Made by a program: the position numbers and the translations under genes. Positions 1 through 64,000 of a stretch of DNA of 64,000 bases are shown piece by piece; within the stretch, counting starts at the first letter, position 1; each line of letters opens with the position of its first letter. The stretch lies in assembly GCF_036507355.1 (NCBI RefSeq), contig NZ_AP027877.1; one strand, written 5' to 3'. Source of the stretch: Escherichia coli (lineage in GTDB: Bacteria; Pseudomonadota; Gammaproteobacteria; Enterobacterales; Enterobacteriaceae). The notes beneath the pieces were generated by a model. That model saw only the letters and a list, made by a program, of their open reading frames with translations, was not told where the DNA came from and ran no database searches.

Positions 1-616
<616 letters not shown>

Positions 617-626
617 GGAGCCTGAG

Positions 627-2182
<1,556 letters not shown>

Positions 2183-2189
2183 AATTTCA

Positions 2190-2216
2190 TCGGGTCCGAA
2201 TTTTCGGACCTTTTCT
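2190..2216 (+). terminator. Putative rho-independent terminator after ampC
   Basis: Hairpin GGTCCGAATTTTCGGACC followed by a T-rich tract immediately after the ampC stop. Confidence 0.5.
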
Positions 2217-2270
2217 CCGCTTTTCCTTGCTGTCATCTACACTTAGAAAAAAACCAGTAAGGAAACATTT

Positions 2271-2804
2271 ATGCGCCTGCTCCCTCTCGTTGCCGCAGCG
2301 ACAGCTGCATTTCTGGTCGTTGCCTGCAGTTCTCCTACGCCGCCGCGTGGCGTGACCGTAGTGAATAATTTCGACACCAAACGTTATCTCGGTACCTGGT
2401 ATGAGATTGCCCGTTTTGATCACCGCTTTGAACGTGGACTGGAAAAAGTCACCGCAACATACAGCCTGCGTGATGACGGCGGCCTGAATGTCATTAATAA
2501 AGGCTATAGCCCTGACAGAGGAATGTGGCAGCAGAGTGAAGGGAAAGCGTACTTTACCGGCGCACCAACTCGCGCTGCGCTGAAAGTGTCATTCTTTGGT
2601 CCTTTCTATGGCGGTTATAACGTTATTGCACTCGATCGGGAATACCACCATGCGCTGGTTTGCGGCCCGGACCGCGACTACCTGTGGATACTCTCCCGCA
2701 CGCCAACCATTTCTGACGAAGTGAAACAGGAGATGCTGGCAGTCGCGACCCGGGAAGGGTTTGATGTCAGTAAGTTTATTTGGGTACAGCAGCCCGGTAG
2801 TTAA
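2271..2804 (+). CDS. blc: Outer-membrane lipocalin Blc (177 aa)
   Basis: Track ORF 2271..2804; lipoprotein signal (LVVACSS lipobox) and lipocalin sequence recognised. Confidence 0.93.
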
Positions 2805-3118
2805 TGAGTGCTGAGTTTCAGACCAATAATCCCCAATACGATTAACGCCAGACTCGCCAGGCGCATCGGGTTAGCGGACTCACCGAGCAGCACAATGCCG
2901 GTGATGGCCGCGCCGACTGCGCCAATCCCCGTCCACACGGCATAAGCCGTTCCAACCGGTAACGATTTCATCGCCCAGGCAAGTAGCGCCATACTGACAA
3001 TCATCGCCGTCACGGTAATAACACTTGGCGTCAAACGACTAAAGCCGTGGGTATATTTCAGGCCAACGGCCCATACCACTTCCAGCAGACCAGCAATAAC
3101 TAAGATAATCCAGGACAT
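2801..3118 (-). CDS. gdx: SMR-family guanidinium exporter Gdx/SugE (105 aa)
   Basis: Within track ORF 2801..3181(-); start placed at Met 22 ([26 protein letters not shown]...) to match the known 105-aa four-helix SMR protein. Confidence 0.9.
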
Positions 3119-3298
3119 ATCAGGCTCCGGAGAATTGGGGCCGTCCCCGGTGAAAAGAGGCGTTTGCAGGTCGTCCTGCAAAGCTGATGGTTGAACGGAT
3201 ATTTTGCCAGGTGGCAGAGGAATTTCAACTATTACCTTTGTGACTATCGCAAAAAAACAAACGGCACGACACAGCTGTCGTACCGTTATTGCTTATTG

Positions 3299-3445
3299 CT
3301 ATTGCTGCGCTTTCGTTGCTGCGCCAGAAATCGCGTTACCGCCATCAGAAATGTCTTCACCAACGCCACGCGTGGTGTTGCAGGCAGTTAATACTGTTGA
3401 AAGCACCAGAACAGAAAAGATCGCTGCAATTGTCTTCTTCACCAT
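3299..3445 (-). CDS. ecnB: Entericidin B lipoprotein (48 aa)
   Basis: Reverse-complement translation gives [48 protein letters not shown]; below the track's length cutoff, located by hand. Confidence 0.9.
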
Positions 3446-3555
3446 AACGTCTTCCTTTTAGGTAATGTTATTTATGTTTGCCTATAGCAAATTAATAATA
3501 GACAACATCGCCAAAAATGATGGAAATCTGATGATTTTTCGGAAGAGAAGAAGAA

Positions 3556-3681
3556 TTAGCTGGCAGCGCGGGAGATGGAGTTGCCGAGATGTTTGATGTC
3601 TTCGCCGAAACCGCGAGCGGTGTTACAGCCCGTGAGCAGCGTGCTGGCAAGCAAAACAAGAACGATAAGGCGTTTCATCAT
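3556..3681 (-). CDS. ecnA: Entericidin A lipoprotein (41 aa)
   Basis: Reverse-complement translation gives [41 protein letters not shown]; lipobox LLTGC; located by hand. Confidence 0.88.
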
Positions 3682-3732
3682 CTCTGACCTGAATAAGTGA
3701 TGGTGCAGCCTGCAGGCCGCACCACAACCGCA

Positions 3733-4299
3733 TTACTTCACGCGAGAGACGTATTCACCAGAGCGGGTATCCACTTTGATGACTTCGCCGATTTGTACGA
3801 ACAGCGGAACTTTAACCACAGCGCCAGTAGACAGGGTAGCCGGTTTGCCGCCAGTACCTGCGGTATCACCTTTCAGGCCCGGATCGGTATCAACGATTTC
3901 CAGTTCAACGAAGTTCGGCGGAGTAACGGAGATCGGCTGACCATTCCACAGAGTTACGATACACTCTGCCTGATCCAGCAGCCATTTAGCGTTGTCGCCA
4001 ATTGCTTTTGCGTCAGCAGACAGCTGCTCGAAAGTTTCGTTGTTCATGAAGTGCCAGAACTCACCGTCGTTGTACAGGTAAGTCAGGTTCATATCGACAA
4101 CATCAGCGCCTTCAGCGGAATCAGTAGATTTGAAGGTTTTTTCTACGCGAGTACCGGTCAGCAGACGACGCAGTTTAACGCGAGCAAATGCCTGGCCTTT
4201 ACCCGGTTTTACGAATTCACTCGCTTCAACCGCGTAAGGTTCGCCGTCTAACATGATTTTAAGACCAGCACGAAAATCGTTGCTATAGTACGTTGCCAT
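3733..4299 (-). CDS. efp: Elongation factor P (188 aa)
   Basis: Track ORF 3733..4299(-); [46 protein letters not shown]... with the modified Lys34 context KPGKGQA. Confidence 0.97.
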
Positions 4300-4340
4300 A
4301 AGGCCCTCTGAAATTTGTTAATTGGTAGCTAAGCCACAAA

Positions 4341-5369
4341 ATGGCGCATATTGTAACCCTAAATACCCCATCCAGAGAAGATTGGTTAACGCAACTTGCC
4401 GATGTTGTGACCGATCCTGATGAACTTCTGCGTCTTTTGAATATAGACGCGGACGAAAAACTGTTGGCCGGACGCAGCGCCAAAAAGCTGTTTGCCCTGC
4501 GTGTGCCCCGCTCATTTATCGATCGCATGGAGAAAGGCAATCCGGACGATCCTCTTTTGCGTCAGGTACTTACCTCGCAAGATGAGTTTGTCGTCGCACC
4601 CGGATTCTCCACCGACCCACTGGAAGAACAGCACAGCGTAGTGCCTGGTTTGTTGCATAAATACCACAACCGGGCGCTTTTGCTGGTCAAAGGCGGCTGC
4701 GCGGTAAATTGCCGCTATTGCTTCCGTCGTCACTTCCCTTATGCCGAAAATCAGGGCAACAAGCGTAACTGGCAAACTGCACTTGAGTATGTTGCTGCGC
4801 ATCCGGAACTGGACGAGATGATTTTCTCCGGCGGCGATCCGCTGATGGCGAAAGATCACGAGCTGGACTGGTTGCTCACACAACTGGAAGCCATCCCGCA
4901 TATCAAACGTCTGCGGATTCACAGTCGTCTGCCGATTGTGATCCCGGCACGCATCACAGATGCGCTGGTTGAACGCTTTTCACATTCTACGCTGCAAATC
5001 TTGCTGGTGAATCACATCAACCATGCCAATGAGATAGATGAAACATTCCGTCAGGCGATGGCTAAGTTGCGCCGGGTAGGCGTTACTTTGCTGAACCAGA
5101 GCGTTCTGTTACGTGGTGTGAACGATAACGCACAAACGCTGGCAAACCTGAGTAATGCGTTGTTCGATGCCGGCGTAATGCCGTATTACCTGCATGTGCT
5201 CGATAAAGTACAGGGCGCGGCGCATTTTATGGTGAGTGATGACGAAGCACGGCAGATTATGCGTGAGTTGCTGACACTGGTATCGGGATATCTGGTGCCG
5301 AAACTGGCGCGAGAAATTGGCGGCGAACCCAGCAAAACGCCGCTGGATCTCCAGCTACGCCAGCAGTAA
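4341..5369 (+). CDS. epmB: EF-P beta-lysylation enzyme EpmB (lysine 2,3-aminomutase family, 342 aa)
   Basis: Track ORF 4341..5369; radical-SAM CxxxCxxC motif (CAVNCRYC); divergent from efp as in E. coli. Confidence 0.95.
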   Translation: MAHIVTLNTPSREDWLTQLADVVTDPDELLRLLNIDADEKLLAGRSAKKLFALRVPRSFIDRMEKGNPDDPLLRQVLTSQDEFVVAPGFSTDPLEEQHSVVPGLLHKYHNRALLLVKGGCAVNCRYCFRRHFPYAENQGNKRNWQTALEYVAAHPELDEMIFSGGDPLMAKDHELDWLLTQLEAIPHIKRLRIHSRLPIVIPARITDALVERFSHSTLQILLVNHINHANEIDETFRQAMAKLRRVGVTLLNQSVLLRGVNDNAQTLANLSNALFDAGVMPYYLHVLDKVQGAAHFMVSDDEARQIMRELLTLVSGYLVPKLAREIGGEPSKTPLDLQLRQQ

Positions 5370-5400
5370 CTGATTAAACAGGGAAGTCAAACATTAAAAT

Positions 5401-5502
<102 letters not shown>

Positions 5503-5617
5503 GAGCAACAAACGCAAGTACAGCAACCTGTCATTAAACTGGGAAATTTAATCTTTGCCCGTTGCATAACCTTTAATTATTCATATGCATTGCTGTTGTT
5601 ACTCTTTATATAACTAA

Positions 5618-5626
5618 CACCAATAA
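5618..5626. repeat. Left copy of IS1 target-site duplication (CACCAATAA)
   Basis: 9-bp sequence immediately left of the IS1 end, identical to 6395-6403. Confidence 0.9.
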
Positions 5627-5681
5627 GGTGATGCTGCCAACTTACTGATTTAGTGTATGATGGTGTTTTTGAGGTGCTCCA

Positions 5682-5957
5682 GTGGCTTCTGTTTCTATCA
5701 GCTGTCCCTCCTGTTCAGCTACTGACGGGGTGGTGCGTAACGGCAAAAGCACCGCCGGACATCAGCGCTATCTCTGCTCTCACTGCCGTAAAACATGGCA
5801 ACTGCAGTTCACTTACACCGCTTCTCAACCCGGTACGCACCAGAAAATCATTGATATGGCCATGAATGGCGTTGGATGCCGGGCAACAGCCCGCATTATG
5901 GGCATTGGCCTCAACACGATTTTACGTCACTTAAAAAACTCAGGCCGCAGTCGGTAA
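5682..5957 (+). CDS. insA: IS1 InsA (91 aa; GTG start)
   Basis: Track ORF 5682..5957; [40 protein letters not shown]... zinc-finger InsA. Confidence 0.9.
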
Positions 5958-6379
5958 CCTCGCGCATACAGCCGGGCAGTGACGTCATCGTCTGCGCGGA
6001 AATGGACGAACAGTGGGGCTATGTCGGGGCTAAATCGCGCCAGCGCTGGCTGTTTTACGCGTATGACAGGCTCCGGAAGACGGTTGTTGCGCACGTATTC
6101 GGTGAACGCACGATGGCGACGCTGGGGCGTCTTATGAGCCTGCTGTCACCCTTTGACGTGGTGATATGGATGACGGATGGCTGGCCGCTGTATGAATCCC
6201 GCCTGAAGGGAAAGCTGCACGTAATCAGCAAGCGATATACGCAGCGAATTGAGCGGCATAACCTGAATCTGAGGCAGCACCTGGCACGGCTGGGACGGAA
6301 GTCGCTGTCGTTCTCAAAATCGGTGGAGCTGCATGACAAAGTCATCGGGCATTATCTGAACATAAAACACTATCAATAA
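5876..6379 (+). CDS. insB: IS1 InsB reading frame (transposase made as InsAB' by -1 frameshift at the A6C motif near 5934-5940)
   Basis: Track ORF 5876..6379 in the -1 frame relative to insA; AAAAAAC slippery run in the overlap; C-terminal sequence typical of IS1 InsB. Confidence 0.85.
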
Positions 6380-6394
6380 GTTGGAGTCATTACC

Positions 6395-6403
6395 CACCAA
6401 TAA
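6395..6403. repeat. Right copy of IS1 target-site duplication (CACCAATAA)
   Basis: Identical 9-mer directly abutting the right IS1 end. Confidence 0.9.
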
Positions 6404-6540
6404 TTAACCTTTCTTTTCTGTTTATATAGAGTGAGTACGGCTATTTATGTTATTTTAACAACTATTACTACCAAGCCCATTTATCTGGCTTATAAATTAA
6501 AATTAATTATTTAATTGAGAAATGGTTAGGGAGAACCTAC

Positions 6541-7410
6541 ATGGCCATAAGCATCAAGGGTGTTAATACCGGTGTTATTCGCAAGAGTAATAATTTCATT
6601 GCACTGGCGCTGAAAATTAAAGAACCTCGCAATAAAGAATCGTTGTTCTTTATGTCTGTCATGGAACTGCGCGACCTGCTGATTGCGCTGGAAAGTCGTC
6701 TGCATCAAAAGCATAAACTGGATGCTGCTGCACGCCTTCAGTATGAGCAAGCTCGCGATAAAGTCATTAAGAAAATGGCAGAAAACATCCCAGAAATTCT
6801 GGTTGATGAGCTTAAAAATGCCGATATTAATCGTCGGGTTAACACGCTGGAACTTACCGATAATCAAGGCGAAAATCTTACCTTCGTATTAACGCTACAT
6901 GACGGTAGCAAATGTGAGTTAGTCGTCAATGAATTGCAGATTGAAATGCTGGCGCGAGCAATCATTCATGCAATTAATAATGCAGAAATGCGCGAACTGG
7001 CATTACGTATTACCTCACTGTTAGATTTCCTGCCGTTATACGACGTTGACTGCCAGGAAAATGGCAATCTGGAATATGACACCTATTCCCAACCGGAATG
7101 GAAACATAACTTGTTCGACCATTATCTGGCGGTGCTTTACCGCTTTAAAGATGAAAGTGGCAAAGAACAATTTAGCGGCGCAGTGGTGAAAACGCGTGAA
7201 GCAACGCCGGGTAAAGAAATAGAGGCGATCACTCGCCGAATGCTTGATTTCAGCCCACGACTGAAAAAACTCGTGGGTGTGCCATGTCAGGTCTATGTTC
7301 GCACCGTAGCGGCGAATAACGCCCAACCGCTAACCCAGGATCAATGCTTACGCGCGCTGCATCACTTACGTGTTCAATCCACCAGCAAAACTGCACCACA
7401 GGCGAAATAA
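6541..7410 (+). CDS. yjeJ: Uncharacterised protein YjeJ (289 aa)
   Basis: Track ORF 6541..7410; sequence recognised as E. coli YjeJ; visibly AT-rich relative to its neighbours. Confidence 0.85.
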   Translation: MAISIKGVNTGVIRKSNNFIALALKIKEPRNKESLFFMSVMELRDLLIALESRLHQKHKLDAAARLQYEQARDKVIKKMAENIPEILVDELKNADINRRVNTLELTDNQGENLTFVLTLHDGSKCELVVNELQIEMLARAIIHAINNAEMRELALRITSLLDFLPLYDVDCQENGNLEYDTYSQPEWKHNLFDHYLAVLYRFKDESGKEQFSGAVVKTREATPGKEIEAITRRMLDFSPRLKKLVGVPCQVYVRTVAANNAQPLTQDQCLRALHHLRVQSTSKTAPQAK

Positions 7411-7478
7411 TCTCATCTTTGCTAATGCGAGGCTGGAGCCATCCAGCCTGAAATGACTGATAACGTGATCGTTGGTCA

Positions 7479-7580
<102 letters not shown>

Positions 7581-7602
7581 TTATACGTTTGTCACCATCA
7601 CA

Positions 7603-7956
7603 TCAGTTCGGGCACTTATAAACCTGACCGATAATCTGGCTATCCGTCGGGACAAAACTGGACAACATTCCCTGCGACGGGCTGCTGATGCCATAAATCA
7701 CGTTACCGCCCATTGCAGCCGCCTGGTTGCGCAGATCGTTTGCTGCGCCGCGCATAGAACCGCCTTCTTCTCCGTGTTGCCCGGAAAGCCAGTTGCTTTG
7801 CTTACCTGTCGCAGTACCAATCAGCTGGCACTCTGCGCCTGGCTGCTCGTCCACAATGCGTACACTCTGACCGGCAGCACTCAATTCGTTGCTGGAGCTA
7901 CAACCCGCCATCAGTAGCGCGGCACCGACAATCCCTGCTAAGTATTTTACGTGCAT
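7603..7956 (-). CDS. yjeI: Putative lipoprotein YjeI (117 aa)
   Basis: Within track ORF 7603..7989(-); start placed at MHVKYLAGIVGAALLMAGCSS (lipobox LMAGC). Confidence 0.85.
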   Translation of the reverse strand: MHVKYLAGIVGAALLMAGCSSSNELSAAGQSVRIVDEQPGAECQLIGTATGKQSNWLSGQHGEEGGSMRGAANDLRNQAAAMGGNVIYGISSPSQGMLSSFVPTDSQIIGQVYKCPN

Positions 7957-8093
7957 GTTATTCCCCATAATCAATGAGCTGGACGCCACTCGCGTCGTCC
8001 GTGTCTGAATCTTATACTAGAAAGATGACCAAAAGAAAAACCCCCAGACATTTCTGCCCGGGGGTTTGTTTATTTCTGCGAGGTGCAGGGCAA

Positions 8094-9761
<1,668 letters not shown>

Positions 9762-9792
9762 TTAAATTCGTATGTTCAGTGTCGTGCGAGGA

Positions 9793-10137
<345 letters not shown>

Positions 10138-10159
10138 TTACGTGGTTTCCCGGCTGGTG

Positions 10160-10200
10160 ACCAGAGAAATGGGGATGAGGCTTCGCCCCTTCAAGGGGGA
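10160..10200 (-). promoter_or_regulatory. groESL heat-shock (sigma-32) promoter
   Basis: On the minus strand upstream of groES: CCCCCTTGAAGGGG (-35-like CTTGAA) and CCCCATTTCT (-10-like CCCCATnT), matching the sigma-32 consensus. Confidence 0.6.
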
Positions 10201-10361
10201 AAAAGAAAAAAAATTCTGATCAGCACAAAATCGGGTGAAAACCCTGATTCACCTCACATTTCATCGCAATTTCTTCATCGCCGTCATAAGCGAATCTGAT
10301 TGTGCTACCATCGAAAATCTACGCAGTTGCCCAAAATTTGGGCGTAATCGGACATCAACCC

Positions 10362-11618
10362 ATGAGTGGACTCAAACAAGAACTGGGGCTGGCCCAGGGC
10401 ATTGGCCTGCTATCGACGTCATTATTAGGCACTGGCGTGTTTGCCGTTCCTGCGTTAGCTGCACTGGTAGCGGGCAATAACAGCCTGTGGGCGTGGCCCG
10501 TTTTGATTATCTTAGTGTTCCCGATTGCGATTGTGTTTGCGATTCTGGGTCGCCACTATCCCAGCGCAGGCGGCGTCGCGCACTTCGTCGGTATGGCGTT
10601 TGGTTCGCGGCTTGAGCGAGTCACCGGCTGGCTGTTTTTATCGGTCATTCCCGTGGGTTTGCCTGCCGCGCTACAAATTGCTGCCGGATTCGGCCAGGCA
10701 ATGTTTGGCTGGCATAGCTGGCAACTGTTGTTGGCAGAACTCGGTACGCTGGCGTTGGTGTGGTATATCGGTACTCGCGGTGCCAGTTCCAGTGCAAATC
10801 TACAAACCGTTATTGCCGGACTTATCGTCGCACTGATTGTCGCTATCTGGTGGGCGGGCGATATCAAACCTGCGAGTATCCCCTTCCCCGCGCCAGGAAA
10901 TATCGAACTTACCGGGTTATTTGCTGCGTTATCAGTGATGTTCTGGTGTTTTGTCGGTCTTGAAGCATTTGCCCATCTTGCCTCGGAATTTAAAAATCCA
11001 GAACGTGATTTTCCTCGTGCTTTGATGATTGGTCTGCTGCTGGCAGGATTAGTCTACTGGGGCTGTACGGTAGTCGTCTTACACTTCGACGCCTATGGTG
11101 AACAAATGGCCGCGGCAGCATCGCTTCCAAAAATTGTAGTGCAACTGTTCGGTGTAGGAGCGTTATGGATTGCCTGCGTAATTGGCTATCTGGCCTGCTT
11201 TGCCAGTCTCAACATTTATATACAGAGCTTCGCCCGCCTGGTCTGGTCGCAGGCGCAACATAATCCTGACCACTACCTGGCACGCCTCTCTTCTCGCCAT
11301 ATCCCGAATAATGCCCTCAATGCGGTGCTCGGCTGCTGCGTGGTGAGCACGTTGGTGATTCATGCTTTAGAGATCAATCTGGACGCTCTTATTATTTATG
11401 CCAATGGCATCTTTATTATGATTTATCTGTTATGCATGCTGGCAGGCTGTAAATTATTGCAAGGTCGTTATCGACTACTGGCGGTGGTTGGCGGGCTGTT
11501 ATGCGTTCTGTTACTGACAATGGTCGGCTGGAAAAGTCTCTATGCGCTGATTATGCTGGCGGGGTTATGGCTGTTTCTGCCAAAACGAAAAACGCCGGAA
11601 AATGGCATAACCACATAA
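10362..11618 (+). CDS. yjeH: Amino-acid exporter YjeH (APC family, 418 aa)
   Basis: Within track ORF 10302..11618; start ATG 10362 (MSGLKQELGLAQGIGLLSTSLLGTGVFAVPALAAL...); polytopic membrane protein. Confidence 0.9.
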   Translation: MSGLKQELGLAQGIGLLSTSLLGTGVFAVPALAALVAGNNSLWAWPVLIILVFPIAIVFAILGRHYPSAGGVAHFVGMAFGSRLERVTGWLFLSVIPVGLPAALQIAAGFGQAMFGWHSWQLLLAELGTLALVWYIGTRGASSSANLQTVIAGLIVALIVAIWWAGDIKPASIPFPAPGNIELTGLFAALSVMFWCFVGLEAFAHLASEFKNPERDFPRALMIGLLLAGLVYWGCTVVVLHFDAYGEQMAAAASLPKIVVQLFGVGALWIACVIGYLACFASLNIYIQSFARLVWSQAQHNPDHYLARLSSRHIPNNALNAVLGCCVVSTLVIHALEINLDALIIYANGIFIMIYLLCMLAGCKLLQGRYRLLAVVGGLLCVLLLTMVGWKSLYALIMLAGLWLFLPKRKTPENGITT

Positions 11619-11633
11619 TCCGGCGTTTCGACA

Positions 11634-12110
11634 TTAATCCTGGCGATCGTCTTTATGATCAAGGCGGTCGCGGTCATCATCCTTTCGCTGGTACTCACCA
11701 TCAAAAGTATTACCGCCACCGGTCCCGGCGCTAAAACCGCCGCCTGGCATGCGAGAAAAGCGCAAATGTGGCATCAACTTCACTGTCAGATGCTTTTGCA
11801 CCGGCGGCAATAAAAGCAGAAGACCGAGGAAGTCGGTGAAAAAGCCCGGTAATAAAAGCAGCAAACCGGCAATGATCAGCGAAACACTTTTAATCATCTC
11901 CGCCGCAGGGTTTTCACCCGCCGCCATTTTTTGCTGCATCAGCACGAAATTCTTAAAGCCCTGGTTACGTACCAGTGACATACCGATAACTGACGTGAAT
12001 ATAACCAGCACGAGGGTCAGCAATACCCCCAATACATGGGCAACCTGAATAAAGATTGAAATCTCAATATAGACATAAAGGAAAATGGCAATAAAAGGTA
12101 ACCAGCGCAA
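11634..12110 (-). CDS. fxsA: FxsA inner-membrane protein (158 aa)
   Basis: Track ORF 11634..12110(-); MRWLPFIAIFLYVYIEISIFIQVAHVLGVLLTLVLVIF... with acidic C-terminal tail. Confidence 0.9.
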   Translation of the reverse strand: MRWLPFIAIFLYVYIEISIFIQVAHVLGVLLTLVLVIFTSVIGMSLVRNQGFKNFVLMQQKMAAGENPAAEMIKSVSLIIAGLLLLLPGFFTDFLGLLLLLPPVQKHLTVKLMPHLRFSRMPGGGFSAGTGGGNTFDGEYQRKDDDRDRLDHKDDRQD

Positions 12111-12446
12111 AGGTTTCTCCTGTAATAGCAGCCGGTAAAACCCGGCTACCTGAATGGGTTGCGAATCGCGTTCAGCTTATATTGTGGTCATTAGCAAAAT
12201 TTCAAGATGTTTGCGCAACTATTTTTGGTAGTAATCCCAAAGCGGTGATCTATTTCACAAATTAATAATTAAGGGGTAAAAACCGACACTTAAAGTGATC
12301 CAGATTACGGTAGAAATCCTCAAGCAGCATATGATCTCGGGTATTCGGTCGATGCAGGGGATAATCGTCGGTCGAAAAACATTCGAAACCACATATATTC
12401 TGTGTGCTTAAAGCAAATCATTGGCAGCTTGAAAAAGAAGGTTCAC

Positions 12447-13883
12447 ATGTCAAACAACATTCGTATCGAAGAAGATCTGTTGGGTACCAGGGAAGTTCCA
12501 GCTGATGCCTACTATGGTGTTCACACTCTGAGAGCGATTGAAAACTTCTATATCAGCAACAACAAAATCAGTGATATTCCTGAATTTGTTCGCGGTATGG
12601 TAATGGTTAAAAAAGCCGCAGCTATGGCAAACAAAGAGCTGCAAACCATTCCTAAAAGTGTAGCGAATGCCATCATTGCCGCATGTGATGAAGTCCTGAA
12701 CAACGGAAAATGCATGGATCAGTTCCCGGTAGACGTCTACCAGGGCGGCGCAGGTACTTCCGTAAACATGAACACCAACGAAGTGCTGGCCAATATCGGT
12801 CTGGAACTGATGGGTCACCAGAAAGGTGAATATCAGTACCTGAACCCGAACGACCATGTTAACAAATGTCAGTCCACTAACGACGCCTACCCGACCGGTT
12901 TCCGTATCGCAGTTTACTCTTCCCTGATTAAGCTGGTAGATGCGATTAACCAACTGCGTGAAGGCTTTGAACGTAAAGCTGTCGAATTCCAGGACATCCT
13001 GAAAATGGGTCGTACCCAGCTGCAGGACGCAGTACCGATGACCCTCGGTCAGGAATTCCGCGCTTTCAGCATCCTGCTGAAAGAAGAAGTGAAAAACATC
13101 CAACGTACCGCTGAACTGCTGCTGGAAGTTAACCTTGGCGCAACAGCAATCGGTACTGGTCTGAACACGCCGAAAGAGTACTCTCCGCTGGCAGTGAAAA
13201 AACTGGCTGAAGTCACTGGCTTCCCATGCGTACCGGCTGAAGACCTGATCGAAGCGACCTCAGACTGCGGCGCTTATGTTATGGTTCACGGTGCGCTGAA
13301 ACGCCTGGCTGTGAAGATGTCCAAAATCTGTAACGACCTGCGCTTGCTCTCTTCTGGTCCACGTGCCGGCCTGAACGAGATCAACCTGCCGGAACTGCAG
13401 GCGGGCTCTTCCATCATGCCAGCTAAAGTAAACCCGGTTGTTCCGGAAGTGGTTAACCAGGTATGCTTCAAAGTCATCGGTAACGACACCACTGTTACCA
13501 TGGCAGCAGAAGCAGGTCAGCTGCAGTTGAACGTTATGGAGCCGGTCATTGGCCAGGCCATGTTCGAATCCGTTCACATTCTGACCAACGCTTGCTACAA
13601 CCTGCTGGAAAAATGCATTAACGGCATCACTGCTAACAAAGAAGTGTGCGAAGGTTACGTTTACAACTCTATCGGTATCGTTACTTACCTGAACCCGTTC
13701 ATCGGTCACCACAACGGTGACATCGTGGGTAAAATCTGTGCCGAAACCGGTAAGAGTGTACGTGAAGTCGTTCTGGAACGCGGTCTGTTGACTGAAGCGG
13801 AACTTGACGATATTTTCTCCGTACAGAATCTGATGCACCCGGCTTACAAAGCAAAACGCTATACTGATGAAAGCGAACAGTAA
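12447..13883 (+). CDS. aspA: Aspartate ammonia-lyase AspA (478 aa)
   Basis: Within track ORF 12402..13883; start ATG 12447 ([34 protein letters not shown]...); fumarase/aspartase signature [10 protein letters not shown]. Confidence 0.97.
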
Positions 13884-13903
13884 TCGTACAGGGTAGTACA
13901 AAT

Positions 13904-13936
13904 AAAAAAGGCACGTCAGATGACGTGCCTTTTTTC
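13904..13936 (+). terminator. Rho-independent terminator after aspA
   Basis: AAAAAAGGCACGTCAGATGACGTGCCTTTTTTC: perfect hairpin flanked by A and T runs. Confidence 0.75.
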
Positions 13937-14000
13937 TTGTGAGCAGTAACTTAAAAATAACAATCTAATATCAACTTGTTAAAAAACAAGGAAGGCTAAT

Positions 14001-15302
14001 ATGCTAGTTGTAGAACTCATCATAGTTTTGCTGGCGATCTTCTTGGGCGCCAGATTGGGGGGAATAGGTATTGGTTTTGCAGGCGGATTGGGGGTGCTGG
14101 TTCTTGCCGCTATTGGCGTTAAACCCGGTAACATCCCGTTCGATGTCATTTCCATTATCATGGCGGTTATCGCCGCTATTTCTGCCATGCAGGTTGCTGG
14201 CGGTCTGGACTATCTGGTTCATCAGACAGAAAAGCTGCTGCGCCGTAACCCGAAATACATCACGATCCTCGCACCGATCGTGACCTATTTCCTGACAATC
14301 TTTGCTGGTACTGGCAACATCTCTCTGGCGACACTGCCAGTTATCGCTGAAGTTGCGAAGGAACAAGGCGTTAAACCTTGCCGTCCGCTGTCTACTGCAG
14401 TGGTATCCGCGCAGATTGCGATCACCGCATCGCCAATCTCAGCGGCAGTGGTTTACATGTCTTCCGTGATGGAAGGTCATGGCATCAGCTACCTCCATCT
14501 GCTCTCCGTGGTCATCCCGTCCACCCTGCTGGCGGTTCTGGTGATGTCCTTCCTGGTCACTATGCTGTTCAACTCCAAACTCTCTGACGATCCGATTTAT
14601 CGCAAGCGTCTGGAAGAGGGCCTGGTTGAACTGCGCGGTGAAAAGCAGATTGAAATCAAATCCGGTGCAAAAACGTCCGTCTGGCTGTTCCTGCTGGGCG
14701 TAGTTGGCGTGGTTATCTATGCAATCATCAACAGCCCAAGCATGGGTCTGGTTGAAAAACCGCTGATGAACACCACCAACGCAATCCTGATCATCATGCT
14801 CAGCGTTGCAACTCTGACCACCGTTATCTGTAAAGTCGATACCGACAACATCCTCAACTCCAGCACCTTCAAAGCAGGTATGAGCGCCTGTATTTGTATC
14901 CTGGGTGTTGCGTGGCTGGGCGATACTTTCGTTTCCAACAACATCGACTGGATCAAAGATACCGCTGGTGAAGTGATTCAGGGTCATCCGTGGCTGCTGG
15001 CCGTCATCTTCTTCTTTGCTTCTGCTCTGCTGTACTCTCAGGCTGCAACCGCAAAAGCACTGATGCCGATGGCTCTGGCACTGAACGTTTCTCCGCTGAC
15101 CGCTGTTGCTTCTTTCGCTGCGGTGTCTGGTCTGTTCATTCTGCCGACCTACCCGACGCTGGTTGCTGCGGTACAGATGGATGACACGGGTACTACCCGT
15201 ATCGGTAAATTCGTCTTCAACCATCCGTTCTTCATCCCGGGTACTCTGGGTGTTGCCCTGGCCGTTTGCTTCGGCTTCGTGCTGGGTAGCTTCATGCTGT
15301 AA
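14001..15302 (+). CDS. dcuA: Anaerobic C4-dicarboxylate transporter DcuA (433 aa)
   Basis: Track ORF 14001..15302; MLVVELIIVLLAIFLGARLGGIGIGFAGGLGVLVLAAIGV...; paralogous to dcuB (32031..33371) in this window. Confidence 0.95.
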   Translation: MLVVELIIVLLAIFLGARLGGIGIGFAGGLGVLVLAAIGVKPGNIPFDVISIIMAVIAAISAMQVAGGLDYLVHQTEKLLRRNPKYITILAPIVTYFLTIFAGTGNISLATLPVIAEVAKEQGVKPCRPLSTAVVSAQIAITASPISAAVVYMSSVMEGHGISYLHLLSVVIPSTLLAVLVMSFLVTMLFNSKLSDDPIYRKRLEEGLVELRGEKQIEIKSGAKTSVWLFLLGVVGVVIYAIINSPSMGLVEKPLMNTTNAILIIMLSVATLTTVICKVDTDNILNSSTFKAGMSACICILGVAWLGDTFVSNNIDWIKDTAGEVIQGHPWLLAVIFFFASALLYSQAATAKALMPMALALNVSPLTAVASFAAVSGLFILPTYPTLVAAVQMDDTGTTRIGKFVFNHPFFIPGTLGVALAVCFGFVLGSFML

Positions 15303-15417
15303 TGACCAATCGCGGGGCGTTCACGCCCCGCTTTCTTTCCCGCCGACTAACATCCTTCCCCCGTCCGTTGTATAGTGACCTCTCTCTTGCGGTTCCATCT
15401 GTTCTTGCGAGGTGTTT

Positions 15418-15756
15418 ATGCTTGATGAAAAAAGTTCGAATACCGCGTCTGTCGTGGTGCTATGTACCGCACCGGATGAAGCGACAGCCCAGGATTTAGC
15501 CGCCAAAGTGCTGGCGGAAAAACTGGCGGCCTGCGCGACCTTGATCCCCGGCGCTACCTCTCTCTATTACTGGGAAGGTAAGCTGGAGCAAGAATACGAA
15601 GTGCAGATGATTTTAAAAACTACCGTATCTCACCAGCAGGCACTGCTGGAATGCCTGAAGTCTCATCATCCATATCAAACCCCGGAACTTCTGGTTTTAC
15701 CTGTTACACACGGAGACACAGATTACCTCTCATGGCTCAACGCATCTTTACGCTGA
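15418..15756 (+). CDS. cutA: Divalent-cation tolerance protein CutA (112 aa)
   Basis: Within track ORF 15412..15756; start ATG 15418 ([57 protein letters not shown]...). Confidence 0.9.
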
Positions 15757-17429
15757 TCCTGCTACTTTGCAGCACTTCCGTTTTTGCCGGATTATTCGAC
15801 GCGCCGGGACGTTCACAATTTGTCCCCGCGGATCAAGCCTTTACTTTTGATTTTCAGCAAAACCAACATGACCTTAATCTGACCTGGCAGATCAAAGACG
15901 GTTACTACCTCTACCGTAAACAGATCCGCATTACGCCGGAACACGCGAAAATTGCCGACGTGCAGCTTCCGCAAGGCGTCTGGCATGAAGATGAGTTTTA
16001 CGGCAAAAGCGAGATTTACCGCGATCGGCTGACGCTTCCCGTAACCATCAACCAGGCGAGTGCGGGAGCGACGTTAACTGTCACCTACCAGGGCTGTGCT
16101 GATGCCGGTTTCTGTTATCCGCCAGAAACCAAAACCGTTCCGTTAAGCGAAGTGGTCGCCAACAACGCAGCGTCACAGCCTGTGTCTGTTTCGCAGCAAG
16201 AGCAGCACACCGCGCAATTGCCCTTTTCCGCGCTCTGGGCGTTGTTGATCGGTATTGGTATCGCCTTTACGCCATGCGTGCTGCCAATGTACCCACTGAT
16301 TTCTGGCATCGTGCTGGGTGGTAAACAGCGGCTCTCCACTGCCAGAGCATTGTTGCTGACCTTTATTTATGTGCAGGGGATGGCACTGACTTACACGGCG
16401 CTGGGTCTGGTAGTTGCCGCCGCAGGGTTACAGTTCCAGGCGGCGCTACAGCACCCATACGTGCTCATTGGCCTCGCCATCGTCTTTACCTTGCTGGCGA
16501 TGTCAATGTTTGGCTTGTTTACTCTACAACTCCCCTCCTCGCTGCAAACGCGCCTCACGCTGATGAGCAATCGCCAACAGGGCGGCTCACCCGGCGGAGT
16601 GTTTATTATGGGGGCGATTGCCGGACTGATCTGTTCACCATGCACCACCGCACCGCTTAGCGCGATTCTGCTGTATATCGCCCAAAGCGGGAACATGTGG
16701 CTGGGCGGCGGCACGCTTTATCTCTATGCGTTGGGCATGGGCCTGCCGCTGATGCTAATTACCGTCTTTGGTAACCGCTTGCTGCCGAAAAGCGGCCCGT
16801 GGATGGAACAAGTCAAAACCGCGTTTGGTTTTGTGATCCTCGCACTGCCGGTCTTCCTGCTGGAGCGAGTGATTGGTGATATATGGGGATTACGCTTGTG
16901 GTCGGCGCTGGGTGTCGCATTCTTTGGCTGGGCCTTTATCACCAGCCTACAGACCAAACGCGGCTGGATGCGCGTGGTGCAAATAATCCTGCTGGCAGCG
17001 GCATTGGTTAGCGTGCGCCCACTTCAGGATTGGGCATTTGGTGCGACGCATACCGCGCAAACTCAGACGCATCTCAACTTTACACAAATCAAAACGGTAG
17101 ATGAGTTAAATCAGGCGCTCGTTGAAGCCAAAGGCAAACCGGTGATATTAGATCTTTATGCCGACTGGTGCGTCGCCTGTAAAGAGTTTGAGAAATACAC
17201 CTTCAGCGACCCGCAGGTGCAAAAAGCGTTAGCAGACACGGTCTTACTTCAGGCCAACGTCACGGCCAACGACGCACAAGATGTGGCGCTGTTAAAGCAT
17301 CTTAATGTCCTTGGCCTACCGACAATTCTCTTTTTTGACGGACAAGGCCAGGAGCATCCACAAGCACGCGTCACGGGCTTTATGGATGCTGAAACCTTCA
17401 GCGCACATTTGCGCGATCGCCAACCGTGA
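15732..17429 (+). CDS. dsbD: Thiol:disulfide interchange protein DsbD (565 aa)
   Basis: Within track ORF 15651..17429; start ATG 15732 ([20 protein letters not shown]...); C-terminal thioredoxin-like CVAC motif; overlaps the 3' end of cutA. Confidence 0.95.
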
Positions 17430-17465
17430 ACGACACTTGCAGTGGGAAAGACGGAGGAAAATAGC

Positions 17466-18041
17466 GTGCAACGTGAAGATGTACTGGGAGAAGCCCTGAA
17501 ATTATTAGAATTACAAGGGATTGCCAACACCACGCTGGAGATGGTTGCTGAACGTGTGGATTATCCACTGGACGAGCTGCGCCGCTTCTGGCCAGACAAA
17601 GAGGCAATACTCTACGATGCGCTGCGTTATCTTAGCCAACAGATAGATGTCTGGCGTCGTCAGCTGATGCTGGACGAAACGCAAACCGCCGAACAAAAGC
17701 TGCTGGCACGTTATCAGGCGTTATCGGAGTGCGTTAAAAACAACCGCTATCCGGGCTGTCTATTTATCGCTGCCTGTACGTTTTATCCCGATCCTGGCCA
17801 CCCTATTCATCAACTGGCCGATCAGCAAAAAAGCGCGGCCTACGATTTCACCCACGAACTGTTAACCACGCTGGAAGTTGACGATCCAGCGATGGTAGCA
17901 AAGCAGATGGAACTGGTGCTGGAAGGCTGTTTAAGCCGAATGCTGGTGAATCGTAGCCAGGCGGATGTCGACACCGCACATCGGCTGGCGGAAGATATCC
18001 TGCGCTTCGCCCGCTGCCGCCAGGGTGGTGCACTGACCTGA
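17466..18041 (+). CDS. yjdC: TetR-family putative regulator YjdC (about 191 aa; start uncertain, possibly GTG 17466 or the upstream in-frame start at 17442)
   Basis: Track ORF 17442..18041; N-terminal region resembles a TetR-type HTH domain; start choice is an inference. Confidence 0.8.
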
Positions 18042-18108
18042 CAGAAACACAGAAAAGAAGCGATTTGCCGCAATCTTAAGCAGTTGAATCGCTTTTACTG
18101 AAATTAGG

Positions 18109-18137
18109 TTGACGAGATGTGCAGATTACGGTTTAAT
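18109..18137 (+). promoter_or_regulatory. pheU tRNA promoter (-35 TTGACG, 17-bp spacer, -10 TTTAAT, GC-rich discriminator)
   Basis: TTGACG at 18109-18114 and TTTAAT at 18132-18137 followed by GCGCCCCG just before the tRNA 5' end. Confidence 0.55.
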
Positions 18138-18147
18138 GCGCCCCGTT

Positions 18148-18223
18148 GCCCGGATAGCTCAGTCGGTAGAGCAGGGGATTGAAAATCCCCGTGTCCTTGG
18201 TTCGATTCCGAGTCCGGGCACCA
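18148..18223 (+). tRNA. pheU: tRNA-Phe (anticodon GAA), 76 nt with encoded CCA
   Basis: GCCCGGATAGCTCAGTCGGTAGAGCAGGGGATTGAAAATCCCCGTGTCCTTGGTTCGATTCCGAGTCCGGGCACCA; acceptor stem GCCCGGA/TCCGGGC, anticodon loop ATTGAAAAT, T-loop GGTTCGATTCC. Confidence 0.97.
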
Positions 18224-18230
18224 AATTCAT

Positions 18231-18262
18231 ATAAACGGACCTCCACGGAGGTCCGTTTTTCG
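18231..18262 (+). terminator. Rho-independent terminator after pheU
   Basis: AAACGGACCTCCACGGAGGTCCGTTTTTCG hairpin plus T-run directly downstream of the tRNA. Confidence 0.75.
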
Positions 18263-18839
18263 TTTCTGGACGCCACAATTTAAGTGTTCTGCCTTCAAAT
18301 CAATTCTACCGAACTCAACCCGATTCTCCCCACATCACCAGCAATTTGCGGGCATATCCCAATTCGGGAAAATTTGTTTCTGAGCTATAGCACTGACTGA
18401 CGTGAAATGTCGTGCGGCCCCGTGATGCTGTTGAACGTCAAATGACGTCATCAGGAGCGTAACGCATCCATAAAGCACAACATCAGTCTGAACGCCGACT
18501 GATGAGATTTTCTGAATGAGAACAAAGAGAAATGTATCGGTCCACTTGCTCATGCAAAGACTAACAATCCATTAAAATAGTAAGCGCTCTGGACAATTTT
18601 CCATGGATTATTTTCTGAACATTTTTCTTTGGCAAAGATGATGAATTTTGATGATAAGGAATATTACTTCTGGTTCTCAGTAAAATCCTTTCGTAATACC
18701 ATGTAATCAAGAAGTTTATGGCTGGTAAAAATAACGTCTTGCATTCACCAATAATATGTAAATAAACCCATCTATAGATGGTAAAAATAGGTTGTGGCAA
18801 TTATCATTGCATCATTCCCTTTTCGAATGAGTTTCTATT

Positions 18840-20378
18840 ATGCAACAACCTGTAGTTCGCGTTGGCGAATGGCTTGTTACTCCGTCCATAAACCAAATTA
18901 GCCGCAATGGGCGTCAACTTACCCTTGAGCCGAGATTAATCGATCTTCTGGTTTTCTTTGCTCAACACAGTGGCGAAGTACTTAGCAGGGATGAACTTAT
19001 CGATAATGTCTGGAAGAGAAGTATTGTCACCAATCACGTTGTGACGCAGAGTATCTCAGAACTACGTAAGTCATTAAAAGATAATGATGAAGATAGTCCT
19101 GTCTATATCGCTACTGTACCAAAGCGCGGCTATAAATTAATGGTGCCGGTTATCTGGCACAGCGAAGAAGAGGGAGAGGAAATAATGCTATCTTCGCCTC
19201 CCCCTATACCAGAGGCGGTTCCTGCCACAGATTCTCCCTCCCACAGTCTTAACATTCAAAACACCGCAACGCCACCTGAACAATCCCCAGTTAAAAGCAA
19301 ACGATTCACTACCTTTTGGGTATGGTTTTTTTTCCTGTTGTCCTTAGGTATCTGTGTAGCACTGGTAGCGTTTTCAAGTCTTGATACACGTCTTCCGATG
19401 AGCAAATCGCGTATTTTGCTCAATCCACGCGATATTGACATTAATATGGTAAATAAAAGTTGTAACAGCTGGAGTTCCCCGTATCAGCTCTCTTACGCGA
19501 TAGGCGTGGGTGATTTGGTGGCGACATCACTTAACACCTTCTCCACCTTTATGGTGCATGACAAAATCAACTACAACATTGATGAACCGAGCAGTTCCGG
19601 TAAAACATTATCTATTGCGTTTGTTAATCAGCGCCAATACCGTGCTCAACAATGCTTTATGTCGATAAAATTGGTAGACAATGCAGATGGTTCAACCATG
19701 CTGGATAAACGTTATGTCATCACTAACGGTAATCAGCTGGCGATTCAAAATGATTTACTGGAGAGTTTATCAAAAGCGTTAAACCAACCGTGGCCACAAC
19801 GAATGCAGGAGACGCTCCAGCAAATTTTGCCTCATCGTGGTGCGTTATTAACTAATTTTTATCAGGCACATGATTATTTACTGCATGGCGATGATAAATC
19901 ATTGAACCGTGCCAGTGAATTATTAGGTGAGATTGTTCAATCATCTCCAGAATTTACCTACGCGAGAGCAGAAAAAGCATTAGTTGATATCGTGCGCCAT
20001 TCTCAACATCCTTTAGATGAAAAACAATTAGCAGCACTGAACACAGAAATAGATAACATTGTTACACTACCGGAATTGAATAACTTGTCCATTATATATC
20101 AAATAAAAGCGGTCAGTGCTCTGGTAAAAGGTAAAACAGATGAGTCTTACCAGGCGATAAATACTGGCATTGATCTTGAAATGTCCTGGCTAAATTATGT
20201 ATTGCTTGGCAAGGTTTATGAAATGAAGGGGATGAACCGGGAAGCGGCTGATGCATATCTCACCGCCTTTAATTTACGCCCAGGGGCAAACACCCTTTAC
20301 TGGATTGAAAATGGTATATTCCAGACTTCTGTTCCTTATGTTGTACCTTATCTCGACAAATTTCTCGCTTCAGAATAA
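18840..20378 (+). CDS. cadC: ToxR-like membrane-integrated transcriptional activator CadC (512 aa)
   Basis: Track ORF 18840..20378; N-terminal winged-helix DNA-binding domain, single TM segment (FWVWFFFLLSLGICVALVAF), periplasmic sensor domain. Confidence 0.97.
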   Translation: MQQPVVRVGEWLVTPSINQISRNGRQLTLEPRLIDLLVFFAQHSGEVLSRDELIDNVWKRSIVTNHVVTQSISELRKSLKDNDEDSPVYIATVPKRGYKLMVPVIWHSEEEGEEIMLSSPPPIPEAVPATDSPSHSLNIQNTATPPEQSPVKSKRFTTFWVWFFFLLSLGICVALVAFSSLDTRLPMSKSRILLNPRDIDINMVNKSCNSWSSPYQLSYAIGVGDLVATSLNTFSTFMVHDKINYNIDEPSSSGKTLSIAFVNQRQYRAQQCFMSIKLVDNADGSTMLDKRYVITNGNQLAIQNDLLESLSKALNQPWPQRMQETLQQILPHRGALLTNFYQAHDYLLHGDDKSLNRASELLGEIVQSSPEFTYARAEKALVDIVRHSQHPLDEKQLAALNTEIDNIVTLPELNNLSIIYQIKAVSALVKGKTDESYQAINTGIDLEMSWLNYVLLGKVYEMKGMNREAADAYLTAFNLRPGANTLYWIENGIFQTSVPYVVPYLDKFLASE

Positions 20379-20743
20379 GTAACCCCCGGGTTGATTCATG
20401 CTCGGGAATATTTGTTGTTGAGTTTTTGTATGTTCCTGTTGGTGTAATATGTTGCGGCAATTTATTTGCCGCATAATTTTTATTACATAAATTTAACCAG
20501 AAGACGTCACGCAATCTATTGTAAACATTGAATGTTTATCTTTTCATGATATCAACTTGCGATCCTGATGTGTTAATAAAAAACCTCAAGTTCTCACTTA
20601 CAGAAACTTTTGTGTTATTTCACCTAATCTTTAGGATTAATCCTTTTTTCGTGAGTAATCTTATCGCCAGTTTGGTCTGGTCAGGAAATAGTTATACATC
20701 ATGACCCGGACTCCAAATTCAAAAATGAAATTAGGAGAAGAGC
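20379..20743 (+). promoter_or_regulatory. cadBA promoter region (Pcad) with expected CadC-binding sites
   Basis: AT-rich 365-bp intergenic region between cadC and cadB; individual operator boundaries not resolved by eye. Confidence 0.45.
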
Positions 20744-22078
20744 ATGAGTTCTGCCAAGAAGATCGGGCTATTTGCCTGTACCGGTGTTGTTGCCGGTAAT
20801 ATGATGGGGAGCGGTATTGCATTATTACCTGCGAACCTAGCAAGTATCGGTGGTATTGCTATCTGGGGTTGGATTATCTCTATTATTGGTGCAATGTCGC
20901 TGGCGTATGTATATGCCCGACTGGCAACAAAAAACCCGCAACAAGGTGGCCCAATTGCTTATGCCGGAGAAATTTCTCCTGCATTTGGTTTTCAGACAGG
21001 TGTTCTTTATTACCATGCTAACTGGATTGGTAACCTGGCGATTGGTATTACCGCTGTATCTTATCTTTCCACCTTCTTCCCAGTATTAAATGATCCTGTT
21101 CCGGCGGGTATCGCCTGTATTGCTATCGTCTGGGTATTTACCTTTGTAAATATGCTCGGCGGTACCTGGGTAAGCCGTTTAACCACTATTGGTCTGGTGC
21201 TGGTTCTTATTCCTGTGGTGATGACTGCTATTGTTGGCTGGCATTGGTTTGATGCGGCAACTTATGCAGCTAACTGGAATACTGCGGATACCACTGATGG
21301 TCATGCGATCATTAAAAGTATTCTGCTCTGCCTGTGGGCCTTCGTGGGTGTTGAATCCGCAGCTGTAAGTACTGGTATGGTTAAAAACCCGAAACGTACC
21401 GTTCCGCTGGCAACCATGCTGGGTACTGGTTTAGCAGGTATTGTTTACATCGCTGCGACTCAGGTGCTTTCCGGTATGTATCCGTCTTCTGTAATGGCGG
21501 CCTCCGGTGCTCCGTTTGCAATCAGTGCTTCAACTATCCTCGGTAACTGGGCTGCGCCGCTGGTTTCTGCATTCACCGCCTTTGCGTGCCTGACTTCTCT
21601 GGGCTCCTGGATGATGTTGGTAGGCCAGGCAGGTGTACGTGCCGCTAACGACGGTAACTTCCCGAAAGTTTATGGTGAAGTCGACAGCAACGGTATTCCG
21701 AAAAAAGGTCTGCTGCTGGCTGCAGTGAAAATGACTGCCCTGATGATCCTCATCACTCTGATGAACTCTGCCGGTGGTAAAGCATCTGACCTGTTCGGTG
21801 AACTGACCGGTATCGCAGTACTGCTGACTATGCTGCCGTACTTCTACTCTTGCGTTGACCTGATTCGTTTTGAAGGCGTTAACATCCGCAACTTTGTCAG
21901 CCTGATCTGCTCTGTACTGGGTTGCGTGTTCTGCTTCATCGCGCTGATGGGCGCAAGCTCCTTCGAGCTGGCAGGTACCTTCATCGTCAGCCTGATTATC
22001 CTGATGTTCTACGCTCGCAAAATGCACGAGCGCCAGAGCCACTCAATGGATAACCACACCGCGTCTAACGCACATTAA
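20744..22078 (+). CDS. cadB: Lysine:cadaverine antiporter CadB (444 aa)
   Basis: Track ORF 20744..22078; APC-family transporter, paralogous to adiC (43744..45081). Confidence 0.97.
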   Translation: MSSAKKIGLFACTGVVAGNMMGSGIALLPANLASIGGIAIWGWIISIIGAMSLAYVYARLATKNPQQGGPIAYAGEISPAFGFQTGVLYYHANWIGNLAIGITAVSYLSTFFPVLNDPVPAGIACIAIVWVFTFVNMLGGTWVSRLTTIGLVLVLIPVVMTAIVGWHWFDAATYAANWNTADTTDGHAIIKSILLCLWAFVGVESAAVSTGMVKNPKRTVPLATMLGTGLAGIVYIAATQVLSGMYPSSVMAASGAPFAISASTILGNWAAPLVSAFTAFACLTSLGSWMMLVGQAGVRAANDGNFPKVYGEVDSNGIPKKGLLLAAVKMTALMILITLMNSAGGKASDLFGELTGIAVLLTMLPYFYSCVDLIRFEGVNIRNFVSLICSVLGCVFCFIALMGASSFELAGTFIVSLIILMFYARKMHERQSHSMDNHTASNAH

Positions 22079-22157
22079 TTAAAAGTATTTTCCGAGGCTC
22101 CTCCTTTCATTTTGTCCCATGTGTTGGGAGGGGCCTTTTTTACCTGGAGATATGACT

Positions 22158-24305
22158 ATGAACGTTATTGCAATATTGAATCACATGGGGGTTTATTTTA
22201 AAGAAGAACCCATCCGTGAACTTCATCGCGCGCTTGAACGTCTGAACTTCCAGATTGTTTACCCGAACGACCGTGACGACTTATTAAAACTGATCGAAAA
22301 CAATGCGCGTCTGTGCGGCGTTATTTTTGACTGGGATAAATATAATCTCGAGCTGTGCGAAGAAATTAGCAAAATGAACGAGAACCTGCCGTTGTACGCG
22401 TTCGCTAATACGTATTCCACTCTCGATGTAAGCCTGAATGACCTGCGTTTACAGATTAGCTTCTTTGAATATGCGCTGGGTGCTGCTGAAGATATTGCTA
22501 ACAAGATCAAGCAGACCACTGACGAATATATCAACACTATTCTGCCTCCGCTGACTAAAGCACTGTTTAAATATGTTCGTGAAGGTAAATATACTTTCTG
22601 TACTCCTGGTCACATGGGCGGTACTGCATTCCAGAAAAGCCCGGTAGGTAGCCTGTTCTATGATTTCTTTGGTCCGAATACCATGAAATCTGATATTTCC
22701 ATTTCAGTATCTGAACTGGGTTCTCTGCTGGATCACAGTGGTCCACACAAAGAAGCAGAACAGTATATCGCTCGCGTCTTTAACGCAGACCGCAGCTACA
22801 TGGTGACCAACGGTACTTCCACTGCGAACAAAATTGTTGGTATGTACTCTGCTCCGGCAGGCAGCACCATTCTGATTGACCGTAACTGCCACAAATCGCT
22901 GACCCACCTGATGATGATGAGCGATGTTACGCCAATCTATTTCCGCCCGACCCGTAACGCTTACGGTATTCTTGGTGGTATTCCACAGAGTGAATTCCAG
23001 CACGCTACCATTGCTAAGCGCGTGAAAGAAACACCAAACGCAACCTGGCCGGTACATGCTGTAATTACTAACTCTACCTATGATGGTCTGCTGTACAACA
23101 CCGACTTCATCAAGAAAACACTGGATGTGAAATCCATCCACTTTGACTCCGCGTGGGTGCCTTACACCAACTTCTCACCGATTTACGAAGGTAAATGCGG
23201 TATGAGCGGTGGCCGTGTAGAAGGGAAAGTGATTTACGAAACCCAGTCCACTCACAAACTGCTGGCGGCGTTCTCTCAGGCTTCCATGATCCACGTTAAA
23301 GGTGACGTAAACGAAGAAACCTTTAACGAAGCCTACATGATGCACACCACCACTTCTCCGCACTACGGTATCGTGGCGTCCACTGAAACCGCTGCAGCGA
23401 TGATGAAAGGTAATGCTGGTAAGCGTCTGATCAACGGTTCCATTGAACGTGCGATCAAATTCCGTAAAGAGATCAAACGTTTGAGAACGGAATCTGATGG
23501 CTGGTTCTTTGATGTATGGCAGCCGGATCATATCGATACGACTGAATGCTGGCCGCTGCGTTCTGACAGCACCTGGCACGGCTTCAAAAACATCGATAAC
23601 GAGCACATGTATCTTGACCCGATCAAAGTCACCCTGCTGACTCCGGGGATGGAAAAAGACGGCACCATGAGCGACTTTGGTATTCCGGCCAGCATCGTGG
23701 CGAAATACCTCGACGAACATGGCATCGTTGTTGAGAAAACCGGTCCGTATAACCTGCTGTTCCTGTTCAGCATCGGTATCGATAAGACCAAAGCACTGAG
23801 CCTGCTGCGTGCTCTGACTGACTTCAAACGTGCGTTCGACCTGAACCTGCGTGTGAAAAACATGCTGCCGTCTCTGTATCGTGAAGATCCTGAATTCTAT
23901 GAAAACATGCGTATTCAGGAACTGGCTCAGAATATCCACAAACTGATTGTTCACCACAATCTGCCGGATCTGATGTATCGCGCATTTGAAGTGCTGCCGA
24001 CGATGGTAATGACTCCGTATGCTGCGTTCCAGAAAGAGCTGCACGGTATGACCGAAGAAGTTTACCTCGACGAAATGGTAGGTCGTATTAACGCCAATAT
24101 GATCCTTCCATATCCGCCGGGAGTTCCTCTGGTAATGCCGGGTGAAATGATCACCGAAGAAAGCCGTCCGGTTCTGGAGTTCCTGCAGATGCTGTGTGAA
24201 ATCGGCGCTCACTATCCGGGCTTTGAAACCGATATTCACGGTGCATACCGTCAGGCTGATGGCCGCTATACCGTTAAGGTATTGAAAGAAGAAAGCAAAA
24301 AATAA
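22158..24305 (+). CDS. cadA: Inducible lysine decarboxylase CadA (715 aa)
   Basis: Within track ORF 22119..24305; start ATG 22158 (MNVIAILNHMGVYFKEEPIRELHRALERLNFQIVYPNDRDDLLKLIENN...); PLP-fold decarboxylase. Confidence 0.97.
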   Translation: MNVIAILNHMGVYFKEEPIRELHRALERLNFQIVYPNDRDDLLKLIENNARLCGVIFDWDKYNLELCEEISKMNENLPLYAFANTYSTLDVSLNDLRLQISFFEYALGAAEDIANKIKQTTDEYINTILPPLTKALFKYVREGKYTFCTPGHMGGTAFQKSPVGSLFYDFFGPNTMKSDISISVSELGSLLDHSGPHKEAEQYIARVFNADRSYMVTNGTSTANKIVGMYSAPAGSTILIDRNCHKSLTHLMMMSDVTPIYFRPTRNAYGILGGIPQSEFQHATIAKRVKETPNATWPVHAVITNSTYDGLLYNTDFIKKTLDVKSIHFDSAWVPYTNFSPIYEGKCGMSGGRVEGKVIYETQSTHKLLAAFSQASMIHVKGDVNEETFNEAYMMHTTTSPHYGIVASTETAAAMMKGNAGKRLINGSIERAIKFRKEIKRLRTESDGWFFDVWQPDHIDTTECWPLRSDSTWHGFKNIDNEHMYLDPIKVTLLTPGMEKDGTMSDFGIPASIVAKYLDEHGIVVEKTGPYNLLFLFSIGIDKTKALSLLRALTDFKRAFDLNLRVKNMLPSLYREDPEFYENMRIQELAQNIHKLIVHHNLPDLMYRAFEVLPTMVMTPYAAFQKELHGMTEEVYLDEMVGRINANMILPYPPGVPLVMPGEMITEESRPVLEFLQMLCEIGAHYPGFETDIHGAYRQADGRYTVKVLKEESKK

Positions 24306-24316
24306 TTAGCTCGTAC

Positions 24317-24347
24317 AAGGGAAGTGGCTTGCCACTTCCCTTTTTTG
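24317..24347 (+). terminator. Rho-independent terminator after cadA
   Basis: GGGAAGTGGCTTGCCACTTCCC hairpin followed by TTTTTTG. Confidence 0.7.
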
Positions 24348-24363
24348 CTCATAAGGAGAACAC

Positions 24364-25821
24364 ATGAAAACACCCTCACAGCCGCGCGCGATATACTATA
24401 TCGTGGCGATCCAAATCTGGGAGTACTTCAGTTTTTACGGCATGCGTGCCTTACTCATTCTCTATCTCACCCATCAGCTTGGTTTTGATGATAACCATGC
24501 CATCAGCCTGTTCAGCGCATATGCTTCTCTGGTTTACGTTACCCCTATTCTCGGCGGCTGGCTTGCCGACCGCCTGCTCGGCAACCGCACTGCAGTGATT
24601 GCCGGCGCGCTGTTAATGACCCTTGGCCATGTGGTGCTGGGCATTGATACAAATTCAACCTTTAGCCTGTATCTGGCGCTGGCAATCATTATTTGTGGCT
24701 ACGGTTTATTCAAATCAAACATCAGCTGTTTGCTTGGCGAGCTCTACGACGAGAACGATCATCGACGTGATGGCGGTTTTTCGCTGCTGTATGCTGCGGG
24801 CAATATCGGTTCTATCGCCGCCCCAATCGCCTGCGGCCTGGCTGCTCAGTGGTATGGATGGCATGTTGGCTTTGCCCTTGCGGGTGGCGGCATGTTTATC
24901 GGTTTGTTGATTTTCTTAAGCGGTCATCGTCATTTCCAGTCCACGCGTAGTATGGATAAAAAAGCGCTCACTAGCGTGAAATTTGCCTTACCAGTATGGA
25001 GCTGGTTAGTGGTGATGCTCTGTTTAGCCCCAGTATTTTTTACTCTGCTGCTGGAGAACGACTGGTCCGGATATTTGCTGGCGATCGTTTGCCTCATTGC
25101 CGCACAAATCATTGCCCGCATGATGATCAAATTCCCCGAACACCGCCGTGCTCTTTGGCAAATTGTATTGTTGATGTTTGTCGGGACGTTGTTCTGGGTA
25201 CTGGCACAACAGGGCGGCAGTACCATCAGCTTGTTTATCGATCGCTTTGTGAATCGTCAGGCATTCAATATTGAAGTACCTACTGCACTATTCCAGTCGG
25301 TGAATGCAATTGCGGTGATGCTCGCTGGGGTTGTTCTGGCCTGGCTGGCGTCGCCAGAAAGCCGCGGCAACTCAACATTGCGCGTCTGGCTGAAGTTTGC
25401 CTTTGGCTTACTGCTGATGGCTTGTGGCTTTATGTTGCTGGCATTTGATGCCCGACATGCAGCGGCTGACGGTCAAGCGTCAATGGGCGTGATGATATCC
25501 GGGTTGGCGCTAATGGGCTTTGCCGAACTCTTTATTGACCCGGTGGCGATTGCGCAAATCACGCGTCTGAAAATGTCTGGCGTATTAACCGGGATTTATA
25601 TGCTGGCAACAGGCGCGGTCGCCAACTGGCTGGCAGGCGTAGTGGCACAGCAGACGACAGAGTCGCAAATTAGCGGTATGGCAATTGCAGCTTACCAGCG
25701 ATTCTTTTCTCAGATGGGAGAGTGGACGTTGGCTTGTGTCGCGATCATCGTGGTATTGGCCTTTGCTGCCCGTTTTCTGTTTAGCACGCCGACGAATATG
25801 ATACAGGAGAGCAACGATTAA
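24364..25821 (+). CDS. dtpC: Dipeptide/tripeptide permease DtpC (YjdL, 485 aa)
   Basis: Track ORF 24364..25821; POT/PTR2-family signature with many TM segments. Confidence 0.95.
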
Positions 25822-26057
25822 CTGTCGTAAAAACAATTATTTATGAATAAATTAACTTTCAGTTTATAACACTAGCAAATCGATATTAATAAGTCATTTA
25901 AACCATTTTGATGGTTATTTATTAGTGATATCAACTTGAGGTAAGCGTTAGTTTCGATAAGATAAACTGAGTTACTAATAGTCGAGGCAGATAATACAGT
26001 GTACCGATCTGTCTCTTTATCTACGCTAAATTGAAAGCTGGATTTAGAGGAACCAAA

Positions 26058-27575
26058 ATGTCTGAACAAGAAACACGGGGAGCCAATGAGGCTATTGATT
26101 TTAACGATGAACTGAGAAATCGCCGCGAAAAACTGGCGGCACTACGTCAGCAAGGTGTGGCGTTTCCCAATGATTTTCGCCGCGACCATACCTCTGACCA
26201 GTTGCACGAAGAGTTTGATGCGAAGGATAACCAGGAACTGGAATCCTTAAACATTGAAGTCTCGGTTGCTGGCCGAATGATGACCCGTCGTATCATGGGG
26301 AAAGCCTCCTTTGTAACGTTGCAGGATGTCGGTGGCCGTATTCAACTGTACGTCGCACGAGATAGCCTGCCAGAAGGTGTTTATAACGATCAGTTTAAAA
26401 AATGGGATCTGGGTGACATTATCGGTGCCCGCGGTACGCTGTTTAAGACGCAAACGGGTGAGCTTTCCATTCACTGTACTGAGCTGCGTCTGCTGACTAA
26501 AGCACTACGTCCTTTACCAGATAAATTCCATGGTCTGCAGGATCAGGAAGTTCGTTATCGTCAACGTTATCTGGACCTCATCGCTAACGATAAATCCCGT
26601 CAAACGTTTGTTGTCCGTTCAAAAATTCTGGCCGCTATCCGTCAGTTCATGGTCGCGCGCGGCTTTATGGAAGTAGAAACCCCGATGATGCAGGTAATTC
26701 CAGGTGGGGCATCTGCTCGCCCGTTTATTACCCATCATAATGCTCTGGATTTAGATATGTATCTGCGTATCGCGCCGGAGCTGTATCTGAAACGTCTGGT
26801 TGTAGGCGGTTTTGAACGGGTATTCGAAATCAACCGTAACTTCCGTAATGAAGGTATTTCTGTTCGCCATAATCCTGAGTTCACAATGATGGAACTCTAC
26901 ATGGCGTATGCGGATTACCACGATTTGATTGAACTGACAGAGTCACTGTTCCGCACCCTGGCACAAGAGGTTCTGGGTACCACTAAAGTCACTTATGGCG
27001 AGCATGTGTTTGATTTCGGCAAACCGTTTGAAAAACTCACCATGCGCGAAGCAATCAAAAAATATCGTCCAGAAACCGATATGGCCGACCTGGATAATTT
27101 TGATGCTGCTAAAGCATTAGCTGAATCTATCGGTATTACGGTAGAGAAAAGCTGGGGGCTGGGACGTATTGTCACGGAGATCTTTGATGAAGTGGCAGAA
27201 GCACATCTGATTCAGCCAACCTTTATTACGGAATATCCGGCAGAAGTGTCACCGCTGGCACGCCGTAATGATGTTAACCCGGAAATCACCGACCGTTTTG
27301 AATTCTTCATCGGTGGTCGTGAAATCGGTAATGGTTTTAGCGAATTAAACGACGCAGAAGATCAGGCTGAACGTTTCCAGGAACAGGTTAATGCTAAAGC
27401 TGCAGGTGACGACGAAGCCATGTTCTATGACGAAGATTACGTGACTGCGCTGGAATATGGTCTGCCGCCAACCGCTGGTCTGGGTATTGGTATCGACCGA
27501 ATGATTATGCTGTTCACAAACAGTCATACTATTCGCGACGTTATTCTCTTCCCGGCGATGCGCCCACAGAAATAA
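26058..27575 (+). CDS. lysU: Lysyl-tRNA synthetase, heat-inducible isoform LysU (505 aa)
   Basis: Within track ORF 26031..27575; start ATG 26058 ([33 protein letters not shown]...); class II aaRS motifs; placement next to the cad operon distinguishes it from lysS. Confidence 0.95.
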
Positions 27576-27693
27576 ATTTCACTTTAATGAACGAAGCAGT
27601 CAGGCGACTGCTTCGTTCGTCGTTCCGCAAATCCAGTTTTGAGGAGAGACGCTTCGTTTCACGATAACCAGCGGGTCCACTCAACTACAGCTC

Positions 27694-27867
27694 CTAAAAG
27701 AGAGAAAAAAGTAATGCCACAGGCAGACTCATTGGCCAGGTTATTCCGACCAGGAATGCACTAAGTAAACGAATATGTGTTTTCTCATGTGAGATAAACC
27801 AGATAATGACAAAGGATATGTTCACACCAATCACATAAAAAATTAATATTTTAGAGAATAGTGCCAT
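27694..27867 (-). CDS. ghoT: Type V toxin GhoT, small membrane-lytic peptide (57 aa)
   Basis: Reverse-complement translation: MALFSKILIFYVIGVNISFVIIWFISHEKTHIRLLSAFLVGITWPMSLPVALLFSLF*; located by hand (below track cutoff); 27 bp downstream of ghoS on the same strand. Confidence 0.9.
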   Translation of the reverse strand: MALFSKILIFYVIGVNISFVIIWFISHEKTHIRLLSAFLVGITWPMSLPVALLFSLF

Positions 27868-27894
27868 TTTTTATGTTCTTCTTATCCTTCCTGG

Positions 27895-28191
27895 CTACTT
27901 GTAAAACTGACGGAAATAGTCATCAACTGTCATAATGTTGAGGTCAAAGTCAATATCCGGTAAGTCTAAGCATTTAAGCCTGATTAAATCTTCGATTTCA
28001 CTTGCGGCTAACGATGTCGTTATTGCGAAGGAGTTTTCATTCAATTGTCGTGGTATCCCATATTCATCAGCCACGATAGAGGAGAAATTCATATCATACA
28101 TCAATGATCTTAACCTTAAGAACACTGAGGAATAAGATGATGGATAATCAAAAGAAACAACATAAGTATTGAACTTGTTTTTACCTTCCAT
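27895..28191 (-). CDS. ghoS: Type V antitoxin GhoS, sequence-specific endoribonuclease (98 aa)
   Basis: Track ORF 27895..28191(-); MEGKNKFNTYVVSFDYPSSYSSVFLRLRSLMYDMNFSSIVADEYGIPRQLNENSFAITTSLAASEIEDLIRLKCLDLPDIDFDLNIMTVDDYFRQFYK. Confidence 0.9.
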   Translation of the reverse strand: MEGKNKFNTYVVSFDYPSSYSSVFLRLRSLMYDMNFSSIVADEYGIPRQLNENSFAITTSLAASEIEDLIRLKCLDLPDIDFDLNIMTVDDYFRQFYK

Positions 28192-28417
28192 AATATGACT
28201 CCTATCAATATTGAACGCTCTGGGGACGCAAAACTTATTAACCCCGATTGATGATTCTCATATAGGAGATATTCTTTTTTTTGCTCAGTAAAGGGGATGA
28301 CTTGGGACAAAAAAACGCGCTCTCTGCCCATTCTTTGTGCATCCCCCTACCCTTCAGATGCTCTCCTGCATCACACCGTGGAGAGCATGAAAAATATCGT
28401 GAATCTGTACTCTCCCA

Positions 28418-28690
28418 TCAACTGCGAATATCATCATACTCCCGCGTTTTATCAAATTCGTGTTTCGCAAATGGACATAATGGGATAATTTTTCGTTTTT
28501 CCCGACGCATTTTTTCCACGACTTTCGCAACCAGCTGTTTACCAATCCCTTGCCCTTTCAGGCTTTCATCGACATCGGTATGTTCGATAATCGCTAAATT
28601 CTCTCCGGTCGGCACAAAGACAATTTCAGCGATTTGCTTGCCCTGTTCATCATTAATGTAAAATTTATTGTAGCCTTCGCGTATTTCCAT
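28418..28690 (-). CDS. yjdJ: GNAT-family N-acetyltransferase YjdJ (90 aa)
   Basis: Track ORF 28418..28690(-); compact GNAT motif (QGIGKQLV). Confidence 0.85.
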
Positions 28691-28701
28691 TTTACCCTCG
28701 C

Positions 28702-28932
28702 TTATTTATGACGGTATTTCAGCGCGCCGCTCGGGCACGTATCAATCACTTTAACCACAGTGGTAACGTCGACTTCATCCGGCATGATCCACGGCTTTCG
28801 TTTGAGATTAAATAACTTGCCGTTGCCACGTACGCAATTGCCAGAATGCTGACATATCGCAGTATTGAAATAGACATCGATCTTTTCGCCGGTATAACAG
28901 CGATAACCCCCGTCCAGTAGCGCCTGATCCAT
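28702..28932 (-). CDS. yjdI: Uncharacterised Cys-rich protein YjdI (76 aa)
   Basis: Track ORF 28702..28932(-); recognised as YjdI; conserved cysteines suggest a metal-binding fold. Confidence 0.85.
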
Positions 28933-29112
28933 GACCTTCCCTCTCTCATCAGTATGATTATCGCTATAAGCATAGCCCTGGAATCCTCATACAGCACTGG
29001 CAGTTTCCGTTGCCAGAGTCTCTTCCCCTATATAGCCAATCATTCTTACTCCCTTTGAATTACCCGCCTCATCAGAGATAATGCTTAAGAAATTTGTCAC
29101 ACAAGGAAGCTG

Positions 29113-30744
29113 ATGAGACATTCATTGCCCTACCGCATGTTACGCAAACGTCCGATGAAATTGAGTACCACAGTGATCTTAATGGTCAGCGCGGTACTGT
29201 TCTCGGTGCTATTGGTGGTGCATCTGATTTACTTCTCGCAAATCAGTGATATGACGCGAGACGGGCTAGCCAACAAGGCACTGGCAGTGGCGCGTACTCT
29301 CGCCGACTCGCCGGAAATCCGTCAGGGCTTGCAGAAAAAACCGCAGGAGAGTGGAATCCAGGCCATCGCGGAAGCCGTGCGCAAACGCAACGATCTGCTG
29401 TTTATTGTCGTTACCGATATGCAAAGTCTTCGCTATTCGCATCCTGAAGCCCAGCGTATTGGTCAGCCATTTAAAGGTGATGACATCCTTAAGGCGCTGA
29501 ATGGCGAAGAAAATGTCGCTATCAATCGCGGTTTTCTGGCGCAGGCTTTACGCGTATTTACCCCCATCTACGATGAAAATCATAAACAAATTGGCGTGGT
29601 GGCGATCGGCCTTGAGTTAAGCCGCGTGACCCAACAGATCAATGACAGTCGCTGGAGCATTATCTGGTCAGTATTATTTGGCATGCTGGTCGGACTGATT
29701 GGCACCTGCATTCTGGTTAAAGTACTGAAAAAAATCCTTTTCGGCCTGGAACCCTACGAAATCTCCACGCTGTTTGAGCAACGCCAGGCCATGTTGCAGT
29801 CTATCAAAGAAGGCGTCGTTGCCGTGGACGATCGCGGCGAGGTCACGCTGATCAACGATGCCGCACAAGAATTGCTGAATTACCGTAAGTCGCAGGACGA
29901 TGAGAAACTGTCGACGCTAAGCCACTCGTGGTCACAGGTGGTAGATGTCTCGGAAGTGTTACGCGACGGTACCCCGCGCCGCGACGAAGAGATTACGATT
30001 AAAGATCGGCTATTACTGATCAACACCGTTCCGGTGCGCAGTAATGGCGTTATCATCGGTGCCATTTCAACCTTCAGGGACAAAACTGAAGTACGTAAAC
30101 TGATGCAGCGACTCGACGGTCTGGTCAACTATGCTGATGCACTTCGTGAACGATCCCACGAATTTATGAATAAATTGCATGTGATTCTCGGATTATTGCA
30201 TCTGAAGAGTTATAAGCAGTTGGAAGATTACATTCTCAAAACAGCCAATAACTATCAGGAAGAGATTGGCTCTCTGCTGGGTAAGATCAAATCTCCGGTT
30301 ATCGCTGGTTTTTTAATCAGCAAGATTAACCGCGCGACCGATTTAGGCCATACGCTGATTTTAAACAGTGAAAGCCAGCTGCCAGACAGCGGCAGTGAGG
30401 ACCAGGTCGCGACGCTGATTACCACATTGGGAAATCTGATAGAAAACGCGCTGGAAGCATTAGGGCCGGAACCCGGAGGCGAAATTAGCGTAACATTGCA
30501 CTACCGTCACGGCTGGCTGCACTGTGAAGTTAATGATGATGGACCGGGGATCGCACCCGATAAAATCGATCACATTTTTGACAAAGGTGTCTCGACAAAA
30601 GGAAGCGAGCGAGGCGTCGGTTTAGCACTTGTCAAACAACAGGTAGAAAATCTCGGCGGCAGCATCGCCGTGGAATCGGAACCCGGGATTTTCACACAAT
30701 TTTTTGTCCAGATACCCTGGGACGGGGAGAGGTCGAACAGATGA
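29113..30744 (+). CDS. dcuS: C4-dicarboxylate sensor histidine kinase DcuS (543 aa)
   Basis: Track ORF 29113..30744; periplasmic PAS sensor between two TM segments, cytoplasmic PAS and kinase domain. Confidence 0.95.
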   Translation: MRHSLPYRMLRKRPMKLSTTVILMVSAVLFSVLLVVHLIYFSQISDMTRDGLANKALAVARTLADSPEIRQGLQKKPQESGIQAIAEAVRKRNDLLFIVVTDMQSLRYSHPEAQRIGQPFKGDDILKALNGEENVAINRGFLAQALRVFTPIYDENHKQIGVVAIGLELSRVTQQINDSRWSIIWSVLFGMLVGLIGTCILVKVLKKILFGLEPYEISTLFEQRQAMLQSIKEGVVAVDDRGEVTLINDAAQELLNYRKSQDDEKLSTLSHSWSQVVDVSEVLRDGTPRRDEEITIKDRLLLINTVPVRSNGVIIGAISTFRDKTEVRKLMQRLDGLVNYADALRERSHEFMNKLHVILGLLHLKSYKQLEDYILKTANNYQEEIGSLLGKIKSPVIAGFLISKINRATDLGHTLILNSESQLPDSGSEDQVATLITTLGNLIENALEALGPEPGGEISVTLHYRHGWLHCEVNDDGPGIAPDKIDHIFDKGVSTKGSERGVGLALVKQQVENLGGSIAVESEPGIFTQFFVQIPWDGERSNR

Positions 30745-31460
30745 TCAATGTATTAATTATCGATGACGACGCAATGGTCGCGGAGCTGAATCGCCGATAC
30801 GTGGCACAAATCCCGGGCTTTCAATGCTGTGGAACGGCCTCGACGCTGGAGAAAGCCAAAGAGATTATCTTCAATAGCGATACGCCTATCGACCTGATAT
30901 TGCTCGATATCTATATGCAAAAAGAGAACGGGCTCGATTTACTGCCTGTCCTGCATAACGCGCGTTGCAAAAGTGATGTGATTGTCATCTCCTCCGCAGC
31001 CGATGCGGCAACCATTAAAGATTCGCTGCATTACGGTGTCGTGGATTACCTGATCAAACCCTTCCAGGCTTCCCGCTTTGAAGAGGCGCTCACCGGCTGG
31101 CGGCAAAAGAAAATGGCGCTGGAAAAACATCAGTATTATGACCAGGCCGAGCTTGATCAGCTAATCCACGGCAGCAGCTCCAACGAGCAGGATCCTCGTC
31201 GCTTGCCAAAAGGCTTAACGCCGCAGACGTTACGCACACTGTGCCAGTGGATTGACGCGCATCAGGACTATGAGTTTTCAACCGACGAGCTAGCCAACGA
31301 GGTTAACATTTCGCGTGTTTCCTGCCGTAAATACCTCATCTGGCTGGTCAACTGCCACATCTTGTTCACCAGTATCCATTATGGCGTCACGGGGCGTCCG
31401 GTTTACCGTTACCGTATTCAGGCAGAACACTACTCACTGCTGAAACAATATTGCCAATAA
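30741..31460 (+). CDS. dcuR: Response regulator DcuR (239 aa)
   Basis: Track ORF 30741..31460; receiver domain (IDDD...D) plus HTH; 4-bp overlap with dcuS. Confidence 0.95.
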   Translation: MINVLIIDDDAMVAELNRRYVAQIPGFQCCGTASTLEKAKEIIFNSDTPIDLILLDIYMQKENGLDLLPVLHNARCKSDVIVISSAADAATIKDSLHYGVVDYLIKPFQASRFEEALTGWRQKKMALEKHQYYDQAELDQLIHGSSSNEQDPRRLPKGLTPQTLRTLCQWIDAHQDYEFSTDELANEVNISRVSCRKYLIWLVNCHILFTSIHYGVTGRPVYRYRIQAEHYSLLKQYCQ

Positions 31461-32030
31461 CGGATCGCTGGTTATCTGTAAGTAATAATTATTACCGTAA
31501 TGCAAAATACCCCTGGCACAAGTTACATCGTTAATCAGTAAAACTTGTGCCAGATCAAATATAATTATCCCTCCATCATCGTTAAAAATTAATATCTCTT
31601 CAGATGAACGGTGTTTTTAATTTCAAAACGCTAACAAAAGTTAATTAACTATTATGTCACCCGCATTATGTGTATTTTTACCCACAAATGGGTAAATCAG
31701 ATTAATCTATAAACCTAATGATATCTGCCCTGAGAACAAAAAACAGACCGATAAATATCAATAAGATAACAGCAAACAAAACATTAACATCTGCGCAGTA
31801 CAAACTTTAAACCCATCGCCAGAGAGTTTTTCTCTCTGAAAAAGCCGCTTATCACAGTGCATAAATTTGCCGCTGCTTTAATCAGCCAATATTCACTGTG
31901 AGGTATTTGCTAAAGCCGGTAACGACCAAACGGATATTTAGTCAGGCTCTGAAAACAGTTCATACAAAACAGAACGTGACTGTGATCTATTCAGCAAAAA
32001 TTTAAATAGGATTATCGCGAGGGTTCACAC
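31461..32030 (+). promoter_or_regulatory. dcuB upstream regulatory region (long AT-rich leader/promoter, expected DcuR/FNR/CRP control)
   Basis: 570-bp AT-rich non-coding gap with no ORF of significance; individual sites not resolved. Confidence 0.4.
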
Positions 32031-33371
32031 ATGTTATTTACTATCCAACTTATCATAATACTGATATGTCTGTTTTATGGTGCCAGAAAGGGTGGTATCG
32101 CGCTGGGTTTATTAGGCGGTATCGGTCTGGTCATTCTGGTCTTCGTCTTCCACCTTCAGCCAGGTAAACCACCAGTTGATGTCATGCTGGTTATCATTGC
32201 GGTGGTGGCGGCATCGGCGACCTTGCAAGCTTCGGGCGGTCTTGATGTCATGCTGCAAATTGCCGAGAAGCTGCTGCGCCGCAACCCGAAATATGTCTCA
32301 ATTGTCGCGCCGTTTGTGACCTGTACGCTGACCATTCTTTGCGGTACGGGTCATGTGGTTTACACCATTCTGCCGATCATCTACGACGTCGCCATTAAGA
32401 ACAACATCCGTCCGGAACGTCCGATGGCGGCAAGTTCTATCGGTGCACAGATGGGGATTATCGCCAGTCCGGTGTCGGTTGCGGTCGTGTCTCTGGTTGC
32501 AATGCTGGGTAATGTCACCTTTGATGGTCGCCATCTTGAGTTCCTCGACCTGCTGGCAATCACCATTCCATCGACGTTAATCGGTATCCTGGCGATCGGT
32601 ATCTTCAGCTGGTTCCGCGGTAAAGATCTGGATAAAGACGAAGAGTTCCAGAAATTCATCTCCGTACCGGAAAACCGTGAGTATGTTTACGGTGATACCG
32701 CGACGCTGCTCGATAAAAAACTGCCGAAAAGCAACTGGCTGGCAATGTGGATTTTCCTCGGGGCAATCGCTGTAGTCGCCCTTCTTGGTGCTGATTCGGA
32801 CCTGCGTCCATCCTTCGGCGGCAAACCGCTGTCGATGGTACTGGTTATTCAGATGTTTATGCTGCTGACCGGGGCGCTGATTATTATCCTGACCAAAACC
32901 AATCCCGCGTCTATCTCAAAAAACGAAGTCTTCCGTTCCGGTATGATCGCCATCGTGGCGGTGTACGGTATCGCATGGATGGCAGAAACCATGTTCGGTG
33001 CGCATATGTCTGAAATTCAGGGCGTACTGGGTGAAATGGTGAAAGAGTATCCGTGGGCCTATGCCATTGTTCTGCTGCTGGTTTCCAAGTTTGTAAACTC
33101 TCAGGCTGCGGCGCTGGCGGCGATTGTTCCGGTCGCGCTGGCGATCGGCGTTGATCCGGCATACATCGTGGCTTCAGCACCGGCTTGCTACGGTTATTAC
33201 ATCCTGCCGACTTATCCGAGCGATCTGGCAGCGATTCAGTTTGACCGTTCCGGCACCACCCACATCGGTCGCTTCGTCATCAACCACAGCTTTATTCTGC
33301 CGGGGTTGATTGGTGTGAGCGTATCGTGCGTCTTCGGCTGGATCTTCGCCGCGATGTACGGGTTCTTATAA
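32031..33371 (+). CDS. dcuB: Anaerobic C4-dicarboxylate (fumarate/succinate) antiporter DcuB (446 aa)
   Basis: Track ORF 32031..33371; clear paralogue of dcuA in this window (shared motifs [14 protein letters not shown]). Confidence 0.95.
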
Positions 33372-33448
33372 ATGCACTTTGCGTGCCGCCCGTAACTACG
33401 CGGCACGCCATTTTCGAATAACAAATACAGAGTTACAGGCTGGAAGCT

Positions 33449-35095
33449 ATGTCAAACAAACCCTTTATCTACCAGGCACCTTTCCCGATGGGGAAAGACA
33501 ATACCGAATACTATCTACTCACTTCCGATTACGTTAGCGTTGCCGACTTCGACGGCGAAACCATCCTGAAAGTGGAACCAGAAGCCCTGACCCTGCTGGC
33601 GCAGCAAGCCTTTCACGACGCTTCTTTTATGCTCCGTCCGGCACACCAGAAACAGGTTGCGGCTATTCTTCACGATCCAGAAGCCAGCGAAAACGACAAG
33701 TACGTGGCGCTGCAATTCTTAAGAAACTCCGAAATCGCCGCCAAAGGCGTGCTGCCGACCTGCCAGGATACCGGCACCGCGATCATCGTCGGTAAAAAAG
33801 GCCAGCGCGTGTGGACCGGTGGCGGTGATGAAGAAGCGCTGTCGAAAGGCGTCTATAACACCTATATCGAGGATAACCTGCGCTACTCGCAAAACGCGGC
33901 GCTGGACATGTACAAAGAGGTCAACACCGGCACTAACCTGCCTGCACAAATCGACCTGTACGCGGTAGATGGCGATGAGTACAAATTCCTTTGCGTTGCG
34001 AAAGGCGGCGGCTCTGCCAACAAAACCTATCTCTACCAGGAAACCAAAGCCCTGCTGACTCCCGGCAAACTGAAAAACTTCCTCGTCGAGAAAATGCGTA
34101 CCCTCGGTACTGCAGCCTGCCCGCCGTACCATATCGCGTTTGTGATTGGCGGTACGTCTGCGGAAACCAACCTGAAAACCGTTAAGTTAGCAAGCGCTCA
34201 CTATTACGATGAACTGCCGACGGAAGGGAACGAACATGGTCAGGCGTTCCGCGATGTCCAGCTGGAACAGGAACTGCTGGAAGAGGCCCAGAAACTCGGT
34301 CTTGGCGCGCAGTTTGGCGGTAAATACTTCGCGCACGACATTCGCGTTATCCGTCTGCCACGTCACGGCGCATCCTGCCCGGTAGGCATGGGCGTCTCCT
34401 GCTCCGCTGACCGTAACATTAAAGCGAAAATCAACCGCGAAGGTATCTGGATCGAAAAACTGGAACACAATCCAGGCCAGTACATTCCACAAGAACTGCG
34501 CCAGGCCGGTGAAGGCGAAGCGGTGAAGGTCGACCTTAACCGCCCGATGAAAGAGATCCTCGCCCAGCTTTCGCAATATCCGGTTTCCACTCGTTTGTCG
34601 CTCACCGGCACCATTATTGTGGGTCGAGATATTGCACACGCCAAGCTGAAAGAGCTGATTGACGCCGGTAAAGAACTTCCGCAGTACATCAAAGATCACC
34701 CGATCTACTACGCGGGTCCGGCGAAAACGCCTGCCGGTTATCCATCAGGTTCACTTGGCCCAACCACCGCAGGTCGTATGGACTCCTATGTGGATCTGCT
34801 GCAATCCCACGGCGGCAGCATGATCATGCTAGCGAAAGGTAACCGCAGTCAGCAGGTTACCGACGCGTGTCATAAACACGGCGGCTTCTACCTCGGTAGT
34901 ATCGGCGGTCCGGCGGCGGTACTGGCGCAGCAGAGCATCAAGCATCTGGAATGCGTCGCTTATCCGGAGCTGGGTATGGAAGCTATCTGGAAAATCGAAG
35001 TAGAAGATTTCCCGGCGTTTATCCTGGTCGATGACAAAGGTAACGACTTCTTCCAGCAAATCGTCAACAAACAGTGCGCGAACTGCACTAAGTAA
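33449..35095 (+). CDS. fumB: Class I (Fe-S) fumarate hydratase FumB (548 aa)
   Basis: Track ORF 33449..35095; class I fumarase sequence; location downstream of dcuB identifies it as the anaerobic isozyme. Confidence 0.95.
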
Positions 35096-35102
35096 CCTCT
35101 TC

Positions 35103-35156
35103 GGCCCAGCGCCTGGCAGCATGCTGCCAGGTGATCCCCCTGGGCCACCTCTTTTG
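35103..35156 (+). terminator. Compound hairpin terminator after fumB
   Basis: Outer stem GGCCCAG...CTGGGCC enclosing inner hairpin CCTGGCAGC-ATG-CTGCCAGG, followed by CTTTTG. Confidence 0.5.
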
Positions 35157-35217
35157 CGATTGTAATTTCACGCTTGCTGGTGAATAGTCAGTATTTTCCC
35201 TGACTTGCGAACTCACC

Positions 35218-35847
35218 ATGACCCGCACACTCAAGCCGTTAATTCTTAACACTGGCGCACTGGCGCTAACGTTAATCCTCATTTATACCGGCATTTCGGC
35301 CCATGACAAACTCACCTGGCTGATGGAAGTGACACCGGTGATTATTGTCATGCCGCTACTCCTTGCCACCGCGAAACGTTATCCGTTAACGCCGCTGCTC
35401 TATACGCTCATTTTCTTTCACGCCATCATCCTGATGGTCGGCGGGCAATACACCTACGCGAAAGTCCCCGTTGGTTTTGAGGTGCAGGAATGGCTGGGGT
35501 TGAGCCGTAATCCGTATGACAAGCTGGGGCATTTTTTCCAGGGGCTGGTGCCTGCACTGGTGGCACGTGAGATCCTTGTGCGCGGGATGTACGTTCGCGG
35601 ACGTAAAATGGTGGCGTTTCTGGTCTGTTGCGTGGCGCTGGCGATAAGCGCGATGTATGAATTAATCGTGTGGTGGGCGGCGCTGGCAATGGGCCAGGGA
35701 GCGGATGATTTTCTCGGCACCCAGGGCGACCAGTGGGACACGCAATCCGATATGTTCTGCGCGCTGCTTGGCGCATTAACGACGGTGATATTCCTCGCTC
35801 GCTTTCATTGCCGCCAGCTACGGCGCTTTGGCTTGATAACCGGATAA
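35218..35847 (+). CDS. yjdF: Inner-membrane protein YjdF (209 aa)
   Basis: Track ORF 35218..35847; multi-TM hydrophobic protein recognised as YjdF. Confidence 0.85.
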   Translation: MTRTLKPLILNTGALALTLILIYTGISAHDKLTWLMEVTPVIIVMPLLLATAKRYPLTPLLYTLIFFHAIILMVGGQYTYAKVPVGFEVQEWLGLSRNPYDKLGHFFQGLVPALVAREILVRGMYVRGRKMVAFLVCCVALAISAMYELIVWWAALAMGQGADDFLGTQGDQWDTQSDMFCALLGALTTVIFLARFHCRQLRRFGLITG

Positions 35848-35862
35848 CAACGTGCACTTTGT

Positions 35863-35965
35863 TGATGCCGGATGCGGCGTGAATTCCTTATCCGGTCTAC
35901 AAAATTTGCAAATCCAAAGCATTACATTAAGACGTGGCCTGATAAACATATCGCATCAGGCCATT
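35863..35965. repeat. REP/BIME element
   Basis: GATGCCGGATGCGGCGTGAATTCCTTATCCGGTCTAC ... GGCCTGATAAACATATCGCATCAGGCC; boundaries approximate. Confidence 0.65.
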
Positions 35966-35985
35966 TTCGTTAGCTATTGTCCACG

Positions 35986-37407
35986 TCAGGCTTTCACATC
36001 ACTCACTGCACCGACCGGAATATCAGCATGAACAGGCTCGGGCGGTACTTTGCGATATTTATCCAGCAGATGAATCTGAATCCTGCGCAGCGTGTCGCCA
36101 TTGAGGCGATAGAAACGGAAGTAGAGAATCAGCGTTACCATGAAAAACAGAGTCGGTAGAGCAATCATAATAAACTGCATACCTAATAGGGCTTGCGTAG
36201 ACTGTTCAACATTCGGTACATAGCCAATCATCCCTAAAACAACCGCAATGAAAAAAGCCGCAAAGGCTGAACCGCCCTTCACCACCATAGTCTGCACGGA
36301 GTAAGCGATGCTTTCACAGCGTACGTGCAGTTTATATTCACCGTAATCAACGGTATCTGCCACCATGATGACCTGTAATACCCAGAAAAGCGCCGTTCCC
36401 ACATTCAGCAAAATACCCGCAATCACAATGAGGACGACGTTGTGATAGCTCATTAATGCCATTAACAGGAGAACACCACAGCTTAACACCGGAAGAATAG
36501 ATGCTCCGGCCCATAAAATGCGTCGGGATAATGATTTAACTAAGCGTGGGAAGAATACTAACGTCACCAGGTTAGCAGCTCCCGCATACGACAGATAATA
36601 GGGGAACAAATCCGCATCACCGATAACATATGAGAAATAATAGATAGCAAAGCCGGTAATAATATTGCTGGCTACATTATAAGCAAGAGCCATACCCAAG
36701 AGGCATGAAAGCTGATCGTTTTTATAAATAAGCGCAACGATGGCTTTAAGTGTCAGATGGCTTCCTTCAGCAGACGGTTGATTGTCTGACGAAAAGACTT
36801 CATGCACATTGCGCAGAGTGATGATGGTTGAAACAATAAAAAAGGCGATCAGTACCAGTGTGAACATCTGAAAGCCAAATCCCCGATCGCCACCGCCGAC
36901 ATAATTAACAAATGGTAGCGTCACACCTGCCGTAACAAAGCCCGCCAGACTGGCAAAAAAACGCGGATAAGGAACCAGTTGTTCACGCTCACGTTTATCG
37001 AGCGTGATGGTTGGAACCAGCGACCAGAAGGGAATATCCATAATGGTGTAAGTCATGCCCCAGAGGATGTAGGTCACGCAAACAAAGACAATCTGAGTAG
37101 TACCTTCAAACAGATGCGCACTAAAGAGGAGAAATAAGATTACAGAGTTTGCCAACGTACCGATCAGGATCCAGGGTTTGAACTTACCCCATCGCGATCG
37201 CGTAGCATTTACAATCCATCCCATAATCGGATCGTTAATAGCATCCCAGATCCTCGCCACCAGAAACAAAGTACCGACCAAACCCACAGACAGCCCGACG
37301 ACATCGGTGTAGTAATACATGAGGTACATATACACAATGCCGATCGCAAAATCCTTCCCGAACGCTCCAAATCCATAACTGAGTTTTGTAGTCATTGAAA
37401 TGCTCAT
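35986..37407 (-). CDS. melB: Melibiose:cation symporter MelB (473 aa)
   Basis: Within track ORF 35986..37431(-); start placed at [40 protein letters not shown]... Confidence 0.93.
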
Positions 37408-37509
37408 AGGGTATCGGGTCGCTGTTACCAACGCCCGCCTTCTGTTATTGGTATCGTCAGAGGTGTGCGCCGGAATAAATCCCCCGGCGCAGTAGCGTTT
37501 AGTCGCGTT

Positions 37510-38865
37510 TTAACGGTGCAACCAGCCTGGCAGCCAGTCGCCGTGGGCGGAAATCAAGTCGTCAACAAGAGCATATATTTCGTCAATACCCAGCACGGCG
37601 GCAGTATGCGGGTCCATCATCGCGGCGTGGTAAACACGGTCGCGATTTTCCGTAAGAATAGCTTCGGTCAGCAGCGTCTGTACGTTGATGTTGGTTTGCA
37701 TCAGGGCGGCCAGATGCGAAGGTAGCGTACCGACTTTGGTCGGCTGAATGCCATTAGCATCAACCAGACAGGCCACTTCCACGCAACATCCTTGTGGCAG
37801 GTTATCAATCAAACCATCGTTACGGACGTTGCCGTAAATCACACTCGGCTCGCCAGTCCAGATAGCGTTCATGATTGTGCTGGCATATTCCCGTGACGGT
37901 TTAATATCAATCCGGGAGGCGTTCTTATACTCCTCCAGCTCTTTATGCCAGTTCGCCAGCTGCTCGACGCAGCGTTTCGGGTACTCATCCAGCGGTACTT
38001 TATAACGCTCAATCAAATCATCACGACCTGGCTTAATAAACCACGGTGTGTACTCAGCAAAATGTTCTGACGATTCCGTGACGAAATAGCCCAGCTTTTT
38101 GAACATTTCATAGCGCACAATATTCTGGCAGCGAGTATTGCCGTGAATATTCGGCTTCGGTGCCTGCCCTGCGTCATAAGCCGTCAGCAGTTCCGGGTAG
38201 AGATTCACGTAACTGCCGTCGGCGGTTTTGCGCTCCAGCTCCAGGTAAAACGCCATATGGTTGATACCTGCGCAACGGTAACGCAGCGTAGCCGGGTCGA
38301 TATTGAGGTCACGCGCCAGCTCTTCCGCCGTTCCCTGCACCGAATGGCACAGCCCGACCTGTTTGATATGCGGATAGCGGGCATACATCGCCCAGGTATT
38401 CATCGCCATTGGGTTAACATAGTTGAGCATGGTGGCATCGGGGCAGACTTCCGTCATGTCCTCGCAAATTTGCCACAGATGCGGAATGGTACGTAGCGCG
38501 CGCATAATACCGCCCGGCCCCAACGTATCGGCAATGGTTTGTTCCAGACCATGCCGCTTACAGACCTCGAAATCAGTCACCGTGCAAGGTTCATAACCGC
38601 CAATCTGAAATGCCACCACGACAAAATCGGCATCCTCTAAGGCTTCTTTCTGTTGGGTGTGGCAGGTGATTTTGCCGCTGGCCCCTGCTGAATCCATCAG
38701 CTTACGCACCACAATATGCGACTCTTCCAGGCGGGTGGGATCAATGTCCATCAGGGCAATATGCGCCGTTTTCAGCGCCTCGCGATGGAACACATCACCA
38801 AGAATATTTTTAACGAAAATCGTCGAACCAGCGCCGATAAATGTAATTTTAGGTGCAGACATCAT
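37510..38865 (-). CDS. melA: Alpha-galactosidase MelA (NAD/Mn-dependent GH4, 451 aa)
   Basis: Track ORF 37510..38865(-); N-terminal Rossmann GxGS motif (KITFIGAGSTIF). Confidence 0.97.
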   Translation of the reverse strand: MMSAPKITFIGAGSTIFVKNILGDVFHREALKTAHIALMDIDPTRLEESHIVVRKLMDSAGASGKITCHTQQKEALEDADFVVVAFQIGGYEPCTVTDFEVCKRHGLEQTIADTLGPGGIMRALRTIPHLWQICEDMTEVCPDATMLNYVNPMAMNTWAMYARYPHIKQVGLCHSVQGTAEELARDLNIDPATLRYRCAGINHMAFYLELERKTADGSYVNLYPELLTAYDAGQAPKPNIHGNTRCQNIVRYEMFKKLGYFVTESSEHFAEYTPWFIKPGRDDLIERYKVPLDEYPKRCVEQLANWHKELEEYKNASRIDIKPSREYASTIMNAIWTGEPSVIYGNVRNDGLIDNLPQGCCVEVACLVDANGIQPTKVGTLPSHLAALMQTNINVQTLLTEAILTENRDRVYHAAMMDPHTAAVLGIDEIYALVDDLISAHGDWLPGWLHR

Positions 38866-39147
38866 GCAGATCTCCTGGCTTGCTTGAATAACTTCATCAT
38901 GGCAGGCGAATCTGCAGAAAACCTCCGGCTTCCAGGTTGAGCATTCCCATAAACTCAGATCCTGCGTGAAGCAGCAGTAAATCTGAGTTTATGGGAATAA
39001 ATTACCTGAAAAGCAGAGTTTTCGGCCTCATGATGCTCGGACAGTCCCCTCGCCTCTCTGGGAAGAGGGTGAAAACCGTGCTCCCACTCGCAGTCATCCT
39101 CCCTCACTCCTGCCATAATTCTGATATTCCAGGAAAGAGAGCCATCC
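38866..39147. promoter_or_regulatory. melR / melAB divergent promoter region (expected MelR and CRP sites)
   Basis: 282-bp intergenic region between divergently transcribed melA and melR; individual sites not resolved. Confidence 0.5.
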
Positions 39148-40056
39148 ATGAATACAGATACGTTTATGTGCAGCAGCGACGAAAAACAGACCCGCAGCCC
39201 GCTGTCGCTGTATTCGGAATACCAGCGGATGGAAATTGAGTTTCGCGCACCGCATATCATGCCCACCAGCCACTGGCATGGTCAGGTCGAAGTGAATGTG
39301 CCTTTCGATGGCGATGTGGAATACCTGATCAATAATGAAAAAGTGAATATCAATCAGGGTCATATCACGCTGTTCTGGGCCTGTACACCGCACCAACTAA
39401 CAGATACCGGAACCTGTCAGAGCATGGCGATTTTTAATCTGCCGATGCATCTGTTTCTCTCCTGGCCGCTGGATAAAGACCTGATTAACCACGTCACTCA
39501 CGGCATGGTGATCAAATCACTGGCTACACAGCAACTTAGCCCGTTTGAAGTGCGCCGCTGGCAGCAGGAATTGAACAGTCCGAATGAGCAAATTCGCCAG
39601 CTCGCCATTGATGAAATTGGCCTGATGCTCAAGCGATTTAGCCTCTCTGGCTGGGAACCGATTCTGGTCAATAAAACCTCGCGCACACACAAAAACAGCG
39701 TCTCGCGCCATGCGCAATTTTATGTTAGCCAGATGCTGGGCTTTATTGCCGAAAACTATGACCAGGCGCTGACCATCAACGATGTGGCTGAGCACGTCAA
39801 ACTTAACGCCAACTATGCAATGGGGATATTCCAACGGGTCATGCAATTGACGATGAAACAGTACATTACCGCGATGCGCATCAACCACGTTCGCGCGTTA
39901 CTGAGCGATACCGATAAAAGTATTCTCGATATTGCCCTGACGGCAGGCTTTCGTTCAAGTAGTCGTTTTTACAGCACGTTCGGCAAATATGTCGGCATGT
40001 CGCCGCAACAATACCGCAAACTTAGCCAACAGCGCCGCCAGACGTTTCCCGGCTAA
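39148..40056 (+). CDS. melR: AraC-family melibiose operon activator MelR (302 aa)
   Basis: Track ORF 39148..40056; C-terminal AraC-type double HTH. Confidence 0.95.
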   Translation: MNTDTFMCSSDEKQTRSPLSLYSEYQRMEIEFRAPHIMPTSHWHGQVEVNVPFDGDVEYLINNEKVNINQGHITLFWACTPHQLTDTGTCQSMAIFNLPMHLFLSWPLDKDLINHVTHGMVIKSLATQQLSPFEVRRWQQELNSPNEQIRQLAIDEIGLMLKRFSLSGWEPILVNKTSRTHKNSVSRHAQFYVSQMLGFIAENYDQALTINDVAEHVKLNANYAMGIFQRVMQLTMKQYITAMRINHVRALLSDTDKSILDIALTAGFRSSSRFYSTFGKYVGMSPQQYRKLSQQRRQTFPG

Positions 40057-40254
40057 AGACGATATCAGTATCAGCCAAAAAAATAGTTTAGCCGTCGATA
40101 ATAAGCAGTGAAAATAATTTAAAATAATCACATAACATATTGTTTATAAAAACAAATATTTCAAAAATGTTTGTTTTTCACGCGCTTTACAGCCCGAAAA
40201 GGCCGGAAGATACTTGCCCGCAACGAAGATTCCTTCATAACCGGGTAAGCAATG

Positions 40255-42522
40255 ATGAAAGTATTAATTGTTGAAAGCGAGTTTCTCCATCAAGACACCT
40301 GGGTCGGTAACGCCGTTGAGCGTCTGGCAGATGCTTTAAGCCAGCAAAATGTTACCGTGATTAAATCCACCTCCTTTGATGATGGTTTTGCCATTCTCTC
40401 TTCAAACGAAGCCATTGACTGCCTGATGTTCAGCTATCAAATGGAACATCCGGACGAACATCAAAACGTCAGACAATTGATCGGTAAGCTTCATGAGCGC
40501 CAACAAAACGTGCCGGTCTTCCTGTTGGGCGATCGGGAAAAAGCCCTCGCCGCAATGGATCGCGACCTGCTGGAGCTTGTCGATGAATTCGCCTGGATTC
40601 TGGAAGATACCGCCGACTTTATCGCCGGACGCGCCGTTGCCGCGATGACCCGCTACCGCCAGCAGCTGTTGCCGCCACTGTTCAGCGCGCTGATGAAATA
40701 TAGCGACATCCATGAATATTCCTGGGCAGCGCCAGGCCACCAGGGCGGCGTTGGTTTTACCAAAACACCCGCCGGACGTTTCTACCATGACTACTATGGT
40801 GAAAATCTGTTCCGCACCGATATGGGCATCGAACGAACTTCCCTCGGTTCTTTGCTTGACCATACTGGCGCATTTGGCGAAAGCGAAAAATATGCCGCAC
40901 GCGTATTTGGTGCCGATCGCTCCTGGTCGGTAGTCGTCGGTACTTCCGGCTCTAACCGCACCATCATGCAGGCTTGCATGACCGATAACGATGTCGTGGT
41001 CGTTGACCGTAACTGCCATAAATCCATCGAACAAGGCTTGATGCTGACAGGCGCGAAACCAGTCTACATGGTGCCAAGCCGCAACCGCTACGGCATTATC
41101 GGGCCAATCTATCCGCAGGAAATGCAACCTGAAACCTTGCAGAAGAAAATCAGTGAAAGCCCGCTGACTAAAGACAAAGCCGGGCAAAAACCGTCTTACT
41201 GCGTGGTGACCAACTGCACCTATGACGGCGTGTGTTATAACGCTAAAGAAGCGCAGGATCTGCTGGAAAAAACCTCCGATCGTCTGCACTTTGACGAAGC
41301 CTGGTACGGCTATGCACGTTTCAACCCGATCTATGCCGATCACTATGCCATGCGCGGCGAACCTGGCGATCACAACGGTCCTACCGTTTTCGCCACCCAC
41401 TCCACCCACAAACTACTGAATGCGCTGTCACAGGCCTCTTATATTCATGTACGTGAAGGTCGTGGGGCGATTAACTTCTCCCGCTTCAACCAGGCCTACA
41501 TGATGCATGCCACCACCTCCCCGCTGTATGCCATCTGCGCATCCAACGACGTGGCGGTGTCGATGATGGACGGCAACAGTGGCCTGTCACTGACGCAGGA
41601 AGTGATCGACGAAGCGGTTGATTTCCGTCAGGCGATGGCGCGGCTGTATAAAGAGTTCACCGCTGACGGTAGCTGGTTCTTCAAACCGTGGAACAAAGAA
41701 GTCGTCACCGACCCACAAACCGGCAAAACCTATGACTTTGCTGACGCGCCAACCAAACTGTTGACCACCGTTCAGGACTGCTGGGTAATGCATCCGGGCG
41801 AAAGCTGGCACGGCTTCAAAGATATTCCGGATAACTGGAGTATGCACGACCCGATTAAAGTCAGCATCCTTGCTCCGGGAATGGGTGAAGATGGTGAACT
41901 GGAAGAAACCGGTGTTCCGGCGGCGCTGGTCACTGCCTGGCTTGGTCGCCACGGCATTGTGCCTACCCGCACCACTGACTTCCAAATTATGTTCCTGTTC
42001 TCTATGGGCGTAACCCGTGGGAAATGGGGGACTCTGGTTAACACCCTTTGCTCCTTCAAACGCCACTATGACGCCAACACACCGCTGGCGCAGGTGATGC
42101 CGGAACTTGTTGAACAATATCCTGACACTTATGCGAACATGGGGATTCACGATCTGGGTGACACCATGTTTGCCTGGCTGAAAGAAAACAACCCTGGCGC
42201 ACGGTTGAACGAAGCCTATTCCGGCCTGCCGGTGGCGGAAATCACCCCGCGTGAAGCGTACAACGCGATTGTCGACAACAATGTCGAACTGGTATCCATT
42301 GAAAATCTGCCAGGACGTATCGCGGCAAACTCAGTTATCCCGTATCCGCCAGGAATCCCGATGCTGCTGTCTGGTGAAAACTTCGGCGATAAAAACAGTC
42401 CGCAAGTAAGTTATTTACGCTCGCTGCAATCCTGGGACCATCATTTCCCTGGATTTGAACACGAAACTGAAGGGACTGAAATTATTGACGGTATTTACCA
42501 CGTTATGTGTGTGAAAGCGTAA
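40255..42522 (+). CDS. adiA: Biodegradative (acid-inducible) arginine decarboxylase AdiA (755 aa)
   Basis: Within track ORF 40252..42522; start at second Met (MKVLIVESEFLHQDTWVGNAVERL...); clear paralogue of CadA in this window. Confidence 0.97.
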   Translation: MKVLIVESEFLHQDTWVGNAVERLADALSQQNVTVIKSTSFDDGFAILSSNEAIDCLMFSYQMEHPDEHQNVRQLIGKLHERQQNVPVFLLGDREKALAAMDRDLLELVDEFAWILEDTADFIAGRAVAAMTRYRQQLLPPLFSALMKYSDIHEYSWAAPGHQGGVGFTKTPAGRFYHDYYGENLFRTDMGIERTSLGSLLDHTGAFGESEKYAARVFGADRSWSVVVGTSGSNRTIMQACMTDNDVVVVDRNCHKSIEQGLMLTGAKPVYMVPSRNRYGIIGPIYPQEMQPETLQKKISESPLTKDKAGQKPSYCVVTNCTYDGVCYNAKEAQDLLEKTSDRLHFDEAWYGYARFNPIYADHYAMRGEPGDHNGPTVFATHSTHKLLNALSQASYIHVREGRGAINFSRFNQAYMMHATTSPLYAICASNDVAVSMMDGNSGLSLTQEVIDEAVDFRQAMARLYKEFTADGSWFFKPWNKEVVTDPQTGKTYDFADAPTKLLTTVQDCWVMHPGESWHGFKDIPDNWSMHDPIKVSILAPGMGEDGELEETGVPAALVTAWLGRHGIVPTRTTDFQIMFLFSMGVTRGKWGTLVNTLCSFKRHYDANTPLAQVMPELVEQYPDTYANMGIHDLGDTMFAWLKENNPGARLNEAYSGLPVAEITPREAYNAIVDNNVELVSIENLPGRIAANSVIPYPPGIPMLLSGENFGDKNSPQVSYLRSLQSWDHHFPGFEHETEGTEIIDGIYHVMCVKA

Positions 42523-42845
42523 CCACTATTCCGCTGAAGGCGTAATTGTTTAAATAACATTACGCCGCCTGGCCTTAGGCCTTTTGAGTATGGCAACGTT
42601 TTCATAAAAATTGCTGCAAACAAAAATGTCATACTTTTTGCGCGGCCCCACCCCGCGCTTTTTTTGCCTGTTATTTATCCTGTAAAAAAATATGTACACG
42701 AGAAATTACTATAAAAATTTGTAATATTAGTAAAACTCGTTATTTTTATGCATGTTTATATTCATCATACAATTATATAACCATTTCCCGGTATCGCTTT
42801 GCTTTAGCGAGAACTGGTCTTTTATTCGCACTCAGGAGTACATGT

Positions 42846-43607
42846 ATGAGGATTTGCAGCGACCAACCTTGTATTGTTTTATTGACTGAAAAAGATGTCT
42901 GGATAAGGGTGAATGGGAAAGAACCTATTAGCCTTAAAGCTAACCATATGGCGTTATTAAATTGTGAAAATAATATTATCGACGTCTCCTCTCTTAACAA
43001 CACTTTGGTTGCTCATATTAGTCACGACATCATCAAAGATTACCTCCGGTTTCTGAATAAAGATCTCTCGCAAATACCAGTATGGCAACGTAGCGCTACG
43101 CCCATCCTCACCCTGCCATGCCTGACGCCAGACGTCTTTCGCGTTGCCGCGCAACACAGCATGATGCCCGCAGAAACTGAGTCAGAAAAGGAGCGAACAC
43201 GCGCATTATTATTCACGGTGCTATCCCGTTTTCTCGACAGTAAAAAATTCCTTTCATTAATGATGTATATGTTACGTAATTGTGTAAGTGACAGCGTTTA
43301 TCAAATTATTGAAAGCGATATTCACAAAGACTGGAATCTTAGTATGGTAGCCAGTTGTTTATGTCTTAGCCCAAGTCTGTTAAAGAAAAAGCTGAAAAGC
43401 GAAAACACCAGTTATAGCCAAATAATCACCACCTGCCGCATGCGTTATGCCGTAAATGAATTAATGATGGACGGTAAAAATATCTCCCAGGTATCACAGT
43501 CCTGCGGCTACAACAGTACGTCGTACTTTATTTCTGTCTTTAAAGACTTCTACGGTATGACGCCGCTGCATTATGTTAGTCAGCACAGAGAACGCACTGT
43601 CGCCTGA
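42846..43607 (+). CDS. adiY: AraC-family regulator AdiY (253 aa)
   Basis: Track ORF 42846..43607; C-terminal AraC HTH; located between adiA and adiC. Confidence 0.93.
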   Translation: MRICSDQPCIVLLTEKDVWIRVNGKEPISLKANHMALLNCENNIIDVSSLNNTLVAHISHDIIKDYLRFLNKDLSQIPVWQRSATPILTLPCLTPDVFRVAAQHSMMPAETESEKERTRALLFTVLSRFLDSKKFLSLMMYMLRNCVSDSVYQIIESDIHKDWNLSMVASCLCLSPSLLKKKLKSENTSYSQIITTCRMRYAVNELMMDGKNISQVSQSCGYNSTSYFISVFKDFYGMTPLHYVSQHRERTVA

Positions 43608-43743
43608 TTTTTAACCTTAACGAAGAGCTATATTAATAACGGCATCAGCGATAACCCGGTCGATAATAATTCAACTATCGAATGCAGGCGTATGATATGA
43701 CGTAATTTATTGTCACGAAGCTCGCCTTCGCAGGAGTTTAATT

Positions 43744-45081
43744 ATGTCTTCGGATGCTGATGCTCACAAAGTGGGCTTAATCCCCGTCACCCTGATGGTG
43801 TCGGGGAATATTATGGGGTCAGGTGTTTTTCTGTTACCTGCAAACCTGGCCTCCACCGGCGGGATTGCCATTTATGGATGGTTGGTGACGATTATCGGTG
43901 CGCTGGGGCTCTCGATGGTATACGCCAAAATGTCGTTCCTCGACCCAAGTCCTGGTGGTTCTTACGCTTACGCCCGCCGCTGCTTTGGCCCGTTTCTCGG
44001 TTATCAAACCAACGTCCTCTACTGGCTGGCCTGCTGGATCGGCAATATCGCCATGGTGGTCATTGGCGTAGGATATTTAAGTTACTTCTTCCCGATTCTG
44101 AAAGATCCATTGGTATTAACCATCACCTGCGTCGTGGTGCTGTGGATCTTCGTCCTGCTGAACATTGTCGGTCCGAAAATGATCACCCGTGTGCAGGCCG
44201 TTGCCACCGTGCTGGCGCTGATCCCCATCGTCGGGATTGCCGTATTTGGCTGGTTCTGGTTTCGTGGTGAAACCTATATGGCGGCATGGAACGTCAGCGG
44301 CCTGGGCACCTTCGGTGCAATTCAAAGTACCCTTAACGTTACGCTGTGGTCGTTCATCGGTGTGGAAAGTGCCTCCGTTGCCGCAGGTGTGGTGAAAAAC
44401 CCGAAACGCAACGTCCCTATAGCCACCATTGGTGGGGTATTGATTGCCGCCGTTTGCTATGTGCTCTCCACCACCGCGATTATGGGGATGATCCCTAATG
44501 CCGCACTGCGCGTTTCTGCCTCGCCATTCGGTGATGCCGCACGGATGGCGTTGGGTGACACCGCCGGGGCCATCGTTTCCTTCTGCGCAGCTGCGGGTTG
44601 CTTAGGTTCACTGGGCGGCTGGACATTGCTGGCGGGTCAAACGGCGAAAGCGGCTGCCGATGACGGACTGTTCCCACCGATTTTTGCCCGTGTAAATAAA
44701 GCGGGTACGCCAGTGGCGGGGCTGATTATCGTCGGTATTTTGATGACCATCTTCCAGCTCAGCAGCATTTCACCAAACGCGACCAAAGAATTCGGTCTGG
44801 TGTCTTCCGTCTCGGTCATCTTTACACTGGTGCCATATCTTTACACCTGTGCGGCGTTACTGCTGCTCGGACACGGTCACTTTGGTAAAGCACGCCCGGC
44901 ATATCTGGCAGTTACTACCATTGCCTTCCTCTACTGCATCTGGGCCGTGGTGGGGTCCGGGGCGAAAGAGGTTATGTGGTCATTTGTCACCCTGATGGTC
45001 ATCACCGCCATGTATGCGCTGAATTACAACCGGCTGCATAAAAACCCGTATCCCTTAGATGCACCAATAAGCAAAGATTAA
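43744..45081 (+). CDS. adiC: Arginine:agmatine antiporter AdiC (445 aa)
   Basis: Track ORF 43744..45081; APC-family; paralogue of CadB. Confidence 0.95.
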
Positions 45082-45184
45082 TTCCCCTTAATCCAGCAAA
45101 GATAAAAGCCAACCTTAAGAACTTAAGGTTGGCTTAATTTTGCTTTGCGAGCATATGCGCACTTTGTTCGATGGAAACACCGTG

Positions 45185-46828
45185 ATGTTGAAGCGCCTAC
45201 TAAAAAGACCCTCTTTGAATTTACTCGCCTGGCTATTGTTGGCCGCTTTTTATATCTCTATCTGCCTGAATATTGCCTTTTTTAAACAGGTGTTGCAGGC
45301 GCTGCCGCTGGACTCGCTGCATAACGTACTGGTTTTCTTGTCGATGCCGGTCGTCGCCTTCAGCGTGATTAATATTGTCCTGACACTAAGCTCTTTCTTA
45401 TGGCTTAATCGACCGCTGGCCTGCCTGTTTATTCTGGTTGGCGCGGCTGCACAATATTTCATAATGACTTACGGCATCGTCATCGACCGCTCGATGATTG
45501 CCAATATTATTGATACCACTCCGGCAGAAAGTTATGCGCTGATGACACCGCAAATGTTATTAACGCTGGGATTCAGCGGCGTGCTTGCTGCGCTGATTGC
45601 CTGCTGGATAAAAATCAAACCTGCCACCTCGCGTCTGCGCAGTGTTCTTTTCCGTGGAGCCAATATTCTGGTTTCTGTACTGCTGATTTTGCTGGTCGCC
45701 GCACTATTTTATAAAGACTACGCCTCGTTGTTCCGCAACAACAAAGAGCTGGTGAAGTCCTTAAGCCCCTCTAACAGCATTGTTGCCAGCTGGTCATGGT
45801 ACTCCCATCAGCGACTGGCAAATCTGCCGCTGGTGCGAATTGGTGAAGACGCGCACCGCAACCCGTTAATGCAGAACGAAAAACGTAAAAATTTGACCAT
45901 CCTGATTGTCGGCGAAACCTCGCGGGCGGAGAACTTCTCCCTCAACGGCTACCCGCGTGAAACTAACCCGCGGCTGGCGAAAGATAACGTGGTCTATTTC
46001 CCTAATACCGCATCTTGCGGCACGGCAACGGCAGTTTCAGTACCGTGCATGTTCTCGGATATGCCGCGAGAACACTACAAAGAAGAGCTGGCACAGCACC
46101 AGGAAGGCGTGCTGGATATCATTCAGCGAGCGGGCATCAACGTGCTGTGGAATGACAACGATGGTGGCTGTAAAGGTGCCTGCGACCGCGTGCCTCACCA
46201 GAACGTCACCGCGCTGAATCTGCCTGGTCAGTGCATCAACGGCGAATGCTATGACGAAGTGCTGTTCCACGGGCTGGAAGAGTACATCAATAACCTGCAG
46301 GGTGATGGCGTGATTGTCTTACACACCATCGGCAGCCACGGTCCGACCTATTACAACCGCTATCCGCCGCAGTTCAGGAAATTTACCCCAACCTGCGACA
46401 CCAATGAGATCCAGACCTGTACCAAAGAGCAACTGGTGAACACTTACGACAACACGCTGGTCTACGTCGACTATATTGTTGATAAAGCGATTAATCTGCT
46501 GAAAGAACATCAGGATAAATTTACCACCAGCCTGGTTTATCTTTCTGACCACGGTGAATCGTTAGGCGAAAATGGCATCTATCTGCACGGTCTGCCTTAT
46601 GCCATCGCCCCGGATAGCCAAAAACAGGTGCCAATGCTGCTGTGGCTGTCGGAGAATTATCAAAAACGGTATCAGGTTGACCAGAACTGCCTGCAAAAAC
46701 AGGCGCAAACACAACACTATTCACAAGACAATTTATTCTCCACGCTATTGGGATTAACTGGCGTTGAGACGAAGTATTACCAGGCTGCGGATGATATTCT
46801 GCAAACTTGCAGGAGAGTGAGTGAATGA
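45185..46828 (+). CDS. eptA: Lipid A phosphoethanolamine transferase EptA/PmrC (547 aa)
   Basis: Within track ORF 45140..46828; start placed at [29 protein letters not shown]...; N-terminal TM domain plus sulfatase-like periplasmic domain. Confidence 0.93.
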
Positions 46829-47493
46829 AAATTCTGATTGTTGAAGACGATACGCTGTTATTGCAGGGACTGATTCTGGCGGCGCAAACCGAAGGCTACG
46901 CGTGCGATGGCGTGACAACCGCGCGGATGGCGGAACAAAGCCTTGAGGCAGGTCATTACAGCCTGGTGGTACTGGATTTAGGGTTACCCGACGAAGATGG
47001 ACTGCATTTTCTCGCCCGTATCCGGCAGAAAAAATATACCCTGCCGGTACTGATCCTCACCGCTCGCGATACGCTGACCGACAAAATCGCCGGGCTGGAT
47101 GTCGGTGCCGATGACTATCTGGTGAAGCCTTTTGCGCTGGAAGAGTTACACGCCCGTATCCGCGCCCTGCTACGACGCCATAATAATCAGGGCGAAAGTG
47201 AGCTGATTGTTGGCAATCTGACGCTGAACATGGGTCGCCGTCAGGTATGGATGGGCGGTGAAGAGTTGATTCTGACGCCCAAAGAATATGCTCTGCTGTC
47301 ACGGTTAATGCTCAAAGCAGGCAGTCCGGTGCATCGGGAAATTCTCTACAACGACATCTATAACTGGGACAATGAACCCTCGACCAACACCCTGGAAGTG
47401 CATATCCACAATCTGCGCGACAAAGTGGGCAAAGCCCGTATCCGCACCGTGCGCGGCTTTGGCTATATGCTGGTCGCAAATGAGGAAAACTAA
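46825..47493 (+). CDS. basR: Response regulator BasR/PmrA (222 aa)
   Basis: Track ORF 46825..47493; [16 protein letters not shown]... OmpR-family; 4-bp overlap with eptA. Confidence 0.95.
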
Positions 47494-47502
47494 TTGAATC
47501 TG

Positions 47503-48594
47503 ATGCGTTTTCTGCGCCGACCAATATCGCTGCGCCAACGGCTGATATTGACCATCGGGGCCATTTTGTTGGTGTTTGAGCTGATCAGCGTCTTCTGGCT
47601 ATGGCATGAAAGTACCGAGCAGATTCAGCTGTTTGAGCAGGCGCTACGCGACAATCGCAACAACGATCGCCACATCATGCGTGAGATCCGCGAGGCGGTC
47701 GCCAGCCTGATTGTCCCCGGCGTCTTTATGGTCAGCCTGACGCTATTTATCTGCTATCAGGCGGTACGCCGCATCACCCGCCCGCTGGCGGAGCTGCAAA
47801 AAGAGCTGGAAGCGCGCACCGCCGACAACTTAACGCCCATTGCCATTCACAGCGCCACCCTCGAAATCGAAGCGGTGGTTTCGGCGTTGAACGATCTGGT
47901 CAGTCGCCTGACCAGCACGCTGGATAACGAAAGGTTATTTACCGCTGACGTCGCGCACGAACTGCGAACGCCACTGGCGGGGGTGCGTTTGCATCTGGAA
48001 CTGCTGGCGAAAACGCATCACATTGATGTAGCACCGTTAGTGGCACGGCTTGATCAGATGATGGAGAGCGTCTCCCAGCTGCTGCAACTGGCGCGTGCCG
48101 GACAGTCATTTTCTTCCGGTAATTATCAACATGTAAAACTGCTGGAAGATGTCATTCTCCCCTCGTATGACGAACTCAGTACCATGCTCGACCAGCGCCA
48201 GCAAACCCTGCTATTGCCAGAGAGCGCCGCCGACATCACCGTTCAGGGTGATGCAACCCTGCTGCGGATGTTATTGCGAAATCTGGTAGAAAATGCCCAT
48301 CGTTACAGCCCGCAAGGCAGCAACATTATGATTAAGCTGCAAGAAGATGGCGGAGCGGTCATGGCCGTTGAAGATGAAGGACCGGGTATTGATGAGAGTA
48401 AATGCGGGGAGTTGAGTAAAGCGTTTGTACGAATGGACAGCCGTTATGGCGGGATTGGTCTGGGGTTAAGTATTGTCAGCCGCATTACACAGTTGCATCA
48501 CGGGCAGTTTTTCCTGCAAAACCGGCAAGAGACTTCTGGCACGCGCGCCTGGATACGGCTGAAGAAAGATCAGTACGTGGCAAACCAGATATAA
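47503..48594 (+). CDS. basS: Sensor histidine kinase BasS/PmrB (363 aa)
   Basis: Within track ORF 47494..48594 (track starts at TTG); ATG 47503 gives MRFLRRPISLRQRLILTIGAILLVFELISVFWLWHES...; H-box HELRTPL. Confidence 0.92.
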   Translation: MRFLRRPISLRQRLILTIGAILLVFELISVFWLWHESTEQIQLFEQALRDNRNNDRHIMREIREAVASLIVPGVFMVSLTLFICYQAVRRITRPLAELQKELEARTADNLTPIAIHSATLEIEAVVSALNDLVSRLTSTLDNERLFTADVAHELRTPLAGVRLHLELLAKTHHIDVAPLVARLDQMMESVSQLLQLARAGQSFSSGNYQHVKLLEDVILPSYDELSTMLDQRQQTLLLPESAADITVQGDATLLRMLLRNLVENAHRYSPQGSNIMIKLQEDGGAVMAVEDEGPGIDESKCGELSKAFVRMDSRYGGIGLGLSIVSRITQLHHGQFFLQNRQETSGTRAWIRLKKDQYVANQI

Positions 48595-48659
48595 AGAAAG
48601 CTGCTGACCACCAGCACGCTGAACACGGTAGTTAAACTTTCATAAACACGGTTTTTCAT
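48570..48659 (-). CDS. pmrR: Small membrane protein PmrR (29 aa)
   Basis: Reverse-complement translation MKNRVYESLTTVFSVLVVSSFLYIWFATY*; GGAG RBS upstream; 3' end overlaps the last 25 nt of basS on the opposite strand. Confidence 0.8.
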   Translation of the reverse strand: MKNRVYESLTTVFSVLVVSSFLYIWFATY

Positions 48660-48773
48660 TGCACTCTCCTCCGTTAACCTGGAGGAGAGTATGCGCGTCA
48701 GAGATTAAGTGAACCTTAAGAGTTCAATTGTTGGTCTGATAAGACAGCGTCACATCAGGCCATCCGTTTCAGC

Positions 48774-50276
48774 TTATTCATCAATTCGCGGATGTTGCTG
48801 CACCAGGCGGGTACGTTTCGCCTGCAAATCGGCAATCTCGTGGTCAATATCATCGATTTTCTGCTCGATATTATCGTAATGCTCGACGAGAATTTCCTTC
48901 GCTTCCTGTATATCTGACGCCGCCGGTGTTGCACCTTTCAACGGACGATTTGCCGTCTCTTTCATGGTTACGCCGGTGATTAAACCAACCACCGCCACTA
49001 CCATCAGGTAATAGGCTGGCATCATCAGATTCTGCGAGCTTTCGACCAGCCAGGCCGCCAGTGTTGGCGTCAGACCGGCAACCAGCACCGAAATATTAAA
49101 TGCCGCCGCCAGCGCGCTGTAACGGATATGCGTCGGGAACATCGCTGGCAAGGTAGAAGCCATAACGCCCGTAAAGCAGTTAAGGATCACCGCCAGCATC
49201 AGTAACCCGGCAAAAATCAGGCCGATGACGTTACTGTTAATCAGAATAAACGCCGGGATCGCCAACACAAACAGGGCAACACTACCAAGTAGCACAAACG
49301 GACGACGGCCAAAACGGTCACTCAGCAAGCCCATCACCGGCTGGACAAACAGCATACCGATCATAATGGCGATAATAATCAGCACCCCGTGGTCTTCGGA
49401 GTAATGCAGGTTATGCGACAAATAACTCGGCATATAGGTCAGCAACATGTAGTAAGTCACGTTGGTGGCAATTACCAGACCAATACATGTCAACAGGCTG
49501 CGCCAGTATTTAGTGGCAATCTCTTTAAACGAGACTTTCGGGCCATCCTGCAAACCTTCGCGGTCGCCCTGTTCCAGTTTTTCAACATGCTGCTGGAACG
49601 CCGGAGTTTCTTCCAGCGCATGGCGCAGGTAAAGCCCGATAATCCCTAACGGCAGAGCAATAAAGAACGGAATACGCCAGCCCCAGTCGAGGAAGTTCGC
49701 TTCGCCGACAATGGTCGAAATTAACACCACCACGCCCGCACCCAGCACAAACCCGGCAATAGAACCGAAGTCCAGCCAGCTGCCCATAAAGCCACGTTTA
49801 CGGTCAGGGGAGTATTCCGCAACAAATATCGACGCCCCGGTATATTCACCGCCGACCGAGAAACCTTGTGCCATCTTACAGATCAACAGCAGAATCGGTG
49901 CCCAAATACCAATCGTGTCGTAGGACGGTATTAAGCCAATACAGAACGTACTGATCGACATAATCACAATAGTGATAGCGAGGATCTTCTGGCGACCATA
50001 TTTATCGCCCAACATACCAAAGAAGAGCCCGCCAAGCGGTCGAATCAGAAAGGGAACGGAGAACGTGGCAAGTGCAGCAACCATCTGCACGCTGGGGTCA
50101 GCCCCCGGGAAAAAAACTTTACCTAATGCGTAAGCAACAAAACCATAAACACCAAAATCGAACCATTCCATTGCATTACCCAGTGATGCTGCGGTAATGG
50201 CTTTACGCAGTTTACCGTCATCAATAATGGTGACATCACGAAGGGTAATCGGTTTTACTTTTTTCCTTTTCAGCAT
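48774..50276 (-). CDS. proP: Proline/glycine betaine:H+ symporter ProP (500 aa)
   Basis: Within track ORF 48774..50309(-); start placed at MLKRKKVKPITLRDVTIIDDGKLRKAITAASLGNAMEWFDFGVYGF...; C-terminal coiled-coil extension. Confidence 0.95.
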   Translation of the reverse strand: MLKRKKVKPITLRDVTIIDDGKLRKAITAASLGNAMEWFDFGVYGFVAYALGKVFFPGADPSVQMVAALATFSVPFLIRPLGGLFFGMLGDKYGRQKILAITIVIMSISTFCIGLIPSYDTIGIWAPILLLICKMAQGFSVGGEYTGASIFVAEYSPDRKRGFMGSWLDFGSIAGFVLGAGVVVLISTIVGEANFLDWGWRIPFFIALPLGIIGLYLRHALEETPAFQQHVEKLEQGDREGLQDGPKVSFKEIATKYWRSLLTCIGLVIATNVTYYMLLTYMPSYLSHNLHYSEDHGVLIIIAIMIGMLFVQPVMGLLSDRFGRRPFVLLGSVALFVLAIPAFILINSNVIGLIFAGLLMLAVILNCFTGVMASTLPAMFPTHIRYSALAAAFNISVLVAGLTPTLAAWLVESSQNLMMPAYYLMVVAVVGLITGVTMKETANRPLKGATPAASDIQEAKEILVEHYDNIEQKIDDIDHEIADLQAKRTRLVQQHPRIDE

Positions 50277-50539
50277 AGCTTTCCTCGCAGAGTTGGCCCA
50301 TTTCCGCAAACGCCAGAAAAATCAGCGCGACGGCCGCAAAAGGGGAGCGGGAATTGCAGGATGCAATCTCTGTAACAAGCGTAGCGGGTTTGCTTACACC
50401 CTCCGGTTAAGGAATGTACAATCAAACCAGTTGACGCCTGAATTGGGCAGTTAATGACCTTTTTACCCTACCAGCGTTTAAATTTGTGATCAACTTCACA
50501 CATGAATTTCGTTTAGGACTCATTGATGTAACTGATTAT

Positions 50540-51418
50540 TTACACTAAATTTACAGAGAAGATTTCCTCGAGCATTGCCCCCGCCAGACGCTGCGCTGAA
50601 CAGAGTCGTGGCATCCCCAGCGCGACAGTTTGCCAGCGTTGGGTCACTGACCAGCAAACGGGTTGTTTATCTGCCGTGGTCCACTTTCCCAGCCAACTTA
50701 AAAAATCAGCATGATCCCCGCCCGTCGGAACGGTCGAAGAGGCAAACCACTGATGGTAATAGTGACGCGTGGTCGGGGCCGCATTGATACTCTCTGCCAG
50801 ATGTTGTGTCGCTTTCACGCGCAAATCACCCAGCAACAACGCCACCGCTTGCGGGCTTCCCAGACGGCAGGCATCGCCAAATGCCCCCCAACGCAACTCT
50901 TCGAGAACGATAAAACAGCGCCCAGGCAACGACCAGGCGTTATACGCCCCAGCACGCCAGCGGGTAAAAATTTGCTCGCTCTGTTCACCTGCCTGCACCA
51001 GTAGGCCCCGTTGCGTTAACGCCTTTTCCTTCCAGCGACAACGGGCTGAAAACCACTCATACAAGGCGGCAATTTGCTGGGGGAGCTCCGGGAAAGCAGA
51101 GTGCTGGCGGTGATCCATTTTTTGCAGCAGCGCCAGATGTTGCGCGATCTGCGTCAGTGCCAGATGACCGGGATCCAGCATCGACGCCAGTTTTTCCACC
51201 AATGTCAAACGCAGGCTAAGCGGCGCATTTAACATTCCGCCGTTCGCCCATGTCTGAAGCTGCACGCGCGCAAGAAGTTCCTGCATCAGTCGTTCACGAA
51301 ACTGCTGCTGATGGGCTTGTGGAAGGCGGGCATCATCGCCCTGCGCCAGATCCACTAAAAAGCGCGGATGAACCGACTCCAGCACGCGACCGGGGCCGTC
51401 CAGTAACGTCTTGGTCAA
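50540..51418 (-). CDS. yjcZ: Uncharacterised protein YjcZ (292 aa)
   Basis: Track ORF 50540..51418(-); recognised as YjcZ; 4-bp overlap with upstream crfC. Confidence 0.85.
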   Translation of the reverse strand: MTKTLLDGPGRVLESVHPRFLVDLAQGDDARLPQAHQQQFRERLMQELLARVQLQTWANGGMLNAPLSLRLTLVEKLASMLDPGHLALTQIAQHLALLQKMDHRQHSAFPELPQQIAALYEWFSARCRWKEKALTQRGLLVQAGEQSEQIFTRWRAGAYNAWSLPGRCFIVLEELRWGAFGDACRLGSPQAVALLLGDLRVKATQHLAESINAAPTTRHYYHQWFASSTVPTGGDHADFLSWLGKWTTADKQPVCWSVTQRWQTVALGMPRLCSAQRLAGAMLEEIFSVNLV

Positions 51419-53643
51419 TATCGTTCTGCCGTGAAAAGTGTTTGAATATCATCGCGTAACAGCTGGGCGTCGGTGTAAATCCAGCCGTGAGTCATCACAG
51501 TCTGCTGCAATTGCTGCTGCATCAGCCTGACCACCGATTCATTTTGTTGACGCAGAGCCAGACTTTCGCGTAAACGCGTCTGTAATTCCGTCAAACATGA
51601 AGCGAACTCAGCGAAAAAAGTATTCATGCCTGCCGTAACAGATTCATCGACCTGCTCTGCCAGAACTTTAGCCATTTGTTGGCAATAGAGATCGACTTCT
51701 GCGCTTAATGCTCGTTGCAACACACTGTAATCAACCGTTTCTGTCGGGGATTTCTCATTTCCCCGTCCCCAGTCGGGCTGATTCAACCAGCGCGAAAAAG
51801 TCTCACGCACAACGCCTAAACGCGTGCTCTGCTCGTCCGTTGCTTCCTGGCGCGAAATGACTTCACTGAACAGCTGGCGAGTGTTGAAGTGGGGAACTGC
51901 GCCGTGAAAAACAGGAAAATGAAACCCAGGACGAAACCCTGACTCGCTCAATTCCATTTTGATTTGTTGCTCAATGGGGCGAATAACATCGGTTAACACC
52001 CGGCAAAGGGTGGATTCCAGCTCGGCAAAACGCAGCGTAAAGTCGCGACTGATGGTGTTCTGCGCCGTCTGTAACAGTGTCTCACAGCGGGTACGAATCT
52101 CGCTTAACGGCTCCGAATCATCCTGAAACAACGCGGCTAACTGCGCATTCAGCGCATCTTGCTGTTGACGCAGAAAGAGGTTGGCGGAGGTCAGGGCCAG
52201 CTCGATTTCATGTTTAATCTCGCCGCTCACCTGCGCCTGATTGAGTTGCAATAGCTGCAAACTTTCTTCGACCTGATGGATATTTTGCCGCAATTGTTCA
52301 CAAGCGACGTTTAACCCGTGCGCACGAAAATCCAGGTATTCCCGCGCCTGCTGCGCGTAATTCAACAGTTTATGCGCGGCAGATCGCAGAGCATACAACG
52401 AGGCGTTAGCATAAGCGGCATGAAGCAACGCCTGAATTGGCTGGGCGAACAGCGAATCTTCCCACAACTGATCGGCAGCATGACGAATATGTTCGAGGTC
52501 CGCCAGATCGGCATGACGCCAGCGCCTGCCGAGCGCGGCATGGGCAAAATCTTCCACCCAGCGTTGTTGCTCTGGCGCTGGTAACTTACCGTTGTTGGCT
52601 AACTCATGGCGCGCCCGATTCGCCAGGTAGCCCCACATCGACGACACCGGAAATATCTGCTGTGGCGTAATACAGCCTTTCATCAGCGTTCCGGAAATCA
52701 GTGCCCGCACCTGGTCGGCGTCGTCACTGTTACGATCCTGTTGATCGAACTTATTGACCAGCACATACAGCGGCACCGATTGCCCCACCGCCAAAATCGC
52801 CTCACGGACCTCTTCATCGGAGATCGATTTCAGTTGCGTATAATCCAGCACCGCCAGTACCGCCGAGGCGCGTGCCAGCTGCTGGTTAAGCATTTTTTGC
52901 AGATGCGGTTGCCCGGCTTCATTTGGCCCGGGGGTATCCAGTAACGTCAACTGACCGGGATAACTCTCCAGCCCCGCCAGATGGACAAACTCCACTTCAA
53001 TCACGGGAATATGCTCAATGGCGGCGTAAGCAGAAAAAGGAAAATCGACGTCCAGCGCCTTCGCCAGTCGCACCAAATCATTCAAACTTTTCAGACAATG
53101 AAAAATAGGCTGGGCACCCAGATAATATTTTTCGAAAGCGACGCCATTTTCGATCCGCTGCATAAGCGCACGCATATCTTTATCTATTTCCAGCACATCG
53201 GTCAGATGCTTAATATCGCAATCACGCAGGCGCTGTTGTAATTTTTGAATTAAACAATCGATTGGCGCGACATGTGAAAAATGCAGTACCGGTTCCTTTT
53301 GCCCGGGCGTATGGCGAATAAGCGTCGGCAGGGCAGTCATTGGGCGATTGCGATTAGGCAGAACCTCCGTACCAACAATGGCATTAATGGTGGTTGATTT
53401 CCCTGCTTTCATAGTACCGACAATCGCCAGCACCATTTCCAGTTGGGAAATTTTACGCAACTCATTATTCAGCATCGCGTGACGCTCGGCGATATTAGGC
53501 TGACTCCAGGGTAAAGCCAGTTGTGGCGCATCGTCTCCGGGTACAGAGAGAGGCATTTTTTCCAGTAACTGCAACTGTTGGCGAGAAAGCTGTAACAGGC
53601 GTTCAGCCTCCTGACTTAACTCATACAGGGTCTGTGTGTACAT
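51415..53643 (-). CDS. crfC: Dynamin-like GTPase CrfC/YjdA (742 aa)
   Basis: Track ORF 51415..53643(-); N-terminal GTPase P-loop GTMKAGKST and long coiled-coil regions. Confidence 0.9.
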   Translation of the reverse strand: MYTQTLYELSQEAERLLQLSRQQLQLLEKMPLSVPGDDAPQLALPWSQPNIAERHAMLNNELRKISQLEMVLAIVGTMKAGKSTTINAIVGTEVLPNRNRPMTALPTLIRHTPGQKEPVLHFSHVAPIDCLIQKLQQRLRDCDIKHLTDVLEIDKDMRALMQRIENGVAFEKYYLGAQPIFHCLKSLNDLVRLAKALDVDFPFSAYAAIEHIPVIEVEFVHLAGLESYPGQLTLLDTPGPNEAGQPHLQKMLNQQLARASAVLAVLDYTQLKSISDEEVREAILAVGQSVPLYVLVNKFDQQDRNSDDADQVRALISGTLMKGCITPQQIFPVSSMWGYLANRARHELANNGKLPAPEQQRWVEDFAHAALGRRWRHADLADLEHIRHAADQLWEDSLFAQPIQALLHAAYANASLYALRSAAHKLLNYAQQAREYLDFRAHGLNVACEQLRQNIHQVEESLQLLQLNQAQVSGEIKHEIELALTSANLFLRQQQDALNAQLAALFQDDSEPLSEIRTRCETLLQTAQNTISRDFTLRFAELESTLCRVLTDVIRPIEQQIKMELSESGFRPGFHFPVFHGAVPHFNTRQLFSEVISRQEATDEQSTRLGVVRETFSRWLNQPDWGRGNEKSPTETVDYSVLQRALSAEVDLYCQQMAKVLAEQVDESVTAGMNTFFAEFASCLTELQTRLRESLALRQQNESVVRLMQQQLQQTVMTHGWIYTDAQLLRDDIQTLFTAERY

Positions 53644-54044
53644 AGAAAATTCTTCCTTAAAGCAAATTTTATTACTTTTATTTAGCCAGATTGTTTTTGA
53701 GTTCTGTTTTCGGCTTTTATAATTACTGCAAGAAATAATTTTATATTTAGAGTGTTGTTTTTTATTAGAATAAATAACATCTTCCGATACGTTTAAAACG
53801 TCAGAAAGATAAAAATATCATGTGAATTAAAAAAAGAACAAGTAGAGCATTAACCTTATCTTAAATAATAAATGGAGGCAAAAAGATTATTTTCTTTTTG
53901 CGTTTCCTTTCAAATGAAAACGATCGTCGTCTAAAATCAGCAGTACCCCCGACAAACTCAGGGATTTTGTGTATAATTGCGGCCTTTTTCGGCAATCTGC
54001 CGTTTTTTGGCGCTTTTGCCCTGCTGACTTTTGAGGAAATCCAC

Positions 54045-54380
54045 ATGTCATTACCACACTGCCCAAAATGCAACTCCGAATACACCTACGAAGATAACGG
54101 CATGTACATCTGCCCGGAATGTGCCTACGAATGGAACGACGCAGAACCTGCACAGGAAAGCGATGAGCTGATCGTTAAAGATGCTAACGGCAATCTGCTG
54201 GCTGACGGCGACAGCGTTACCATCATTAAAGATCTGAAGGTGAAAGGTAGCTCTTCGATGCTGAAAATTGGCACCAAAGTGAAAAACATCCGCCTGGTTG
54301 AAGGCGACCATAACATCGATTGCAAAATCGACGGTTTTGGTCCGATGAAACTGAAATCTGAGTTTGTGAAAAAGAACTGA
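54045..54380 (+). CDS. phnA: Zinc-ribbon protein PhnA/YjdM (111 aa)
   Basis: Within track ORF 53898..54380; start ATG 54045 ([30 protein letters not shown]...) with two CxxC pairs. Confidence 0.9.
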
Positions 54381-54392
54381 TTGTATTGTGAT

Positions 54393-54545
<153 letters not shown>

Positions 54546-54607
54546 CCCCTCACCTGTACAAATTTCGAACTACACTTAACAGGCTTCTCTTCACTGAGGT
54601 CACCATC

Positions 54608-55051
54608 ATGCCGTTAAGTCCCTACATCTCTTTTGCCGGTAACTGTGCCGACGCGATTGCTTATTATCAACGCACATTGGGCGCGGAACTGCTCTATAAA
54701 ATCAGCTTCGGCGAAATGCCAAAATCAGCGCAGGACAGCGCCGAGAACTGCCCTTCCGGAATGCAATTTCCCGATACTGCCATCGCTCATGCCAACGTGC
54801 GTATTGCCGGAAGCGACATCATGATGAGCGATGCTATACCGTCAGGAAAAGCCAGCTACTCCGGTTTTACGCTGGTGCTCGATTCGCAACAGGTCGAAGA
54901 AGGAAAACGCTGGTTTGATAACCTTGCAGCTAACGGAAAAATCGAAATGGCCTGGCAGGAAACTTTCTGGGCGCATGGCTTCGGCAAAGTCACCGATAAA
55001 TTTGGCGTACCGTGGATGATTAATGTTGTCAAACAACAACCAACGCAATAA
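54608..55051 (+). CDS. phnB: Glyoxalase/bleomycin-resistance-fold protein PhnB/YjdN (147 aa)
   Basis: Within track ORF 54440..55051 (upstream part is REP read-through); start ATG 54608 (MPLSPYISFAGNCADAIAYYQRTLGAELLYK...). Confidence 0.9.
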   Translation: MPLSPYISFAGNCADAIAYYQRTLGAELLYKISFGEMPKSAQDSAENCPSGMQFPDTAIAHANVRIAGSDIMMSDAIPSGKASYSGFTLVLDSQQVEEGKRWFDNLAANGKIEMAWQETFWAHGFGKVTDKFGVPWMINVVKQQPTQ

Positions 55052-55106
55052 TCCGCCGGGAGGCCCGCCCTCCCGCACTGTCATCGAATTCCCGTTAACT
55101 CTTCAT

Positions 55107-55142
55107 CTGTTAGTCACTTTTAATTAACCAAATCGTCACAAT
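55107..55142 (+). promoter_or_regulatory. Putative Pho box (PhoB-binding site) of the phnC promoter
   Basis: CTGTTAGTCACTTTTAATTAACCAAATCGTCACAAT about 40-75 bp upstream of phnC, with CTGT/TCAC repeats resembling Pho-box half-sites. Confidence 0.5.
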
Positions 55143-55183
55143 AATCCGCCACGATGGAGCCACTTTTTTAGGGAGGCTCCAGC

Positions 55184-55972
55184 ATGCAAACGATTATCCG
55201 TGTCGAGAAGCTCGCCAAAACCTTCAATCAGCATCAGGCGCTGCATGCGGTTGATCTGAACATTCATCACGGTGAAATGGTGGCTCTGCTTGGGCCGTCG
55301 GGTTCCGGCAAATCCACCCTTTTACGTCACTTAAGCGGCCTGATTGTCGGCGATAAAAAACCAGAATGCCGCGTCGAACTGCTGGGCCGTACCGTCCAGC
55401 AAAATGGCCGTCTGGCCCGCGATATCCGCAAAAGCCGCGCCCATACCGGCTACATCTTCCAACAATTCAACCTGGTGAATCGCCTGAGCGTACTGGAGAA
55501 CGTGCTGATTGGCGCGCTCGGCAGCACGCCGTTCTGGCGCACCTGTTTTAGCTACTTCACCCGCGAGCAGAAACAGCGCGCGTTACAGGCGCTGACCCGC
55601 GTTGGCATGGTGCATTTTGCCCATCAACGCGTTTCCACCCTCTCCGGCGGCCAGCAGCAGCGTGTGGCGATTGCCCGCGCGCTGATGCAGCAGGCGAAAG
55701 TGATTCTCGCAGACGAACCGATCGCCTCGCTGGACCCGGAATCGGCGCGCATCGTGATGGACACCCTGCGCGACATCAACCAGAACGACGGCATCACCGT
55801 GGTCGTCACGCTGCATCAGGTGGATTACGCCCTGCGCTACTGCGAGCGCATCGTCGCCCTGCGTCAGGGGCACGTCTTCTACGACGGCAGCAGCCAACAG
55901 TTTGATAACGAACGTTTTGACCATCTCTACCGCAGCATTAACCGCGTCGAAGAGAACGCGAAAGCTGCCTGA
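55184..55972 (+). CDS. phnC: Phosphonate ABC transporter ATP-binding protein PhnC (262 aa)
   Basis: Track ORF 55184..55972; Walker [10 protein letters not shown], signature LSGGQQQR. Confidence 0.95.
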
Positions 55973-55996
55973 CATCCCCATCATTGAGGAAAACGA

Positions 55997-57013
55997 ATGA
56001 ACGCTAAGATAATTGCCTCGCTGGCCTTCACCAGCATGTTCAGCCTCAGCACCCTGTTTAGCCCGGCGCACGCCGAGGAGCAGGAAAAGGCGCTGAATTT
56101 CGGCATTATTTCAACGGAATCACAGCAAAACCTGAAACCGCAATGGACGCCGTTTTTACAGGATATGGAGAAGAAGCTGGGCGTGAAGGTCAACGCCTTC
56201 TTTGCCCCGGACTACGCGGGCATTATCCAGGGAATGCGTTTCAACAAAGTGGATATCGCCTGGTACGGCAACCTGTCGGCGATGGAAGCAGTGGATCGCG
56301 CCAACGGTCAGGTCTTCGCTCAGACCGTCGCGGCGGATGGATCGCCGGGTTACTGGAGCGTGTTAATCGTCAACAAAGACAGCCCGATCAACAACCTGAG
56401 CGATCTGCTGGCGAAGCGGAAAGATCTCACCTTCGGCAATGGCGATCCTAACTCCACCTCTGGCTTCCTCGTCCCCGGCTACTACGTCTTCGCCAAAAAC
56501 AATATCTCCGCCAGCGACTTCAAGCGCACCGTCAACGCCGGGTATGAAACCAACGCGCTGGCCGTCGCCAACAAGCAGGTGGATGTGGCGACCAACAACA
56601 CCGAAAACCTCGACAAGCTGAAAACCTCCGCACCGGACAAGCTCAAAGAACTGAAAGTGATCTGGAAGTCGCCGCTGATCCCAGGCGATCCGATCGTCTG
56701 GCGCAAGAATCTTTCCGAAACCACCAAAGACAAGATCTACGACTTCTTTATGAACTACGGCAAAACGCCGGAAGAAAAAGCGGTGCTGGAACGCCTGGGC
56801 TGGGCGCCGTTCCGCGCTTCCAGCGACCTGCAACTGGTGTCGATTCGCCAGCTCGCGCTGTTTAAAGAGATGCAGGGCGTGAAAAGCAATAAAGGACTGA
56901 ATGAGCAGGACAAGCTGGCAAAAACCACCGAGATTCAGGCGCAGCTGGATGACCTGGACCGCCTGAACAACGCGCTAAGCGCGATGAGTTCGGTGAGTAA
57001 AGCGGTGCAGTAA
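55997..57013 (+). CDS. phnD: Phosphonate ABC transporter periplasmic binding protein PhnD (338 aa)
   Basis: Track ORF 55997..57013; signal peptide then binding-protein fold. Confidence 0.95.
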   Translation: MNAKIIASLAFTSMFSLSTLFSPAHAEEQEKALNFGIISTESQQNLKPQWTPFLQDMEKKLGVKVNAFFAPDYAGIIQGMRFNKVDIAWYGNLSAMEAVDRANGQVFAQTVAADGSPGYWSVLIVNKDSPINNLSDLLAKRKDLTFGNGDPNSTSGFLVPGYYVFAKNNISASDFKRTVNAGYETNALAVANKQVDVATNNTENLDKLKTSAPDKLKELKVIWKSPLIPGDPIVWRKNLSETTKDKIYDFFMNYGKTPEEKAVLERLGWAPFRASSDLQLVSIRQLALFKEMQGVKSNKGLNEQDKLAKTTEIQAQLDDLDRLNNALSAMSSVSKAVQ

Positions 57014-57015
57014 AT

Positions 57016-57105
57016 CGTAGGTCGGATAAGACGCCCCGGCGTCGCATCCGACAATGTGCAGGCGTTGATGCCGGATGCGGTGCAAGCACCTTATCCGGCC
57101 TACAG
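57016..57105. repeat. REP/BIME element
   Basis: GTAGGTCGGATAAGACGCCCCGGCGTCGCATCCGACA ... GATGCCGGATGCGGTGCAAGCACCTTATCCGGCCTAC; boundaries approximate. Confidence 0.65.
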
Positions 57106-57118
57106 ACCGGAGCCAAAC

Positions 57119-57898
57119 ATGCAAACCATCACCATCGCCCCACCCAAGCGCAGCTGGTTCTCGCTTCTGAGCTGGGCCGTTGTTCTCGCCGTGTTGGTCG
57201 TCTCGTGGCAGGGCGCGGAAATGGCCCCGCTCACGCTGATTAAAGACGGCGGCAACATGGCGACTTTCGCCGCCGACTTCTTCCCGCCTGATTTCAGCCA
57301 GTGGCAGGATTACCTCACCGAAATGGCCGTCACGCTGCAAATCGCCGTCTGGGGCACCGCGCTGGCGGTGGTTCTCTCCATCCCCTTCGGCCTGATGAGC
57401 GCCGAAAACCTGGTGCCGTGGTGGGTTTACCAGCCCGTTCGCCGCCTGATGGACGCCTGCCGCGCCATTAACGAAATGGTCTTCGCCATGCTGTTCGTGG
57501 TCGCCGTCGGCCTCGGCCCGTTCGCTGGCGTGTTGGCGCTGTTTATCCACACCACCGGCGTGCTCTCCAAACTGCTTTCCGAAGCGGTGGAAGCGATTGA
57601 ACCCGGCCCGGTGGAAGGCATTCGCGCGACCGGCGCTAACAAGCTCGAAGAGATCCTCTACGGCGTGCTGCCGCAGGTGATGCCGCTGCTGATCTCCTAC
57701 TCCCTCTATCGCTTCGAATCCAACGTCCGCTCGGCGACCGTCGTCGGCATGGTCGGCGCGGGCGGGATCGGCGTCACGCTGTGGGAAGCGATTCGCGGTT
57801 TCCAGTTCCAGCAAACCTGCGCCCTGATGGTGCTCATCATCGTCACGGTCAGCCTGCTGGATTTCCTCTCTCAACGGTTGCGTAAGCACTTTATCTGA
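57119..57898 (+). CDS. phnE: Phosphonate ABC transporter permease PhnE, uninterrupted (259 aa)
   Basis: Within track ORF 57056..57898 (upstream part is REP read-through); start ATG 57119 ([28 protein letters not shown]...); continuous single frame. Confidence 0.9.
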
Positions 57899-57918
57899 TT
57901 AGCGAGGCATTGATAGCT

Positions 57919-58644
57919 ATGCACTTGTCTACACATCCGACCAGCTACCCAACACGCTATCAGGAGATAGCCGCAAAACTTGAGCAGGAGCTTCGTCAAC
58001 ACTACCGCTGCGGCGACTATCTTCCCGCCGAGCAGCAGCTGGCGGCGCGCTTTGAGGTAAACCGCCACACCCTGCGCCGCGCCATCGACCAACTGGTGGA
58101 AAAAGGCTGGGTACAGCGCCGTCAGGGCGTCGGCGTGCTGGTGCTGATGCGCCCGTTCGATTACCCGCTCAACGCCCAGGCGCGTTTTAGCCAGAATCTG
58201 CTGGATCAGGGCAGCCATCCCACCAGCGAAAAACTGCTGTCGGTGCTGCGCCCGGCGTCTGGTCACGTCGCTGACGCGCTGGGGATAACCGAGGGGGAGA
58301 ACGTCATCCACCTGCGCACCCTGCGCCGGGTCAACGGCGTCGCGCTCTGTTTAATCGACCACTACTTTGCGGACCTCACCCTCTGGCCGACGCTGCAACG
58401 CTTCGACAGCGGTTCGCTGCACGATTTTCTGCGCGAGCAAACGGGAATTGCGCTGCGCCGCAGCCAGACGCGGATCAGCGCCCGCCGCGCCCAAGCCAAA
58501 GAGTGCCAGCGCCTTGAAATCCCGAATATGTCGCCGCTGCTGTGCGTGCGCACCCTTAACCACCGTGACGGTGAAAGCAGCCCGGCGGAGTATTCCGTCA
58601 GCCTGACGCGCGCCGACATGATTGAATTCACTATGGAGCACTGA
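57919..58644 (+). CDS. phnF: GntR-family repressor PhnF (241 aa)
   Basis: Within track ORF 57910..58644; start placed at MHLSTHPTSYPTRYQEIAAKL...; N-terminal GntR HTH, UTRA-like C-domain. Confidence 0.93.
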   Translation: MHLSTHPTSYPTRYQEIAAKLEQELRQHYRCGDYLPAEQQLAARFEVNRHTLRRAIDQLVEKGWVQRRQGVGVLVLMRPFDYPLNAQARFSQNLLDQGSHPTSEKLLSVLRPASGHVADALGITEGENVIHLRTLRRVNGVALCLIDHYFADLTLWPTLQRFDSGSLHDFLREQTGIALRRSQTRISARRAQAKECQRLEIPNMSPLLCVRTLNHRDGESSPAEYSVSLTRADMIEFTMEH

Positions 58645-59097
58645 ATGCACGCAGATACCGCGACCCGCCAGCACTGGATGTCCGTGCTGGCGCACAGCCA
58701 ACCGACTGAGCTGGCAGCCCGCCTGAACGCGCTGAACATCACCGCCGACTATGAAGTGATCCGCACCGCCGAAACTGGTCTGGTGCAGATTCAGGCGCGG
58801 ATGGGCGGCACCGGCGAACGCTTTTTTGCCGGCGACGCCACGCTCACCCGCGCCGCCGTACGCCTGACTGACGGCACGCTCGGCTACAGCTGGGTGCTGG
58901 GGCGCGACAAACAGCACGCCGAACGCTGCGCGCTGATTGACGCGCTGATGCAGCAATCTCGCCACTTTCAAAACTTATCAGAAACTCTTATTGCCCCGCT
59001 GGACGCTGACCGTATGGCACGCATTGCCGCACGCCAGGCCGAAGTGAACGCCAGCCGGGTCGACTTCTTTACGATGGTTCGCGGAGACAACGCATGA
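58645..59097 (+). CDS. phnG: C-P lyase core complex subunit PhnG (150 aa)
   Basis: Track ORF 58645..59097; recognised PhnG sequence. Confidence 0.95.
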
Positions 59098-59678
59098 CCC
59101 TGGAAACCGCTTTTATGCTTCCCGTGCAGGATGCCCAGCACAGTTTTCGTCGCCTGTTAAAGGCCATGAGCGAGCCGGGCGTGATTGTCGCCCTGCATCA
59201 GCTCAAACGCGGCTGGCAGCCGCTGAATATCGCCACCACCAGCGTGCTGCTGACGCTGGCTGATAACGACACGCCGGTGTGGCTTGCCGCGCCATTAAGT
59301 AACGATATCGTCAGCCAGAGCCTGCGTTTTCATACCAACGCGCCGCTGGTCAATCAACCGGAACAGGCGACCTTCGCGGTGACGGATGAGACGATTTCCA
59401 GCGAACAGCTCAACGCCCTTTCCACCGGCACCGCCGTTGCGCCAGAAGCGGGCGCGACGCTGATTTTACAGGTCGCCAGCCTGAGCGGCGGGCGCATGTT
59501 GCGCCTCACCGGTGCGGGTATTGCCGAAGAACGAATGATCGCTCCGCAGCTGCCGGAGTGCATTTTGCACGAACTCACCGAGCGCCCGCACCCGTTCCCG
59601 CTCGGCATCGACCTGATCCTGACCTGCGGCGAGCGCCTGCTGGCTGTTCCGCGAACCACTCATGTGGAGGTGTGCTGA
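59094..59678 (+). CDS. phnH: C-P lyase core complex subunit PhnH (194 aa)
   Basis: Track ORF 59094..59678; 4-bp overlap with phnG. Confidence 0.95.
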
Positions 59679-60742
59679 TGTACGTTGCCGTGAAAGGGGG
59701 CGAGAAGGCGATCGACGCCGCCCACGCCCTGCAAGAGAGCCGACGCCGGGGCGATACCGATTTGCCCGAACTGAGCGTCGCCCAGATTGAACAGCAGCTT
59801 AACCTCGCGGTAGATCGCGTGATGACCGAAGGCGGCATTGCCGACCGCGAACTGGCGGCGCTGGCGCTGAAACAGGCCAGCGGCGATAACGTCGAAGCGA
59901 TTTTTCTGCTGCGCGCCTACCGCACCACGCTGGCGAAGCTGGCGGTGAGCGAACCGCTCGACACCACCGGGATGCGTCTCGAACGGCGTATCTCCGCTGT
60001 TTATAAAGATATTCCCGGCGGCCAACTGCTTGGCCCAACCTACGACTACACCCATCGCCTGCTCGATTTCACCCTGCTGGCAAACGGCGAAGCGCCAACG
60101 CTGACCACCGCCGACAGCGAACAACAGCCGTCGCCGCACGTTTTCAGCCTGCTTGCGCGTCAGGGGCTGGCGAAGTTTGAAGAGGATAGCGGCGCACAGC
60201 CGGATGACATCACCCGCACGCCGCCGGTTTACCCCTGCTCACGTTCTTCCCGTTTGCAGCAGTTGATGCGCGGCGACGAAGGCTATTTGCTGGCGCTGGC
60301 CTACTCCACCCAACGCGGTTACGGGCGCAATCACCCGTTCGCGGGTGAAATCCGCAGTGGTTACATCGACGTGTCGATTGTGCCGGAAGAGCTGGGATTT
60401 GCGGTAAACGTCGGCGAACTGCTGATGACCGAGTGTGAAATGGTCAACGGTTTTATCGATCCGCCGGATGAACCACCGCATTTTACACGCGGCTACGGGC
60501 TGGTGTTCGGCATGAGCGAGCGCAAAGCGATGGCAATGGCGCTAGTCGATCGTGCGTTGCAGGCCCCGGAGTACGGCGAGCACGCGACAGGCCCGGCGCA
60601 GGATGAAGAGTTCGTGCTGGCGCATGCCGACAACGTCGAAGCCGCAGGCTTTGTCTCGCACCTCAAACTCCCGCACTACGTCGATTTCCAGGCCGAACTG
60701 GAGCTACTCAAACGTCTGCAACAGGAGCAGAACCATGGCTAA
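59678..60742 (+). CDS. phnI: C-P lyase core complex subunit PhnI (354 aa)
   Basis: Within track ORF 59558..60742; start ATG 59678 ([32 protein letters not shown]...); 1-bp overlap with the phnH stop. Confidence 0.95.
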   Translation: MYVAVKGGEKAIDAAHALQESRRRGDTDLPELSVAQIEQQLNLAVDRVMTEGGIADRELAALALKQASGDNVEAIFLLRAYRTTLAKLAVSEPLDTTGMRLERRISAVYKDIPGGQLLGPTYDYTHRLLDFTLLANGEAPTLTTADSEQQPSPHVFSLLARQGLAKFEEDSGAQPDDITRTPPVYPCSRSSRLQQLMRGDEGYLLALAYSTQRGYGRNHPFAGEIRSGYIDVSIVPEELGFAVNVGELLMTECEMVNGFIDPPDEPPHFTRGYGLVFGMSERKAMAMALVDRALQAPEYGEHATGPAQDEEFVLAHADNVEAAGFVSHLKLPHYVDFQAELELLKRLQQEQNHG

Positions 60743-61580
60743 TCTGAGCGGCTACAACTTTGCCTACCTCGACGAGCAGACCAAACGCATGATCCGCCGC
60801 GCCATCTTAAAAGCGGTGGCGATCCCCGGTTATCAGGTGCCGTTTGGCGGGCGCGAGATGCCGATGCCGTACGGCTGGGGAACCGGCGGCATACAGCTTA
60901 CCGCCAGCGTGATTGGCGAAAGCGACGTACTGAAGGTGATTGACCAGGGAGCGGATGACACCACCAACGCCGTGTCGATTCGCAACTTCTTCAAGCGCGT
61001 GACCGGGGTAAACACCACGGAACGTACGGACGATGCGACGGTTATCCAGACGCGTCACCGCATCCCCGAAACGCCGCTGACCGAAGATCAGATCATTATT
61101 TTCCAGGTGCCGATCCCCGAACCGCTGCGCTTTATCGAGCCGCGCGAAACGGAAACCCGCACCATGCACGCGCTGGAGGAGTACGGCGTGATGCAGGTGA
61201 AACTGTATGAAGATATCGCCCGCTTCGGTCATATCGCCACCACCTACGCCTATCCGGTGAAGGTGAACGGGCGCTACGTGATGGACCCGTCGCCGATCCC
61301 GAAATTCGATAACCCGAAAATGGACATGATGCCTGCCCTGCAGCTGTTCGGCGCGGGGCGCGAAAAGCGCATCTATGCGGTGCCACCGTTTACCCGCGTT
61401 GAAAGTCTCGATTTCGAGGATCACCCGTTCACCGTTCAGCAGTGGGATGAGCCATGCGCCATCTGCGGATCGACCCACAGCTATCTCGATGAAGTGGTGC
61501 TGGATGACGCCGGAAACCGCATGTTTGTCTGCTCCGATACCGATTATTGCCGCCAACAGAGCGAGGCAAAAAGCCAATGA
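60735..61580 (+). CDS. phnJ: Alpha-D-ribose 1-methylphosphonate 5-phosphate C-P lyase PhnJ (281 aa)
   Basis: Within track ORF 60552..61580; start ATG 60735 (MANLSGYNFAYLDEQTKRMIRRAILKAVAIPGYQVPFGGREMPMPYGWGTGG...); C-terminal Cys cluster CAICGS...CSDTDYC for the 4Fe-4S site. Confidence 0.95.
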   Translation: MANLSGYNFAYLDEQTKRMIRRAILKAVAIPGYQVPFGGREMPMPYGWGTGGIQLTASVIGESDVLKVIDQGADDTTNAVSIRNFFKRVTGVNTTERTDDATVIQTRHRIPETPLTEDQIIIFQVPIPEPLRFIEPRETETRTMHALEEYGVMQVKLYEDIARFGHIATTYAYPVKVNGRYVMDPSPIPKFDNPKMDMMPALQLFGAGREKRIYAVPPFTRVESLDFEDHPFTVQQWDEPCAICGSTHSYLDEVVLDDAGNRMFVCSDTDYCRQQSEAKSQ

Positions 61581-62335
61581 ATCAACCGTTACTTTCGGTC
61601 AATAACCTGACCCACCTTTACGCGCCGGGCAAAGGCTTTAGCGATGTCTCTTTTGATTTATGGCCGGGGGAAGTGCTGGGCATTGTCGGGGAGTCCGGCT
61701 CCGGGAAGACCACGCTGCTGAAATCAATCTCCGCGCGCCTGACGCCGCAGCAGGGGGAAATTCACTACGAGAACCGTTCGCTGTATGCAATGAGCGAGGC
61801 CGACCGCCGTCGCCTGCTGCGCACCGAATGGGGCGTGGTGCATCAGCATCCGCTCGACGGCCTGCGCCGCCAGGTCTCAGCAGGCGGCAACATCGGCGAG
61901 CGGCTGATGGCGACCGGGGCGCGTCATTACGGCGATATTCGCGCCACCGCGCAGAAGTGGCTGGAAGAGGTGGAAATTCCCGCCAACCGGATCGACGACC
62001 TGCCGACCACCTTTTCCGGCGGCATGCAGCAACGTTTGCAGATTGCCCGCAACCTGGTGACGCATCCGAAGCTGGTATTTATGGACGAGCCAACCGGCGG
62101 GCTGGATGTGTCGGTGCAGGCCCGCCTGCTCGACCTGCTGCGCGGCCTGGTGGTGGAGCTGAACCTGGCGGTGGTTATTGTCACCCATGATTTAGGCGTC
62201 GCCCGCCTGCTGGCGGACCGTTTGCTGGTGATGAAGCAGGGGCAAGTGGTGGAGAGTGGGTTAACCGACCGCGTGCTCGACGACCCGCATCATCCGTATA
62301 CACAGCTGCTGGTGTCATCGGTTTTGCAGAATTGA
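61577..62335 (+). CDS. phnK: C-P lyase-associated ATP-binding protein PhnK (252 aa)
   Basis: Within track ORF 61547..62335; start ATG 61577 ([15 protein letters not shown]...); Walker [10 protein letters not shown]. Confidence 0.95.
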
Positions 62336-62338
62336 GCC

Positions 62339-62425
62339 GGTGCCGGATGCGGCGTAAACGCCTTATCCTGCCTACAAATGCGCTCCCCGTAGGTCGGATA
62401 AGACGCGTCAGCGTCGCATCCGACA
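62339..62425. repeat. REP/BIME element
   Basis: GCCGGATGCGGCGTAAACGCCTTATCCTGCCTAC ... GTAGGTCGGATAAGACGCGTCAGCGTCGCATCCGACA; boundaries approximate. Confidence 0.65.
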
Positions 62426-62445
62426 CCCGAACCACGAGGCGAAAA

Positions 62446-63126
62446 ATGATTAACGTACAAAACGTCAGTAAAACCTTCATCCTGCACCAGCAAAACGGCG
62501 TGCGCCTGCCCGTCCTCAACCGCGCCTCGCTCACCGTCAACGCGGGCGAATGCGTGGTGCTCCACGGCCATTCCGGCAGCGGAAAATCAACCCTGCTACG
62601 CTCGCTGTACGCCAACTATCTGCCCGACGAAGGGCAAATCCAGATCAAACACGGTGACGAATGGGTCGATCTGGTCACCGCGCCAGCGCGCAAAGTGGTG
62701 GAGATCCGCAAAACCACCGTTGGCTGGGTGAGCCAGTTTCTGCGCGTCATCCCGCGCATTTCGGCGCTGGAAGTGGTGATGCAGCCGCTACTCGATACCG
62801 GCGTACCACGTGAAGCCTGCGCCGCTAAAGCCGCGCGTCTTCTCACCCGCCTGAACGTGCCGGAACGCCTGTGGCACCTGGCTCCATCGACCTTCTCCGG
62901 CGGCGAACAGCAGCGCGTCAACATCGCCCGCGGCTTTATCGTCGACTACCCCATTCTGCTGCTCGACGAACCTACCGCCTCGCTGGACGCCAAAAACAGC
63001 GCCGCGGTGGTGGAACTGATTCACGAAGCCAAAGCCCGTGGCGCAGCCATTGTCGGCATCTTCCATGACGAAGCCGTACGTAATGACGTTGCCGACCGCC
63101 TGCACCCAATGGGAGCCTCTTCATGA
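62446..63126 (+). CDS. phnL: C-P lyase-associated ATP-binding protein PhnL (226 aa)
   Basis: Within track ORF 62332..63126 (upstream part is REP read-through); start ATG 62446 ([25 protein letters not shown]...); Walker [10 protein letters not shown]. Confidence 0.95.
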
Positions 63127-64000
63127 TTATCAATAACGTCAAATTGGTGCTGGAAAACGAAGTGGTACACGGTTCACTGGAGGTGCAGGACGGCGAAATC
63201 CGCGCCTTTGCCGAAAGCCAGAGCCGCCTGCCGGAGGCGATGGACGGCGAAGGCGGCTGGCTGCTGCCGGGGCTGATTGAGCTGCATACCGATAATCTGG
63301 ATAAATTCTTCACCCCGCGCCCGAAAGTTGACTGGCCTGCCCACTCGGCGATGAGCAGCCACGACGCGCTGATGGTGGCGAGCGGCATCACCACCGTACT
63401 GGATGCCGTGGCAATTGGCGACGTGCGCGACGGCGGCGATCGGCTGGAGAATCTTGAGAAGATGATCAACGCCATCGAAGAGACGCAGAAACGCGGCGTC
63501 AACCGCGCCGAGCACCGTCTACACCTGCGCTGCGAACTGCCGCATCACACCACGCTGCCGCTGTTTGAAAAACTGGTGCAGCGCGAGCCGGTGACGCTGG
63601 TGTCGCTGATGGACCACTCGCCGGGCCAGCGCCAGTTCGCCAATCGCGAGAAGTATCGCGAATATTATCAGGGTAAATACTCGCTCACTGATGCGCAGAT
63701 GCAGCAGTACGAAGAAGAGCAACTGGCGCTCGCCGCACGCTGGTCGCAGCCGAATCGCGAATCCATCGCCGCCCTGTGCCGCGCGCGACACATTGCGCTT
63801 GCCAGCCACGATGACGCCACCCACGCCCACGTTGCCGAATCCCACCAGCTTGGCAGCGTGATCGCCGAATTTCCCACCACGTTCGAAGCGGCAGAAGCCT
63901 CGCGCAAGCATGGCATGAACGTGTTGATGGGCGCGCCGAATATCGTGCGCGGCGGTTCGCACTCCGGCAACGTGGCGGCCAGTGAACTGGCACAGCTTGG
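63123..64000 (+). CDS. phnM: Ribosyl-triphosphate diphosphohydrolase PhnM, N-terminal part (continues beyond window end)
   Basis: ATG 63123 overlaps the phnL stop (ATGA); [63 protein letters not shown]... amidohydrolase-family N-terminus; no stop before 64000. Confidence 0.93.

Follow-up and report, generated by a model that had tools for sequence, protein, structure and literature searches.

A complete IS1 element with a 9-bp target-site duplication in the AT-rich epmB-yjeJ spacer of an Escherichia coli genome

The insertion described here lies between epmB and yjeJ, in a stretch of 64,000 nucleotides of an E. coli genome, called the window below. The genes and repeats that surround it are the following:

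1049-2182, ampC, ending 3.4 kb to the left of the IS1
3733-4299, minus strand, efp
4341-5369, plus strand, epmB, encoding a radical-SAM protein (homologous regions are annotated EpmB)
about 5395-5509, REP/BIME palindromes, about 120 bp to the left of the insertion
5510-6540, the target, i.e. the non-REP part of the epmB-yjeJ spacer, with 29.9% G+C when IS1 is left out, versus 50.9% for the whole window
6541-7410, plus strand, yjeJ (Pfam PF15922)
about 7462-7585, second REP cluster, to the right of yjeJ and followed by yjeI
8094-9749, minus strand, groL, beyond yjeI

A previous reading of this DNA, made from the sequence only, had placed an IS1 between epmB and yjeJ, just beyond a REP cluster, and these neighbors were borne out by the coordinates, by the Pfam match of YjeJ and by the annotation of homologous regions. 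IS1 lies upstream of yjeJ, at a distance of 137 bp from its start codon, and has the orientation of both epmB and yjeJ. A search of NCBIfam models gave no match from which a function of YjeJ could be read. REP/BIME elements are defined as imperfect palindromes of about 35-40 bp that have the REP consensus and recur at many intergenic sites, often in inverted pairs, and we take the cluster at 5395-5509 to fit this consensus. Its copies, both direct and inverted and 62-95% alike, were found at 7462-7585, 35849-35903, 54389-54437, 57052-57106, and 62324-62378. The gene yjeJ (45% G+C, with an upstream region of 30%) is bracketed by two inverted REP/BIME clusters, 5395-5509 and 7462-7585, that lie about 2 kb apart and have arms 83-95% complementary. 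In two of the compared loci (L002 and L003), the left cluster of about 145-160 bp is missing, leaving a spacer of 235 bp versus 395 bp. Other mobile elements were also seen in this neighborhood: strain EM06-18-14 (locus L031, positions 2760-3101) carries an IS621 of the IS110 family just past yjeJ, near the REP cluster, while locus L007 (positions 8632-9840) has a gene for a 402-aa DDE_Tnp_1 transposase between yjeI and groL. An IHF site at the target was considered and rejected, as the only nearby match to the IHF consensus fell within the right end of IS1 itself (6371-6383) and the total number of matches in the window was no higher than expected by chance.

The inserted element and its parts are as follows:

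5618-5626, left copy of the target-site duplication, 9 bp, CACCAATAA (the empty site in strain MG1655 and in locus L001 holds this 9-mer once)
5627-6394, plus strand, complete IS1 element, 768 bp
5627-5649, plus strand, left terminal inverted repeat (IRL), GGTGATGCTGCCAACTTACTGAT, a unique exact match
5634-5661, promoter-like site of IS1 itself, CTGCCA-16-TATGAT, inside the left end (from a consensus scan)
5682-5957, plus strand, insA, 91 aa, GTG start, with a zinc-binding region (match to the zinc-binding domain model NF050000) and a helix-turn-helix region
5876-6379, plus strand, insB' or insB frame, a 167-aa open reading frame counted from the first ATG, the catalytic part of the InsAB' transposase
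5931-5939, plus strand, programmed -1 frameshift motif TTAAAAAAC (A6C), joining insA to insB' to give the transposase
6372-6394, minus strand, right terminal inverted repeat (IRR), GGTAATGACTCCAACTTATTGAT as read on that strand
6395-6403, right copy of the target-site duplication, 9 bp, CACCAATAA

The extent first proposed for it, a complete 768-bp IS1 within a perfect 9-bp target-site duplication, turned out to be exact to the base. Its length and its terminal repeats are those of IS1 elements (about 768 bp, with imperfect repeats of about 23 bp); IRL and IRR agree at 18 of 23 positions, both are canonical, and GGTGATGCTGCCAACTTACTGAT occurs once in the 64-kb window, where none would be expected by chance. 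The duplication likewise has the length usual for IS1, for which 8 bp or longer is sometimes found. It comprises exactly 9 bp, since the base to the left of the copies is A in one case and C in the other, while the right-hand neighbor is the IS1 end at one copy and TTAACC at the other. As the 9-mer occurs five times in the window, the evidence resides in its placement exactly at both ends of IS1 and not in its rarity; the chance of 9-bp identity at two fixed positions is about 4^-9, i.e. 4e-6.

The coding content also corresponds to IS1, with overlapping insA and insB' frames joined by a -1 frameshift at A6C. Simulation of this shift yielded an uninterrupted fused protein of 232 aa, which scored 244.8 bits against the curated IS1 transposase model NF033558 (transpos_IS1; cut-off of 100 bits), covering profile positions 1-199 of 199, and which also matched the IS1/IS1595 zinc-binding domain model. 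In its DNA sequence, the element is nearly identical to reference copies. With the most frequent variant in E. coli, which NCBI annotates as 'IS1-like element IS1A family' and whose transposase is WP_103215986.1, it shares 767 of 768 bases (99.9%), along with length, ends, reading frames, and frameshift site; that variant occupies another genomic location, as exemplified by strain CP53 (NZ_CP033096.1, 782951-783718). The single difference, at IS position 278 (window 5904), where the window has A and the common variant G, changes V75 of InsA to I and R10 of the unfused insB' frame to H. IS1A of E. coli K-12 MG1655 (NC_000913.3, 19796-20563) has the same length and organization and shares 765 of 768 bases (99.6%), the three differences at IS positions 278, 444, and 486 resulting in V75I in InsA and S65R in InsB. 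The V75I change is conservative and affects a residue of the DNA-binding part of InsA. In a collection of 5426 complete RefSeq E. coli genomes (which leaves Shigella outside), no IS1 copy was 100% identical to that of the window and every best match had one mismatch; the private base may therefore predate or postdate the insertion. Judged from its intact ends and reading frames, this copy looks transposition-competent.

For comparison with uninterrupted loci, the empty site was rebuilt by deleting IS1 and one copy of CACCAATAA, and the resulting 300-bp query was scored as present at a coverage of at least 80%. It was found in 5354 of the 5426 genomes, two of which were 100% identical to it. 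The sequence-only reading had stated that MG1655 has no IS1 here and had asked whether the empty site reads CACCAATAA once; the 394-bp epmB-yjeJ spacer of that strain indeed has no IS1 and a single CACCAATAA. Furthermore, contigs encoding a YjeJ protein identical to that of the window, and themselves 98.1-99.3% identical to it, all have the empty site: their alignment breaks off at position 5626 and is taken up again at 6395, the two parts overlapping by 9 bp. Both flanks are thus colinear with empty sites, and the spacer is restored by removing IS1 and one repeat, as expected of the simple, unrearranged transposition that had been claimed. No other IS1 ends or long repeats were detected in the 64-kb window, hence nothing points to recombination between two IS1 copies, to a duplication, or to a composite transposon. 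The element is a known one, the event is an ordinary one of a well-known kind, and nothing contradicts a simple insertion. Our reading, to which we assign a probability of about 0.93, is that a standard IS1 transposed into the AT-rich epmB-yjeJ spacer and has not been rearranged since, that the insertion is confined to the source genome or to the unsampled lineage around it, and that it is most likely neutral.

According to established IS1 biology, the InsAB' transposase would have been produced through the -1 frameshift at A6C and would have bound both 23-bp ends of a donor IS1 located elsewhere in the cell. The ends would then have been joined to a staggered cut in the target, 9 bp apart, and repair of the gaps would have given rise to the duplication of CACCAATAA. 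The choice of this site probably reflects the preference of IS1 for AT-rich DNA together with the tolerance of insertions here, the latter because yjeJ is dispensable in nature (see below). Papers on IS1 reportedly describe a frameshift-dependent transposase, an involvement of H-NS, and repression by read-through.

The exact junction, searched from either side as a single full-length match, was present in none of the 5426 complete genomes. A 29-base string spanning the left junction was likewise absent from 100,044 species-representative genomes and from metagenome contigs (241 million records). As far as these collections show, the insertion is private to the source genome or to its unsampled lineage. 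The closest relatives of this genome among the 5426 were 99.4% identical over 23.6 kb (window 6404-30000) and included O157:H7 strains, whereas the best identity was only 98.2-98.5% over 24 kb around adiA-eptA-proP (window 40000-64000). From these sequence comparisons, the source genome seems to come from an under-sampled lineage of E. coli; the EpmB allele is shared too widely to tell lineages apart. The genes of the window are in normal order, and cadC, cadB, and cadA all have full-length frames. Shigella was considered as a source on account of its IS1 load and was judged unlikely, since the 64 kb contain a single IS and the cad frames are complete, while Shigella is established to lack lysine decarboxylase. 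Since the 5426 genomes hold no close relative, a strain-specific insertion is not separable from one specific for the lineage. The proposal that the insertion is strain-specific was therefore upheld only in part: the junction was indeed seen nowhere else, while the distinction from an insertion shared by an unsampled lineage was not achieved.

The same lack of a near relative leaves room for a different history, in which the insertion arose long ago and became fixed in an entire E. coli lineage or clone instead of being a recent event in a single strain, as sister strains could share it unseen. The private base of the copy, unmatched by any other IS1 of the 5426 genomes, would allow it some age, and other IS1 insertions at this locus are common to small groups of clones (five 20AR/21AR/22AR/18AR genomes; the CX/AH/CT group). 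However, the duplication is perfect and the element fully intact, the junction is missing from both the species-representative genomes and the metagenome records, and the contigs that share the identical YjeJ protein are all uninterrupted. We consider such an old, lineage-fixed insertion unlikely, though by no means far-fetched.

The insertion found in the window has counterparts in other genomes. A query composed of 127 bp of the left flank, the IS1, and 997 bp of the right flank revealed an IS1 within about 1 kb in approximately 55 other genomes of the 5426, 25 in the same orientation and 30 inverted. We mapped 26 copies in 25 other genomes and found them scattered over window positions 5430-7030; 17 of them had 9-bp duplications, four had 8-bp duplications, and five were accompanied by adjacent deletions. 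At least eight of these events interrupt or delete the coding sequence of yjeJ, which indicates that the gene is dispensable in nature. None of the 26 mapped copies was inserted at the same nucleotide as that of the window, while four independent events lay no more than 20 bp from its site (in empty-site coordinates). All four are in the same spacer and differ from the window insertion in their junctions: the duplication corresponds to window 5612-5620 in EC23HZZ201, to 6408-6416 in ET745, and to 6413-6420 in AZ 186, whereas in the CX12 group an inverted IS1 has its junction at 5621, with a deletion. Unlike the element of the window, some of the four are inverted, some are divergent iso-IS1 copies (93% identity), and in one case the adjacent DNA has been deleted.

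The same search design was applied to control stretches of the window, with the following results for IS1 in one orientation:

epmB-yjeJ spacer and yjeJ, 41.7% G+C, 25 genomes with IS1
adiA-adiY (42501-43624), 39.9% G+C, 21 genomes with IS1
lysU-ghoST-yjdJ (27601-28724), about 40% G+C, 17 genomes with IS1
dtpC interior (24501-25624), 52.1% G+C, 4 genomes with IS1

The idea of the epmB-yjeJ spacer as a special hot spot for IS1 was rejected on these grounds, since the AT-rich controls gather IS1 about equally (21 and 17 versus 25) and only the gene of typical G+C content stands apart with 4; the apparent local 'hot spot' should thus not be over-read. With so many independent IS1 hits in this AT-rich stretch, the insertion in the window is no singular event, and the pattern is that of the known AT preference of IS1 combined with the survival of insertions where they do little harm. 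As a calibration, IS1 in one orientation was found in 17-25 of 5426 genomes for each AT-rich, dispensable stretch of about 1.1 kb, compared with 4 for a coding stretch of typical G+C content; these counts, which are modestly useful, quantify the known AT preference and the tolerance bias of IS1 in natural genomes.

An effect of the insertion on yjeJ had also been suggested, in that IS1 would add outward-reading promoter potential next to this gene. This suggestion did not hold up in the promoter predictions: strict and relaxed -35/-10 scans both failed to find a pair with its -35 box inside IS1 that would span the right junction, and a hybrid outward promoter at this end was therefore rejected as a candidate. 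The weak promoter-like sites predicted between IS1 and yjeJ are identical with and without the element, while the insertion separates the two halves of a weak pair predicted in the empty site, GTTACT-18-AATAAT. We infer that the insertion is probably selectively neutral.

The neighborhood of ampC calls for a separate consideration. Experiments with E. coli evolved under amoxicillin have repeatedly placed an end of ampC amplicons in the yjeJ/epmB spacer and have located IS1 at amplicon junctions (PMC12625342, PMC8430887). These amplicons come from the same chromosomal neighborhood as the IS1 of the window, but they are laboratory rearrangements with a raised copy number, whereas the window holds a single IS1 and an ampC region that is not duplicated. 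They provide a local illustration of the remaining claim of the sequence-only reading, namely that IS1 creates a substrate for recombination, which stands as a generic statement. One could suppose that the insertion was selected, either because it altered transcription of yjeJ, by cutting off control DNA or by read-out from IS1, or because an IS1 boundary eases ampC amplification under beta-lactams. The placement of the element, 137 bp ahead of yjeJ and codirectional with it, its distance of 3.4 kb from ampC, the split GTTACT-18-AATAAT pair, and the recurrent amplicon boundary in laboratory evolution would all fit this supposition. However, the scans predict no hybrid promoter across the right junction and the other weak downstream sites are unchanged; only one IS1 is present in the 64 kb, hence the window contains no amplification unit; the IS1 copies of other genomes are scattered, in both orientations and also inside yjeJ, which speaks for tolerance rather than for selection of one outcome; and other AT-rich stretches gather IS1 at the same rate. 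Selection for the insertion is thus very improbable, and it would be similarly surprising if the insertion proved non-neutral, with an IS1 3.4 kb from ampC predisposing the lineage to ampC amplification and beta-lactam resistance, or rewiring the expression of yjeJ. Finally, although IS1 is multicopy in most E. coli genomes (median of about 10-11 matched places) and its repeats might be collapsed or wrongly placed by an assembler, a misplaced IS1 can hardly be credited here, as an assembler would not flank an element with a perfect 9-bp duplication of a unique target, the left and right flanks each match the empty site in precise colinearity, and the copy has a private base of its own.

For a simple and most likely neutral transposition, the realistic consequences are generic, namely 768 bp of homology for IS1-IS1 recombination, a possible duplication or amplification of ampC, and a source of adjacent deletions, which in other genomes measure 130 bp to 1.7 kb and represent the other typical outcome of IS1 insertion. 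Being just another IS1 copy of E. coli, the insertion matters little. Its exact junction, seen nowhere else, is usable as a marker of the strain or lineage, and the element flags a possible point of recombination or deletion near ampC.

Several of the IS1 copies mapped in other genomes have features of their own. Copies that are devoid of a target duplication and have lost the sequence on one side were found in PO06101 and J3 (loci L026/L027; window equivalent 5460-7152), 3PT (L019; 6620-6907), the CX12 group (L034; 5622-6445), and SC516 (L036; 5442-5573). The IS1-adjacent deletions at these loci range from about 130 bp to 1.7 kb and have removed part or most of the spacer and yjeJ. In EC23HZZ201 (L020), two direct IS1 copies (locus positions 1795-2562 and 3356 onward), one in the spacer 6 bp from the site occupied in the window and the other near window 7188, bracket most of yjeJ and form a unit that resembles a composite transposon. 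The 8-bp duplications (loci L029, L023, L025, and L012) were seen in three of six divergent iso-IS1 copies (93-97% identical to that of the window) and in only one of 15 near-identical copies that retain a duplication, a difference which, with such small numbers, may be due to chance.

What the first reader, a model, noticed from the sequence alone, without database searches (positions are those of the whole stretch)
6541..7410. yjeJ: AT-rich gene of unknown function bracketed by IS1 and REP elements
yjeJ (289 aa) is noticeably more AT-rich than the flanking core genes (groEL, epmB) and sits between an IS1 copy and REP elements. That is the kind of setting where horizontally acquired, H-NS-silenced genes reside. 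The protein looks like a coiled-coil-rich protein with no assigned function, so it is one of the few genuinely uncharacterised loci in the window. This is an impression from reading, not a computed statistic.
Basis: inference. Interest (0 to 1): 0.3.

Follow-up and report, generated by a model that had tools for sequence, protein, structure and literature searches.

The report
yjeJ: orphan of a microcin operon
yjeJ is a real, conserved and expressed E. coli gene of unknown function; its relatives in Klebsiella and other bacteria are the last gene of an operon that makes and exports a small antibacterial peptide, so the lone E. coli copy may be a leftover self-protection gene.

Summary
A 289-codon ORF lies at 6541-7410 (+). 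Its GC is 45.1% against 50.9% for the window. An IS1 lies upstream and REP elements lie downstream.

- The IS1 is a clean, strain-specific insertion with its own 9-bp duplication.
- yjeJ is present in 5425 of 5426 complete E. coli genomes.
- It occupies the same epmB/yjeI-groESL slot in 43 species-level genomes.
- dN/dS within Escherichia is 0.04-0.13, and codon adaptation is average for the window.
- It has a mapped sigma-70 promoter, and the protein is detected by proteomics.
- The AlphaFold model (pLDDT 93) is a two-domain alpha/beta protein, not a coiled coil.

The new result concerns its relatives. All ten divergent YjeJ homologues with readable context lie 12-30 bp downstream of an operon made of double-glycine-leader microcin gene(s), a HlyD adaptor and a C39-peptidase ABC exporter. 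In K. pneumoniae this island fills exactly the slot where E. coli keeps only yjeJ.

YjeJ diverges as fast as the microcin (35% vs 38% mean identity), while the exporter genes stay at 68-77%. No canonical small membrane immunity gene is present in these operons.

Best reading: yjeJ is an orphaned gene of a microcin operon, probably a non-canonical cytoplasmic immunity factor. The function is inferred, not shown.

The parts
6541..7410 (+). yjeJ coding sequence (289 aa plus stop). The N-terminal half (about residues 1-150) has beta4-alpha-linker-beta3-alpha topology. The C-terminal alpha/beta domain (about 156-285) carries the family's most conserved motifs: LDFLPLYD 161-168, W187-K188 and GAVVKT 213-218.
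   Evidence: ORF. Pfam PF15922 full length. Alignment A2, with W187 and K217 invariant. AlphaFold2 models. dN/dS 0.04-0.13 within Escherichia.
6404..6432 (+). yjeJ sigma-70 promoter: -35 TTAACC (6404-6409), 17-nt spacer, -10 TAGAGT (6427-6432).
   Evidence: The sequence is identical to the constitutive RpoD promoter listed for the epmB-yjeJ spacer by genomic SELEX (PMC3946193). It was located in the window. The consensus scanner did not pick it up.
5627..6394 (+). IS1 copy (768 bp, transposase frames on the + strand). It is inserted in the epmB-yjeJ spacer, and its right-hand target duplication ends 1 bp before the -35 hexamer. It is secondary to the yjeJ locus, not part of it.
   Evidence: Terminal inverted repeats and length. 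E. coli records annotate the matching DNA as an IS1 family transposase. Only 25 of 5426 genomes have IS1 in this neighbourhood.
5618..5626 (.). Left copy of the 9-bp IS1 target-site duplication, CACCAATAA.
   Evidence: Identical to 6395-6403.
6395..6403 (.). Right copy of the 9-bp IS1 target-site duplication, CACCAATAA.
   Evidence: Excising IS1 plus one copy gives a 394-bp spacer that is 376/394 identical to an IS-free Escherichia locus (L002).
7480..7583 (.). Pair of inverted REP elements (a BIME) between the convergent genes yjeJ and yjeI.
   Evidence: Inverted repeats. The REP core CTTATCMGGCCTAC occurs 12 times in the window against 0.01 expected.
5417..5480 (.). Second pair of inverted REPs just downstream of epmB, separating epmB from the yjeJ promoter region.
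4341..5369 (+). epmB, the left border of the conserved slot. In K. pneumoniae the fimbria-plus-microcin island begins after this gene.
   Evidence: tblastn synteny. Annotations.
7603..7956 (-). yjeI (DUF4156 lipoprotein-like gene), the right border of the slot. It is adjacent to yjeJ both in orphan loci and in microcin-operon loci.
   Evidence: Pfam DUF4156. Synteny.

Best explanation
yjeJ is a vertically inherited, expressed, selectively maintained chromosomal gene. It is the orphaned last gene of an ancestral class II microcin operon.

In relatives the operon reads: one or two microcin precursor genes, then a HlyD-type adaptor (MFP), then a C39-peptidase ABC exporter (PCAT), then YjeJ. The precursors are 101-122 aa. 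Each has a double-glycine leader MKELxVxEMxxxSG(G/A), a Gly-rich hydrophobic core and a DG(T/S)FxPW tail.

In K. pneumoniae this operon, together with a chaperone-usher fimbrial operon, fills the epmB/yjeI slot. In the Escherichia, Citrobacter, Kluyvera, Trabulsiella, Kosakonia and Pluralibacter lineages everything except yjeJ has been lost, and yjeJ runs from its own promoter.

Most likely mechanism (inferred): YjeJ is a soluble cytoplasmic self-protection (immunity) factor that neutralises this family of Gly-rich microcins. E. coli would then retain it as an orphan immunity gene against producers such as Klebsiella.

What is shown: the gene, its conservation, the selection on it, the fold model, and the operon linkage in relatives. 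What is inferred: the direction of evolution (from the tree and from Budvicia) and the immunity function.

The IS1 next to it is a recent insertion into AT-rich DNA that leaves the core promoter intact.
For: Operon linkage:
- All 10 divergent family representatives with readable context have the PCAT gene ending 12-30 bp upstream of YjeJ. They are P0134, P0139, P0142, P0143, P0144, P0145, P0147, P0149, P0160 and P0182.
- On the contigs long enough to show them, an overlapping MFP gene and leader-bearing small ORFs precede the PCAT.
- Exporter identity is confirmed by Pfam (Peptidase_C39 + ABC_membrane + ABC_tran; HlyD) and by NCBIfam bacteriocin-export models. The exporter DNA also weakly matches E. 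coli cvaB/mchF.

Same chromosomal slot:
- The K. pneumoniae order is efp, epmB, wHTH regulator, fimbrial operon, two microcin genes, MFP, PCAT, yjeJ, yjeI, groL, groS.
- Budvicia carries the same island elsewhere in its chromosome.

Direction of evolution:
- In a neighbour-joining tree the epmB-adjacent orphan copies form one clade nested among PCAT-linked copies.

Evolutionary rate:
- Mean pairwise identity across 6 operons is 38% for the microcin core, 35% for YjeJ, 68% for MFP and 77% for PCAT.
- This matches the published rule that microcins and immunity proteins vary while exporters are conserved (PMC9746304).

Immunity candidates:
- No conserved small transmembrane ORF sits next to the microcin genes, so YjeJ is the only other conserved operon gene.
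- A non-membrane-type immunity protein has a precedent in A. baumannii McaB (PMC10333792).

Retention of the orphan:
- Present in 5425 of 5426 E. coli genomes and syntenic in 43 species-level genomes.
- dN/dS is 0.04-0.13.
- It is expressed.
- The operon is AT-rich, with MFP at 37-47% GC, matching the low GC of yjeJ.
Against: - No experiment links YjeJ to any microcin, and deleting yjeJ was used as a neutral marker (PMC10679819).
- Known class II microcin immunity proteins are 51-216 aa inner-membrane proteins encoded next to the microcin. YjeJ is about 285 aa, has no transmembrane helix, and lies at the far end of the operon.
- The antibacterial activity of these peptides is itself untested.
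- Strictly conserved motifs (LDFLPLYD, WK, GAVxKT) across orphan, operon-linked and plasmid copies suggest a conserved partner or catalytic site rather than a variable toxin-binding surface.
- Serratia plasmid homologues have no exporter nearby.
- The gene is decaying in Salmonella diarizonae and arizonae.
- The tree is a midpoint-rooted NJ tree without support values.
- The correlation of YjeJ divergence with microcin divergence is no better than with the exporters.
Confidence: 0.4

Rival explanations
1. YjeJ is a PUR/PC4/Whirly-like single-stranded nucleic-acid-binding protein. It would act as a regulator or nucleoid/plasmid-associated factor that happens to be carried by microcin operons and plasmids.
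For: - The N-terminal topology beta4-alpha-linker-beta3-alpha matches the 'type I PC4-like' description (PMC7549692).
- Foldseek's most probable hits are PURA structures (probability 0.72).
- Serratia plasmid copies sit among ParA, ArdR, SprT-like, H-NS, Hha and topoisomerase genes.
Against: - Foldseek finds nothing at E<=1e-3, and TM-scores are 0.37-0.43.
- No member gives even a weak Pfam hit to the PUR, Whirly or PC4 families.
- The family is acidic: median pI is 5.7, and the N-domain net charge is -3 to -9 in operon-linked members. That is unlike nucleic-acid-binding PC4-like domains.
- The islands carry their own wHTH regulator.
- YjeJ diverges as fast as the microcin.
Confidence: 0.15
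2. YjeJ is a cytoplasmic export or maturation accessory of the C39-ABC exporter. It could act as a chaperone that keeps the Gly-rich hydrophobic precursor soluble, or as a partner of the PCAT.
For: - Spacing to the PCAT gene is tight and conserved at 12-30 bp in 10 of 10 loci.
- Invariant motifs fit a conserved partner.
- The protein is acidic and soluble.
- The C-terminal domain gives weak matches to secretion-chaperone and longin-like folds, and one member gives a weak Pfam SycN hit.
Against: - A dedicated export helper has no obvious reason to persist for tens of millions of years under dN/dS of about 0.05 in dozens of species that lack both peptide and exporter, or on Serratia plasmids without an exporter.
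- Characterised class II microcin systems need only PCAT, MFP and TolC (PMC9746304).
Confidence: 0.2
3. One reading: yjeJ is a recently acquired, H-NS-silenced, coiled-coil gene sitting in a mobile-element-bracketed islet.
For: - The gene has lower GC than its neighbours, and the upstream spacer is very AT-rich.
- IS1 and REPs are physically adjacent.
- The family has an island ancestry.
Against: - The gene is core in E. coli and syntenic across many genera.
- Its GC tracks host GC across genera, for example 63% in Pluralibacter.
- Its CAI is average for the window.
- It is under purifying selection.
- IS1 has its own target duplication and is strain-specific.
- A promoter is mapped without an H-NS flag, and the protein is detected.
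- The fold is not coiled-coil.
Confidence: 0.05
4. The orphan copy has been co-opted for an unrelated housekeeping or stress role in E. coli, and the microcin-operon ancestry says nothing about its present function.
For: - The charge shifts from acidic (pI 5-6) in operon-linked copies to basic (pI 8.3-9.1) in Escherichia and Citrobacter.
- It has its own promoter, is reported as Nac-linked, and changes under nitrogen starvation.
- Its protein abundance changes in a tgt mutant.
- The slot next to groESL, epmB and efp is conserved.
Against: - No phenotype is known, and the deletion was used as a neutral marker.
- All family motifs are retained in the orphan clade.
- The gene was lost or pseudogenised in Salmonella.
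Confidence: 0.2

Closest known systems
Pfam PF15922 (YjeJ-like) / NCBI 'YjeJ family protein'
   Same: Full-length match at 578 bits against a 27-bit cut-off, so this protein is a member by definition.
   Different: The family carries no functional annotation. No paper in the searchable library links it to microcins, and the accession appears in none.
Class II microcin gene clusters (MccV cvi-cvaC-cvaA-cvaB; MccH47 mchI/B/E/F)
   Same: Relatives of yjeJ sit in operons with a double-glycine-leader peptide, a HlyD-type MFP and a C39 PCAT homologous to CvaB/MchF.
   Different: Canonical clusters have a small membrane immunity gene next to the microcin and no YjeJ-like gene. The clusters described here have YjeJ after the PCAT and no such small gene. 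E. coli itself has only the lone yjeJ.
Class II microcin immunity proteins (Cvi, MchI, MceB, McsI; A. baumannii McaB)
   Same: YjeJ is encoded in the microcin operon and diverges as fast as the microcin. McaB ('cupin-like') shows that immunity need not be a small membrane protein.
   Different: YjeJ is about 285 aa, soluble and acidic, and is not adjacent to the peptide gene. No protection assay exists for it.
PUR domain / PC4-like fold proteins (Pur-alpha, Bpur, Whirly, MRP1/2, PC4, YdbC)
   Different: There is no sequence-profile similarity, and Foldseek is not significant. The surface charge is acidic rather than basic. The extra C-terminal domain has no structural match.
Orphan bacteriocin/toxin immunity genes (a general phenomenon known for colicin, CDI, T6SS and Gram-positive bacteriocin loci; cited from general knowledge)
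   Same: It is a lone gene retained under selection after loss of the toxin and export genes, at a conserved site, with fast sequence divergence between lineages.
   Different: Immunity activity is not demonstrated, and species-wide fixation as a core gene is unusual for orphan immunity genes.

Membership tests
Pfam PF15922 YjeJ-like | Full-length HMM match above the gathering threshold | tested here: met
   E 4.2e-174, 578 bits against 27; residues 1-283 match profile positions 1-283 of 283.
PUR / PC4-like fold (type I, intramolecular) | [quoted passage not shown] | tested here: met
   AlphaFold2 secondary structure: E2-38 (4 strands), H40-58, helical linker 62-92, E99-130 (3 strands), H131-147. 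The second repeat has 3 strands rather than 4.
PUR / PC4-like fold (type I, intramolecular) | Significant structural superposition on solved members | tested here: inconclusive
PUR / PC4-like fold (type I, intramolecular) | Sequence-profile relationship to the PUR, Whirly or PC4 families | tested here: not met
   None of the 23 members hits those Pfam families even at E<=10. hhalign finds no internal repeat similarity.
PUR / PC4-like fold (type I, intramolecular) | Binds single-stranded DNA/RNA, which implies a basic binding surface | not testable with these tools
   Only a proxy is available: the N-domain median pI is 5.6, and its net charge is -3 to -9 in most members. That argues against binding.
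Class II microcin immunity protein | Encoded in the microcin/PCAT/MFP locus | tested here: met
   True for 10 of 10 divergent relatives with context. Not true for the window's own copy, which is an orphan.
Class II microcin immunity protein | Small (51-216 aa), immediately adjacent to the microcin gene, with inner-membrane transmembrane helices | tested here: not met
   YjeJ is 275-294 aa and lies after the PCAT. It has no transmembrane segment: the model is globular and the maximum 19-residue hydropathy is 0.8-1.8. The criteria come from PMC9746304 and PMC12219008.
Class II microcin immunity protein | Sequence as variable as the microcin, while the exporters are conserved | tested here: met
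   Mean identities are YjeJ 35%, microcin core 38%, MFP 68% and PCAT 77%.
Class II microcin immunity protein | Confers protection against the cognate microcin | not testable with these tools
   This needs self-inhibition or zone-of-inhibition assays.
Recently acquired, H-NS-silenced genomic islet | Sporadic distribution and borders defined by mobile elements | tested here: not met
   Present in 5425 of 5426 E. coli genomes. The same slot is occupied in 43 of 47 species loci. IS1 has its own target duplication and is strain-specific.
Recently acquired, H-NS-silenced genomic islet | Atypical base composition and codon usage | tested here: inconclusive
   GC and GC3 are low at z about -1.6, but the crude CAI sits at the window median. 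Ortholog GC tracks host GC.
Recently acquired, H-NS-silenced genomic islet | H-NS occupancy and silencing | not testable with these tools
   Only indirect evidence is available: there is no HNS flag for this spacer in the SELEX table that flags cadBA and adiA, and the protein is detected in LB.
Coiled-coil protein | Long heptad-repeat helices dominating the structure | tested here: not met
   The longest helices are about 20 residues (40-58, 62-81), and about 14 beta strands are present.

The most novel reading that the evidence does not exclude
YjeJ defines a new class of large, soluble, two-domain microcin immunity proteins, with a PC4/PUR-like N-domain and a novel C-domain. Published microcin pipelines miss it because they only consider candidates of <=250 aa with transmembrane helices. 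E. coli, Citrobacter and many other Enterobacteriaceae would then carry, as a core gene, an orphan immunity determinant against the Gly-rich microcins made by Klebsiella-clade gut co-residents.
Probability: 0.3. Interest if true: 0.75.

Novelty: new variant of a known kind. Interest (0 to 1): 0.55.

Why it matters
yjeJ is one of the remaining core E. coli genes with no function or phenotype. Tying it to a microcin export operon turns 'unknown' into one cheap, decisive experiment: measure microcin sensitivity with and without yjeJ.

If YjeJ is an immunity factor, three things follow:
- The definition of microcin immunity proteins would widen beyond small membrane proteins.
- It would reveal an uncharacterised microcin family that is widespread in Klebsiella.
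- It would point to a species-level determinant of competition between E. coli and Klebsiella in the gut.

If YjeJ is not an immunity factor, the locus is still a clean example of an island decaying to a single retained gene at a conserved chromosomal slot.

Tried and rejected
Searches and tests that found nothing:
- NCBIfam, PADLOC and PHROGs gave no informative hit, and PDB sequence search gave nothing below E 0.08.
- A profile search of the 5.8-billion-protein set with alignment A2 only re-listed Citrobacter and E. coli copies.
- Foldseek against PDB found no significant match. The afdb50 library was unavailable.
- No remnant of the exporter or microcin genes was found in the E. coli spacer or in other orphan loci by tblastn at E<=1e-3.
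- No E. coli complete genome carries the cluster.
- No conserved small transmembrane immunity ORF was found around the microcin genes.

Contexts that turned out unrelated:
- The 2-kb extra DNA in C. youngae encodes a DUF4132 protein, and the extra DNA in Kosakonia and Phytobacter encodes a chemoreceptor. Neither is related to the operon.

Technical problems:
- The first genome scan with the 23-sequence alignment failed for lack of a conserved stretch; it was repeated with 8 sequences.
- A strict REP pattern missed the local REPs because of spacing; the REP core pattern found them.
- No standard E. coli CAI table was available, so a crude CAI referenced to groESL plus efp was used.
- The supplement of PMC12219008 is not held.

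Literature:
- Literature on yjeJ gave only incidental mentions.
Full report
**1. The observation**

The window has an ATG-to-TAA ORF at 6541-7410 on the + strand encoding 289 aa. It matches Pfam PF15922 'YjeJ-like' end to end (E 4e-174). E. coli RefSeq records annotate the same DNA as 'yjeJ: YjeJ family protein'.

Its GC is 45.1% and its GC3 is 44.8%, against 50.9% for the whole window. That is the third-lowest GC and second-lowest GC3 among 48 ORFs, with z about -1.6. cadC (18840-20378) and an AraC-type regulator (42846-43607) are more AT-rich, both at 41.9%. A crude codon adaptation index, referenced to the window's groESL and efp, is 0.375 for yjeJ. That is the window median and slightly above epmB and yjeI. 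So the gene is AT-richer than its neighbours but not atypical in codon usage.

The local gene order is efp(-), epmB(+), IS1, yjeJ(+), yjeI(-), groL(-), groS(-).

**2. The mobile elements**

IS1 occupies 5627-6394. It is 768 bp long, has recognisable terminal inverted repeats, and is flanked by a perfect 9-bp duplication CACCAATAA at 5618-5626 and 6395-6403. Deleting IS1 and one duplicate copy gives a 394-bp spacer that is 376/394 identical to an IS-free Escherichia locus.

Only 25 of 5426 complete E. coli genomes have IS1 in this neighbourhood. The two I inspected have it at other positions: one about 60 bp upstream of the ATG, and one inside yjeJ. IS1 is therefore a recent, recurrent hit into very AT-rich DNA (28% GC for 6395-6540). 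It is not a border of an acquired segment.

Its right-hand duplication ends at 6403. The -35 hexamer of the yjeJ promoter starts at 6404 (TTAACC, 17 nt, TAGAGT). This is exactly the constitutive RpoD promoter listed for the epmB-yjeJ spacer by genomic SELEX (PMC3946193).

REP elements are real. An inverted pair lies at 7480-7583 between the convergent yjeJ and yjeI, and another pair lies at 5417-5480 after epmB. The REP core occurs 12 times in the window against 0.01 expected. These are ordinary E. coli intergenic repeats.

**3. Is it a recent foreign gene?**

No.
- yjeJ DNA is present once, on the chromosome, in 5425 of 5426 complete E. coli genomes. 5385 of them cover at least 80% of the query.
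- A scan of one genome per species found 47 loci. In 43 of them the homologue lies in the same place, efp< epmB> yjeJ> <yjeI <groL <groS. The genera are Escherichia, Citrobacter, Pseudocitrobacter, Kluyvera, Superficieibacter, Salmonella (diarizonae and arizonae), Trabulsiella, Yokenella, Intestinirhabdus, Kosakonia, Phytobacter and Pluralibacter.
- YjeJ identity falls to 40% while EpmB stays at >=83% and GroL at >=92%.
- Ortholog GC averages 7 points below epmB but follows host GC, for example 63% in Pluralibacter.
- Within Escherichia, dN/dS is 0.04-0.13.
- The gene is expressed. It has a mapped promoter with no H-NS flag in a table that does flag the cadBA and adiA spacers. The protein was quantified in LB cultures (PMC9508795), and it was reported among Nac-linked genes changing in nitrogen starvation (PMC7417836).
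- A yjeJ deletion was used as a neutral linked marker (PMC10679819).
- In Salmonella diarizonae the ORF is interrupted at codon 98, and in arizonae only part of it matches.

**4. The protein**

The family is small. Among 1.84 billion cluster representatives, 97 match at E <= 0.001, and about 25 of those are full length at 24-69% identity. The named members are all Enterobacterales.

Alignment A2 (23 sequences) shows invariant W187 and K217. It also shows the motifs G7-x-N9, LDFLPLYD (161-168), WK (187-188) and GAVxKT (213-218).

AlphaFold2 on A2 gives a confident model (pLDDT 93.1, pTM 0.88). It is not a coiled coil. It has an N-terminal half of four strands, a helix, a helical linker, three strands and a helix, followed by a C-terminal alpha/beta domain.

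The support for this fold assignment is limited:
- Foldseek finds nothing at E<=1e-3. PURA structures give its highest probabilities, but TM-scores are only 0.37-0.43.
- No member hits the PUR, Whirly or PC4 Pfam models even at E 10.
- The beta-alpha units show no mutual profile similarity.
- The family is acidic, with median pI 5.7 and an N-domain net charge of -3 to -9 in most members. Only the Escherichia and Citrobacter copies are basic. That argues against a generic nucleic-acid-binding role.

There is no signal peptide or membrane helix, as read from the sequence, the model and the hydropathy profile.

**5. The decisive context**

I looked up the contigs encoding the divergent representatives. 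In every case with readable context, the gene lies 12-30 bp downstream of a gene for a C39-peptidase ABC transporter. The ten representatives are:
- P0134 (Budvicia)
- P0139 (Entomohabitans)
- P0143 (K. pneumoniae)
- P0142, P0144, P0145, P0147, P0149, P0160 and P0182 (metagenomic)

On the contigs long enough to show them, the transporter gene overlaps by 4-11 bp a preceding HlyD-family adaptor gene. That in turn is preceded by one or two ORFs of 101-122 aa.

Those small ORFs all begin MKELxVxEMxxxSG(G/A), a textbook double-glycine leader. They continue with a Gly/Ala-rich hydrophobic core and end in DG(T/S)FxPW. One gives a sub-threshold match to Pfam Bacteriocin_IIc.

The transporter matches Peptidase_C39 + ABC_membrane + ABC_tran and NCBIfam bacteriocin-export models. 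Its DNA weakly matches E. coli cvaB and mchF. This is the architecture of a class II microcin system (PMC9746304), plus YjeJ.

The peptide family is widespread in Klebsiella species and Leclercia. It is annotated as hypothetical, and occasionally as 'Colicin V'.

**6. Same slot**

In K. pneumoniae the order is frdABCD, blc, sugE, ecnB, ecnA, efp, epmB, [wHTH regulator, fimbrial subunit, chaperone, usher, adhesin, microcin, microcin, MFP, PCAT, yjeJ], yjeI, groL, groS. The bracketed island of about 11.6 kb sits exactly where E. coli has only a 394-bp spacer plus yjeJ, and the right-hand junction is the same.

Budvicia has the usher, adhesin, microcin, MFP, PCAT and yjeJ unit at a different chromosomal place, so the unit moves as a block.

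In a neighbour-joining tree, all epmB-adjacent orphan copies form one clade nested among operon-linked copies. This favours loss of the rest of the island in an ancestor of the Escherichia-Citrobacter-Kluyvera-Kosakonia group, followed by vertical descent. The tree is midpoint-rooted and has no support values, so this step is inference.

No E. coli complete genome has the cluster, and no remnant is detectable in the spacer.

The slot is also a general insertion hot spot.

**7. What YjeJ does**

Across six complete operons, mean pairwise identity is 38% for the microcin core, 35% for YjeJ, 68% for the adaptor and 77% for the exporter. The microcin literature describes this split between fast toxin and immunity genes and slow export machinery.

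I found no conserved small membrane ORF beside the microcin genes. YjeJ is therefore the only other conserved gene of the operon.

A lone gene kept under purifying selection after loss of toxin and exporter is what an orphan immunity gene looks like. A dedicated export helper would have no reason to persist.

Non-canonical immunity has a precedent: the 'cupin-like' McaB of A. baumannii protects against Mcc17978 (PMC10333792). Published pipelines restrict immunity candidates to <=250 aa, usually with transmembrane helices. That would have hidden YjeJ.

Evidence against the immunity reading:
- YjeJ is large, soluble and distal in the operon.
- It has strictly conserved motifs that suggest a conserved partner or active site.
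- Serratia plasmids carry 24-26%-identical copies with no exporter, among ParA, ArdR, SprT-like, H-NS and Hha genes.
- The peptides' antibacterial activity is untested.

My confidence is about 0.85 that yjeJ is an orphan of this operon type, and about 0.35-0.4 that it is specifically an immunity or self-protection factor. The rivals are an export or maturation accessory, a PUR-like nucleic-acid binder, and a co-opted unrelated role.

**8. Novelty**

The gene and its Pfam family are known, but uncharacterised. No paper in the searchable library holds yjeJ together with microcin, and none holds the Pfam accession.

The operon linkage, the shared slot with the Klebsiella island and the fold model make a long-standing y-gene directly testable. 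As first described, the finding (an AT-rich gene bracketed by IS1 and REPs, possibly H-NS-silenced) is ordinary. What lies behind it is moderately interesting.

Noticed in passing
window 5417-5480: A second pair of inverted REP elements lies directly after the epmB stop codon, so REP pairs lie on both sides of the IS1-yjeJ unit. The REP core occurs 12 times in the window (other sites at 35.9, 54.4-54.5, 57.0-57.1 and 62.4 kb).
   Followed up: partly
window 6395-6432: The right-hand IS1 target duplication ends at 6403, and the mapped yjeJ -35 hexamer starts at 6404. The insertion replaces everything upstream of the core promoter, and the IS1 transposase frames point toward yjeJ. The effect on expression is unknown.
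   Followed up: partly
L048 and L049 (E. coli strains 4114 and MB06232): There are independent IS1 insertions at this locus in other strains. One lies about 60 bp upstream of the yjeJ ATG, and one inside yjeJ splits it into two pseudogene fragments.
   Followed up: yes
L006 4060-5778; L033 6968-8686 (also L035, L047): The epmB/yjeI slot collects unrelated insertions. C. youngae has a 572-aa DUF4132 gene between epmB and yjeJ. Kosakonia and Phytobacter have a methyl-accepting chemotaxis protein gene between yjeJ and yjeI.
   Followed up: partly
L022 (Salmonella enterica subsp. diarizonae) and L037 (subsp. arizonae): The yjeJ homologue is interrupted in diarizonae: the ORF from the start codon ends after 97 aa, although tblastn aligns residues 1-283. 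Only part of it aligns in arizonae. The gene seems to be decaying in Salmonella.
   Followed up: partly
window 18840-20378 and 42846-43607: cadC and an AraC-family regulator are both 41.9% GC, more AT-rich than yjeJ. The cadBA and adiA spacers are the ones flagged 'HNS' in the genomic SELEX table, where yjeJ is not.
   Followed up: partly
window 55184-63911: A run of ORFs has 59-63% GC and GC3 of 70-82%. This deviates from the window average far more than yjeJ does. Three of the ORFs are ABC-type ATPases by tblastn.
   Followed up: no
L052 (S. marcescens plasmid CP018921.1) and L065 (S. entomophila plasmid NZ_MT039145.1): Small Serratia plasmids (18-57 kb) carry YjeJ homologues at 24-26% identity. 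Each is preceded by a conserved ORF of about 100-109 aa and lies among ParA, ArdR anti-restriction, SprT-like, H-NS, Hha and topoisomerase genes. No exporter is nearby.
   Followed up: partly
L001, L013, L043; PLSDB hits H47, H52, H53, H57: Some public records look mislabelled or contaminated. Contigs assigned to Bacillus coahuilensis, a Bacteroidales MAG and Chryseobacterium sp. 18061 carry enterobacterial yjeJ loci. Several multi-megabase 'plasmids' are clearly chromosomes.
   Followed up: no
L064 3299-5409: In the operon encoding P0182 (an OprD porin gene lies downstream), the C39-ABC exporter is split into two ORFs of 164 and 538 aa. This is either a frameshifted, decaying operon or an assembly error.
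   Followed up: no
L050 1692-2492; L046 1473-2488: The microcin-like precursor gene is tandemly duplicated in K. pneumoniae (121 and 122 aa, 58% identical) and in Entomohabitans, where the second copy appears frameshifted. The peptide family is widespread in Klebsiella species but annotated as hypothetical.
   Followed up: partly
literature (PMC3229523): YjeJ is listed among the top 153 E. coli proteins bound by the antimicrobial peptide lactoferricin B on a proteome chip. This is a weak hint of peptide binding.
   Followed up: no
alignment A2: Operon-linked and plasmid YjeJ proteins are acidic (pI 5.0-6.1), while the Escherichia and Citrobacter orphan copies are basic (pI 8.3-9.1). This is a charge shift after orphaning, and its meaning is unknown.
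   Followed up: partly

Follow-up and report, generated by a model that had tools for sequence, protein, structure and literature searches.

An empty but scarred pheU attachment site in Escherichia coli probably retains the fossil left end of an ancient P4-type tRNA-Phe island

The yjdC-pheU-cadC region of Escherichia coli is a standard insertion site for pathogenicity islands (PAIs) and for the LEE (PMC7686366; bioRxiv 10.1101/549998). The closest described systems are the P4-type tRNA-Phe islands, among them LEE-pheU of O26:H11, the papGII PAIs at pheU/pheV and GI-pheV, which share one tRNA target and a 22-nt att core that their P4-type (intP4/CP4-like) tyrosine integrases use for recombination. 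Decayed integrase fragments beside tRNA 3′ ends in K-12-like backbones mark former island occupancy. The attR of intP4 islands is imperfect, with a length of 19–23 bp, and many of these islands have no detectable attR (PMC11537424).

The window analyzed here, a stretch of 64,000 nucleotides from E. coli (contig NZ_AP027877.1), contains this site in the order dicD-pheU-spacer-cadC, and all features given below lie on the + strand unless stated otherwise. The pheU gene (18148..18223) encodes a 76-nt tRNA-Phe(GAA) including its CCA (ARAGORN; Rfam RF00005, 68.3 bits) and is 100% identical to K-12 pheU, to nearly all of the 80 outgroup loci and to tRNAs at which islands reside. On its right the insertion site is flanked by cadC (18840..20378), an annotated ORF of 512 aa that matches the commonest CadC cluster of E. 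coli with 100% identity. With the cadC ATG at 18840, the spacer between the two genes (18224..18839) measures 616 bp, the length given in an earlier note on this DNA and the length found in K-12 (pheU 4362551-626, cadC start 4361934). The note had also proposed comparing this length with other E. coli, and as the matched span was 1959 bases in 20 sampled island-free genomes (1958 in one), the spacer length is invariant. Taken together, we consider it highly probable (roughly 0.9) that the site is a currently empty but scarred attB, in which the fossil left end of an ancient P4-type tRNA-Phe island persists and no island is resident.

The absence of a resident island is evident from several searches. 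The spacer contains no intact integrase ORF (its longest ORF is 79 aa), and the two short antisense ORFs that the earlier note had regarded as unsupported (72 and 79 aa) have no Pfam match. An Rfam search of 17400..19400 at a permissive E-value returned the tRNA alone and two chance-level matches to eukaryotic or viral families, while a promoter scan of the spacer returned no + strand site at the threshold of the tool and two − strand sites, a chance-level result. No strain-specific cargo lies between the tRNA and the conserved flank, where the 616-bp spacer is as in K-12. The att core, the last 22 nt of the tRNA (18202..18223; TCGATTCCGAGTCCGGGCACCA), recurs at the distal end of P4-type pheU islands in related genomes and is present here as a single copy. 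Searches of the whole 64 kb with a 25-mer and an 18-mer of the tRNA 3′ end, allowing up to 3 mismatches, matched only the tRNA itself, and no distal attR of 19–23 bp was detected; a 13-mer allowing up to 2 mismatches added a single chance-level match at 35546, on the wrong strand. A similar search served as a positive control and recovered exact 17-nt repeats of the tRNA 3′ end 146–325 nt downstream of pheU in five outgroup genomes. The claims of the earlier note that an integrase gene and a direct repeat of the tRNA 3′ end are missing are thereby borne out.

Among 5426 complete E. coli genomes, dicD, pheU, the spacer and cadC are contiguous in 3677 (~68%), a count in which insertions of up to about 1.5 kb may go unnoticed, since nearby BLAST pieces were joined. 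The remaining ~32% are interrupted, mostly at the 22-nt att core, with the break mostly at query position 760, which corresponds to window position 18201. As the earlier note had anticipated, strain-specific islands sit at this site in relatives: in O26:H11, a LEE island of ~58.7 kb lies between the tRNA and a 22-nt attR, from which one G of the core is absent, and beyond this attR follow the same fossil and cadC. In strain RM13752, a longer tRNA segment of 49 nt (18175..18223) persists at the distal junction of an element from another family, which has a ParA gene at its end. In the window the tRNA is intact, the 22-nt core unaltered and the flanks contiguous. Because the att core is intact, new islands should still be able to integrate, and the pheU site is probably integration-competent as judged from its sequence; a new island would leave the fossil and cadC beyond its attR.

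The description of the spacer as holding only a terminator and AT-rich sequence upstream of cadC did not hold. Island-type sequence, a left end complete with its hairpin, begins directly after the tRNA, and 360 of the 616 bp (18224..18583) are fossil, the other 256 bp being made up of a 190-bp segment and the 66 nt next to cadC. The first part of the fossil (18224..18386) corresponds to the tRNA-to-int interval of an island left end and carries deletions of 12 nt and 22 nt relative to the O26 island. Window positions 18101..18377 align to the O26 tRNA and int-upstream region with 89% identity over 289 columns (blastn, E 1e-111). The second part (18387..18583) is a degraded integrase.

What remains of the integrase amounts to 197 nt of a 1266-nt gene. 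Its codons 1–9 (18387..18412) read ATA GCA CTG ACT GAC GTG AAA TGT CG, the ATG start codon having been mutated to ATA, and they are colinear with the homology upstream of them. The corresponding peptide, IALTDVKCRAA in the window, matches MALTDAKIRAA of the O26 integrase by tblastn, with which the DNA alignment agrees. These codons adjoin the junction of an internal deletion of ~1,040 nt (integrase nt 27–1066), best placed at 18412|18413 and ambiguous within 18411..18420. The C-terminal piece (18413..18583) comprises codons ~356–421 and ends in a TAG TAA stop (18578..18583). It contains a 1-nt insertion at ~18446 and two deletions: 16 nt are missing between 18464 and 18465, which eliminates GVRAAY and with it the catalytic Tyr, and 14 nt are missing between 18504 and 18505, which eliminates LQWWA. 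The lengths sum to the intact gene exactly (1266 − 197 = 1069 = 1040 + 16 + 14 − 1).

The intact homologue, the LEE-pheU integrase of O26:H11, has 421 aa and the Pfam domains Arm-DNA-bind_3, Phage_int_M and Phage_integrase. Its aa 1–11, 359–391 and 397–420 align colinearly to the window (tblastn, linked E 6e-10), and the 3′ end of its gene matches the relic DNA with 70% identity over 201 columns (blastn, E 3e-25); the surviving C-terminal pieces have 58% aa identity to it. Both the HxxR motif (residue 341) and the Tyr (378) of this homologue are absent from the relic. A frameshift-repaired relic peptide of 51 aa, short and without the catalytic core, had no Pfam match, so that its identification as integrase relies on pairwise homology together with annotation. 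The relic is a descendant of the P4-type tyrosine integrase family and not a functional member of it.

Much of the relic has a known counterpart. At the same position and on the same strand, K-12 MG1655 has the pseudogene yjdQ (b4654; K-12 4362191..4362353 = window 18421..18583), in which the 16-nt and 14-nt deletions and the main junction are identical to those of the window, and other RefSeq E. coli have at the same place a PGAP call of a tyrosine-type recombinase/integrase, frameshifted and missing its N-terminus. The yjdQ annotation spans only the C-terminal 160–163 nt, whereas the present analysis includes codons 1–9, which lie outside the yjdQ and PGAP annotation, as well as the island upstream region and its terminator. 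With 18387..18412 and 18224..18386 added, the fossil measures ~360 bp and not ~160 bp. A literature search on yjdQ by name found no paper. An eroded island end made up of the pseudogene yjdQ and of parts that had not been annotated is an ordinary and largely known feature.

A terminator after the tRNA, which the earlier note had correctly reported, is predicted at 18233..18260 and consists of a hairpin (18233..18258) with an 11-bp stem, 6 GC pairs and a 4-nt loop, followed by a T-run. Its fold energy is −18.4 kcal/mol (z = −3.6; none of 200 shuffles was as stable), and it probably terminates pheU transcription. The same hairpin lies downstream of the tRNA in the O26 island's own copy. Among the 72 readable outgroup loci, this island-type hairpin occurs in 10, of which 9 have O26-type integrase homology directly after it, while a different hairpin, e.g. 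AACCCAGCCTATGGCTGGGTTTTT, occurs in 53, with (distant) integrase homology in 1 of the 53. The window terminator is of the island-family type, unlike the hairpin after pheU in most other Enterobacteriaceae, and this hairpin travels with the integrase lineage.

These comparisons bear directly on the possibility that the site was never occupied, with a spacer composed of the pheU terminator and cadC upstream DNA. The lack of an intact integrase, an att repeat or cargo would agree with such a pristine backbone, as would the K-12-like spacer length and the majority state in E. coli, but it is very improbable given that homology to the left end of a modern pheU island extends over 360 of the 616 bp and takes in both N- and C-terminal codons of the integrase, that RefSeq annotates an integrase pseudogene in the spacer, and that the terminator is of the island-lineage type. 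Spurious homology is untenable with colinear E values of 1e-111, 3e-25 and 6e-10. The earlier note's "backbone state" can therefore be kept in the sense that no island is resident and that the arrangement is the majority one (3677/5426), but not in the sense of a site never occupied, as an integrase remnant is present. Such a remnant and a duplicated tRNA 3′ segment were the two findings that the note had named as speaking against its reading; the former was found and the latter was not.

The fossil is old and almost universal. At ≥80% coverage it is present in 5250 of the 5426 complete E. coli genomes, and the main deletion junction is common to K-12, O55:H7, E. whittamii and Escherichia sp. 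E1V33. A divergent genome labeled 'E. coli' (L009) has the fossil with the main junction but retains 10 nt more, and lineages with the fossil carry nested, lineage-specific indels that include 16-, 10-, 22- and 28-nt changes. Since three other Escherichia lineages share this main junction, the fossil predates E. coli. The available E. albertii contig stops 680 nt past the tRNA, and the integrase remnant on it, with a longer N-terminal part, differs in structure and may or may not stem from the same ancient event. That the scar was left recently by the loss of a modern island from this strain would be in line with the 89% identity of its left part to a modern island, but the prevalence of the fossil makes such an origin hardly credible. 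The same deletion junctions recur in K-12, O55:H7, O26, VR50, RM13752 and other Escherichia species, and in island-bearing genomes the relic sits past the attR of the modern island.

The pattern of divergence helps to assess whether the relic has acquired a new role. Identity to K-12 is 96.3% for 18224..18386 and 96.45% for 18387..18583, compared with 99–100% for the functional neighbors (the tRNA and the 66 nt next to cadC are 100% identical, dicD and cadC ~99%). The fossil drifts neutrally. Co-option, whether to encode a small RNA or peptide or to regulate cadC, might explain why ~97% of E. coli and other Escherichia lineages retain the relic, and would suit its position upstream of cadC and a second hairpin inside it (18481..18504). 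Such a role is nevertheless improbable, as the relic diverges 3–4 times faster than neighboring functional DNA, its indels vary among lineages, no Rfam family rises above chance, the antisense ORFs have no Pfam match and, in E. fergusonii, which lacks the relic, the cadC region is normal from −66 on.

The remainder of the spacer has a different character. The region 18584..18839, with a GC of 0.32, is the sole part that fits the description of AT-rich cadC upstream sequence. Its first 190 bp (18584..18773; GC 0.32), which separate the integrase stop from the left edge of the cad block, have 97.9% identity to K-12 and no match in the O26 island or in outgroups beyond the E. coli-like Escherichia lineages. 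A distant blastn search of all complete E. coli found this segment as a single copy (5298 places in 5272 genomes) and not in modern islands, and E. fergusonii lacks it upstream of cadC. The last 66 nt (18774..18839) are conserved and probably constitute the core promoter and 5′ leader of cadC; E. fergusonii homology begins at 18774, and motifs of the region are recognizable in Raoultella. A literature search for the cadC transcription start found no usable published statement.

Position 18774 is also the left edge of the cadC-cadB-cadA-dtpC-lysU block (18774..27575; 8.8 kb), a conserved unit found at other chromosomal sites in other genera. E. fergusonii matches 18774..27575 with 90.4% identity, and the E. 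albertii match stops at 27588. In E. fergusonii the block is situated between pgaABCD with a GGDEF gene and the serX tRNA-Ser, beside scars of tRNA-3′-end repeats, and in Raoultella and Pseudescherichia its flanks differ again. Further, yjdF lies within 85–500 nt after pheU in Enterobacter and Kosakonia. The GC of the block is 0.464 (cadC 0.42) vs 0.509 for the window and 0.50–0.54 for the flanks. Some E. coli are missing precisely this stretch of ~10 kb beside pheU (PMC3408504), as is 'E. coli' E69 (L011) in this analysis. This genome was considered as a possible pre-insertion state and rejected, as its pheU precedes an Eco29kI-type restriction-modification pair, yjdJ/yjdI and an autotransporter, which is a replaced state.

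It is conceivable, if rather unlikely, that the block, possibly together with ghoTS/yjdJI, is what survives of the cargo of the island to which the fossil integrase belonged, in which case the site would be occupied by an ancient fixed island. The block begins 190 bp past the integrase stop in the same orientation; it has sharp edges (18774 and ~27575–27588), other sites and flanks elsewhere and a GC below its surroundings; yjdF closely follows pheU in Enterobacter and Kosakonia; and the E. coli without exactly this ~10 kb, along with the many intP4 islands that have no detectable attR, are also compatible with a cargo origin. Against it, neither an att repeat nor the terminator of other genera was found at the right edge of the block or in the 46 kb downstream, and a tblastn search found no integrase remnants beside the block in E. 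fergusonii, E. albertii, Raoultella and Pseudescherichia. The 190 bp between fossil and block were not found in modern islands. Adjacency to pheU is in itself expected, because any island at pheU lands between the tRNA and the downstream DNA, and the pheU-to-proP region is mosaic among genera, so that the block could have moved by other means. A search of 18100..28400 for repeats bracketing the block returned only short chance-level families; a 34-nt repeat pair at 18717/18773 (71%) touches its left edge and is not convincing. On this rather unlikely reading, the lysine-dependent acid-resistance locus would be domesticated tRNA-Phe island cargo fixed before E. coli speciation, and the block would have been placed independently beside serX in E. 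fergusonii.

The favored reading of an empty but scarred attB implies that an ancient island integrated at pheU in an ancestor that E. coli shares with its closest relatives in Escherichia. This island would have supplied the post-tRNA sequence, from its terminator hairpin through the integrase upstream region to the integrase itself. That gene would then have been destroyed in place through the loss of its start codon and the 1,040-nt internal deletion, followed by later, lineage-specific small indels, an order of events that we infer. The rest of the island and the distal att repeat may have been lost or have changed past recognition. A search of the whole window with the pheU hairpin of other genera and the outgroup post-tRNA sequence returned only REP-like repeats and yjdF coding homology, and since, with neither an att repeat nor this hairpin in the 64 kb, no distal end of the ancient island could be located, we infer the loss of the cargo. 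The locus shares with P4-type tRNA-Phe islands the tRNA-to-int sequence (89%) and the integrase lineage (70% in DNA), but, unlike them, it has no functional integrase, attR or strain-specific cargo, and its fossil is fixed species-wide. As a decayed integrase fragment beside a tRNA 3′ end, this fossil resembles others in K-12-like backbones.

The use of a K-12-like pheU-cadC arrangement as the empty reference for island detection should take into account that the tRNA is directly followed by ~360 bp of island-derived sequence, and that the annotated pseudogene is less than half of the fossil. This concerns tRIP-style PCR, assembly-based PAI typing and the scoring of yjdC-cadC distance. Additionally, ~150 bp with 89% identity to the left end of a modern island create a long imperfect repeat around a new island, which may confuse boundary calls. 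The site is an integration hotspot that records past occupancy, and the order of its nested deletions can be read on the Escherichia tree. Should the speculative cargo reading be true, the Cad system, a core E. coli trait, would be traceable to integrase-mediated acquisition.

The window holds a single tRNA gene, tRNA-Phe(GAA) at 18148..18223 on the + strand (ARAGORN; Rfam concurs), and the first long ORF after it is cadC (18840..20378), which encodes the CadC sequence found most often in E. coli. The gap between pheU and cadC (18224..18839) is 616 bp, the same length as in K-12 MG1655, where the gene order is dsbD-dicD(yjdC)-pheU-cadC-cadB-cadA. An earlier note had called this site unoccupied, and the search for an att repeat that it proposed was run on both strands across all 64 kb, with queries of 25, 18, and 13 nt from the tRNA 3' terminus and with 3, 3, and 2 mismatches allowed. 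The queries hit the tRNA and, besides it, one chance-level 13-mer site on the wrong strand inside yjdF; there is no second copy of the tRNA 3' end in the 64 kb. As a positive control, five outgroup genomes were found to repeat 17 nt of the tRNA 3' end exactly, 146–325 nt 3' of pheU. Lacking an att repeat, an intact integrase, and any extra DNA, the site is unoccupied in that sense; it is in the island-free majority state, and the earlier observation is largely correct. The five control copies (outgroup loci L023, L055, L074, L077, and L081, from Citrobacter, Kosakonia, Enterobacter, and Phytobacter) come shortly after each locus's own pheU terminator and suggest small island scars.

The dicD-pheU-spacer-cadC arrangement is unbroken in 3677 of 5426 E. 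coli genomes (68%), and the uniform matched span in 20 sampled genomes (1959 bases, except one at 1958) indicates that the spacer length is invariant among them. The remaining third are interrupted, most breaking at 18201. Consistent with the view that the site marks where islands sit in relatives, published work treats yjdC-pheU-cadC as a standard PAI/LEE insertion site (PMC7686366, bioRxiv 10.1101/549998, PMC3408504), and in the O26:H11 strain FWSEC0001 a LEE island of ~58.7 kb occupies pheU. At the distal junction of this O26 island stands a 22-nt repeat of 18202..18223 that lacks one G, and beyond it come the remnant described below and cadC; intP4 islands are reported to have 19–23-bp imperfect attR repeats, and many to be without any attR (PMC11537424). 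Elements of another family, marked by a ParA gene at the end, retain 49 nt (18175..18223), and in strain VR50 IS3-flanked DNA adjoins 18322. The divergent 'E. coli' E69 (CP089930.1, L011:6759-12573), which is 95.8% identical to the window over the DNA before pheU, lacks both the remnant and the cad block (cadC to lysU); after its pheU come genes for an Eco29kI-type restriction endonuclease and a C5 methylase, and beyond them yjdJ/yjdI homology and a gene for an autotransporter.

The site is unoccupied, but it is not the clean backbone that had been proposed, as an integrase remnant is present, which the earlier note itself had named as a refuting result, and an island occupied pheU in an ancestor. 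RefSeq annotates 'integrase' under the megablast match even in island-free genomes among the 5,426 complete E. coli, the K-12 pseudogene yjdQ (b4654, 4362191..4362353) corresponds to 18421..18583, and PGAP labels this stretch 'integrase, frameshifted, missing N-terminus'. The intact FWSEC0001 integrase (421 aa, starting 198 nt after the tRNA, with Arm-DNA-bind_3, Phage_int_M, and Phage_integrase Pfam domains) gave colinear tblastn matches to the spacer (linked E-value 6e-10), with residues 1-11 at 18387..18419, 359-391 at 18421..18504, and 397-420 at 18506..18577, before the stop TAG TAA at 18578..18583. At the DNA level, identity to the O26 tRNA and tRNA-to-int interval reaches 89% over 18101..18377 (E 1e-111), and identity to the 3' end of the integrase gene is 70% over 18413..18583 (E 3e-25). 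Base-level alignment to O26 resolves the island left end (18224..18386, with 12- and 22-nt deletions), integrase codons 1-9 (18387..18412, ATG to ATA), a 1,040-nt internal deletion with its junction near 18412|18413 that includes the HxxR motif (residue 341), and codons ~356-421 (18413..18583). The last segment is further damaged by a 1-nt insertion and by two small deletions, one of 16 nt that takes out GVRAAY with the catalytic Tyr378 and one of 14 nt that takes out LQWWA. The length balance is exact (1266 - 197 = 1069 = 1040 + 16 + 14 - 1). Based on this anatomy the fossil (18224..18583) fills about 360 bp of the 616-bp spacer, over twice the annotated extent, and the spacer is not, as had been described, a terminator and cadC upstream sequence only.

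The terminator, too, belongs to the island. A strong hairpin and T-run (18233..18258; -18.4 kcal/mol, z = -3.6, equaled by 0 of 200 shuffles) lies 9 nt 3' of the tRNA. Among 80 dicD-pheU loci fetched from other species, 72 were readable after the tRNA, and 53 of these have a different GC hairpin and T-run directly 3' of the tRNA (exactly AACCCAGCCTATGGCTGGGTTTTTGC in 21), which was not found anywhere in the 64-kb window. The window-type hairpin (..ACGGACCTCCACGGAGGTCCGTTTTT) is limited to 10 of the 72, five from Escherichia and the others from Leclercia, Trabulsiella, Klebsiella spallanzanii, Raoultella, and Citrobacter amalonaticus; O26-type integrase homology follows it directly in nine, and it also occurs in the O26 island's own copy. 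On these comparisons the pheU-side terminator is island-derived, as would be expected of integration into a tRNA 3' end, where the island brings new downstream sequence.

The fossil (18260..18600 at ≥80% coverage) is present in 5250 of the 5426 complete E. coli genomes, with or without an island; it also precedes cadC in E. whittamii, in Escherichia sp. E1V33, and in a divergent genome that bears the E. coli label. In an alignment of these relatives, all four share the large internal deletion, at which the divergent genome retains 10 more nt; the 14-nt deletion is common to E. coli, E. whittamii, and E1V33, and E. coli and E1V33 alone share two more, the 16-nt one that removes Tyr and the 22-nt one upstream. 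The E. albertii copy is truncated differently (codons 1 to ~41), after which the contig ends. This distribution and nested decay indicate that the fossil is older than the E. coli species and was eroded stepwise. Identity to K-12 is 100% for the tRNA and for the 66 nt before cadC (18774..18839), ~99% for dicD and cadC, 97.9% for 18584..18773, and 96.3-96.5% for the fossil, values consistent with neutral drift of the fossil. This strain's relic has several private substitutions; its best identity among the 5,426 complete genomes is only 97.7% (18260-18600), and that of the 1959-bp locus is 99.1% despite the CadC allele being the commonest.

Beyond the fossil, the window's match to E. fergusonii (90.4%) is confined to 18774-27575 and its match to E. 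albertii stops at 27588, which delimits cadC-cadB-cadA-dtpC-lysU as an 8.8-kb unit with its left edge 66 nt before the cadC ATG. It is unlikely, though conceivable, that this block is surviving cargo of the ancient pheU island. It is conserved and sharp-edged and, in loci L088-L091, intact but differently placed: in E. fergusonii (between pgaABCD with a GGDEF gene and a tRNA-Ser(GGA) gene) and in Raoultella and Pseudescherichia (with other flanks). It follows pheU in E. coli-like Escherichia only; in Enterobacter and Kosakonia yjdF lies almost directly 3' of pheU, then proP. The intervening 18584..18773 (190 bp, GC 0.32) is single-copy in E. coli, with no match outside E. coli-like lineages. 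Against such an origin, neither a distal att repeat nor a terminator of the other-genera type occurs downstream in the window, no integrase remnant lies beside the block in the other genera examined, and an island entering at pheU would adjoin whatever already stood there.

Several features of the neighborhood can be noted separately. A 34-nt imperfect direct repeat (71%; 18717-18750, TATGGCTGGTAAAAATAACG..., and 18773-18806, TATAGATGGTAAAAATAGG...) has its second copy beginning exactly at the left edge of the cad block, which may be chance. In E. fergusonii (L088:16800-17300), two ~180-nt tandem units between lysU and tRNA-Ser(GGA), each of which opens on a partial tRNA-Ser 3' end (TGGCGGAGAGGGGGGGATTGA...), resemble att-type scars at the serX hotspot. 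Just past the cad block, 27576-29000 (ghoT/ghoS/yjdJ/yjdI) has low GC (0.415), and a different gene (PF03458 family) after lysU in E. albertii indicates that this stretch, too, varies among Escherichia. An additional gene separates dicD from pheU in many species, E. whittamii and Escherichia sp. E1V33 among them (in the former, L007:6644-8659, it encodes a 671-aa DUF1176 protein), placing the tRNA at ~8215-8960 instead of ~6683 of many outgroup loci; it is absent in E. coli, where the dicD-pheU distance is 106 nt. Six short repeated elements (5398-5501, 7479-7582, 35866-35965, 54397-54480, 57069-57105, and 62341-62378) cross-match Citrobacter/Enterobacter intergenic DNA and are presumably REP/BIME-type repeats.

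As yjdQ and the PGAP pseudogene already record the remnant, and pheU is a textbook case of a hotspot, the finding is an ordinary one. What the analysis adds is modest: how far the fossil extends in full, how old it is and in what steps it eroded, and the sharply bounded, relocatable cad block beside it.

Follow-up and report, generated by a model that had tools for sequence, protein, structure and literature searches.

The locus described here consists of two small genes on the minus strand of a 64,000-nucleotide stretch of Escherichia coli DNA, the whole of which is referred to below as the window. The first gene of the pair is ghoS (yjdK; 27895..28191, with its ATG at 28191 and its stop codon ending at 27895), which encodes a 98-amino-acid antitoxin, a sequence-specific endoribonuclease, and the second is ghoT (yjdO; 27694..27867, with its ATG at 27867 and its stop codon ending at 27694), which encodes a 57-amino-acid hydrophobic membrane toxin. 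The genes are adjacent and co-oriented with the antitoxin gene first, and the 27-nt spacer between them (27868..27894, minus strand; CCAGGAAGGATAAGAAGAACATAAAAA, read from the sequence) is purine-rich and A-rich. Upstream of ghoS are its translation initiation region, in which the duplex with the 3' end of 16S rRNA identifies a canonical Shine–Dalgarno sequence (28192..28216, minus strand), and the yjdJ–ghoS intergenic region (28217..28417, minus strand), which is the presumed site of the ghoST promoter. Beyond the other end of the pair, RNA folding places a perfect 13-bp GC-rich hairpin between ghoT and lysU (27589..27618, listed without a strand).

The pair had been proposed in a sequence-only reading of the window, and its coordinates have stood up well. 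The description of ghoS as a 98-residue gene on the minus strand agrees to the base with the open reading frame (ORF) listing (28191..27895), and the gap of 27 nt that follows it (27894..27868) is as had been noted. The ORFs of the window were listed here with a cutoff of 30 amino acids, the default cutoff being 60 amino acids. At 57 amino acids ghoT lies below this default, as the reading had pointed out, and a length-filtered track would therefore show ghoS alone and the pair would be missed. The module had also been placed downstream of lysU, which is correct as to position; however, lysU is convergent with ghoT, its stop codon lying at 27575 at a stop-to-stop distance of 118 nt. The gene lysU (window 26031–27575, plus strand) is assigned as such by its position near dtpC and cadA, but all of the genomes listed have it under the RefSeq/PGAP label 'lysS'. 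As called mechanically, the ORF begins at TTG 26031 (514 amino acids), whereas the start in the annotation corresponds to ATG 26058 (505 amino acids).

Translation of ghoT gives MALFSKILIFYVIGVNISFVIIWFISHEKTHIRLLSAFLVGITWPMSLPVALLFSLF (57 amino acids), starting at 27867, the first start codon past the upstream in-frame stop. Exact re-translation of both ORFs revealed neither a premature stop nor a frameshift. GhoT has a GRAVY value of 1.5 and contains two hydrophobic segments, at approximately residues 4–26 and 34–57, with the polar loop HEKTHIR between them; from the sequence, both are predicted to span the membrane, in agreement with the two transmembrane domains that GhoT and OrtT are known to have (PMC4344625). 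The Pfam family PF10753 (Toxin_GhoT_OrtT) matches the protein with 90.4 bits (cutoff 22.1; E = 8.9e-26), and residues 4–57 cover profile positions 1–55 of 55. Furthermore, the protein is identical in amino-acid sequence to RefSeq WP_001173343.1, and the earlier assignment of this hydrophobic ORF to GhoT is upheld by the intact translation, the family match and this identity. At the nucleotide level, ghoT shows no differences from the gene in a K-12-sized strain or in strain 88-3493. The residue F38 is present, and mutation of this residue to Arg (F38R) abolishes GhoT toxicity (PMC4344625).

An ORF of this length might be suspected of having arisen by chance in AT-rich DNA, with no gene behind it, given that it is short, that the GC content of the region (35%) favours spurious ORFs as well as promoter-like matches, and that no well-placed Shine–Dalgarno sequence precedes it. 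This suspicion has to be set against the match over the full Pfam profile, the RefSeq annotation of ghoT as a coding sequence and the conservation of the protein, which is 52–56% identical in Pantoea and 47% identical in Proteus. It must also be set against uniformity within the species, as 4319 genomes carry ghoT at an identity of at least 99% to the window copy and 1407 carry ghoS at this level, ghoT being the more uniform gene. In the case of the homologue OrtT, mutation of the start codon removes toxicity (PMC4344625), which likewise speaks against a frame without a product. The chance-ORF explanation is refuted by the family match together with the conservation across genera, and the probability left to it is negligible.

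The identification of the upstream gene is equally direct. The 98-amino-acid product is matched over its full length by Pfam PF11080 (GhoS) with 138.8 bits (cutoff 21; E = 6.1e-41); GhoS and GhoT each match their own Pfam family with scores far over the thresholds, and the names given to them earlier hold on database comparison. GhoS is identical at 98 of 98 residues to PDB entry 2LLZ chain A, an experimental structure that carries the title 'uncharacterized protein YjdK' after the old name of GhoS, and is identical in amino-acid sequence to RefSeq WP_000398619.1. The residue R28, in the context L25-R26-L27-R28-S29-L30-M31, is present in the translation and is the most important catalytic residue of GhoS (PMC4010927). 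An NCBIfam HMM search returned no model match for GhoS or GhoT, although PGAP names both genes specifically.

Comparison with other strains places the pair in its usual surroundings. In strain 88-3493, the coding sequences annotated by RefSeq coincide exactly with 27694..27867 and 27895..28191 once the offset of 24049 between locus and window is applied, and the RefSeq names of the products are 'type V toxin-antitoxin system toxin GhoT' and 'endoribonuclease antitoxin GhoS'. The locus in this strain is 99.8% identical to the window; its neighbours on the ghoT side are cadA, dtpC and a lysine–tRNA ligase in the position of lysU, and those on the ghoS side are yjdJ, yjdI, dcuS and dcuR. The gene arrangement around ghoST is the same in the K-12-sized strain (4,641,220 bp), and the order yjdI-yjdJ-ghoS-ghoT, convergent with lysU, recurs, in line with the synteny check proposed at the outset, in 88-3493, in the K-12-sized strain and in other strains. 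Among the small flanking ORFs, Pfam assigns yjdJ to GNAT (PF14542) and yjdI to Fer4_19. Over an 871-nt segment spanning the locus (27550–28420), the window shows two differences from 88-3493 and nine from the K-12-sized strain, the latter comprising three nucleotide changes in ghoS, all of which are synonymous, and a few intergenic SNPs. No consequence of these differences is apparent. The K-12 GhoT and GhoS thus have the same proteins, gene order, 27-nt spacer, flanking genes and GCU pattern as the window. The statement that the module has already been described in E. coli is borne out by the RefSeq annotation and by the protein identity to the K-12 pair, and the pair in the window is already known and has no variant features.

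The pair is nearly universal among the E. coli genomes that were compared. Of 5426 complete E. coli genomes, 5341 carry the 871-nt segment at an identity of at least 95% by megablast; as to the individual genes, ghoT is present in 5283 of these 5426 genomes and ghoS in 5317 (about 97–98%). Losses of ghoST are rare, and in all of those that were inspected (strains ES3, ET220 and E41), an IS1 element is located at the breakpoint. ES3 has kept ghoS and has ghoT broken at codon 34 (after 102 nt), whereas in ET220 ghoS is reduced to its first 50 nt and the region through tRNA-Phe (pheU)/yjdC is gone. In E41 both ghoS and ghoT are replaced, and lysU and dtpC are also lost.

The base composition of the two genes (GC content 35.4% for ghoS and 35.1% for ghoT, as opposed to 50.9% for the window) suggests an old horizontal acquisition that is now essentially core. 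Low-GC patches (32–37%) occur in this 51% GC window at approximately 27600–28350, which corresponds to ghoT, ghoS and the upstream spacer, at 25800–26100, which is the dtpC–lysU intergenic region and the upstream part of lysU, and at 31500–31800, just past dcuR. A mobile or defence context for ghoST was also considered and was rejected: PADLOC gave no match for ghoST, no phage homologue of GhoT was found, and the 'plasmid' records carrying ghoST (94 kb to 4.9 Mb) are all typed as non-mobilizable, the one that was inspected having a chromosomal neighbourhood. This record, NZ_CP048307.1 ('plasmid p009_C', 94 kb), carries the chromosomal block fumB-dcuB-dcuRS-yjdIJ-ghoST-lysU-dtpC-cadAB and is probably a chromosomal fragment that was mis-assigned as a plasmid. 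Several further 'plasmid' matches to ghoST are 0.37–4.9 Mb in size.

The toxin family extends well beyond E. coli. Genes of the GhoT/OrtT family occur in 78 Pantoea plasmid records (approximately 260–610 kb) and also in Proteus, Klebsiella and Salmonella records; with GhoS as the query, tblastn found no homologue in any non-E. coli record, and a tblastn search of the window itself found no second copy of GhoT or GhoS. The Pantoea agglomerans plasmid NZ_CP031650.1 has such a gene at 2501–2674, with fucO upstream, a gene for a hypothetical 56-amino-acid protein downstream and no ghoS nearby, which is an OrtT-like 'orphan' arrangement. The GhoT/OrtT toxin family is far more widespread than its type V pairing with GhoS. 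OrtT (YdcX) itself resembles GhoT in belonging to PF10753, in its length of 57 amino acids, in its two transmembrane helices, in having F38 and in its membrane-damaging toxicity; however, it is 63% identical to GhoT and is encoded at another locus, beside ydcY; no antitoxin accompanies it, and GhoS does not neutralise it (PMC4344625).

These observations raise the question of whether the 57-amino-acid product in the window could itself be an unpaired member of the family, either an 'orphan' of the GhoT/OrtT type or an ordinary small membrane protein, with GhoS being a general RNase that happens to be its neighbour. Members of the family do occur without GhoS, as OrtT illustrates, the Pantoea genes have no counterpart in the distribution of GhoS homologues, which are confined to E. 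coli records, and at the single Pantoea locus inspected the upstream gene is fucO and not ghoS. In addition, approximately 20 other mRNAs besides ghoT are reported to be cleaved by GhoS (PMC4010927). However, the protein in the window is 100% identical to K-12 GhoT itself and not to OrtT, its gene follows ghoS on the same strand after 27 nt, and the pairing is retained in more than 5200 genomes. Moreover, neutralisation within this exact pair through cleavage of ghoT mRNA has been published (PMC4344625; PMC4010927; PMC5086665). In K-12, the relief of ghoT toxicity by ghoS is reported to require both the catalytic residue R28 and this cleavage. An unpaired gene product is accordingly very improbable here, and the two genes are treated below as a type V toxin–antitoxin pair.

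The mechanism of GhoT and GhoS is taken from later papers, most of them from the same group, that summarise the primary work. The type V system of E. coli K-12 was described by Wang et al. (2012, Nat Chem Biol 8:855, cited in PMC4344625). The toxin GhoT is small and membrane-lytic. Its antitoxin GhoS is stable, has no part in regulating the transcription of the two genes and acts by specific cleavage of ghoT mRNA (PMC4344625; PMC5086665). The mRNA of ghoS is preferentially cleaved by the GCU-specific RNase MqsR; GCU is absent from only 14 mRNAs of E. coli, among them that of ghoT, which is enriched under stress for this reason (PMC4905990). Applied to the window, the literature would have GhoT act as a 57-amino-acid inner-membrane peptide with two transmembrane helices that causes membrane damage, a drop in ATP and lysed 'ghost' cells. 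GhoS would be a Cas2-like endoribonuclease that neutralises the toxin by cleaving ghoT mRNA, without binding the toxin or repressing the operon. The two genes are presumably co-transcribed from a promoter upstream of ghoS, and their transcript probably ends, like that of lysU, at the 13-bp hairpin. When the cell is under stress, MqsR, itself a type II toxin, would preferentially degrade the GCU-bearing ghoS part of this transcript and spare the ghoT part, so that GhoT would be made.

The distribution of GCU trinucleotides in the window is consistent with this published MqsR cascade (PMC4905990; PMC5086665), although a pattern of this kind is not independent evidence for the cascade. The coding sequence of ghoS contains three GCU sites, at coding nucleotides 121, 213 and 221, and that of ghoT contains none. 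The probability of finding no GCU in ghoT is 0.10 when the bases are shuffled and 0.31 when the codons are shuffled, so for a single AT-rich gene of 174 nt the absence is within chance; 4–8% of all 174-nt windows in the 64-kb window are also without GCU. The 3' UTR of ghoT does carry GCU, at 27691, 27672 and 27597.

The signals for translation differ between the two genes. The Shine–Dalgarno sequence of ghoS is UAGGAG, located 6 nt before the AUG and pairing with the 3' end of 16S rRNA at -6.8 kcal/mol. For ghoT, the best anti-Shine–Dalgarno pairing (AGGAAGGA) reaches -6.0 kcal/mol and ends 17 nt before the AUG, which is too far; pairing at -5 kcal/mol or better with the anti-Shine–Dalgarno sequence is reached by 19% of 25-mers drawn at random from the window. 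A ribosome-binding site before the ATG at 27867, on which the earlier reading had also touched, is only weakly borne out: a weak AAGAAG is present approximately 10 nt upstream of the AUG in an A-rich leader, but a well-placed Shine–Dalgarno sequence is not. Whatever ribosome-binding signal ghoT has is held by the 27-nt spacer. In partition-function folding, the bases of the ghoT initiation region (-20..+10) were unpaired with a mean probability of 0.49. The idea that cleavage by MqsR unmasks the ribosome-binding site of ghoT found no support, because this value of 0.49 in the full bicistronic model is the same as that in the 3' fragments beginning at each GCU site. Since a properly spaced Shine–Dalgarno sequence is absent and ghoT, 27 nt past the ghoS stop codon, is preceded only by an A-rich, half-unpaired leader, it could conceivably be translated by a non-canonical route, such as re-initiation coupled to ghoS translation or loading on the A-rich leader that depends on ribosomal protein S1; we regard this as unlikely. 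If true, control of the toxin would also operate at translation, which to our knowledge has not been described for ghoT.

Transcriptional signals were sought by consensus scanning, which found no convincing sigma-70 promoter in the 226-nt yjdJ–ghoS spacer. The sole sigma-70-like match on the minus strand, TTGATA-17-GATATT (9/12; 28455..28427), falls within the 3' end of yjdJ. In all there were four promoter-like matches, a number that agrees with the shuffle expectation of 3.0 +/- 1.7. No MqsA-box palindrome (ACCT-N2-4-AGGT) was found in 27401–28800. Structured or antisense RNA was considered as a further component of the locus and was set aside: an Rfam E-value scan of 27000–29200 gave no RNA family match, and plus-strand promoter-like sites in ghoT and ghoS are no commoner than in shuffled sequences.

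Consensus scanning likewise found no intrinsic terminator for ghoST. The hairpin at 27618..27589 has the form GAACGAAGCAGTC-GCCT-GACTGCTTCGTTC, with a perfect 13-bp stem. Folding of 27576–27700 on the minus strand gave a minimum free energy (MFE) of -39.4 kcal/mol with z = -2.38, and the hairpin appears in both the MFE and the centroid structures. It is not called an intrinsic terminator, since no U-tract follows the stem on either strand; on the folding model, it is probably a shared transcript end or a stabiliser of the convergent ghoT and lysU transcripts. Position 27619, which directly precedes the hairpin on the minus strand, is G in the window and A in 88-3493 and in the K-12-sized strain. 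In those strains the resulting U and the A that follows the stem could form a 14th pair, whereas in the window a C–A mismatch results; the effect of this change is probably neutral.

Two other groups of systems invite comparison with the pair. Cas2 has been described as a structural homologue of GhoS, with five conserved catalytic residues (PMC4010927), but GhoS differs from it in being a stand-alone antitoxin with no CRISPR–Cas context and no PADLOC match. The toxins of type I systems, such as Hok, TisB and Ldr, are, like GhoT, short inner-membrane peptides that collapse membrane integrity or ATP. In these systems too, control is exerted on the toxin mRNA and not on the toxin protein. However, the type I antitoxin is an antisense RNA, whereas GhoS is a protein RNase; the Rfam scan of 27000–29200 matched no RNA family.

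Taken together, the segment 27694–28191 is almost certainly the canonical chromosomal ghoS–ghoT (yjdK–yjdO) type V toxin–antitoxin module of E. coli, intact and unremarkable. Whether chromosomal toxin–antitoxin modules are physiologically important for persistence is a matter of dispute in the field. The only practical point to emerge is one of annotation hygiene, in that an ORF cutoff of 60 amino acids conceals the toxin gene. GhoS–GhoT is the founding example of the type V toxin–antitoxin systems and is routinely annotated by RefSeq, and its presence marks the window as a typical segment of the E. coli chromosome (cadA-dtpC-lysU / ghoTS-yjdJI / dcuSR).

Follow-up and report, generated by a model that had tools for sequence, protein, structure and literature searches.

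MgrB and MgtS are small membrane-protein regulators of the PhoPQ/PmrAB network, and PmrR resembles both in being a short single-pass peptide that is induced as part of a stress regulon and modulates a membrane enzyme or sensor. Binding and inhibition of LpxT by PmrR have been attributed to the biochemical work of Kato et al. 2012 (Mol Cell 47:897), as summarized in two later papers (PMC8004244, PMC8129183), and genetic support for the link between LpxT and PmrR has been obtained in E. coli (PMC8129183). For example, it has been demonstrated that deletion of the PmrA box at pmrR abolishes polymyxin resistance in PmrA-constitutive E. coli, and that resistance is restored by deletion of lpxT or by ectopic pmrR (PMC8129183). 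PmrR is among the factors that help to set the fate of position 1 of lipid A, that is, diphosphorylation by LpxT versus phosphoethanolamine addition by EptA, and in published work the outcome has been connected with gut colonization and with resistance to polymyxin/colistin and to bile salts. Translation of the gene, for which ribosome profiling or small-protein proteomics had been proposed as a check, is documented in published E. coli work by a Ribo-RET signal at pmrR, by fractionation of PmrR-6xHis with membranes and by complementation that is lost when the start codon is changed from ATG to TAA (PMC11429745). The latter work also reported that the low-Mg growth defect of an E. coli pmrR deletion is independent of lpxT, a difference from PmrR of Salmonella enterica which indicates that LpxT may not be the sole target of PmrR (PMC11429745).

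The window analyzed here is a stretch of 64,000 nucleotides from Escherichia coli (contig NZ_AP027877.1 of assembly GCF_036507355.1), in which an open reading frame of 29 codons plus a stop codon lies on the minus strand at 48570..48659 and encodes the peptide MKNRVYESLTTVFSVLVVSSFLYIWFATY. The original prediction had identified this frame from the DNA letters as the membrane peptide gene pmrR, preceded by a GGAG and overlapping the 3' end of basS by 25 nt in antisense, and each of these statements holds. The ATG start, the stop and the coordinates are exact, and the frame appears in the ORF scan when frames as short as 20 aa are admitted. The ribosome binding site GGAGGAGAG occupies 48672..48664 and ends 4 nt before the ATG, with its GGAGG core 8 nt upstream. 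The peptide matches the NCBIfam equivalog NF033224, 'LpxT activity modulator PmrR', with 74.2 bits against a cut-off of 30 (E = 5.2e-21), its residues 1-29 aligning to the full length of the profile (positions 1-29 of 29), and RefSeq annotates pmrR at exactly the same place. The best 15-residue Kyte-Doolittle mean of its hydrophobic core is 2.18. Within the species, 5411 of the 5426 complete E. coli genomes contain the region at a coverage of at least 80%, and all records listed carry the annotation 'LpxT activity modulator PmrR' at identical coordinates relative to pmrB. No evidence contradicting the identification was found, and we conclude with high confidence that the frame is pmrR, which in Enterobacteriaceae is a small companion gene of the eptA-pmrA-pmrB (eptA-basRS) module. 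Existing annotation and publications already cover the gene as well as the PmrA box and the overlap with pmrB, which are therefore not new; in overlap, PmrA box, peptide and annotation the window matches pmrR of E. coli K-12, which is the same gene (PMC8129183, PMC11429745).

It could be argued that such a frame has arisen by chance and is open only because the conserved 3' end of pmrB runs along the other strand. Short frames are indeed abundant, with 104 ORFs of at least 20 aa within 7 kb, so that an ORF of the size of pmrR alone is not beyond chance, and pmrB constrains 25 of the 90 nt of pmrR. The remaining 65 nt, however, lie outside pmrB, and the comparison across species weighs heavily against a chance frame. 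In a breadth set of 80 pmrB loci from different species, obtained from one genome scan that included no Salmonella, Shigella or Citrobacter freundii-group locus, the peptide and its reading frame are kept across Enterobacteriaceae in 55 loci, as a hydrophobic ORF of 29-33 aa with a PmrA box at fixed spacing; conservation in related genomes, on which the original prediction had made its case depend, is therefore well borne out. Among 56 sequences, 51 encode a peptide of 29-30 aa, and differences per codon position amount to 0.51, 0.36 and 0.59 across the set. F and W are invariant, and the C-terminal motif W-x-x-[TS]-[YF] is kept even in the absence of overlap with pmrB; ORF, length and motif alike persist where the overlap is zero or negative. 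Moreover, the ORF is always paired with a PmrA box and a Shine-Dalgarno (SD) sequence at fixed spacing, and in Pectobacterium, Rahnella, Rouxiella and others, which possess pmrB, the ORF and the box are missing together. Because the match to the PmrR model (E = 5e-21), the upstream PmrA box and the conservation of the ORF in 55 of 80 loci coincide, the gene stands above chance, and a fortuitous frame is practically negligible as an explanation.

The arrangement of pmrR with respect to its neighbors is similar throughout the loci compared. The sensor kinase gene basS/pmrB (47494..48594, plus strand; identified by its ORF, by NF008025 with 644 bits and by annotation) converges on pmrR, and the two coding regions overlap in antisense at 48570..48594, a stretch of 25 nt that includes both stop codons and is identical in RefSeq; this overlap has already been described in E. 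coli (PMC8129183). A convergent, abutting or overlapping arrangement of pmrR and pmrB occurs in all 56 pmrR-bearing loci, and the gene upstream of pmrR is always co-directional, being uvrB in most other genera and proP in the window (48774..50276, minus strand; 1503 nt in RefSeq), where proP is a possible source of read-through. The coding overlap itself ranges from -8 to +57 nt between genera; since its extent varies to this degree it is not conserved, and it was rejected as a selected feature.

Full-length pmrR and basS mRNAs must overlap because the coding regions share 25 nt, and it is a possibility, raised by the original prediction, that the convergent genes interfere with one another. 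In this regard, pmrR-basS is one of 165 convergent excludons that a published excludome detected in 50% or more of the E. coli RNA-seq samples it analyzed (PMC12288877), and together with the tight convergent arrangement in all pmrR-bearing loci this would favor the view that the main regulatory meaning of the locus is mutual repression of pmrR and eptA-basRS, through polymerase collision or cleavage of the duplex by RNase III. On the other hand, both units carry a PmrA box (at 45122 and 48704) and would be activated by the same regulator, so that one would expect them to be induced together rather than to exclude each other. The variable extent of the coding overlap also speaks against this view, no reports of reciprocal expression for the pmrR/basS pair were found, and arnT induction survives deletion of the PmrA box of pmrR, indicating that PmrAB function is intact without it (PMC8129183). 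Mutual repression as the principal role of the arrangement is therefore considered unlikely.

The PmrA dependence of pmrR is reflected in its upstream region, where the original prediction had suggested that a PmrA (BasR) box should be sought. Using the motif YTTAAK-N5-YTTAAK, which stands in place of a -35 element, a perfect predicted box, CTTAAGGTTCACTTAAT, was located at 48704..48720 on the minus strand, 44 nt upstream of the pmrR ATG. The sole other match in the window, CTTAAGGTTGGCTTAAT at 45122..45138 on the plus strand, is that of the eptA-basRS operon, a member of the same regulon, and lies at the similar distance of 46 nt from its ATG; the two matches compare with 0.14 expected by chance in 64 kb. 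In 55 other loci the box is found 41-46 nt from the start codon and is followed exactly 10 nt later by the hexamer nAnACT, of which A2, A4, C5 and T6 are each conserved in at least 90%. The corresponding -10-like hexamer of the window, CATACT, occupies 48688..48693 on the minus strand at the same spacing, and from these elements a PmrA-dependent start site is predicted at about 48679..48683. For comparison, the geometry described for pbgP puts the pmra-box at about -37..-21, shifted by about 4 bp downstream from -41..-25 (PMC10570014). A sigma-70 consensus scan of the pmrR region reported no promoter, as is expected where a promoter depends on an activator and has no -35 element. A literature search on genomic SELEX of BasR returned nothing specific to the pmrR site, and a pmrR-proximal reporter was not induced in low Mg2+ (PMC11429745).

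In the mechanism that best accounts for the locus, phosphorylated PmrA/BasR would bind the box at 48704..48720 and substitute for the -35 element, transcription would begin approximately 20-25 nt downstream of the box, and a short leader with a strong Shine-Dalgarno sequence would direct synthesis of the 29-residue single-pass membrane peptide. PmrR would then inhibit LpxT, as in published work on Salmonella and E. coli, and with LpxT inhibited the lipid A 1-phosphate would be left free for phosphoethanolamine addition by EptA. The expected outcome is increased polymyxin resistance, decreased surface charge and feedback on PmrB signaling, and the role of a PmrA-dependent feedback component that had been assigned to the gene at the outset agrees with the findings of Kato et al. 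2012 in the form in which they are summarized in PMC8004244 and PMC8129183. PmrR of Salmonella enterica belongs to the same family (NF033224) and, as far as the summaries in PMC8004244, PMC8129183 and PMC11429745 describe it, shares the size, the position downstream of proP, facing the 3' end of pmrB in convergent orientation, and the PmrA-dependent type of promoter.

The same region is also known under a different name. On the minus strand, positions 48563..48728 match the Rfam family RF02052, 'sRNA STnc630', over its full length (model positions 1-166 of 166; 181.8 bits against a gathering score of 55), and the match covers the PmrA box, a hairpin over the SD region and the entire pmrR ORF. 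Such a match to an 'enterobacterial sRNA' family with a predicted structure could suggest that the locus is primarily a non-coding sRNA in which the ORF is incidental. However, the first 25 positions of the model correspond to the PmrA box, i.e. promoter DNA rather than RNA, and the Rfam consensus itself translates to an intact 29-aa PmrR, which differs from the peptide of the window at 5 of 29 positions, the consensus not being traced to a particular species. It is through this consensus alone that the Salmonella orthologue was compared, because the locus scan returned no Salmonella locus. Furthermore, many genera keep the ORF length and the codon-position pattern, the curated protein family NF033224 matches, and the E. 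coli product fractionates with membranes and complements the growth phenotype only if its start codon is intact (PMC11429745). We therefore regard a primarily non-coding role as very improbable, and STnc630 was rejected as a non-coding RNA since its conserved intact ORF matches a curated protein family; the locus may nevertheless give rise to a dual-function RNA. In structural terms the Rfam consensus holds the same SD hairpin as the region described here together with an internal stem, whereas its Rfam type is that of an sRNA gene and the region consists of the promoter and mRNA of a conserved, translated small protein. A text search of the literature for STnc630 found no paper, and the filing of the pmrR locus as an sRNA in Rfam is in itself a point of annotation.

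The hairpin is a feature that does not figure, either in itself or in its covariation or position relative to the promoter, in the descriptions of the gene in PMC8129183 and PMC11429745. At 48663..48690 on the minus strand the sequence forms a perfect 10-bp stem, ACTCTCCTCC-N8-GGAGGAGAGT, which is part of the Rfam STnc630 structure. The Shine-Dalgarno region of pmrR makes up the 3' arm of the stem (48663..48672), and the 5' arm (48681..48690) begins inside the -10-like hexamer. The hairpin is present in nearly all of 49 distinct sequences and is kept with compensatory changes in 51 distinct sequences, the 3' arm always coinciding with the SD and ending just before the start codon. Of the stem cells 81.3% are paired, as compared to 73.8% in shuffles (0 of 500 reached the observed value) and 37-50% when the arms are slid, although the shuffle statistics overstate independence because the loci are phylogenetically related. 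Exchange between pair types is illustrated by columns 12-33, with 17 A-U, 16 C-G, 6 G-C and 6 G-U pairs. RNAalifold on a MAFFT alignment recovered 6 of 12 pairs, a partial recovery due to differing loop lengths, and the full stem was scored with an explicit structure.

Based on these sequence features, we put forward, as a tentative model whose chances we place a little short of even, that the covarying hairpin locks the SD of pmrR and that its inhibitory arm has been positioned in the -10/discriminator region, so that only PmrA-initiated mRNA would be translatable and read-through would remain silent. The inhibitory 5' arm would be absent from PmrA-initiated transcripts, leaving them open to translation, whereas read-through RNA from the co-directional upstream gene (proP in the window, uvrB in most other genera) would include the hairpin in full and remain untranslated. 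Under this model synthesis of PmrR would be strictly PmrA-dependent. For the type I toxin mRNAs of tisB and dinQ, translation has to await the formation of a shorter 5' end. The leader proposed for pmrR would be similar in that an upstream anti-SD element makes the long RNA untranslatable, and would differ in that the translatable form would stem from promoter choice rather than from RNA processing. In line with the model, the predicted probability that the SD is unpaired is higher in the short transcript than in read-through (0.35 versus 0.14, and 0.27 versus 0.00 for E. coli), and the upstream neighbor is always co-directional. Counting against it, the SD is predicted to be no more than moderately accessible in the short transcript, and A-C combinations, which can pair only on the opposite strand, are numerous at the outer stem positions. 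If true, the model would represent promoter-specific translational licensing of a small protein, and would offer an idea of how a tiny gene located directly behind another gene could remain subject to its own activator alone.

The alternative is that the hairpin is not a translational insulator but a 3'-end element (a terminator, processing stop or stabilizer) of pmrB or proP/uvrB mRNA, or an element of pmrB expression. The hairpin lies where the 3' regions of two convergent genes coincide, the inverted repeat of E. coli folds with similar energy on both strands (-19.9 versus -20.2 kcal/mol), and the outer stem, with 39 A-C cells at columns 7 and 9, favors the pmrB-sense strand. Against this, the inner 8 pairs, the SD included, contain 33 G-U versus 8 A-C combinations and thus favor the pmrR-sense RNA, the pmrR-sense strand is the more stable one in 30 sequences versus 17 (p = 0.011), and the constant coincidence of the 3' arm with the SD is a placement that a mere 3'-end element would not need. 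The terminator scan did not report the hairpin at 48663..48690, and as an intrinsic terminator it was rejected: the stem continues into GCAATGAAAAAC on the minus strand and into ATGCGCGTCAGA on the plus strand, and neither strand supplies the T-run that a canonical intrinsic terminator has.

Published constructs bear on both readings. Colistin resistance has been shown to climb stepwise exactly as the promoter elements of pmrR are added to the constructs, first the -10 and after it the PmrA box, and constructs cut inside the hairpin yield approximately 315-fold less pmrB mRNA than longer ones, with equal mRNA half-life between constructs (PMC8004244). The 315-fold change is not obviously explained by a pure effect of PmrR expression; it counts against translational licensing and favors a role of the hairpin at the 3' end of pmrB or in its expression, whereas the unchanged half-life argues against the latter. 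The published effect of the 'pmrB 3'-UTR' would, as we infer, track the promoter elements of pmrR and, if true, the 'pmrB 3'-UTR requirement' for colistin resistance (PMC8004244) would be a requirement for the pmrR promoter. Taken with the evidence from the stem itself, a function as a 3'-end or pmrB-expression element is a serious possibility on which we lean toward doubt.

A further terminator-like stem, TGCTGGTGGTCAGCA followed by GCTTTCTTTA, was reported by the terminator scan at 48592..48616 on the minus strand, inside the pmrR coding sequence. It is confined to E. coli-like Escherichia and was rejected as a conserved feature; scanning for any such stem gave matches in 8 of 56 loci, mostly elsewhere in the ORF. 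SEnd-seq has shown that the upstream gene terminates inside the pmrR coding sequence (PMC10687069).

On the minus strand, an ATG-initiated ORF of 29 codons plus stop (48570..48659) encodes MKNRVYESLTTVFSVLVVSSFLYIWFATY and is preceded by the ribosome-binding site GGAGGAGAG (48672..48664), the GGAGG core of which lies 8 nt before the ATG. It shares 25 nt in antisense (48570..48594) with basS/pmrB (47494..48594, plus strand; NCBIfam PmrB, 644 bits), whose neighbours are the PmrA/BasR, EptA and ProP genes according to NCBIfam, so that the ORF, the upstream GGAG and the overlap described in the original prediction are exact in all details. An ORF of this length is by itself unremarkable, 7 kb containing 104 ORFs of 20 aa or longer. 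The proposed identity as PmrR is borne out by a full-length match of the peptide to the NCBIfam equivalog NF033224 'LpxT activity modulator PmrR' (74.2 bits, cut-off 30 bits). Of 5426 complete E. coli genomes, 5411 carry the 501-nt pmrR region at ≥80% coverage, all records listed annotating pmrR, pmrB and proP within it, and the best-matching record giving pmrR as a 90-nt CDS with a 25-nt pmrB overlap.

The observation is thus confirmed and its reading as pmrR supported, yet published E. coli work makes it already known. The gene, its overlap with the pmrB 3' end and its PmrA-box promoter have been reported before (PMC8129183), and the 90-bp ORF with its 25-bp overlap has also been noted (PMC8004244). 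It has been demonstrated that a PmrA-constitutive strain lacking only the pmrR PmrA box is polymyxin-sensitive and deoxycholate-resistant, and that the polymyxin sensitivity is reversed by lpxT deletion or ectopic pmrR (PMC8129183). Another study found a Ribo-RET signal for PmrR under low Mg2+, PmrR-6xHis in the membrane fraction, and a growth defect upon pmrR deletion that was independent of lpxT and complemented only with an intact start codon; low Mg2+ gave no induction of a pmrR-proximal reporter (PMC11429745).

Conservation of the reading frame was assessed in 80 loci with PmrB relatives, one per species, by seeking a convergent small ORF at the pmrB 3' end without use of the PmrR sequence. 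The window and 55 of the 80 loci share the same four elements, namely a PmrA box (at most one mismatch), a hexamer nAnACT exactly 10 nt after it, a hairpin, and a hydrophobic ORF of 29-33 codons. Taxa represented at these loci include Escherichia, Citrobacter amalonaticus, Klebsiella, Raoultella, Kluyvera, Kosakonia, Phytobacter, Pseudocitrobacter, Trabulsiella, Yokenella, Pluralibacter and several 'Enterobacter'. The ORF is 29-30 aa long in 51 of the 56 sequences and has one invariant F and one invariant W, and pairwise differences at codon positions 1, 2 and 3 (0.51, 0.36 and 0.59) follow the pattern of a coding sequence. Among the 80 loci, ORF and box are jointly absent from Pectobacterium, Rahnella, Rouxiella, Ewingella and Chimaeribacter, from a few Enterobacteriaceae in which pmrB abuts uvrB (loci L009, L012, L017 and L081), and from a few others, e.g. 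Superficieibacter. The coding overlap ranges from -8 to +57 nt in the 56 sequences; it is thus the tight convergent arrangement that is conserved, with the 25-nt overlap of the window as a lineage-specific detail. Since the C-terminal motif persists at non-overlapping loci, conservation of pmrB does not account for the ORF. Upstream of pmrR there is always a gene in the same orientation. In most genera this is uvrB, whereas Escherichia and C. amalonaticus have proP there, which places the eptA-pmrAB-pmrR module in at least two chromosomal contexts; at loci L008-L062, this upstream gene lies ~20-290 nt beyond the PmrA box. Two Escherichia loci (L002 and L005, both 4077..4205, minus) have an in-frame upstream ATG, 5 nt past the PmrA box, that would open a 42-codon ORF (MCILSSRLTEESAMK...) and is probably unused because it precedes the predicted transcription start.

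A search for a PmrA (BasR) box upstream of 48659 located CTTAAGGTTCACTTAAT at 48704..48720 (minus), 44 nt before the pmrR start codon. It is one of two matches to YTTAAK-N5-YTTAAK in the 64-kb window (0.14 expected), the second lying upstream of eptA (45122..45138, plus). The -10-like hexamer CATACT (48693..48688, minus) follows, and within it begins the 5' arm of a hairpin, ACTCTCCTCC (48690..48681, minus), which pairs perfectly over 10 bp, across an 8-nt loop, with GGAGGAGAGT (48672..48663, minus), the pmrR ribosome-binding site. Folding of 49 distinct sequences predicts a similar hairpin in nearly all of them. With 51 distinct sequences aligned, 81.3% of cells are paired against 73.8% in shuffles (0/500 as high), figures that overstate independence because the sequences are related; double-sided changes in the stem number 48 against 16 expected. 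Sturdier evidence for a selected structure than the shuffles comes from slid partners, with which paired cells fall to 37-50%, and from the occurrence of several pair types (AU17/CG16/GC6/GU6 at one stem column pair).

Evidence on the strand under selection is mixed: the inner eight pairs show 33 G-U against 8 A-C combinations and folding is more stable for the pmrR-sense strand in 30 versus 17 sequences (p = 0.011), while the outer pairs, located at invariant -10 positions, favour the opposite strand. The main alternative to a role in pmrR translation is that the hairpin serves as a 3'-end or stabilising element for pmrB or proP/uvrB transcripts; as no T-run follows the stem on either strand, it is not a canonical terminator. 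As for a translational role, the pbgP pmra-box lies ~4 bp downstream of a PhoB site at -41..-25, i.e. at about -37..-21 (PMC10570014), and by this geometry, or by 6-8 nt from the hexamer, PmrA-dependent transcription should start at ~48679..48683. Such a PmrA-driven mRNA would lack the 5' (anti-SD) arm, and read-through RNA from the upstream co-directional gene would carry the complete hairpin. The predicted unpaired probability of the Shine-Dalgarno sequence is 0.35 in the short transcript versus 0.14 in read-through RNA (E. coli, 0.27 versus 0.00). On our reading, the hairpin may tie PmrR synthesis to PmrA-initiated transcription, a promoter-specific licensing of translation that we consider a serious possibility falling slightly short of probable.

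Other structures occur nearby. An imperfect palindrome, GGCCTGATGTGACGCTGTCTTATCAGACC (~48733..48761), predicted to form a stem-loop in the interval separating the proP stop codon from the PmrA box, may resemble an E. coli REP element. Just past adiC, a perfect 14-nt inverted repeat, AAGCCAACCTTAAG / CTTAAGGTTGGCTT, 2 nt apart (45106..45135, both strands), has a terminator-like score in either direction and reaches into the eptA PmrA box, resembling pmrR in that a PmrA-dependent promoter is interleaved with a hairpin of the co-directional gene upstream. Within the pmrR coding region, a terminator-like stem with T-run (48592..48616, minus) is consistent with termination of the upstream gene inside pmrR, as indicated by SEnd-seq (PMC10687069); it is confined to E. 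coli-like Escherichia, being absent from E. albertii and other genera.

Regarding interference between the convergent genes, the 25-nt overlap stands and pmrR-basS is among 165 convergent E. coli pairs with overlapping transcription (PMC12288877), but mutual interference is only possible. Both units, eptA-basRS and pmrR, have PmrA boxes, so co-induction is expected, unlike the usual excludon logic, and arnT induction, a PmrAB output, is intact after deletion of the pmrR box (PMC8129183).

The deletion constructs of PMC8004244 were mapped to the window by primer 5' ends. DS86 (end-point 48681) has neither -10 element nor PmrA box and is susceptible to colistin, DS103 (48698) has the -10 element and full hairpin without the box (MIC 4 ug/mL), and DS126 (48720) has the -10 element and complete box (16 ug/mL); other non-resistant constructs had an MIC of 0.5 ug/mL. 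This stepwise rise with pmrR promoter elements fits the box-deletion phenotype of PMC8129183, although it leaves the pmrB mRNA level difference reported in PMC8004244 not obviously explained.

Rfam RF02052, 'enterobacterial sRNA STnc630', matches 48563..48728 (minus) over its full length with 181.8 bits. The model starts with the PmrA box, includes the SD hairpin and covers the pmrR ORF in full, and translation of its consensus gives an intact 29-aa PmrR differing from the window peptide at 5 positions; this 'sRNA' is the pmrR promoter and its mRNA, i.e. a protein-coding locus. Further Rfam matches above gathering score, at 54398..54474 (+), 57020..57100 (-), 18148..18220 (+) and 3136..3182 (-), comprise two copies of naRNA4 (nucleoid-associated RNA), one tRNA and a guanidine-II (mini-ykkC) riboswitch.

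Follow-up and report, generated by a model that had tools for sequence, protein, structure and literature searches.

The closest described counterparts of the locus considered here are the cryptic phnE of Escherichia coli K-12 MG1655 and the Phn+ alleles of the same gene. In MG1655, the phnE site contains three 8-bp units (TTC GCTGGCGT GCTGGCGT GCTGGCGC TG), the reading frame as it stands diverges after codon 140 and runs into stops, and the gene is annotated as pseudogene b4583. Two-unit Phn+ alleles at this site are known from E. coli B and from K-12 Phn+ revertants (Makino et al. 1991; Stasi et al. 2019, PMC6469041). In one K-12 phnE+ revertant, an 8-bp deletion, 5'-GCTGGCGT, maps to ORF positions 407-414 (PMC6469041). 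The third unit of K-12 truncates PhnE and thereby blocks delivery of the substrate to the permease.

The binding protein of the same importer, PhnD, has been characterized structurally together with its relatives. PMC5700983 calls the PhnD H157A protein "locked in an open conformation" and names the corresponding histidine as a conserved ligand in both Te_PtxB (H160) and Pm_PhnD (H158); E. coli PhnD shares with Te_PtxB the residues that contact the ligand oxygens. In solved relatives, this histidine forms hydrogen bonds to those oxygens. For wild-type PhnD, binding of 2-aminoethylphosphonate is reported to be in the low-nanomolar range (PMC5700983). In Synechococcus PhnD1, the equivalent H156 is among the phosphate ligands (PMC10284923).

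Here we compare these systems with the phn genes on a 64,000-nt stretch of E. coli DNA (the window). The window shares with cryptic MG1655 phnE the same locus, flanks, REP spacer and phnC–phnM gene order. Taken together, the evidence makes it very probable that phnE here is an ordinary two-unit allele, that the other phn frames in the window are intact and that the weak point of the system is an H157Y substitution in PhnD.

phnE encodes a full-length permease

The window phnE extends from an ATG at 57119 to a TGA ending at 57898 (780 nt), without internal stops and with GGAG 8 nt 5' of the start codon. Its product matched the NCBIfam equivalog TIGR01097 with 311.5 bits (cutoff, 216.7) over residues 16-258 of 259 and Pfam BPD_transp_1 (PF00528) with 91.8 bits over residues 88-258, and a 19-residue Kyte–Doolittle hydropathy scan at a strict threshold gave four strongly hydrophobic regions. 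The gene lies 3' of phnC (ATPase) and phnD (binding protein) and 5' of the C–P lyase genes, in the order phnC-D-E-F-G-H-I-J-K-L-M. As judged from these matches and this context, phnE is the gene for the permease of the PhnCDE phosphonate/phosphate ABC importer, with transport as its predicted function. The original prediction of a single 259-codon frame with permease character is thus borne out.

A longer phnE starting at GTG 57056 (280 aa) was dropped in favor of the ATG because the extension falls inside the REP element, GGAG precedes the ATG and the RefSeq annotation of the closest complete genome has the 780-nt form. An antisense ORF of 304 aa over phnE (56975-57889, minus strand) had no Pfam match and was not considered a gene; its translation is rich in Arg, Gly, His and Asp, a composition typically obtained when the complementary strand of a GC-rich gene is translated.

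Alignment with MG1655 located the repeat site within phnE (Table 1), at a position that agrees with the deletion published for the revertant (PMC6469041). The window has two units at this site, TTC GCTGGCGT GTTGGCGC TG, instead of the three tandem units and resulting frameshift that characterize the cryptic phn(EcoK) allele, so the K-12 8-bp duplication is absent, as had been proposed. The extra GCTGGCGT of K-12 is the only length difference between the two genes. Removal of one unit from K-12 phnE gives a 259-aa protein that is 100% identical to the window PhnE, and the 18 nucleotide differences between the two genes are all silent. No further indels relative to the repaired K-12 PhnE were seen in the alignment. 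Because the third unit is missing, the window encodes a full-length permease.

The window differs from repaired K-12 in its second unit only by a CTG>TTG change. This silent C>T (Leu) breaks the perfect tandem repeat, and no direct repeat was reported at the phnE site of the window in a search with a 6-nt seed and a 7-nt minimum. With the repeat imperfect, slippage to the "off" state should be rarer in the TTG allele.

Table 1 Positions of phn genes and associated features in the window
Feature	Position	Strand	Match or remark
Likely Pho-box region of the phnC promoter, CTGTTAGTCAC TTTTAATTAAC CAAATCGTCAC	55107..55139	+	Identical to MG1655
phnC, ABC ATPase of phosphonate importer, 262 aa	55184..55972	+	NCBIfam NF007438, 595 bits, full length
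phnD, periplasmic phosphonate-binding protein, 338-aa precursor	55997..57013	+	TIGR03431, 369 bits; PF12974, 264.6 bits
phnD codon 183, TAT (Tyr)	56543..56545	+	K-12 and L005 (draft GCA_905398585.1) encode His (CAT)
REP/BIME-type element, phnD–phnE spacer	57020..57100	-	Rfam naRNA4 RF02564, 69.1 bits (gathering threshold, 59.5)
phnE, membrane permease of phosphonate ABC importer	57119..57898	+	259 codons, uninterrupted
8-bp repeat site, two units, GCTGGCGT GTTGGCGC	57524..57539 (phnE ORF nt 406-421)	+	MG1655 alignment
phnF, GntR-family regulator, 241 aa	57919..58644	+	NF007486, 518.6 bits; protein identical to K-12
phnG, C–P lyase core subunit	58645-59097	+	TIGR03293, TIGR03292 and PF05861 matches across phnG-I
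phnH, C–P lyase core subunit	59094-59678	+	TIGR03293, TIGR03292 and PF05861 matches across phnG-I
phnI, C–P lyase core subunit	59678-60742	+	TIGR03293, TIGR03292 and PF05861 matches across phnG-I
phnJ	60735-61580	+	PF06007, 502 bits
phnK	61577-62335	+	TIGR02323, 412 bits; protein identical to K-12
phnL, 226 aa	62446..63126	+	TIGR02324, 369.8 bits
phnM, first 292 of 378 codons	63123..64000	+	Open up to window end

Two repeat units are the majority state in E. coli

The number of units at the phnE site was surveyed by searching 5,426 complete E. coli genomes with 93-101-nt probes; 5,337 records contained the segment. The three-unit K-12 allele was represented by 1,001 exact and 8 near matches (~19%), a share that overstates its natural frequency because many of the records are K-12 laboratory derivatives. 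The two-unit state, recognized by alignment of the three-unit probe with an 8-nt gap, accounted for ~4,330 records (~81%); as for the three-unit figure, this count was derived from the identity bands into which short BLAST queries fell. Two-unit probes gave the mirror image, with three-unit genomes aligning with an 8-nt gap. The two-unit phnE is thus the common, and presumably the ancestral, condition of E. coli, and an intact phnE is already known, ordinary biology. The TTG variant, in which the second unit is GTTGGCGC, was present in 58 of the 5,426 complete genomes (about 1%) from several lineages, including O145:H28; these carriers are few and largely clonal.

The original prediction allowed that the strain might be a revertant. 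This would make phnE a recent product of phase variation, in which slipped-strand mispairing turned a three-unit "off" allele back into a two-unit one, and K-12 is indeed known to switch reversibly between two and three units (Makino et al. 1991; Iqbal et al. 2004; both as cited in PMC6469041), with three units present in about one-fifth of the complete genomes. We nevertheless regard recent reversion as highly improbable. With two units being the majority state, reversion is not the natural reading to begin with, and the imperfect repeat of the window is a poor substrate for slippage. The occurrence of the same two-unit TTG allele in 58 complete genomes, among them O145:H28 and other lineages, and in a near-identical draft (L005, described below) shows that it was inherited. 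The main use of the phnE observation is to mark the strain and to check the annotation: it sets the window apart from K-12 and places its phnE in the condition common to most E. coli.

In E. coli VR50 (NZ_CP011134.1, 4664994-4665102), the 93-nt two-unit probe spanned 109 nt, as would four 8-bp units. The VR50 phnE thus appears to be a four-unit gene, which would make it a second kind of out-of-frame allele.

The other phn frames are open and their promoter region is conserved

The remaining phn genes were also intact, as had been proposed. phnC, phnD and phnF through phnL each begin with ATG, match their K-12 counterparts in length and contain no internal stop, and all 292 codons of phnM that lie in the window are open; the last 86 of its 378 codons, together with phnN, phnO and phnP, fall beyond the window end. 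PhnJ has two substitutions relative to K-12 (D228E and N280S). The tight or overlapping junctions noted earlier hold for most gene pairs (-8 to +24 nt) but not for phnD–phnE (105 nt) and phnK–phnL (110 nt). The phnD–phnE spacer is identical to that of MG1655, and the phnK–phnL gap is as long as that of K-12 and, as read from ORF translations, carries REP-like sequence.

Upstream of phnC, we take 55107-55139 to be the Pho box, after Makino et al. 1991. A 161-nt alignment of the upstream region showed three differences from K-12, none of them in this segment. With the frames intact and the promoter region conserved, expression under phosphate starvation and C–P lyase capacity would be expected.

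PhnC has the same length as its K-12 counterpart and 11 amino-acid differences from it, nine of which fall within residues 55-74. In this patch (codons 55-74 at 55346-55405, 3' of Walker A), the K-12 segment TGDKSVGSHI...RE is replaced by one ending in ...QN. We considered whether the patch could be a defect and rejected this: the exact PhnC protein of the window is widespread, occurring in 40 blocks of the public collection, the NF007438 match is full length, and on visual inspection the protein has its Walker A, Q-loop, signature, Walker B and H-loop motifs, with the patch lying outside them. It looks like a common mosaic allele.

PhnD carries a substitution at the ligand-binding histidine

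The window PhnD aligns to PDB 3P7I and has five amino-acid differences from K-12, including H183Y. The substitution results from a T at 56543 (C>T) and corresponds to H157Y in mature numbering, after removal of the 26-residue signal peptide. We take the ligand contacts of PhnD, after Alicea et al. 2011, to be Y47, Y93, S127, T128, S129, H157, E177 and D205 (mature numbering). Seven of the eight (Y47, Y93, S127, T128, S129, E177 and D205) are conserved in the window protein and H157 is replaced by Tyr, so that a ligand-competent set, with all eight contacts kept as in 3P7I, is lacking at this one residue. PDB 3S4U, the structure of H157A E. coli PhnD, differs from wild-type 3P7I at the very position of the Tyr in the window; the same residue is substituted in both, with Ala introduced deliberately in 3S4U and Tyr found in the window. 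H157A was reportedly engineered by Alicea et al. 2011 to obtain open, unliganded PhnD. The roles of H157, E177 and D205 as ligand-contact residues are borne out in PMC5700983.

The position is invariant among the homologs examined. Of the 119 homolog cluster representatives spanning it (79-99% identity), all 119 have His, as do four wild-type family members in the PDB: PhnD of E. coli, PhnD of P. aeruginosa, PtxB and 9LF9. A 91-nt phnD segment with the T had no exact match in the complete E. coli genomes (~5,400), compared to 2,029 for the version with C. The exact PhnD protein of the window had no record in the gene-position index, and a literature search for PhnD His157 by that name found no papers.

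Type I ABC importers need a ligand-loaded, closed binding protein, and for this reason we lean, if narrowly, toward phosphonate uptake that is weakened or lost with the bulky H157Y substitution in PhnD rather than fully normal. Some function may be left, since Tyr is still able to act as a hydrogen-bond donor, and growth on millimolar phosphonate could stay positive with a low-affinity PhnD. If characterized, H157Y would provide one natural data point on the role of the histidine in ligand capture in the PhnD/PtxB family.

The substitution might also be a real, selected loss or retuning of PhnD, for example under a toxic phosphonate such as fosfomycin, and inactivation of phnCDE has been associated with a fitness gain under fosfomycin (TraDIS preprint, bioRxiv 10.1101/2019.12.23.887760). 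We consider such selection improbable. Had H157Y been selected, it would have been in a phnE background in which the repeat is degraded by the silent C>T and the slippage route to switching uptake off would be less available.

Close relatives share phnE but not always an intact operon

A near-identical relative of the window is the draft GCA_905398585.1 (L005), with two mismatches in 18,817 nt (99.989% identity): the phnD T at 56543 and a silent change in basS. In this draft, phnM, phnN and phnO are intact, and phnP is intact over the 244 of 252 codons present. Over the last 20 kb of the window, no complete E. coli genome exceeded about 98.1% identity.

Among complete genomes, the closest phnE (99.5%) was that of O145:H28 strains such as RM9872, which share the two-unit TTG allele and the gene order of the window. 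Their PhnD keeps His157, whereas that of the window has Tyr, and their phnM has an in-frame 414-bp deletion of K-12 codons about 151-288 that is absent from the window. In RM9872 (L002, 14005-14727), phnM is 723 bp and the deletion lies between short direct repeats. A further locus, L003 (GCA_002972135.1), has the PhnC protein of the window and an intact phnE. Its phnH is called in two pieces of 133 and 57 aa (13911-14555), as is its phnK, in pieces of 89 and 142 aa (16454-17212); neither split is present in the window. Given the phnM deletion of O145:H28 and the split phnH and phnK of L003, an intact phnE does not imply an intact operon. Phosphonate use requires an intact phnE but is not ensured by it, with the risk residing in one PhnD missense change in the window and in a phnM deletion or split phnH and phnK in related strains.

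Proposed pathway and alternative readings

When cells are starved of phosphate, the phnC promoter is switched on by PhoB. In the window, the conserved promoter region is consistent with this first step. Periplasmic PhnD would then capture the phosphonate, in a pocket that is conserved except for the changed His157, and deliver it to the PhnE permease, with import powered by PhnC; the genes for both are intact, and the K-12 block at the permease is absent. PhnG-M, the C–P lyase pathway, would finally convert the phosphonate to phosphate and an alkane, a function presumed from intact frames. Capture by PhnD is the likeliest weak step.

The original prediction had gone from an intact phnE to a likely functional uptake and C–P lyase operon and hence to a Phn+ strain. 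The part that concerns the frames stood, and the promoter region adds to it; the step to function is qualified by the private H183Y substitution in PhnD and by the end of phnM and phnN-P lying outside the window. Because H157Y affects a ligand-binding histidine, a Phn+ phenotype does not follow from an intact phnE. A whole system that is functional, with H157Y tolerated, is possible but on balance unlikely in our estimate. It would fit the open frames, the in-frame phnE and the conserved promoter region, as well as the other seven contact residues, which are unchanged; Tyr would still be a hydrogen-bond donor, and the near-identical L005 has intact phnM, phnN, phnO and, as far as present, phnP. 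Weighing against tolerance are the invariance of His157 in all cluster representatives and in distant solved relatives, and the locking of PhnD in an open state by H157A (PMC5700983). The lack of the Tyr allele in the ~5,400 complete genomes likewise fits a recent, possibly deleterious change.

That same rarity could be explained if the T at 56543 were a sequencing or assembly error and the strain were an ordinary Phn+ E. coli encoding His157, given that the T is unique among all sequences examined and is one of only two differences from L005 over 18.8 kb. The context, GGG TAT GAA, however, is neither a homopolymer nor otherwise error prone, no class of genuine mutation is commoner than the C>T transition, and the other mismatch to L005 is an unremarkable silent change in basS. 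We therefore judge an error to be distinctly unlikely and retain a genuine H157Y in PhnD, next to an ordinary two-unit phnE, as the preferred reading.

Divergence of the window from MG1655

The phn region of the window (54487-64000) is 96.65% identical to MG1655, in agreement with the earlier suggestion that the DNA is not from that strain. The 48 kb upstream (6395-54487) is 98.87% identical, and the identity changes at the REP cluster between yjdM and yjdN, which suggests either a boundary left by recombination or a divergent phn haplotype of long standing. The yjdM–yjdN spacer has a single unit of naRNA4, a REP-derived nucleoid-associated RNA, in the window (Rfam match at 54398-54474, plus strand), whereas that of MG1655 is ~432 bp longer, with further naRNA4-like units of ~100 bp, and several units are present in the comparison locus L006.

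The window also contains a 768-bp IS1 at 5627-6394, in the yjeJ–epmB intergenic region, which is absent from MG1655. It is flanked by a 9-bp direct duplication, CACCAATAA, at 5618-5626 and 6395-6403.
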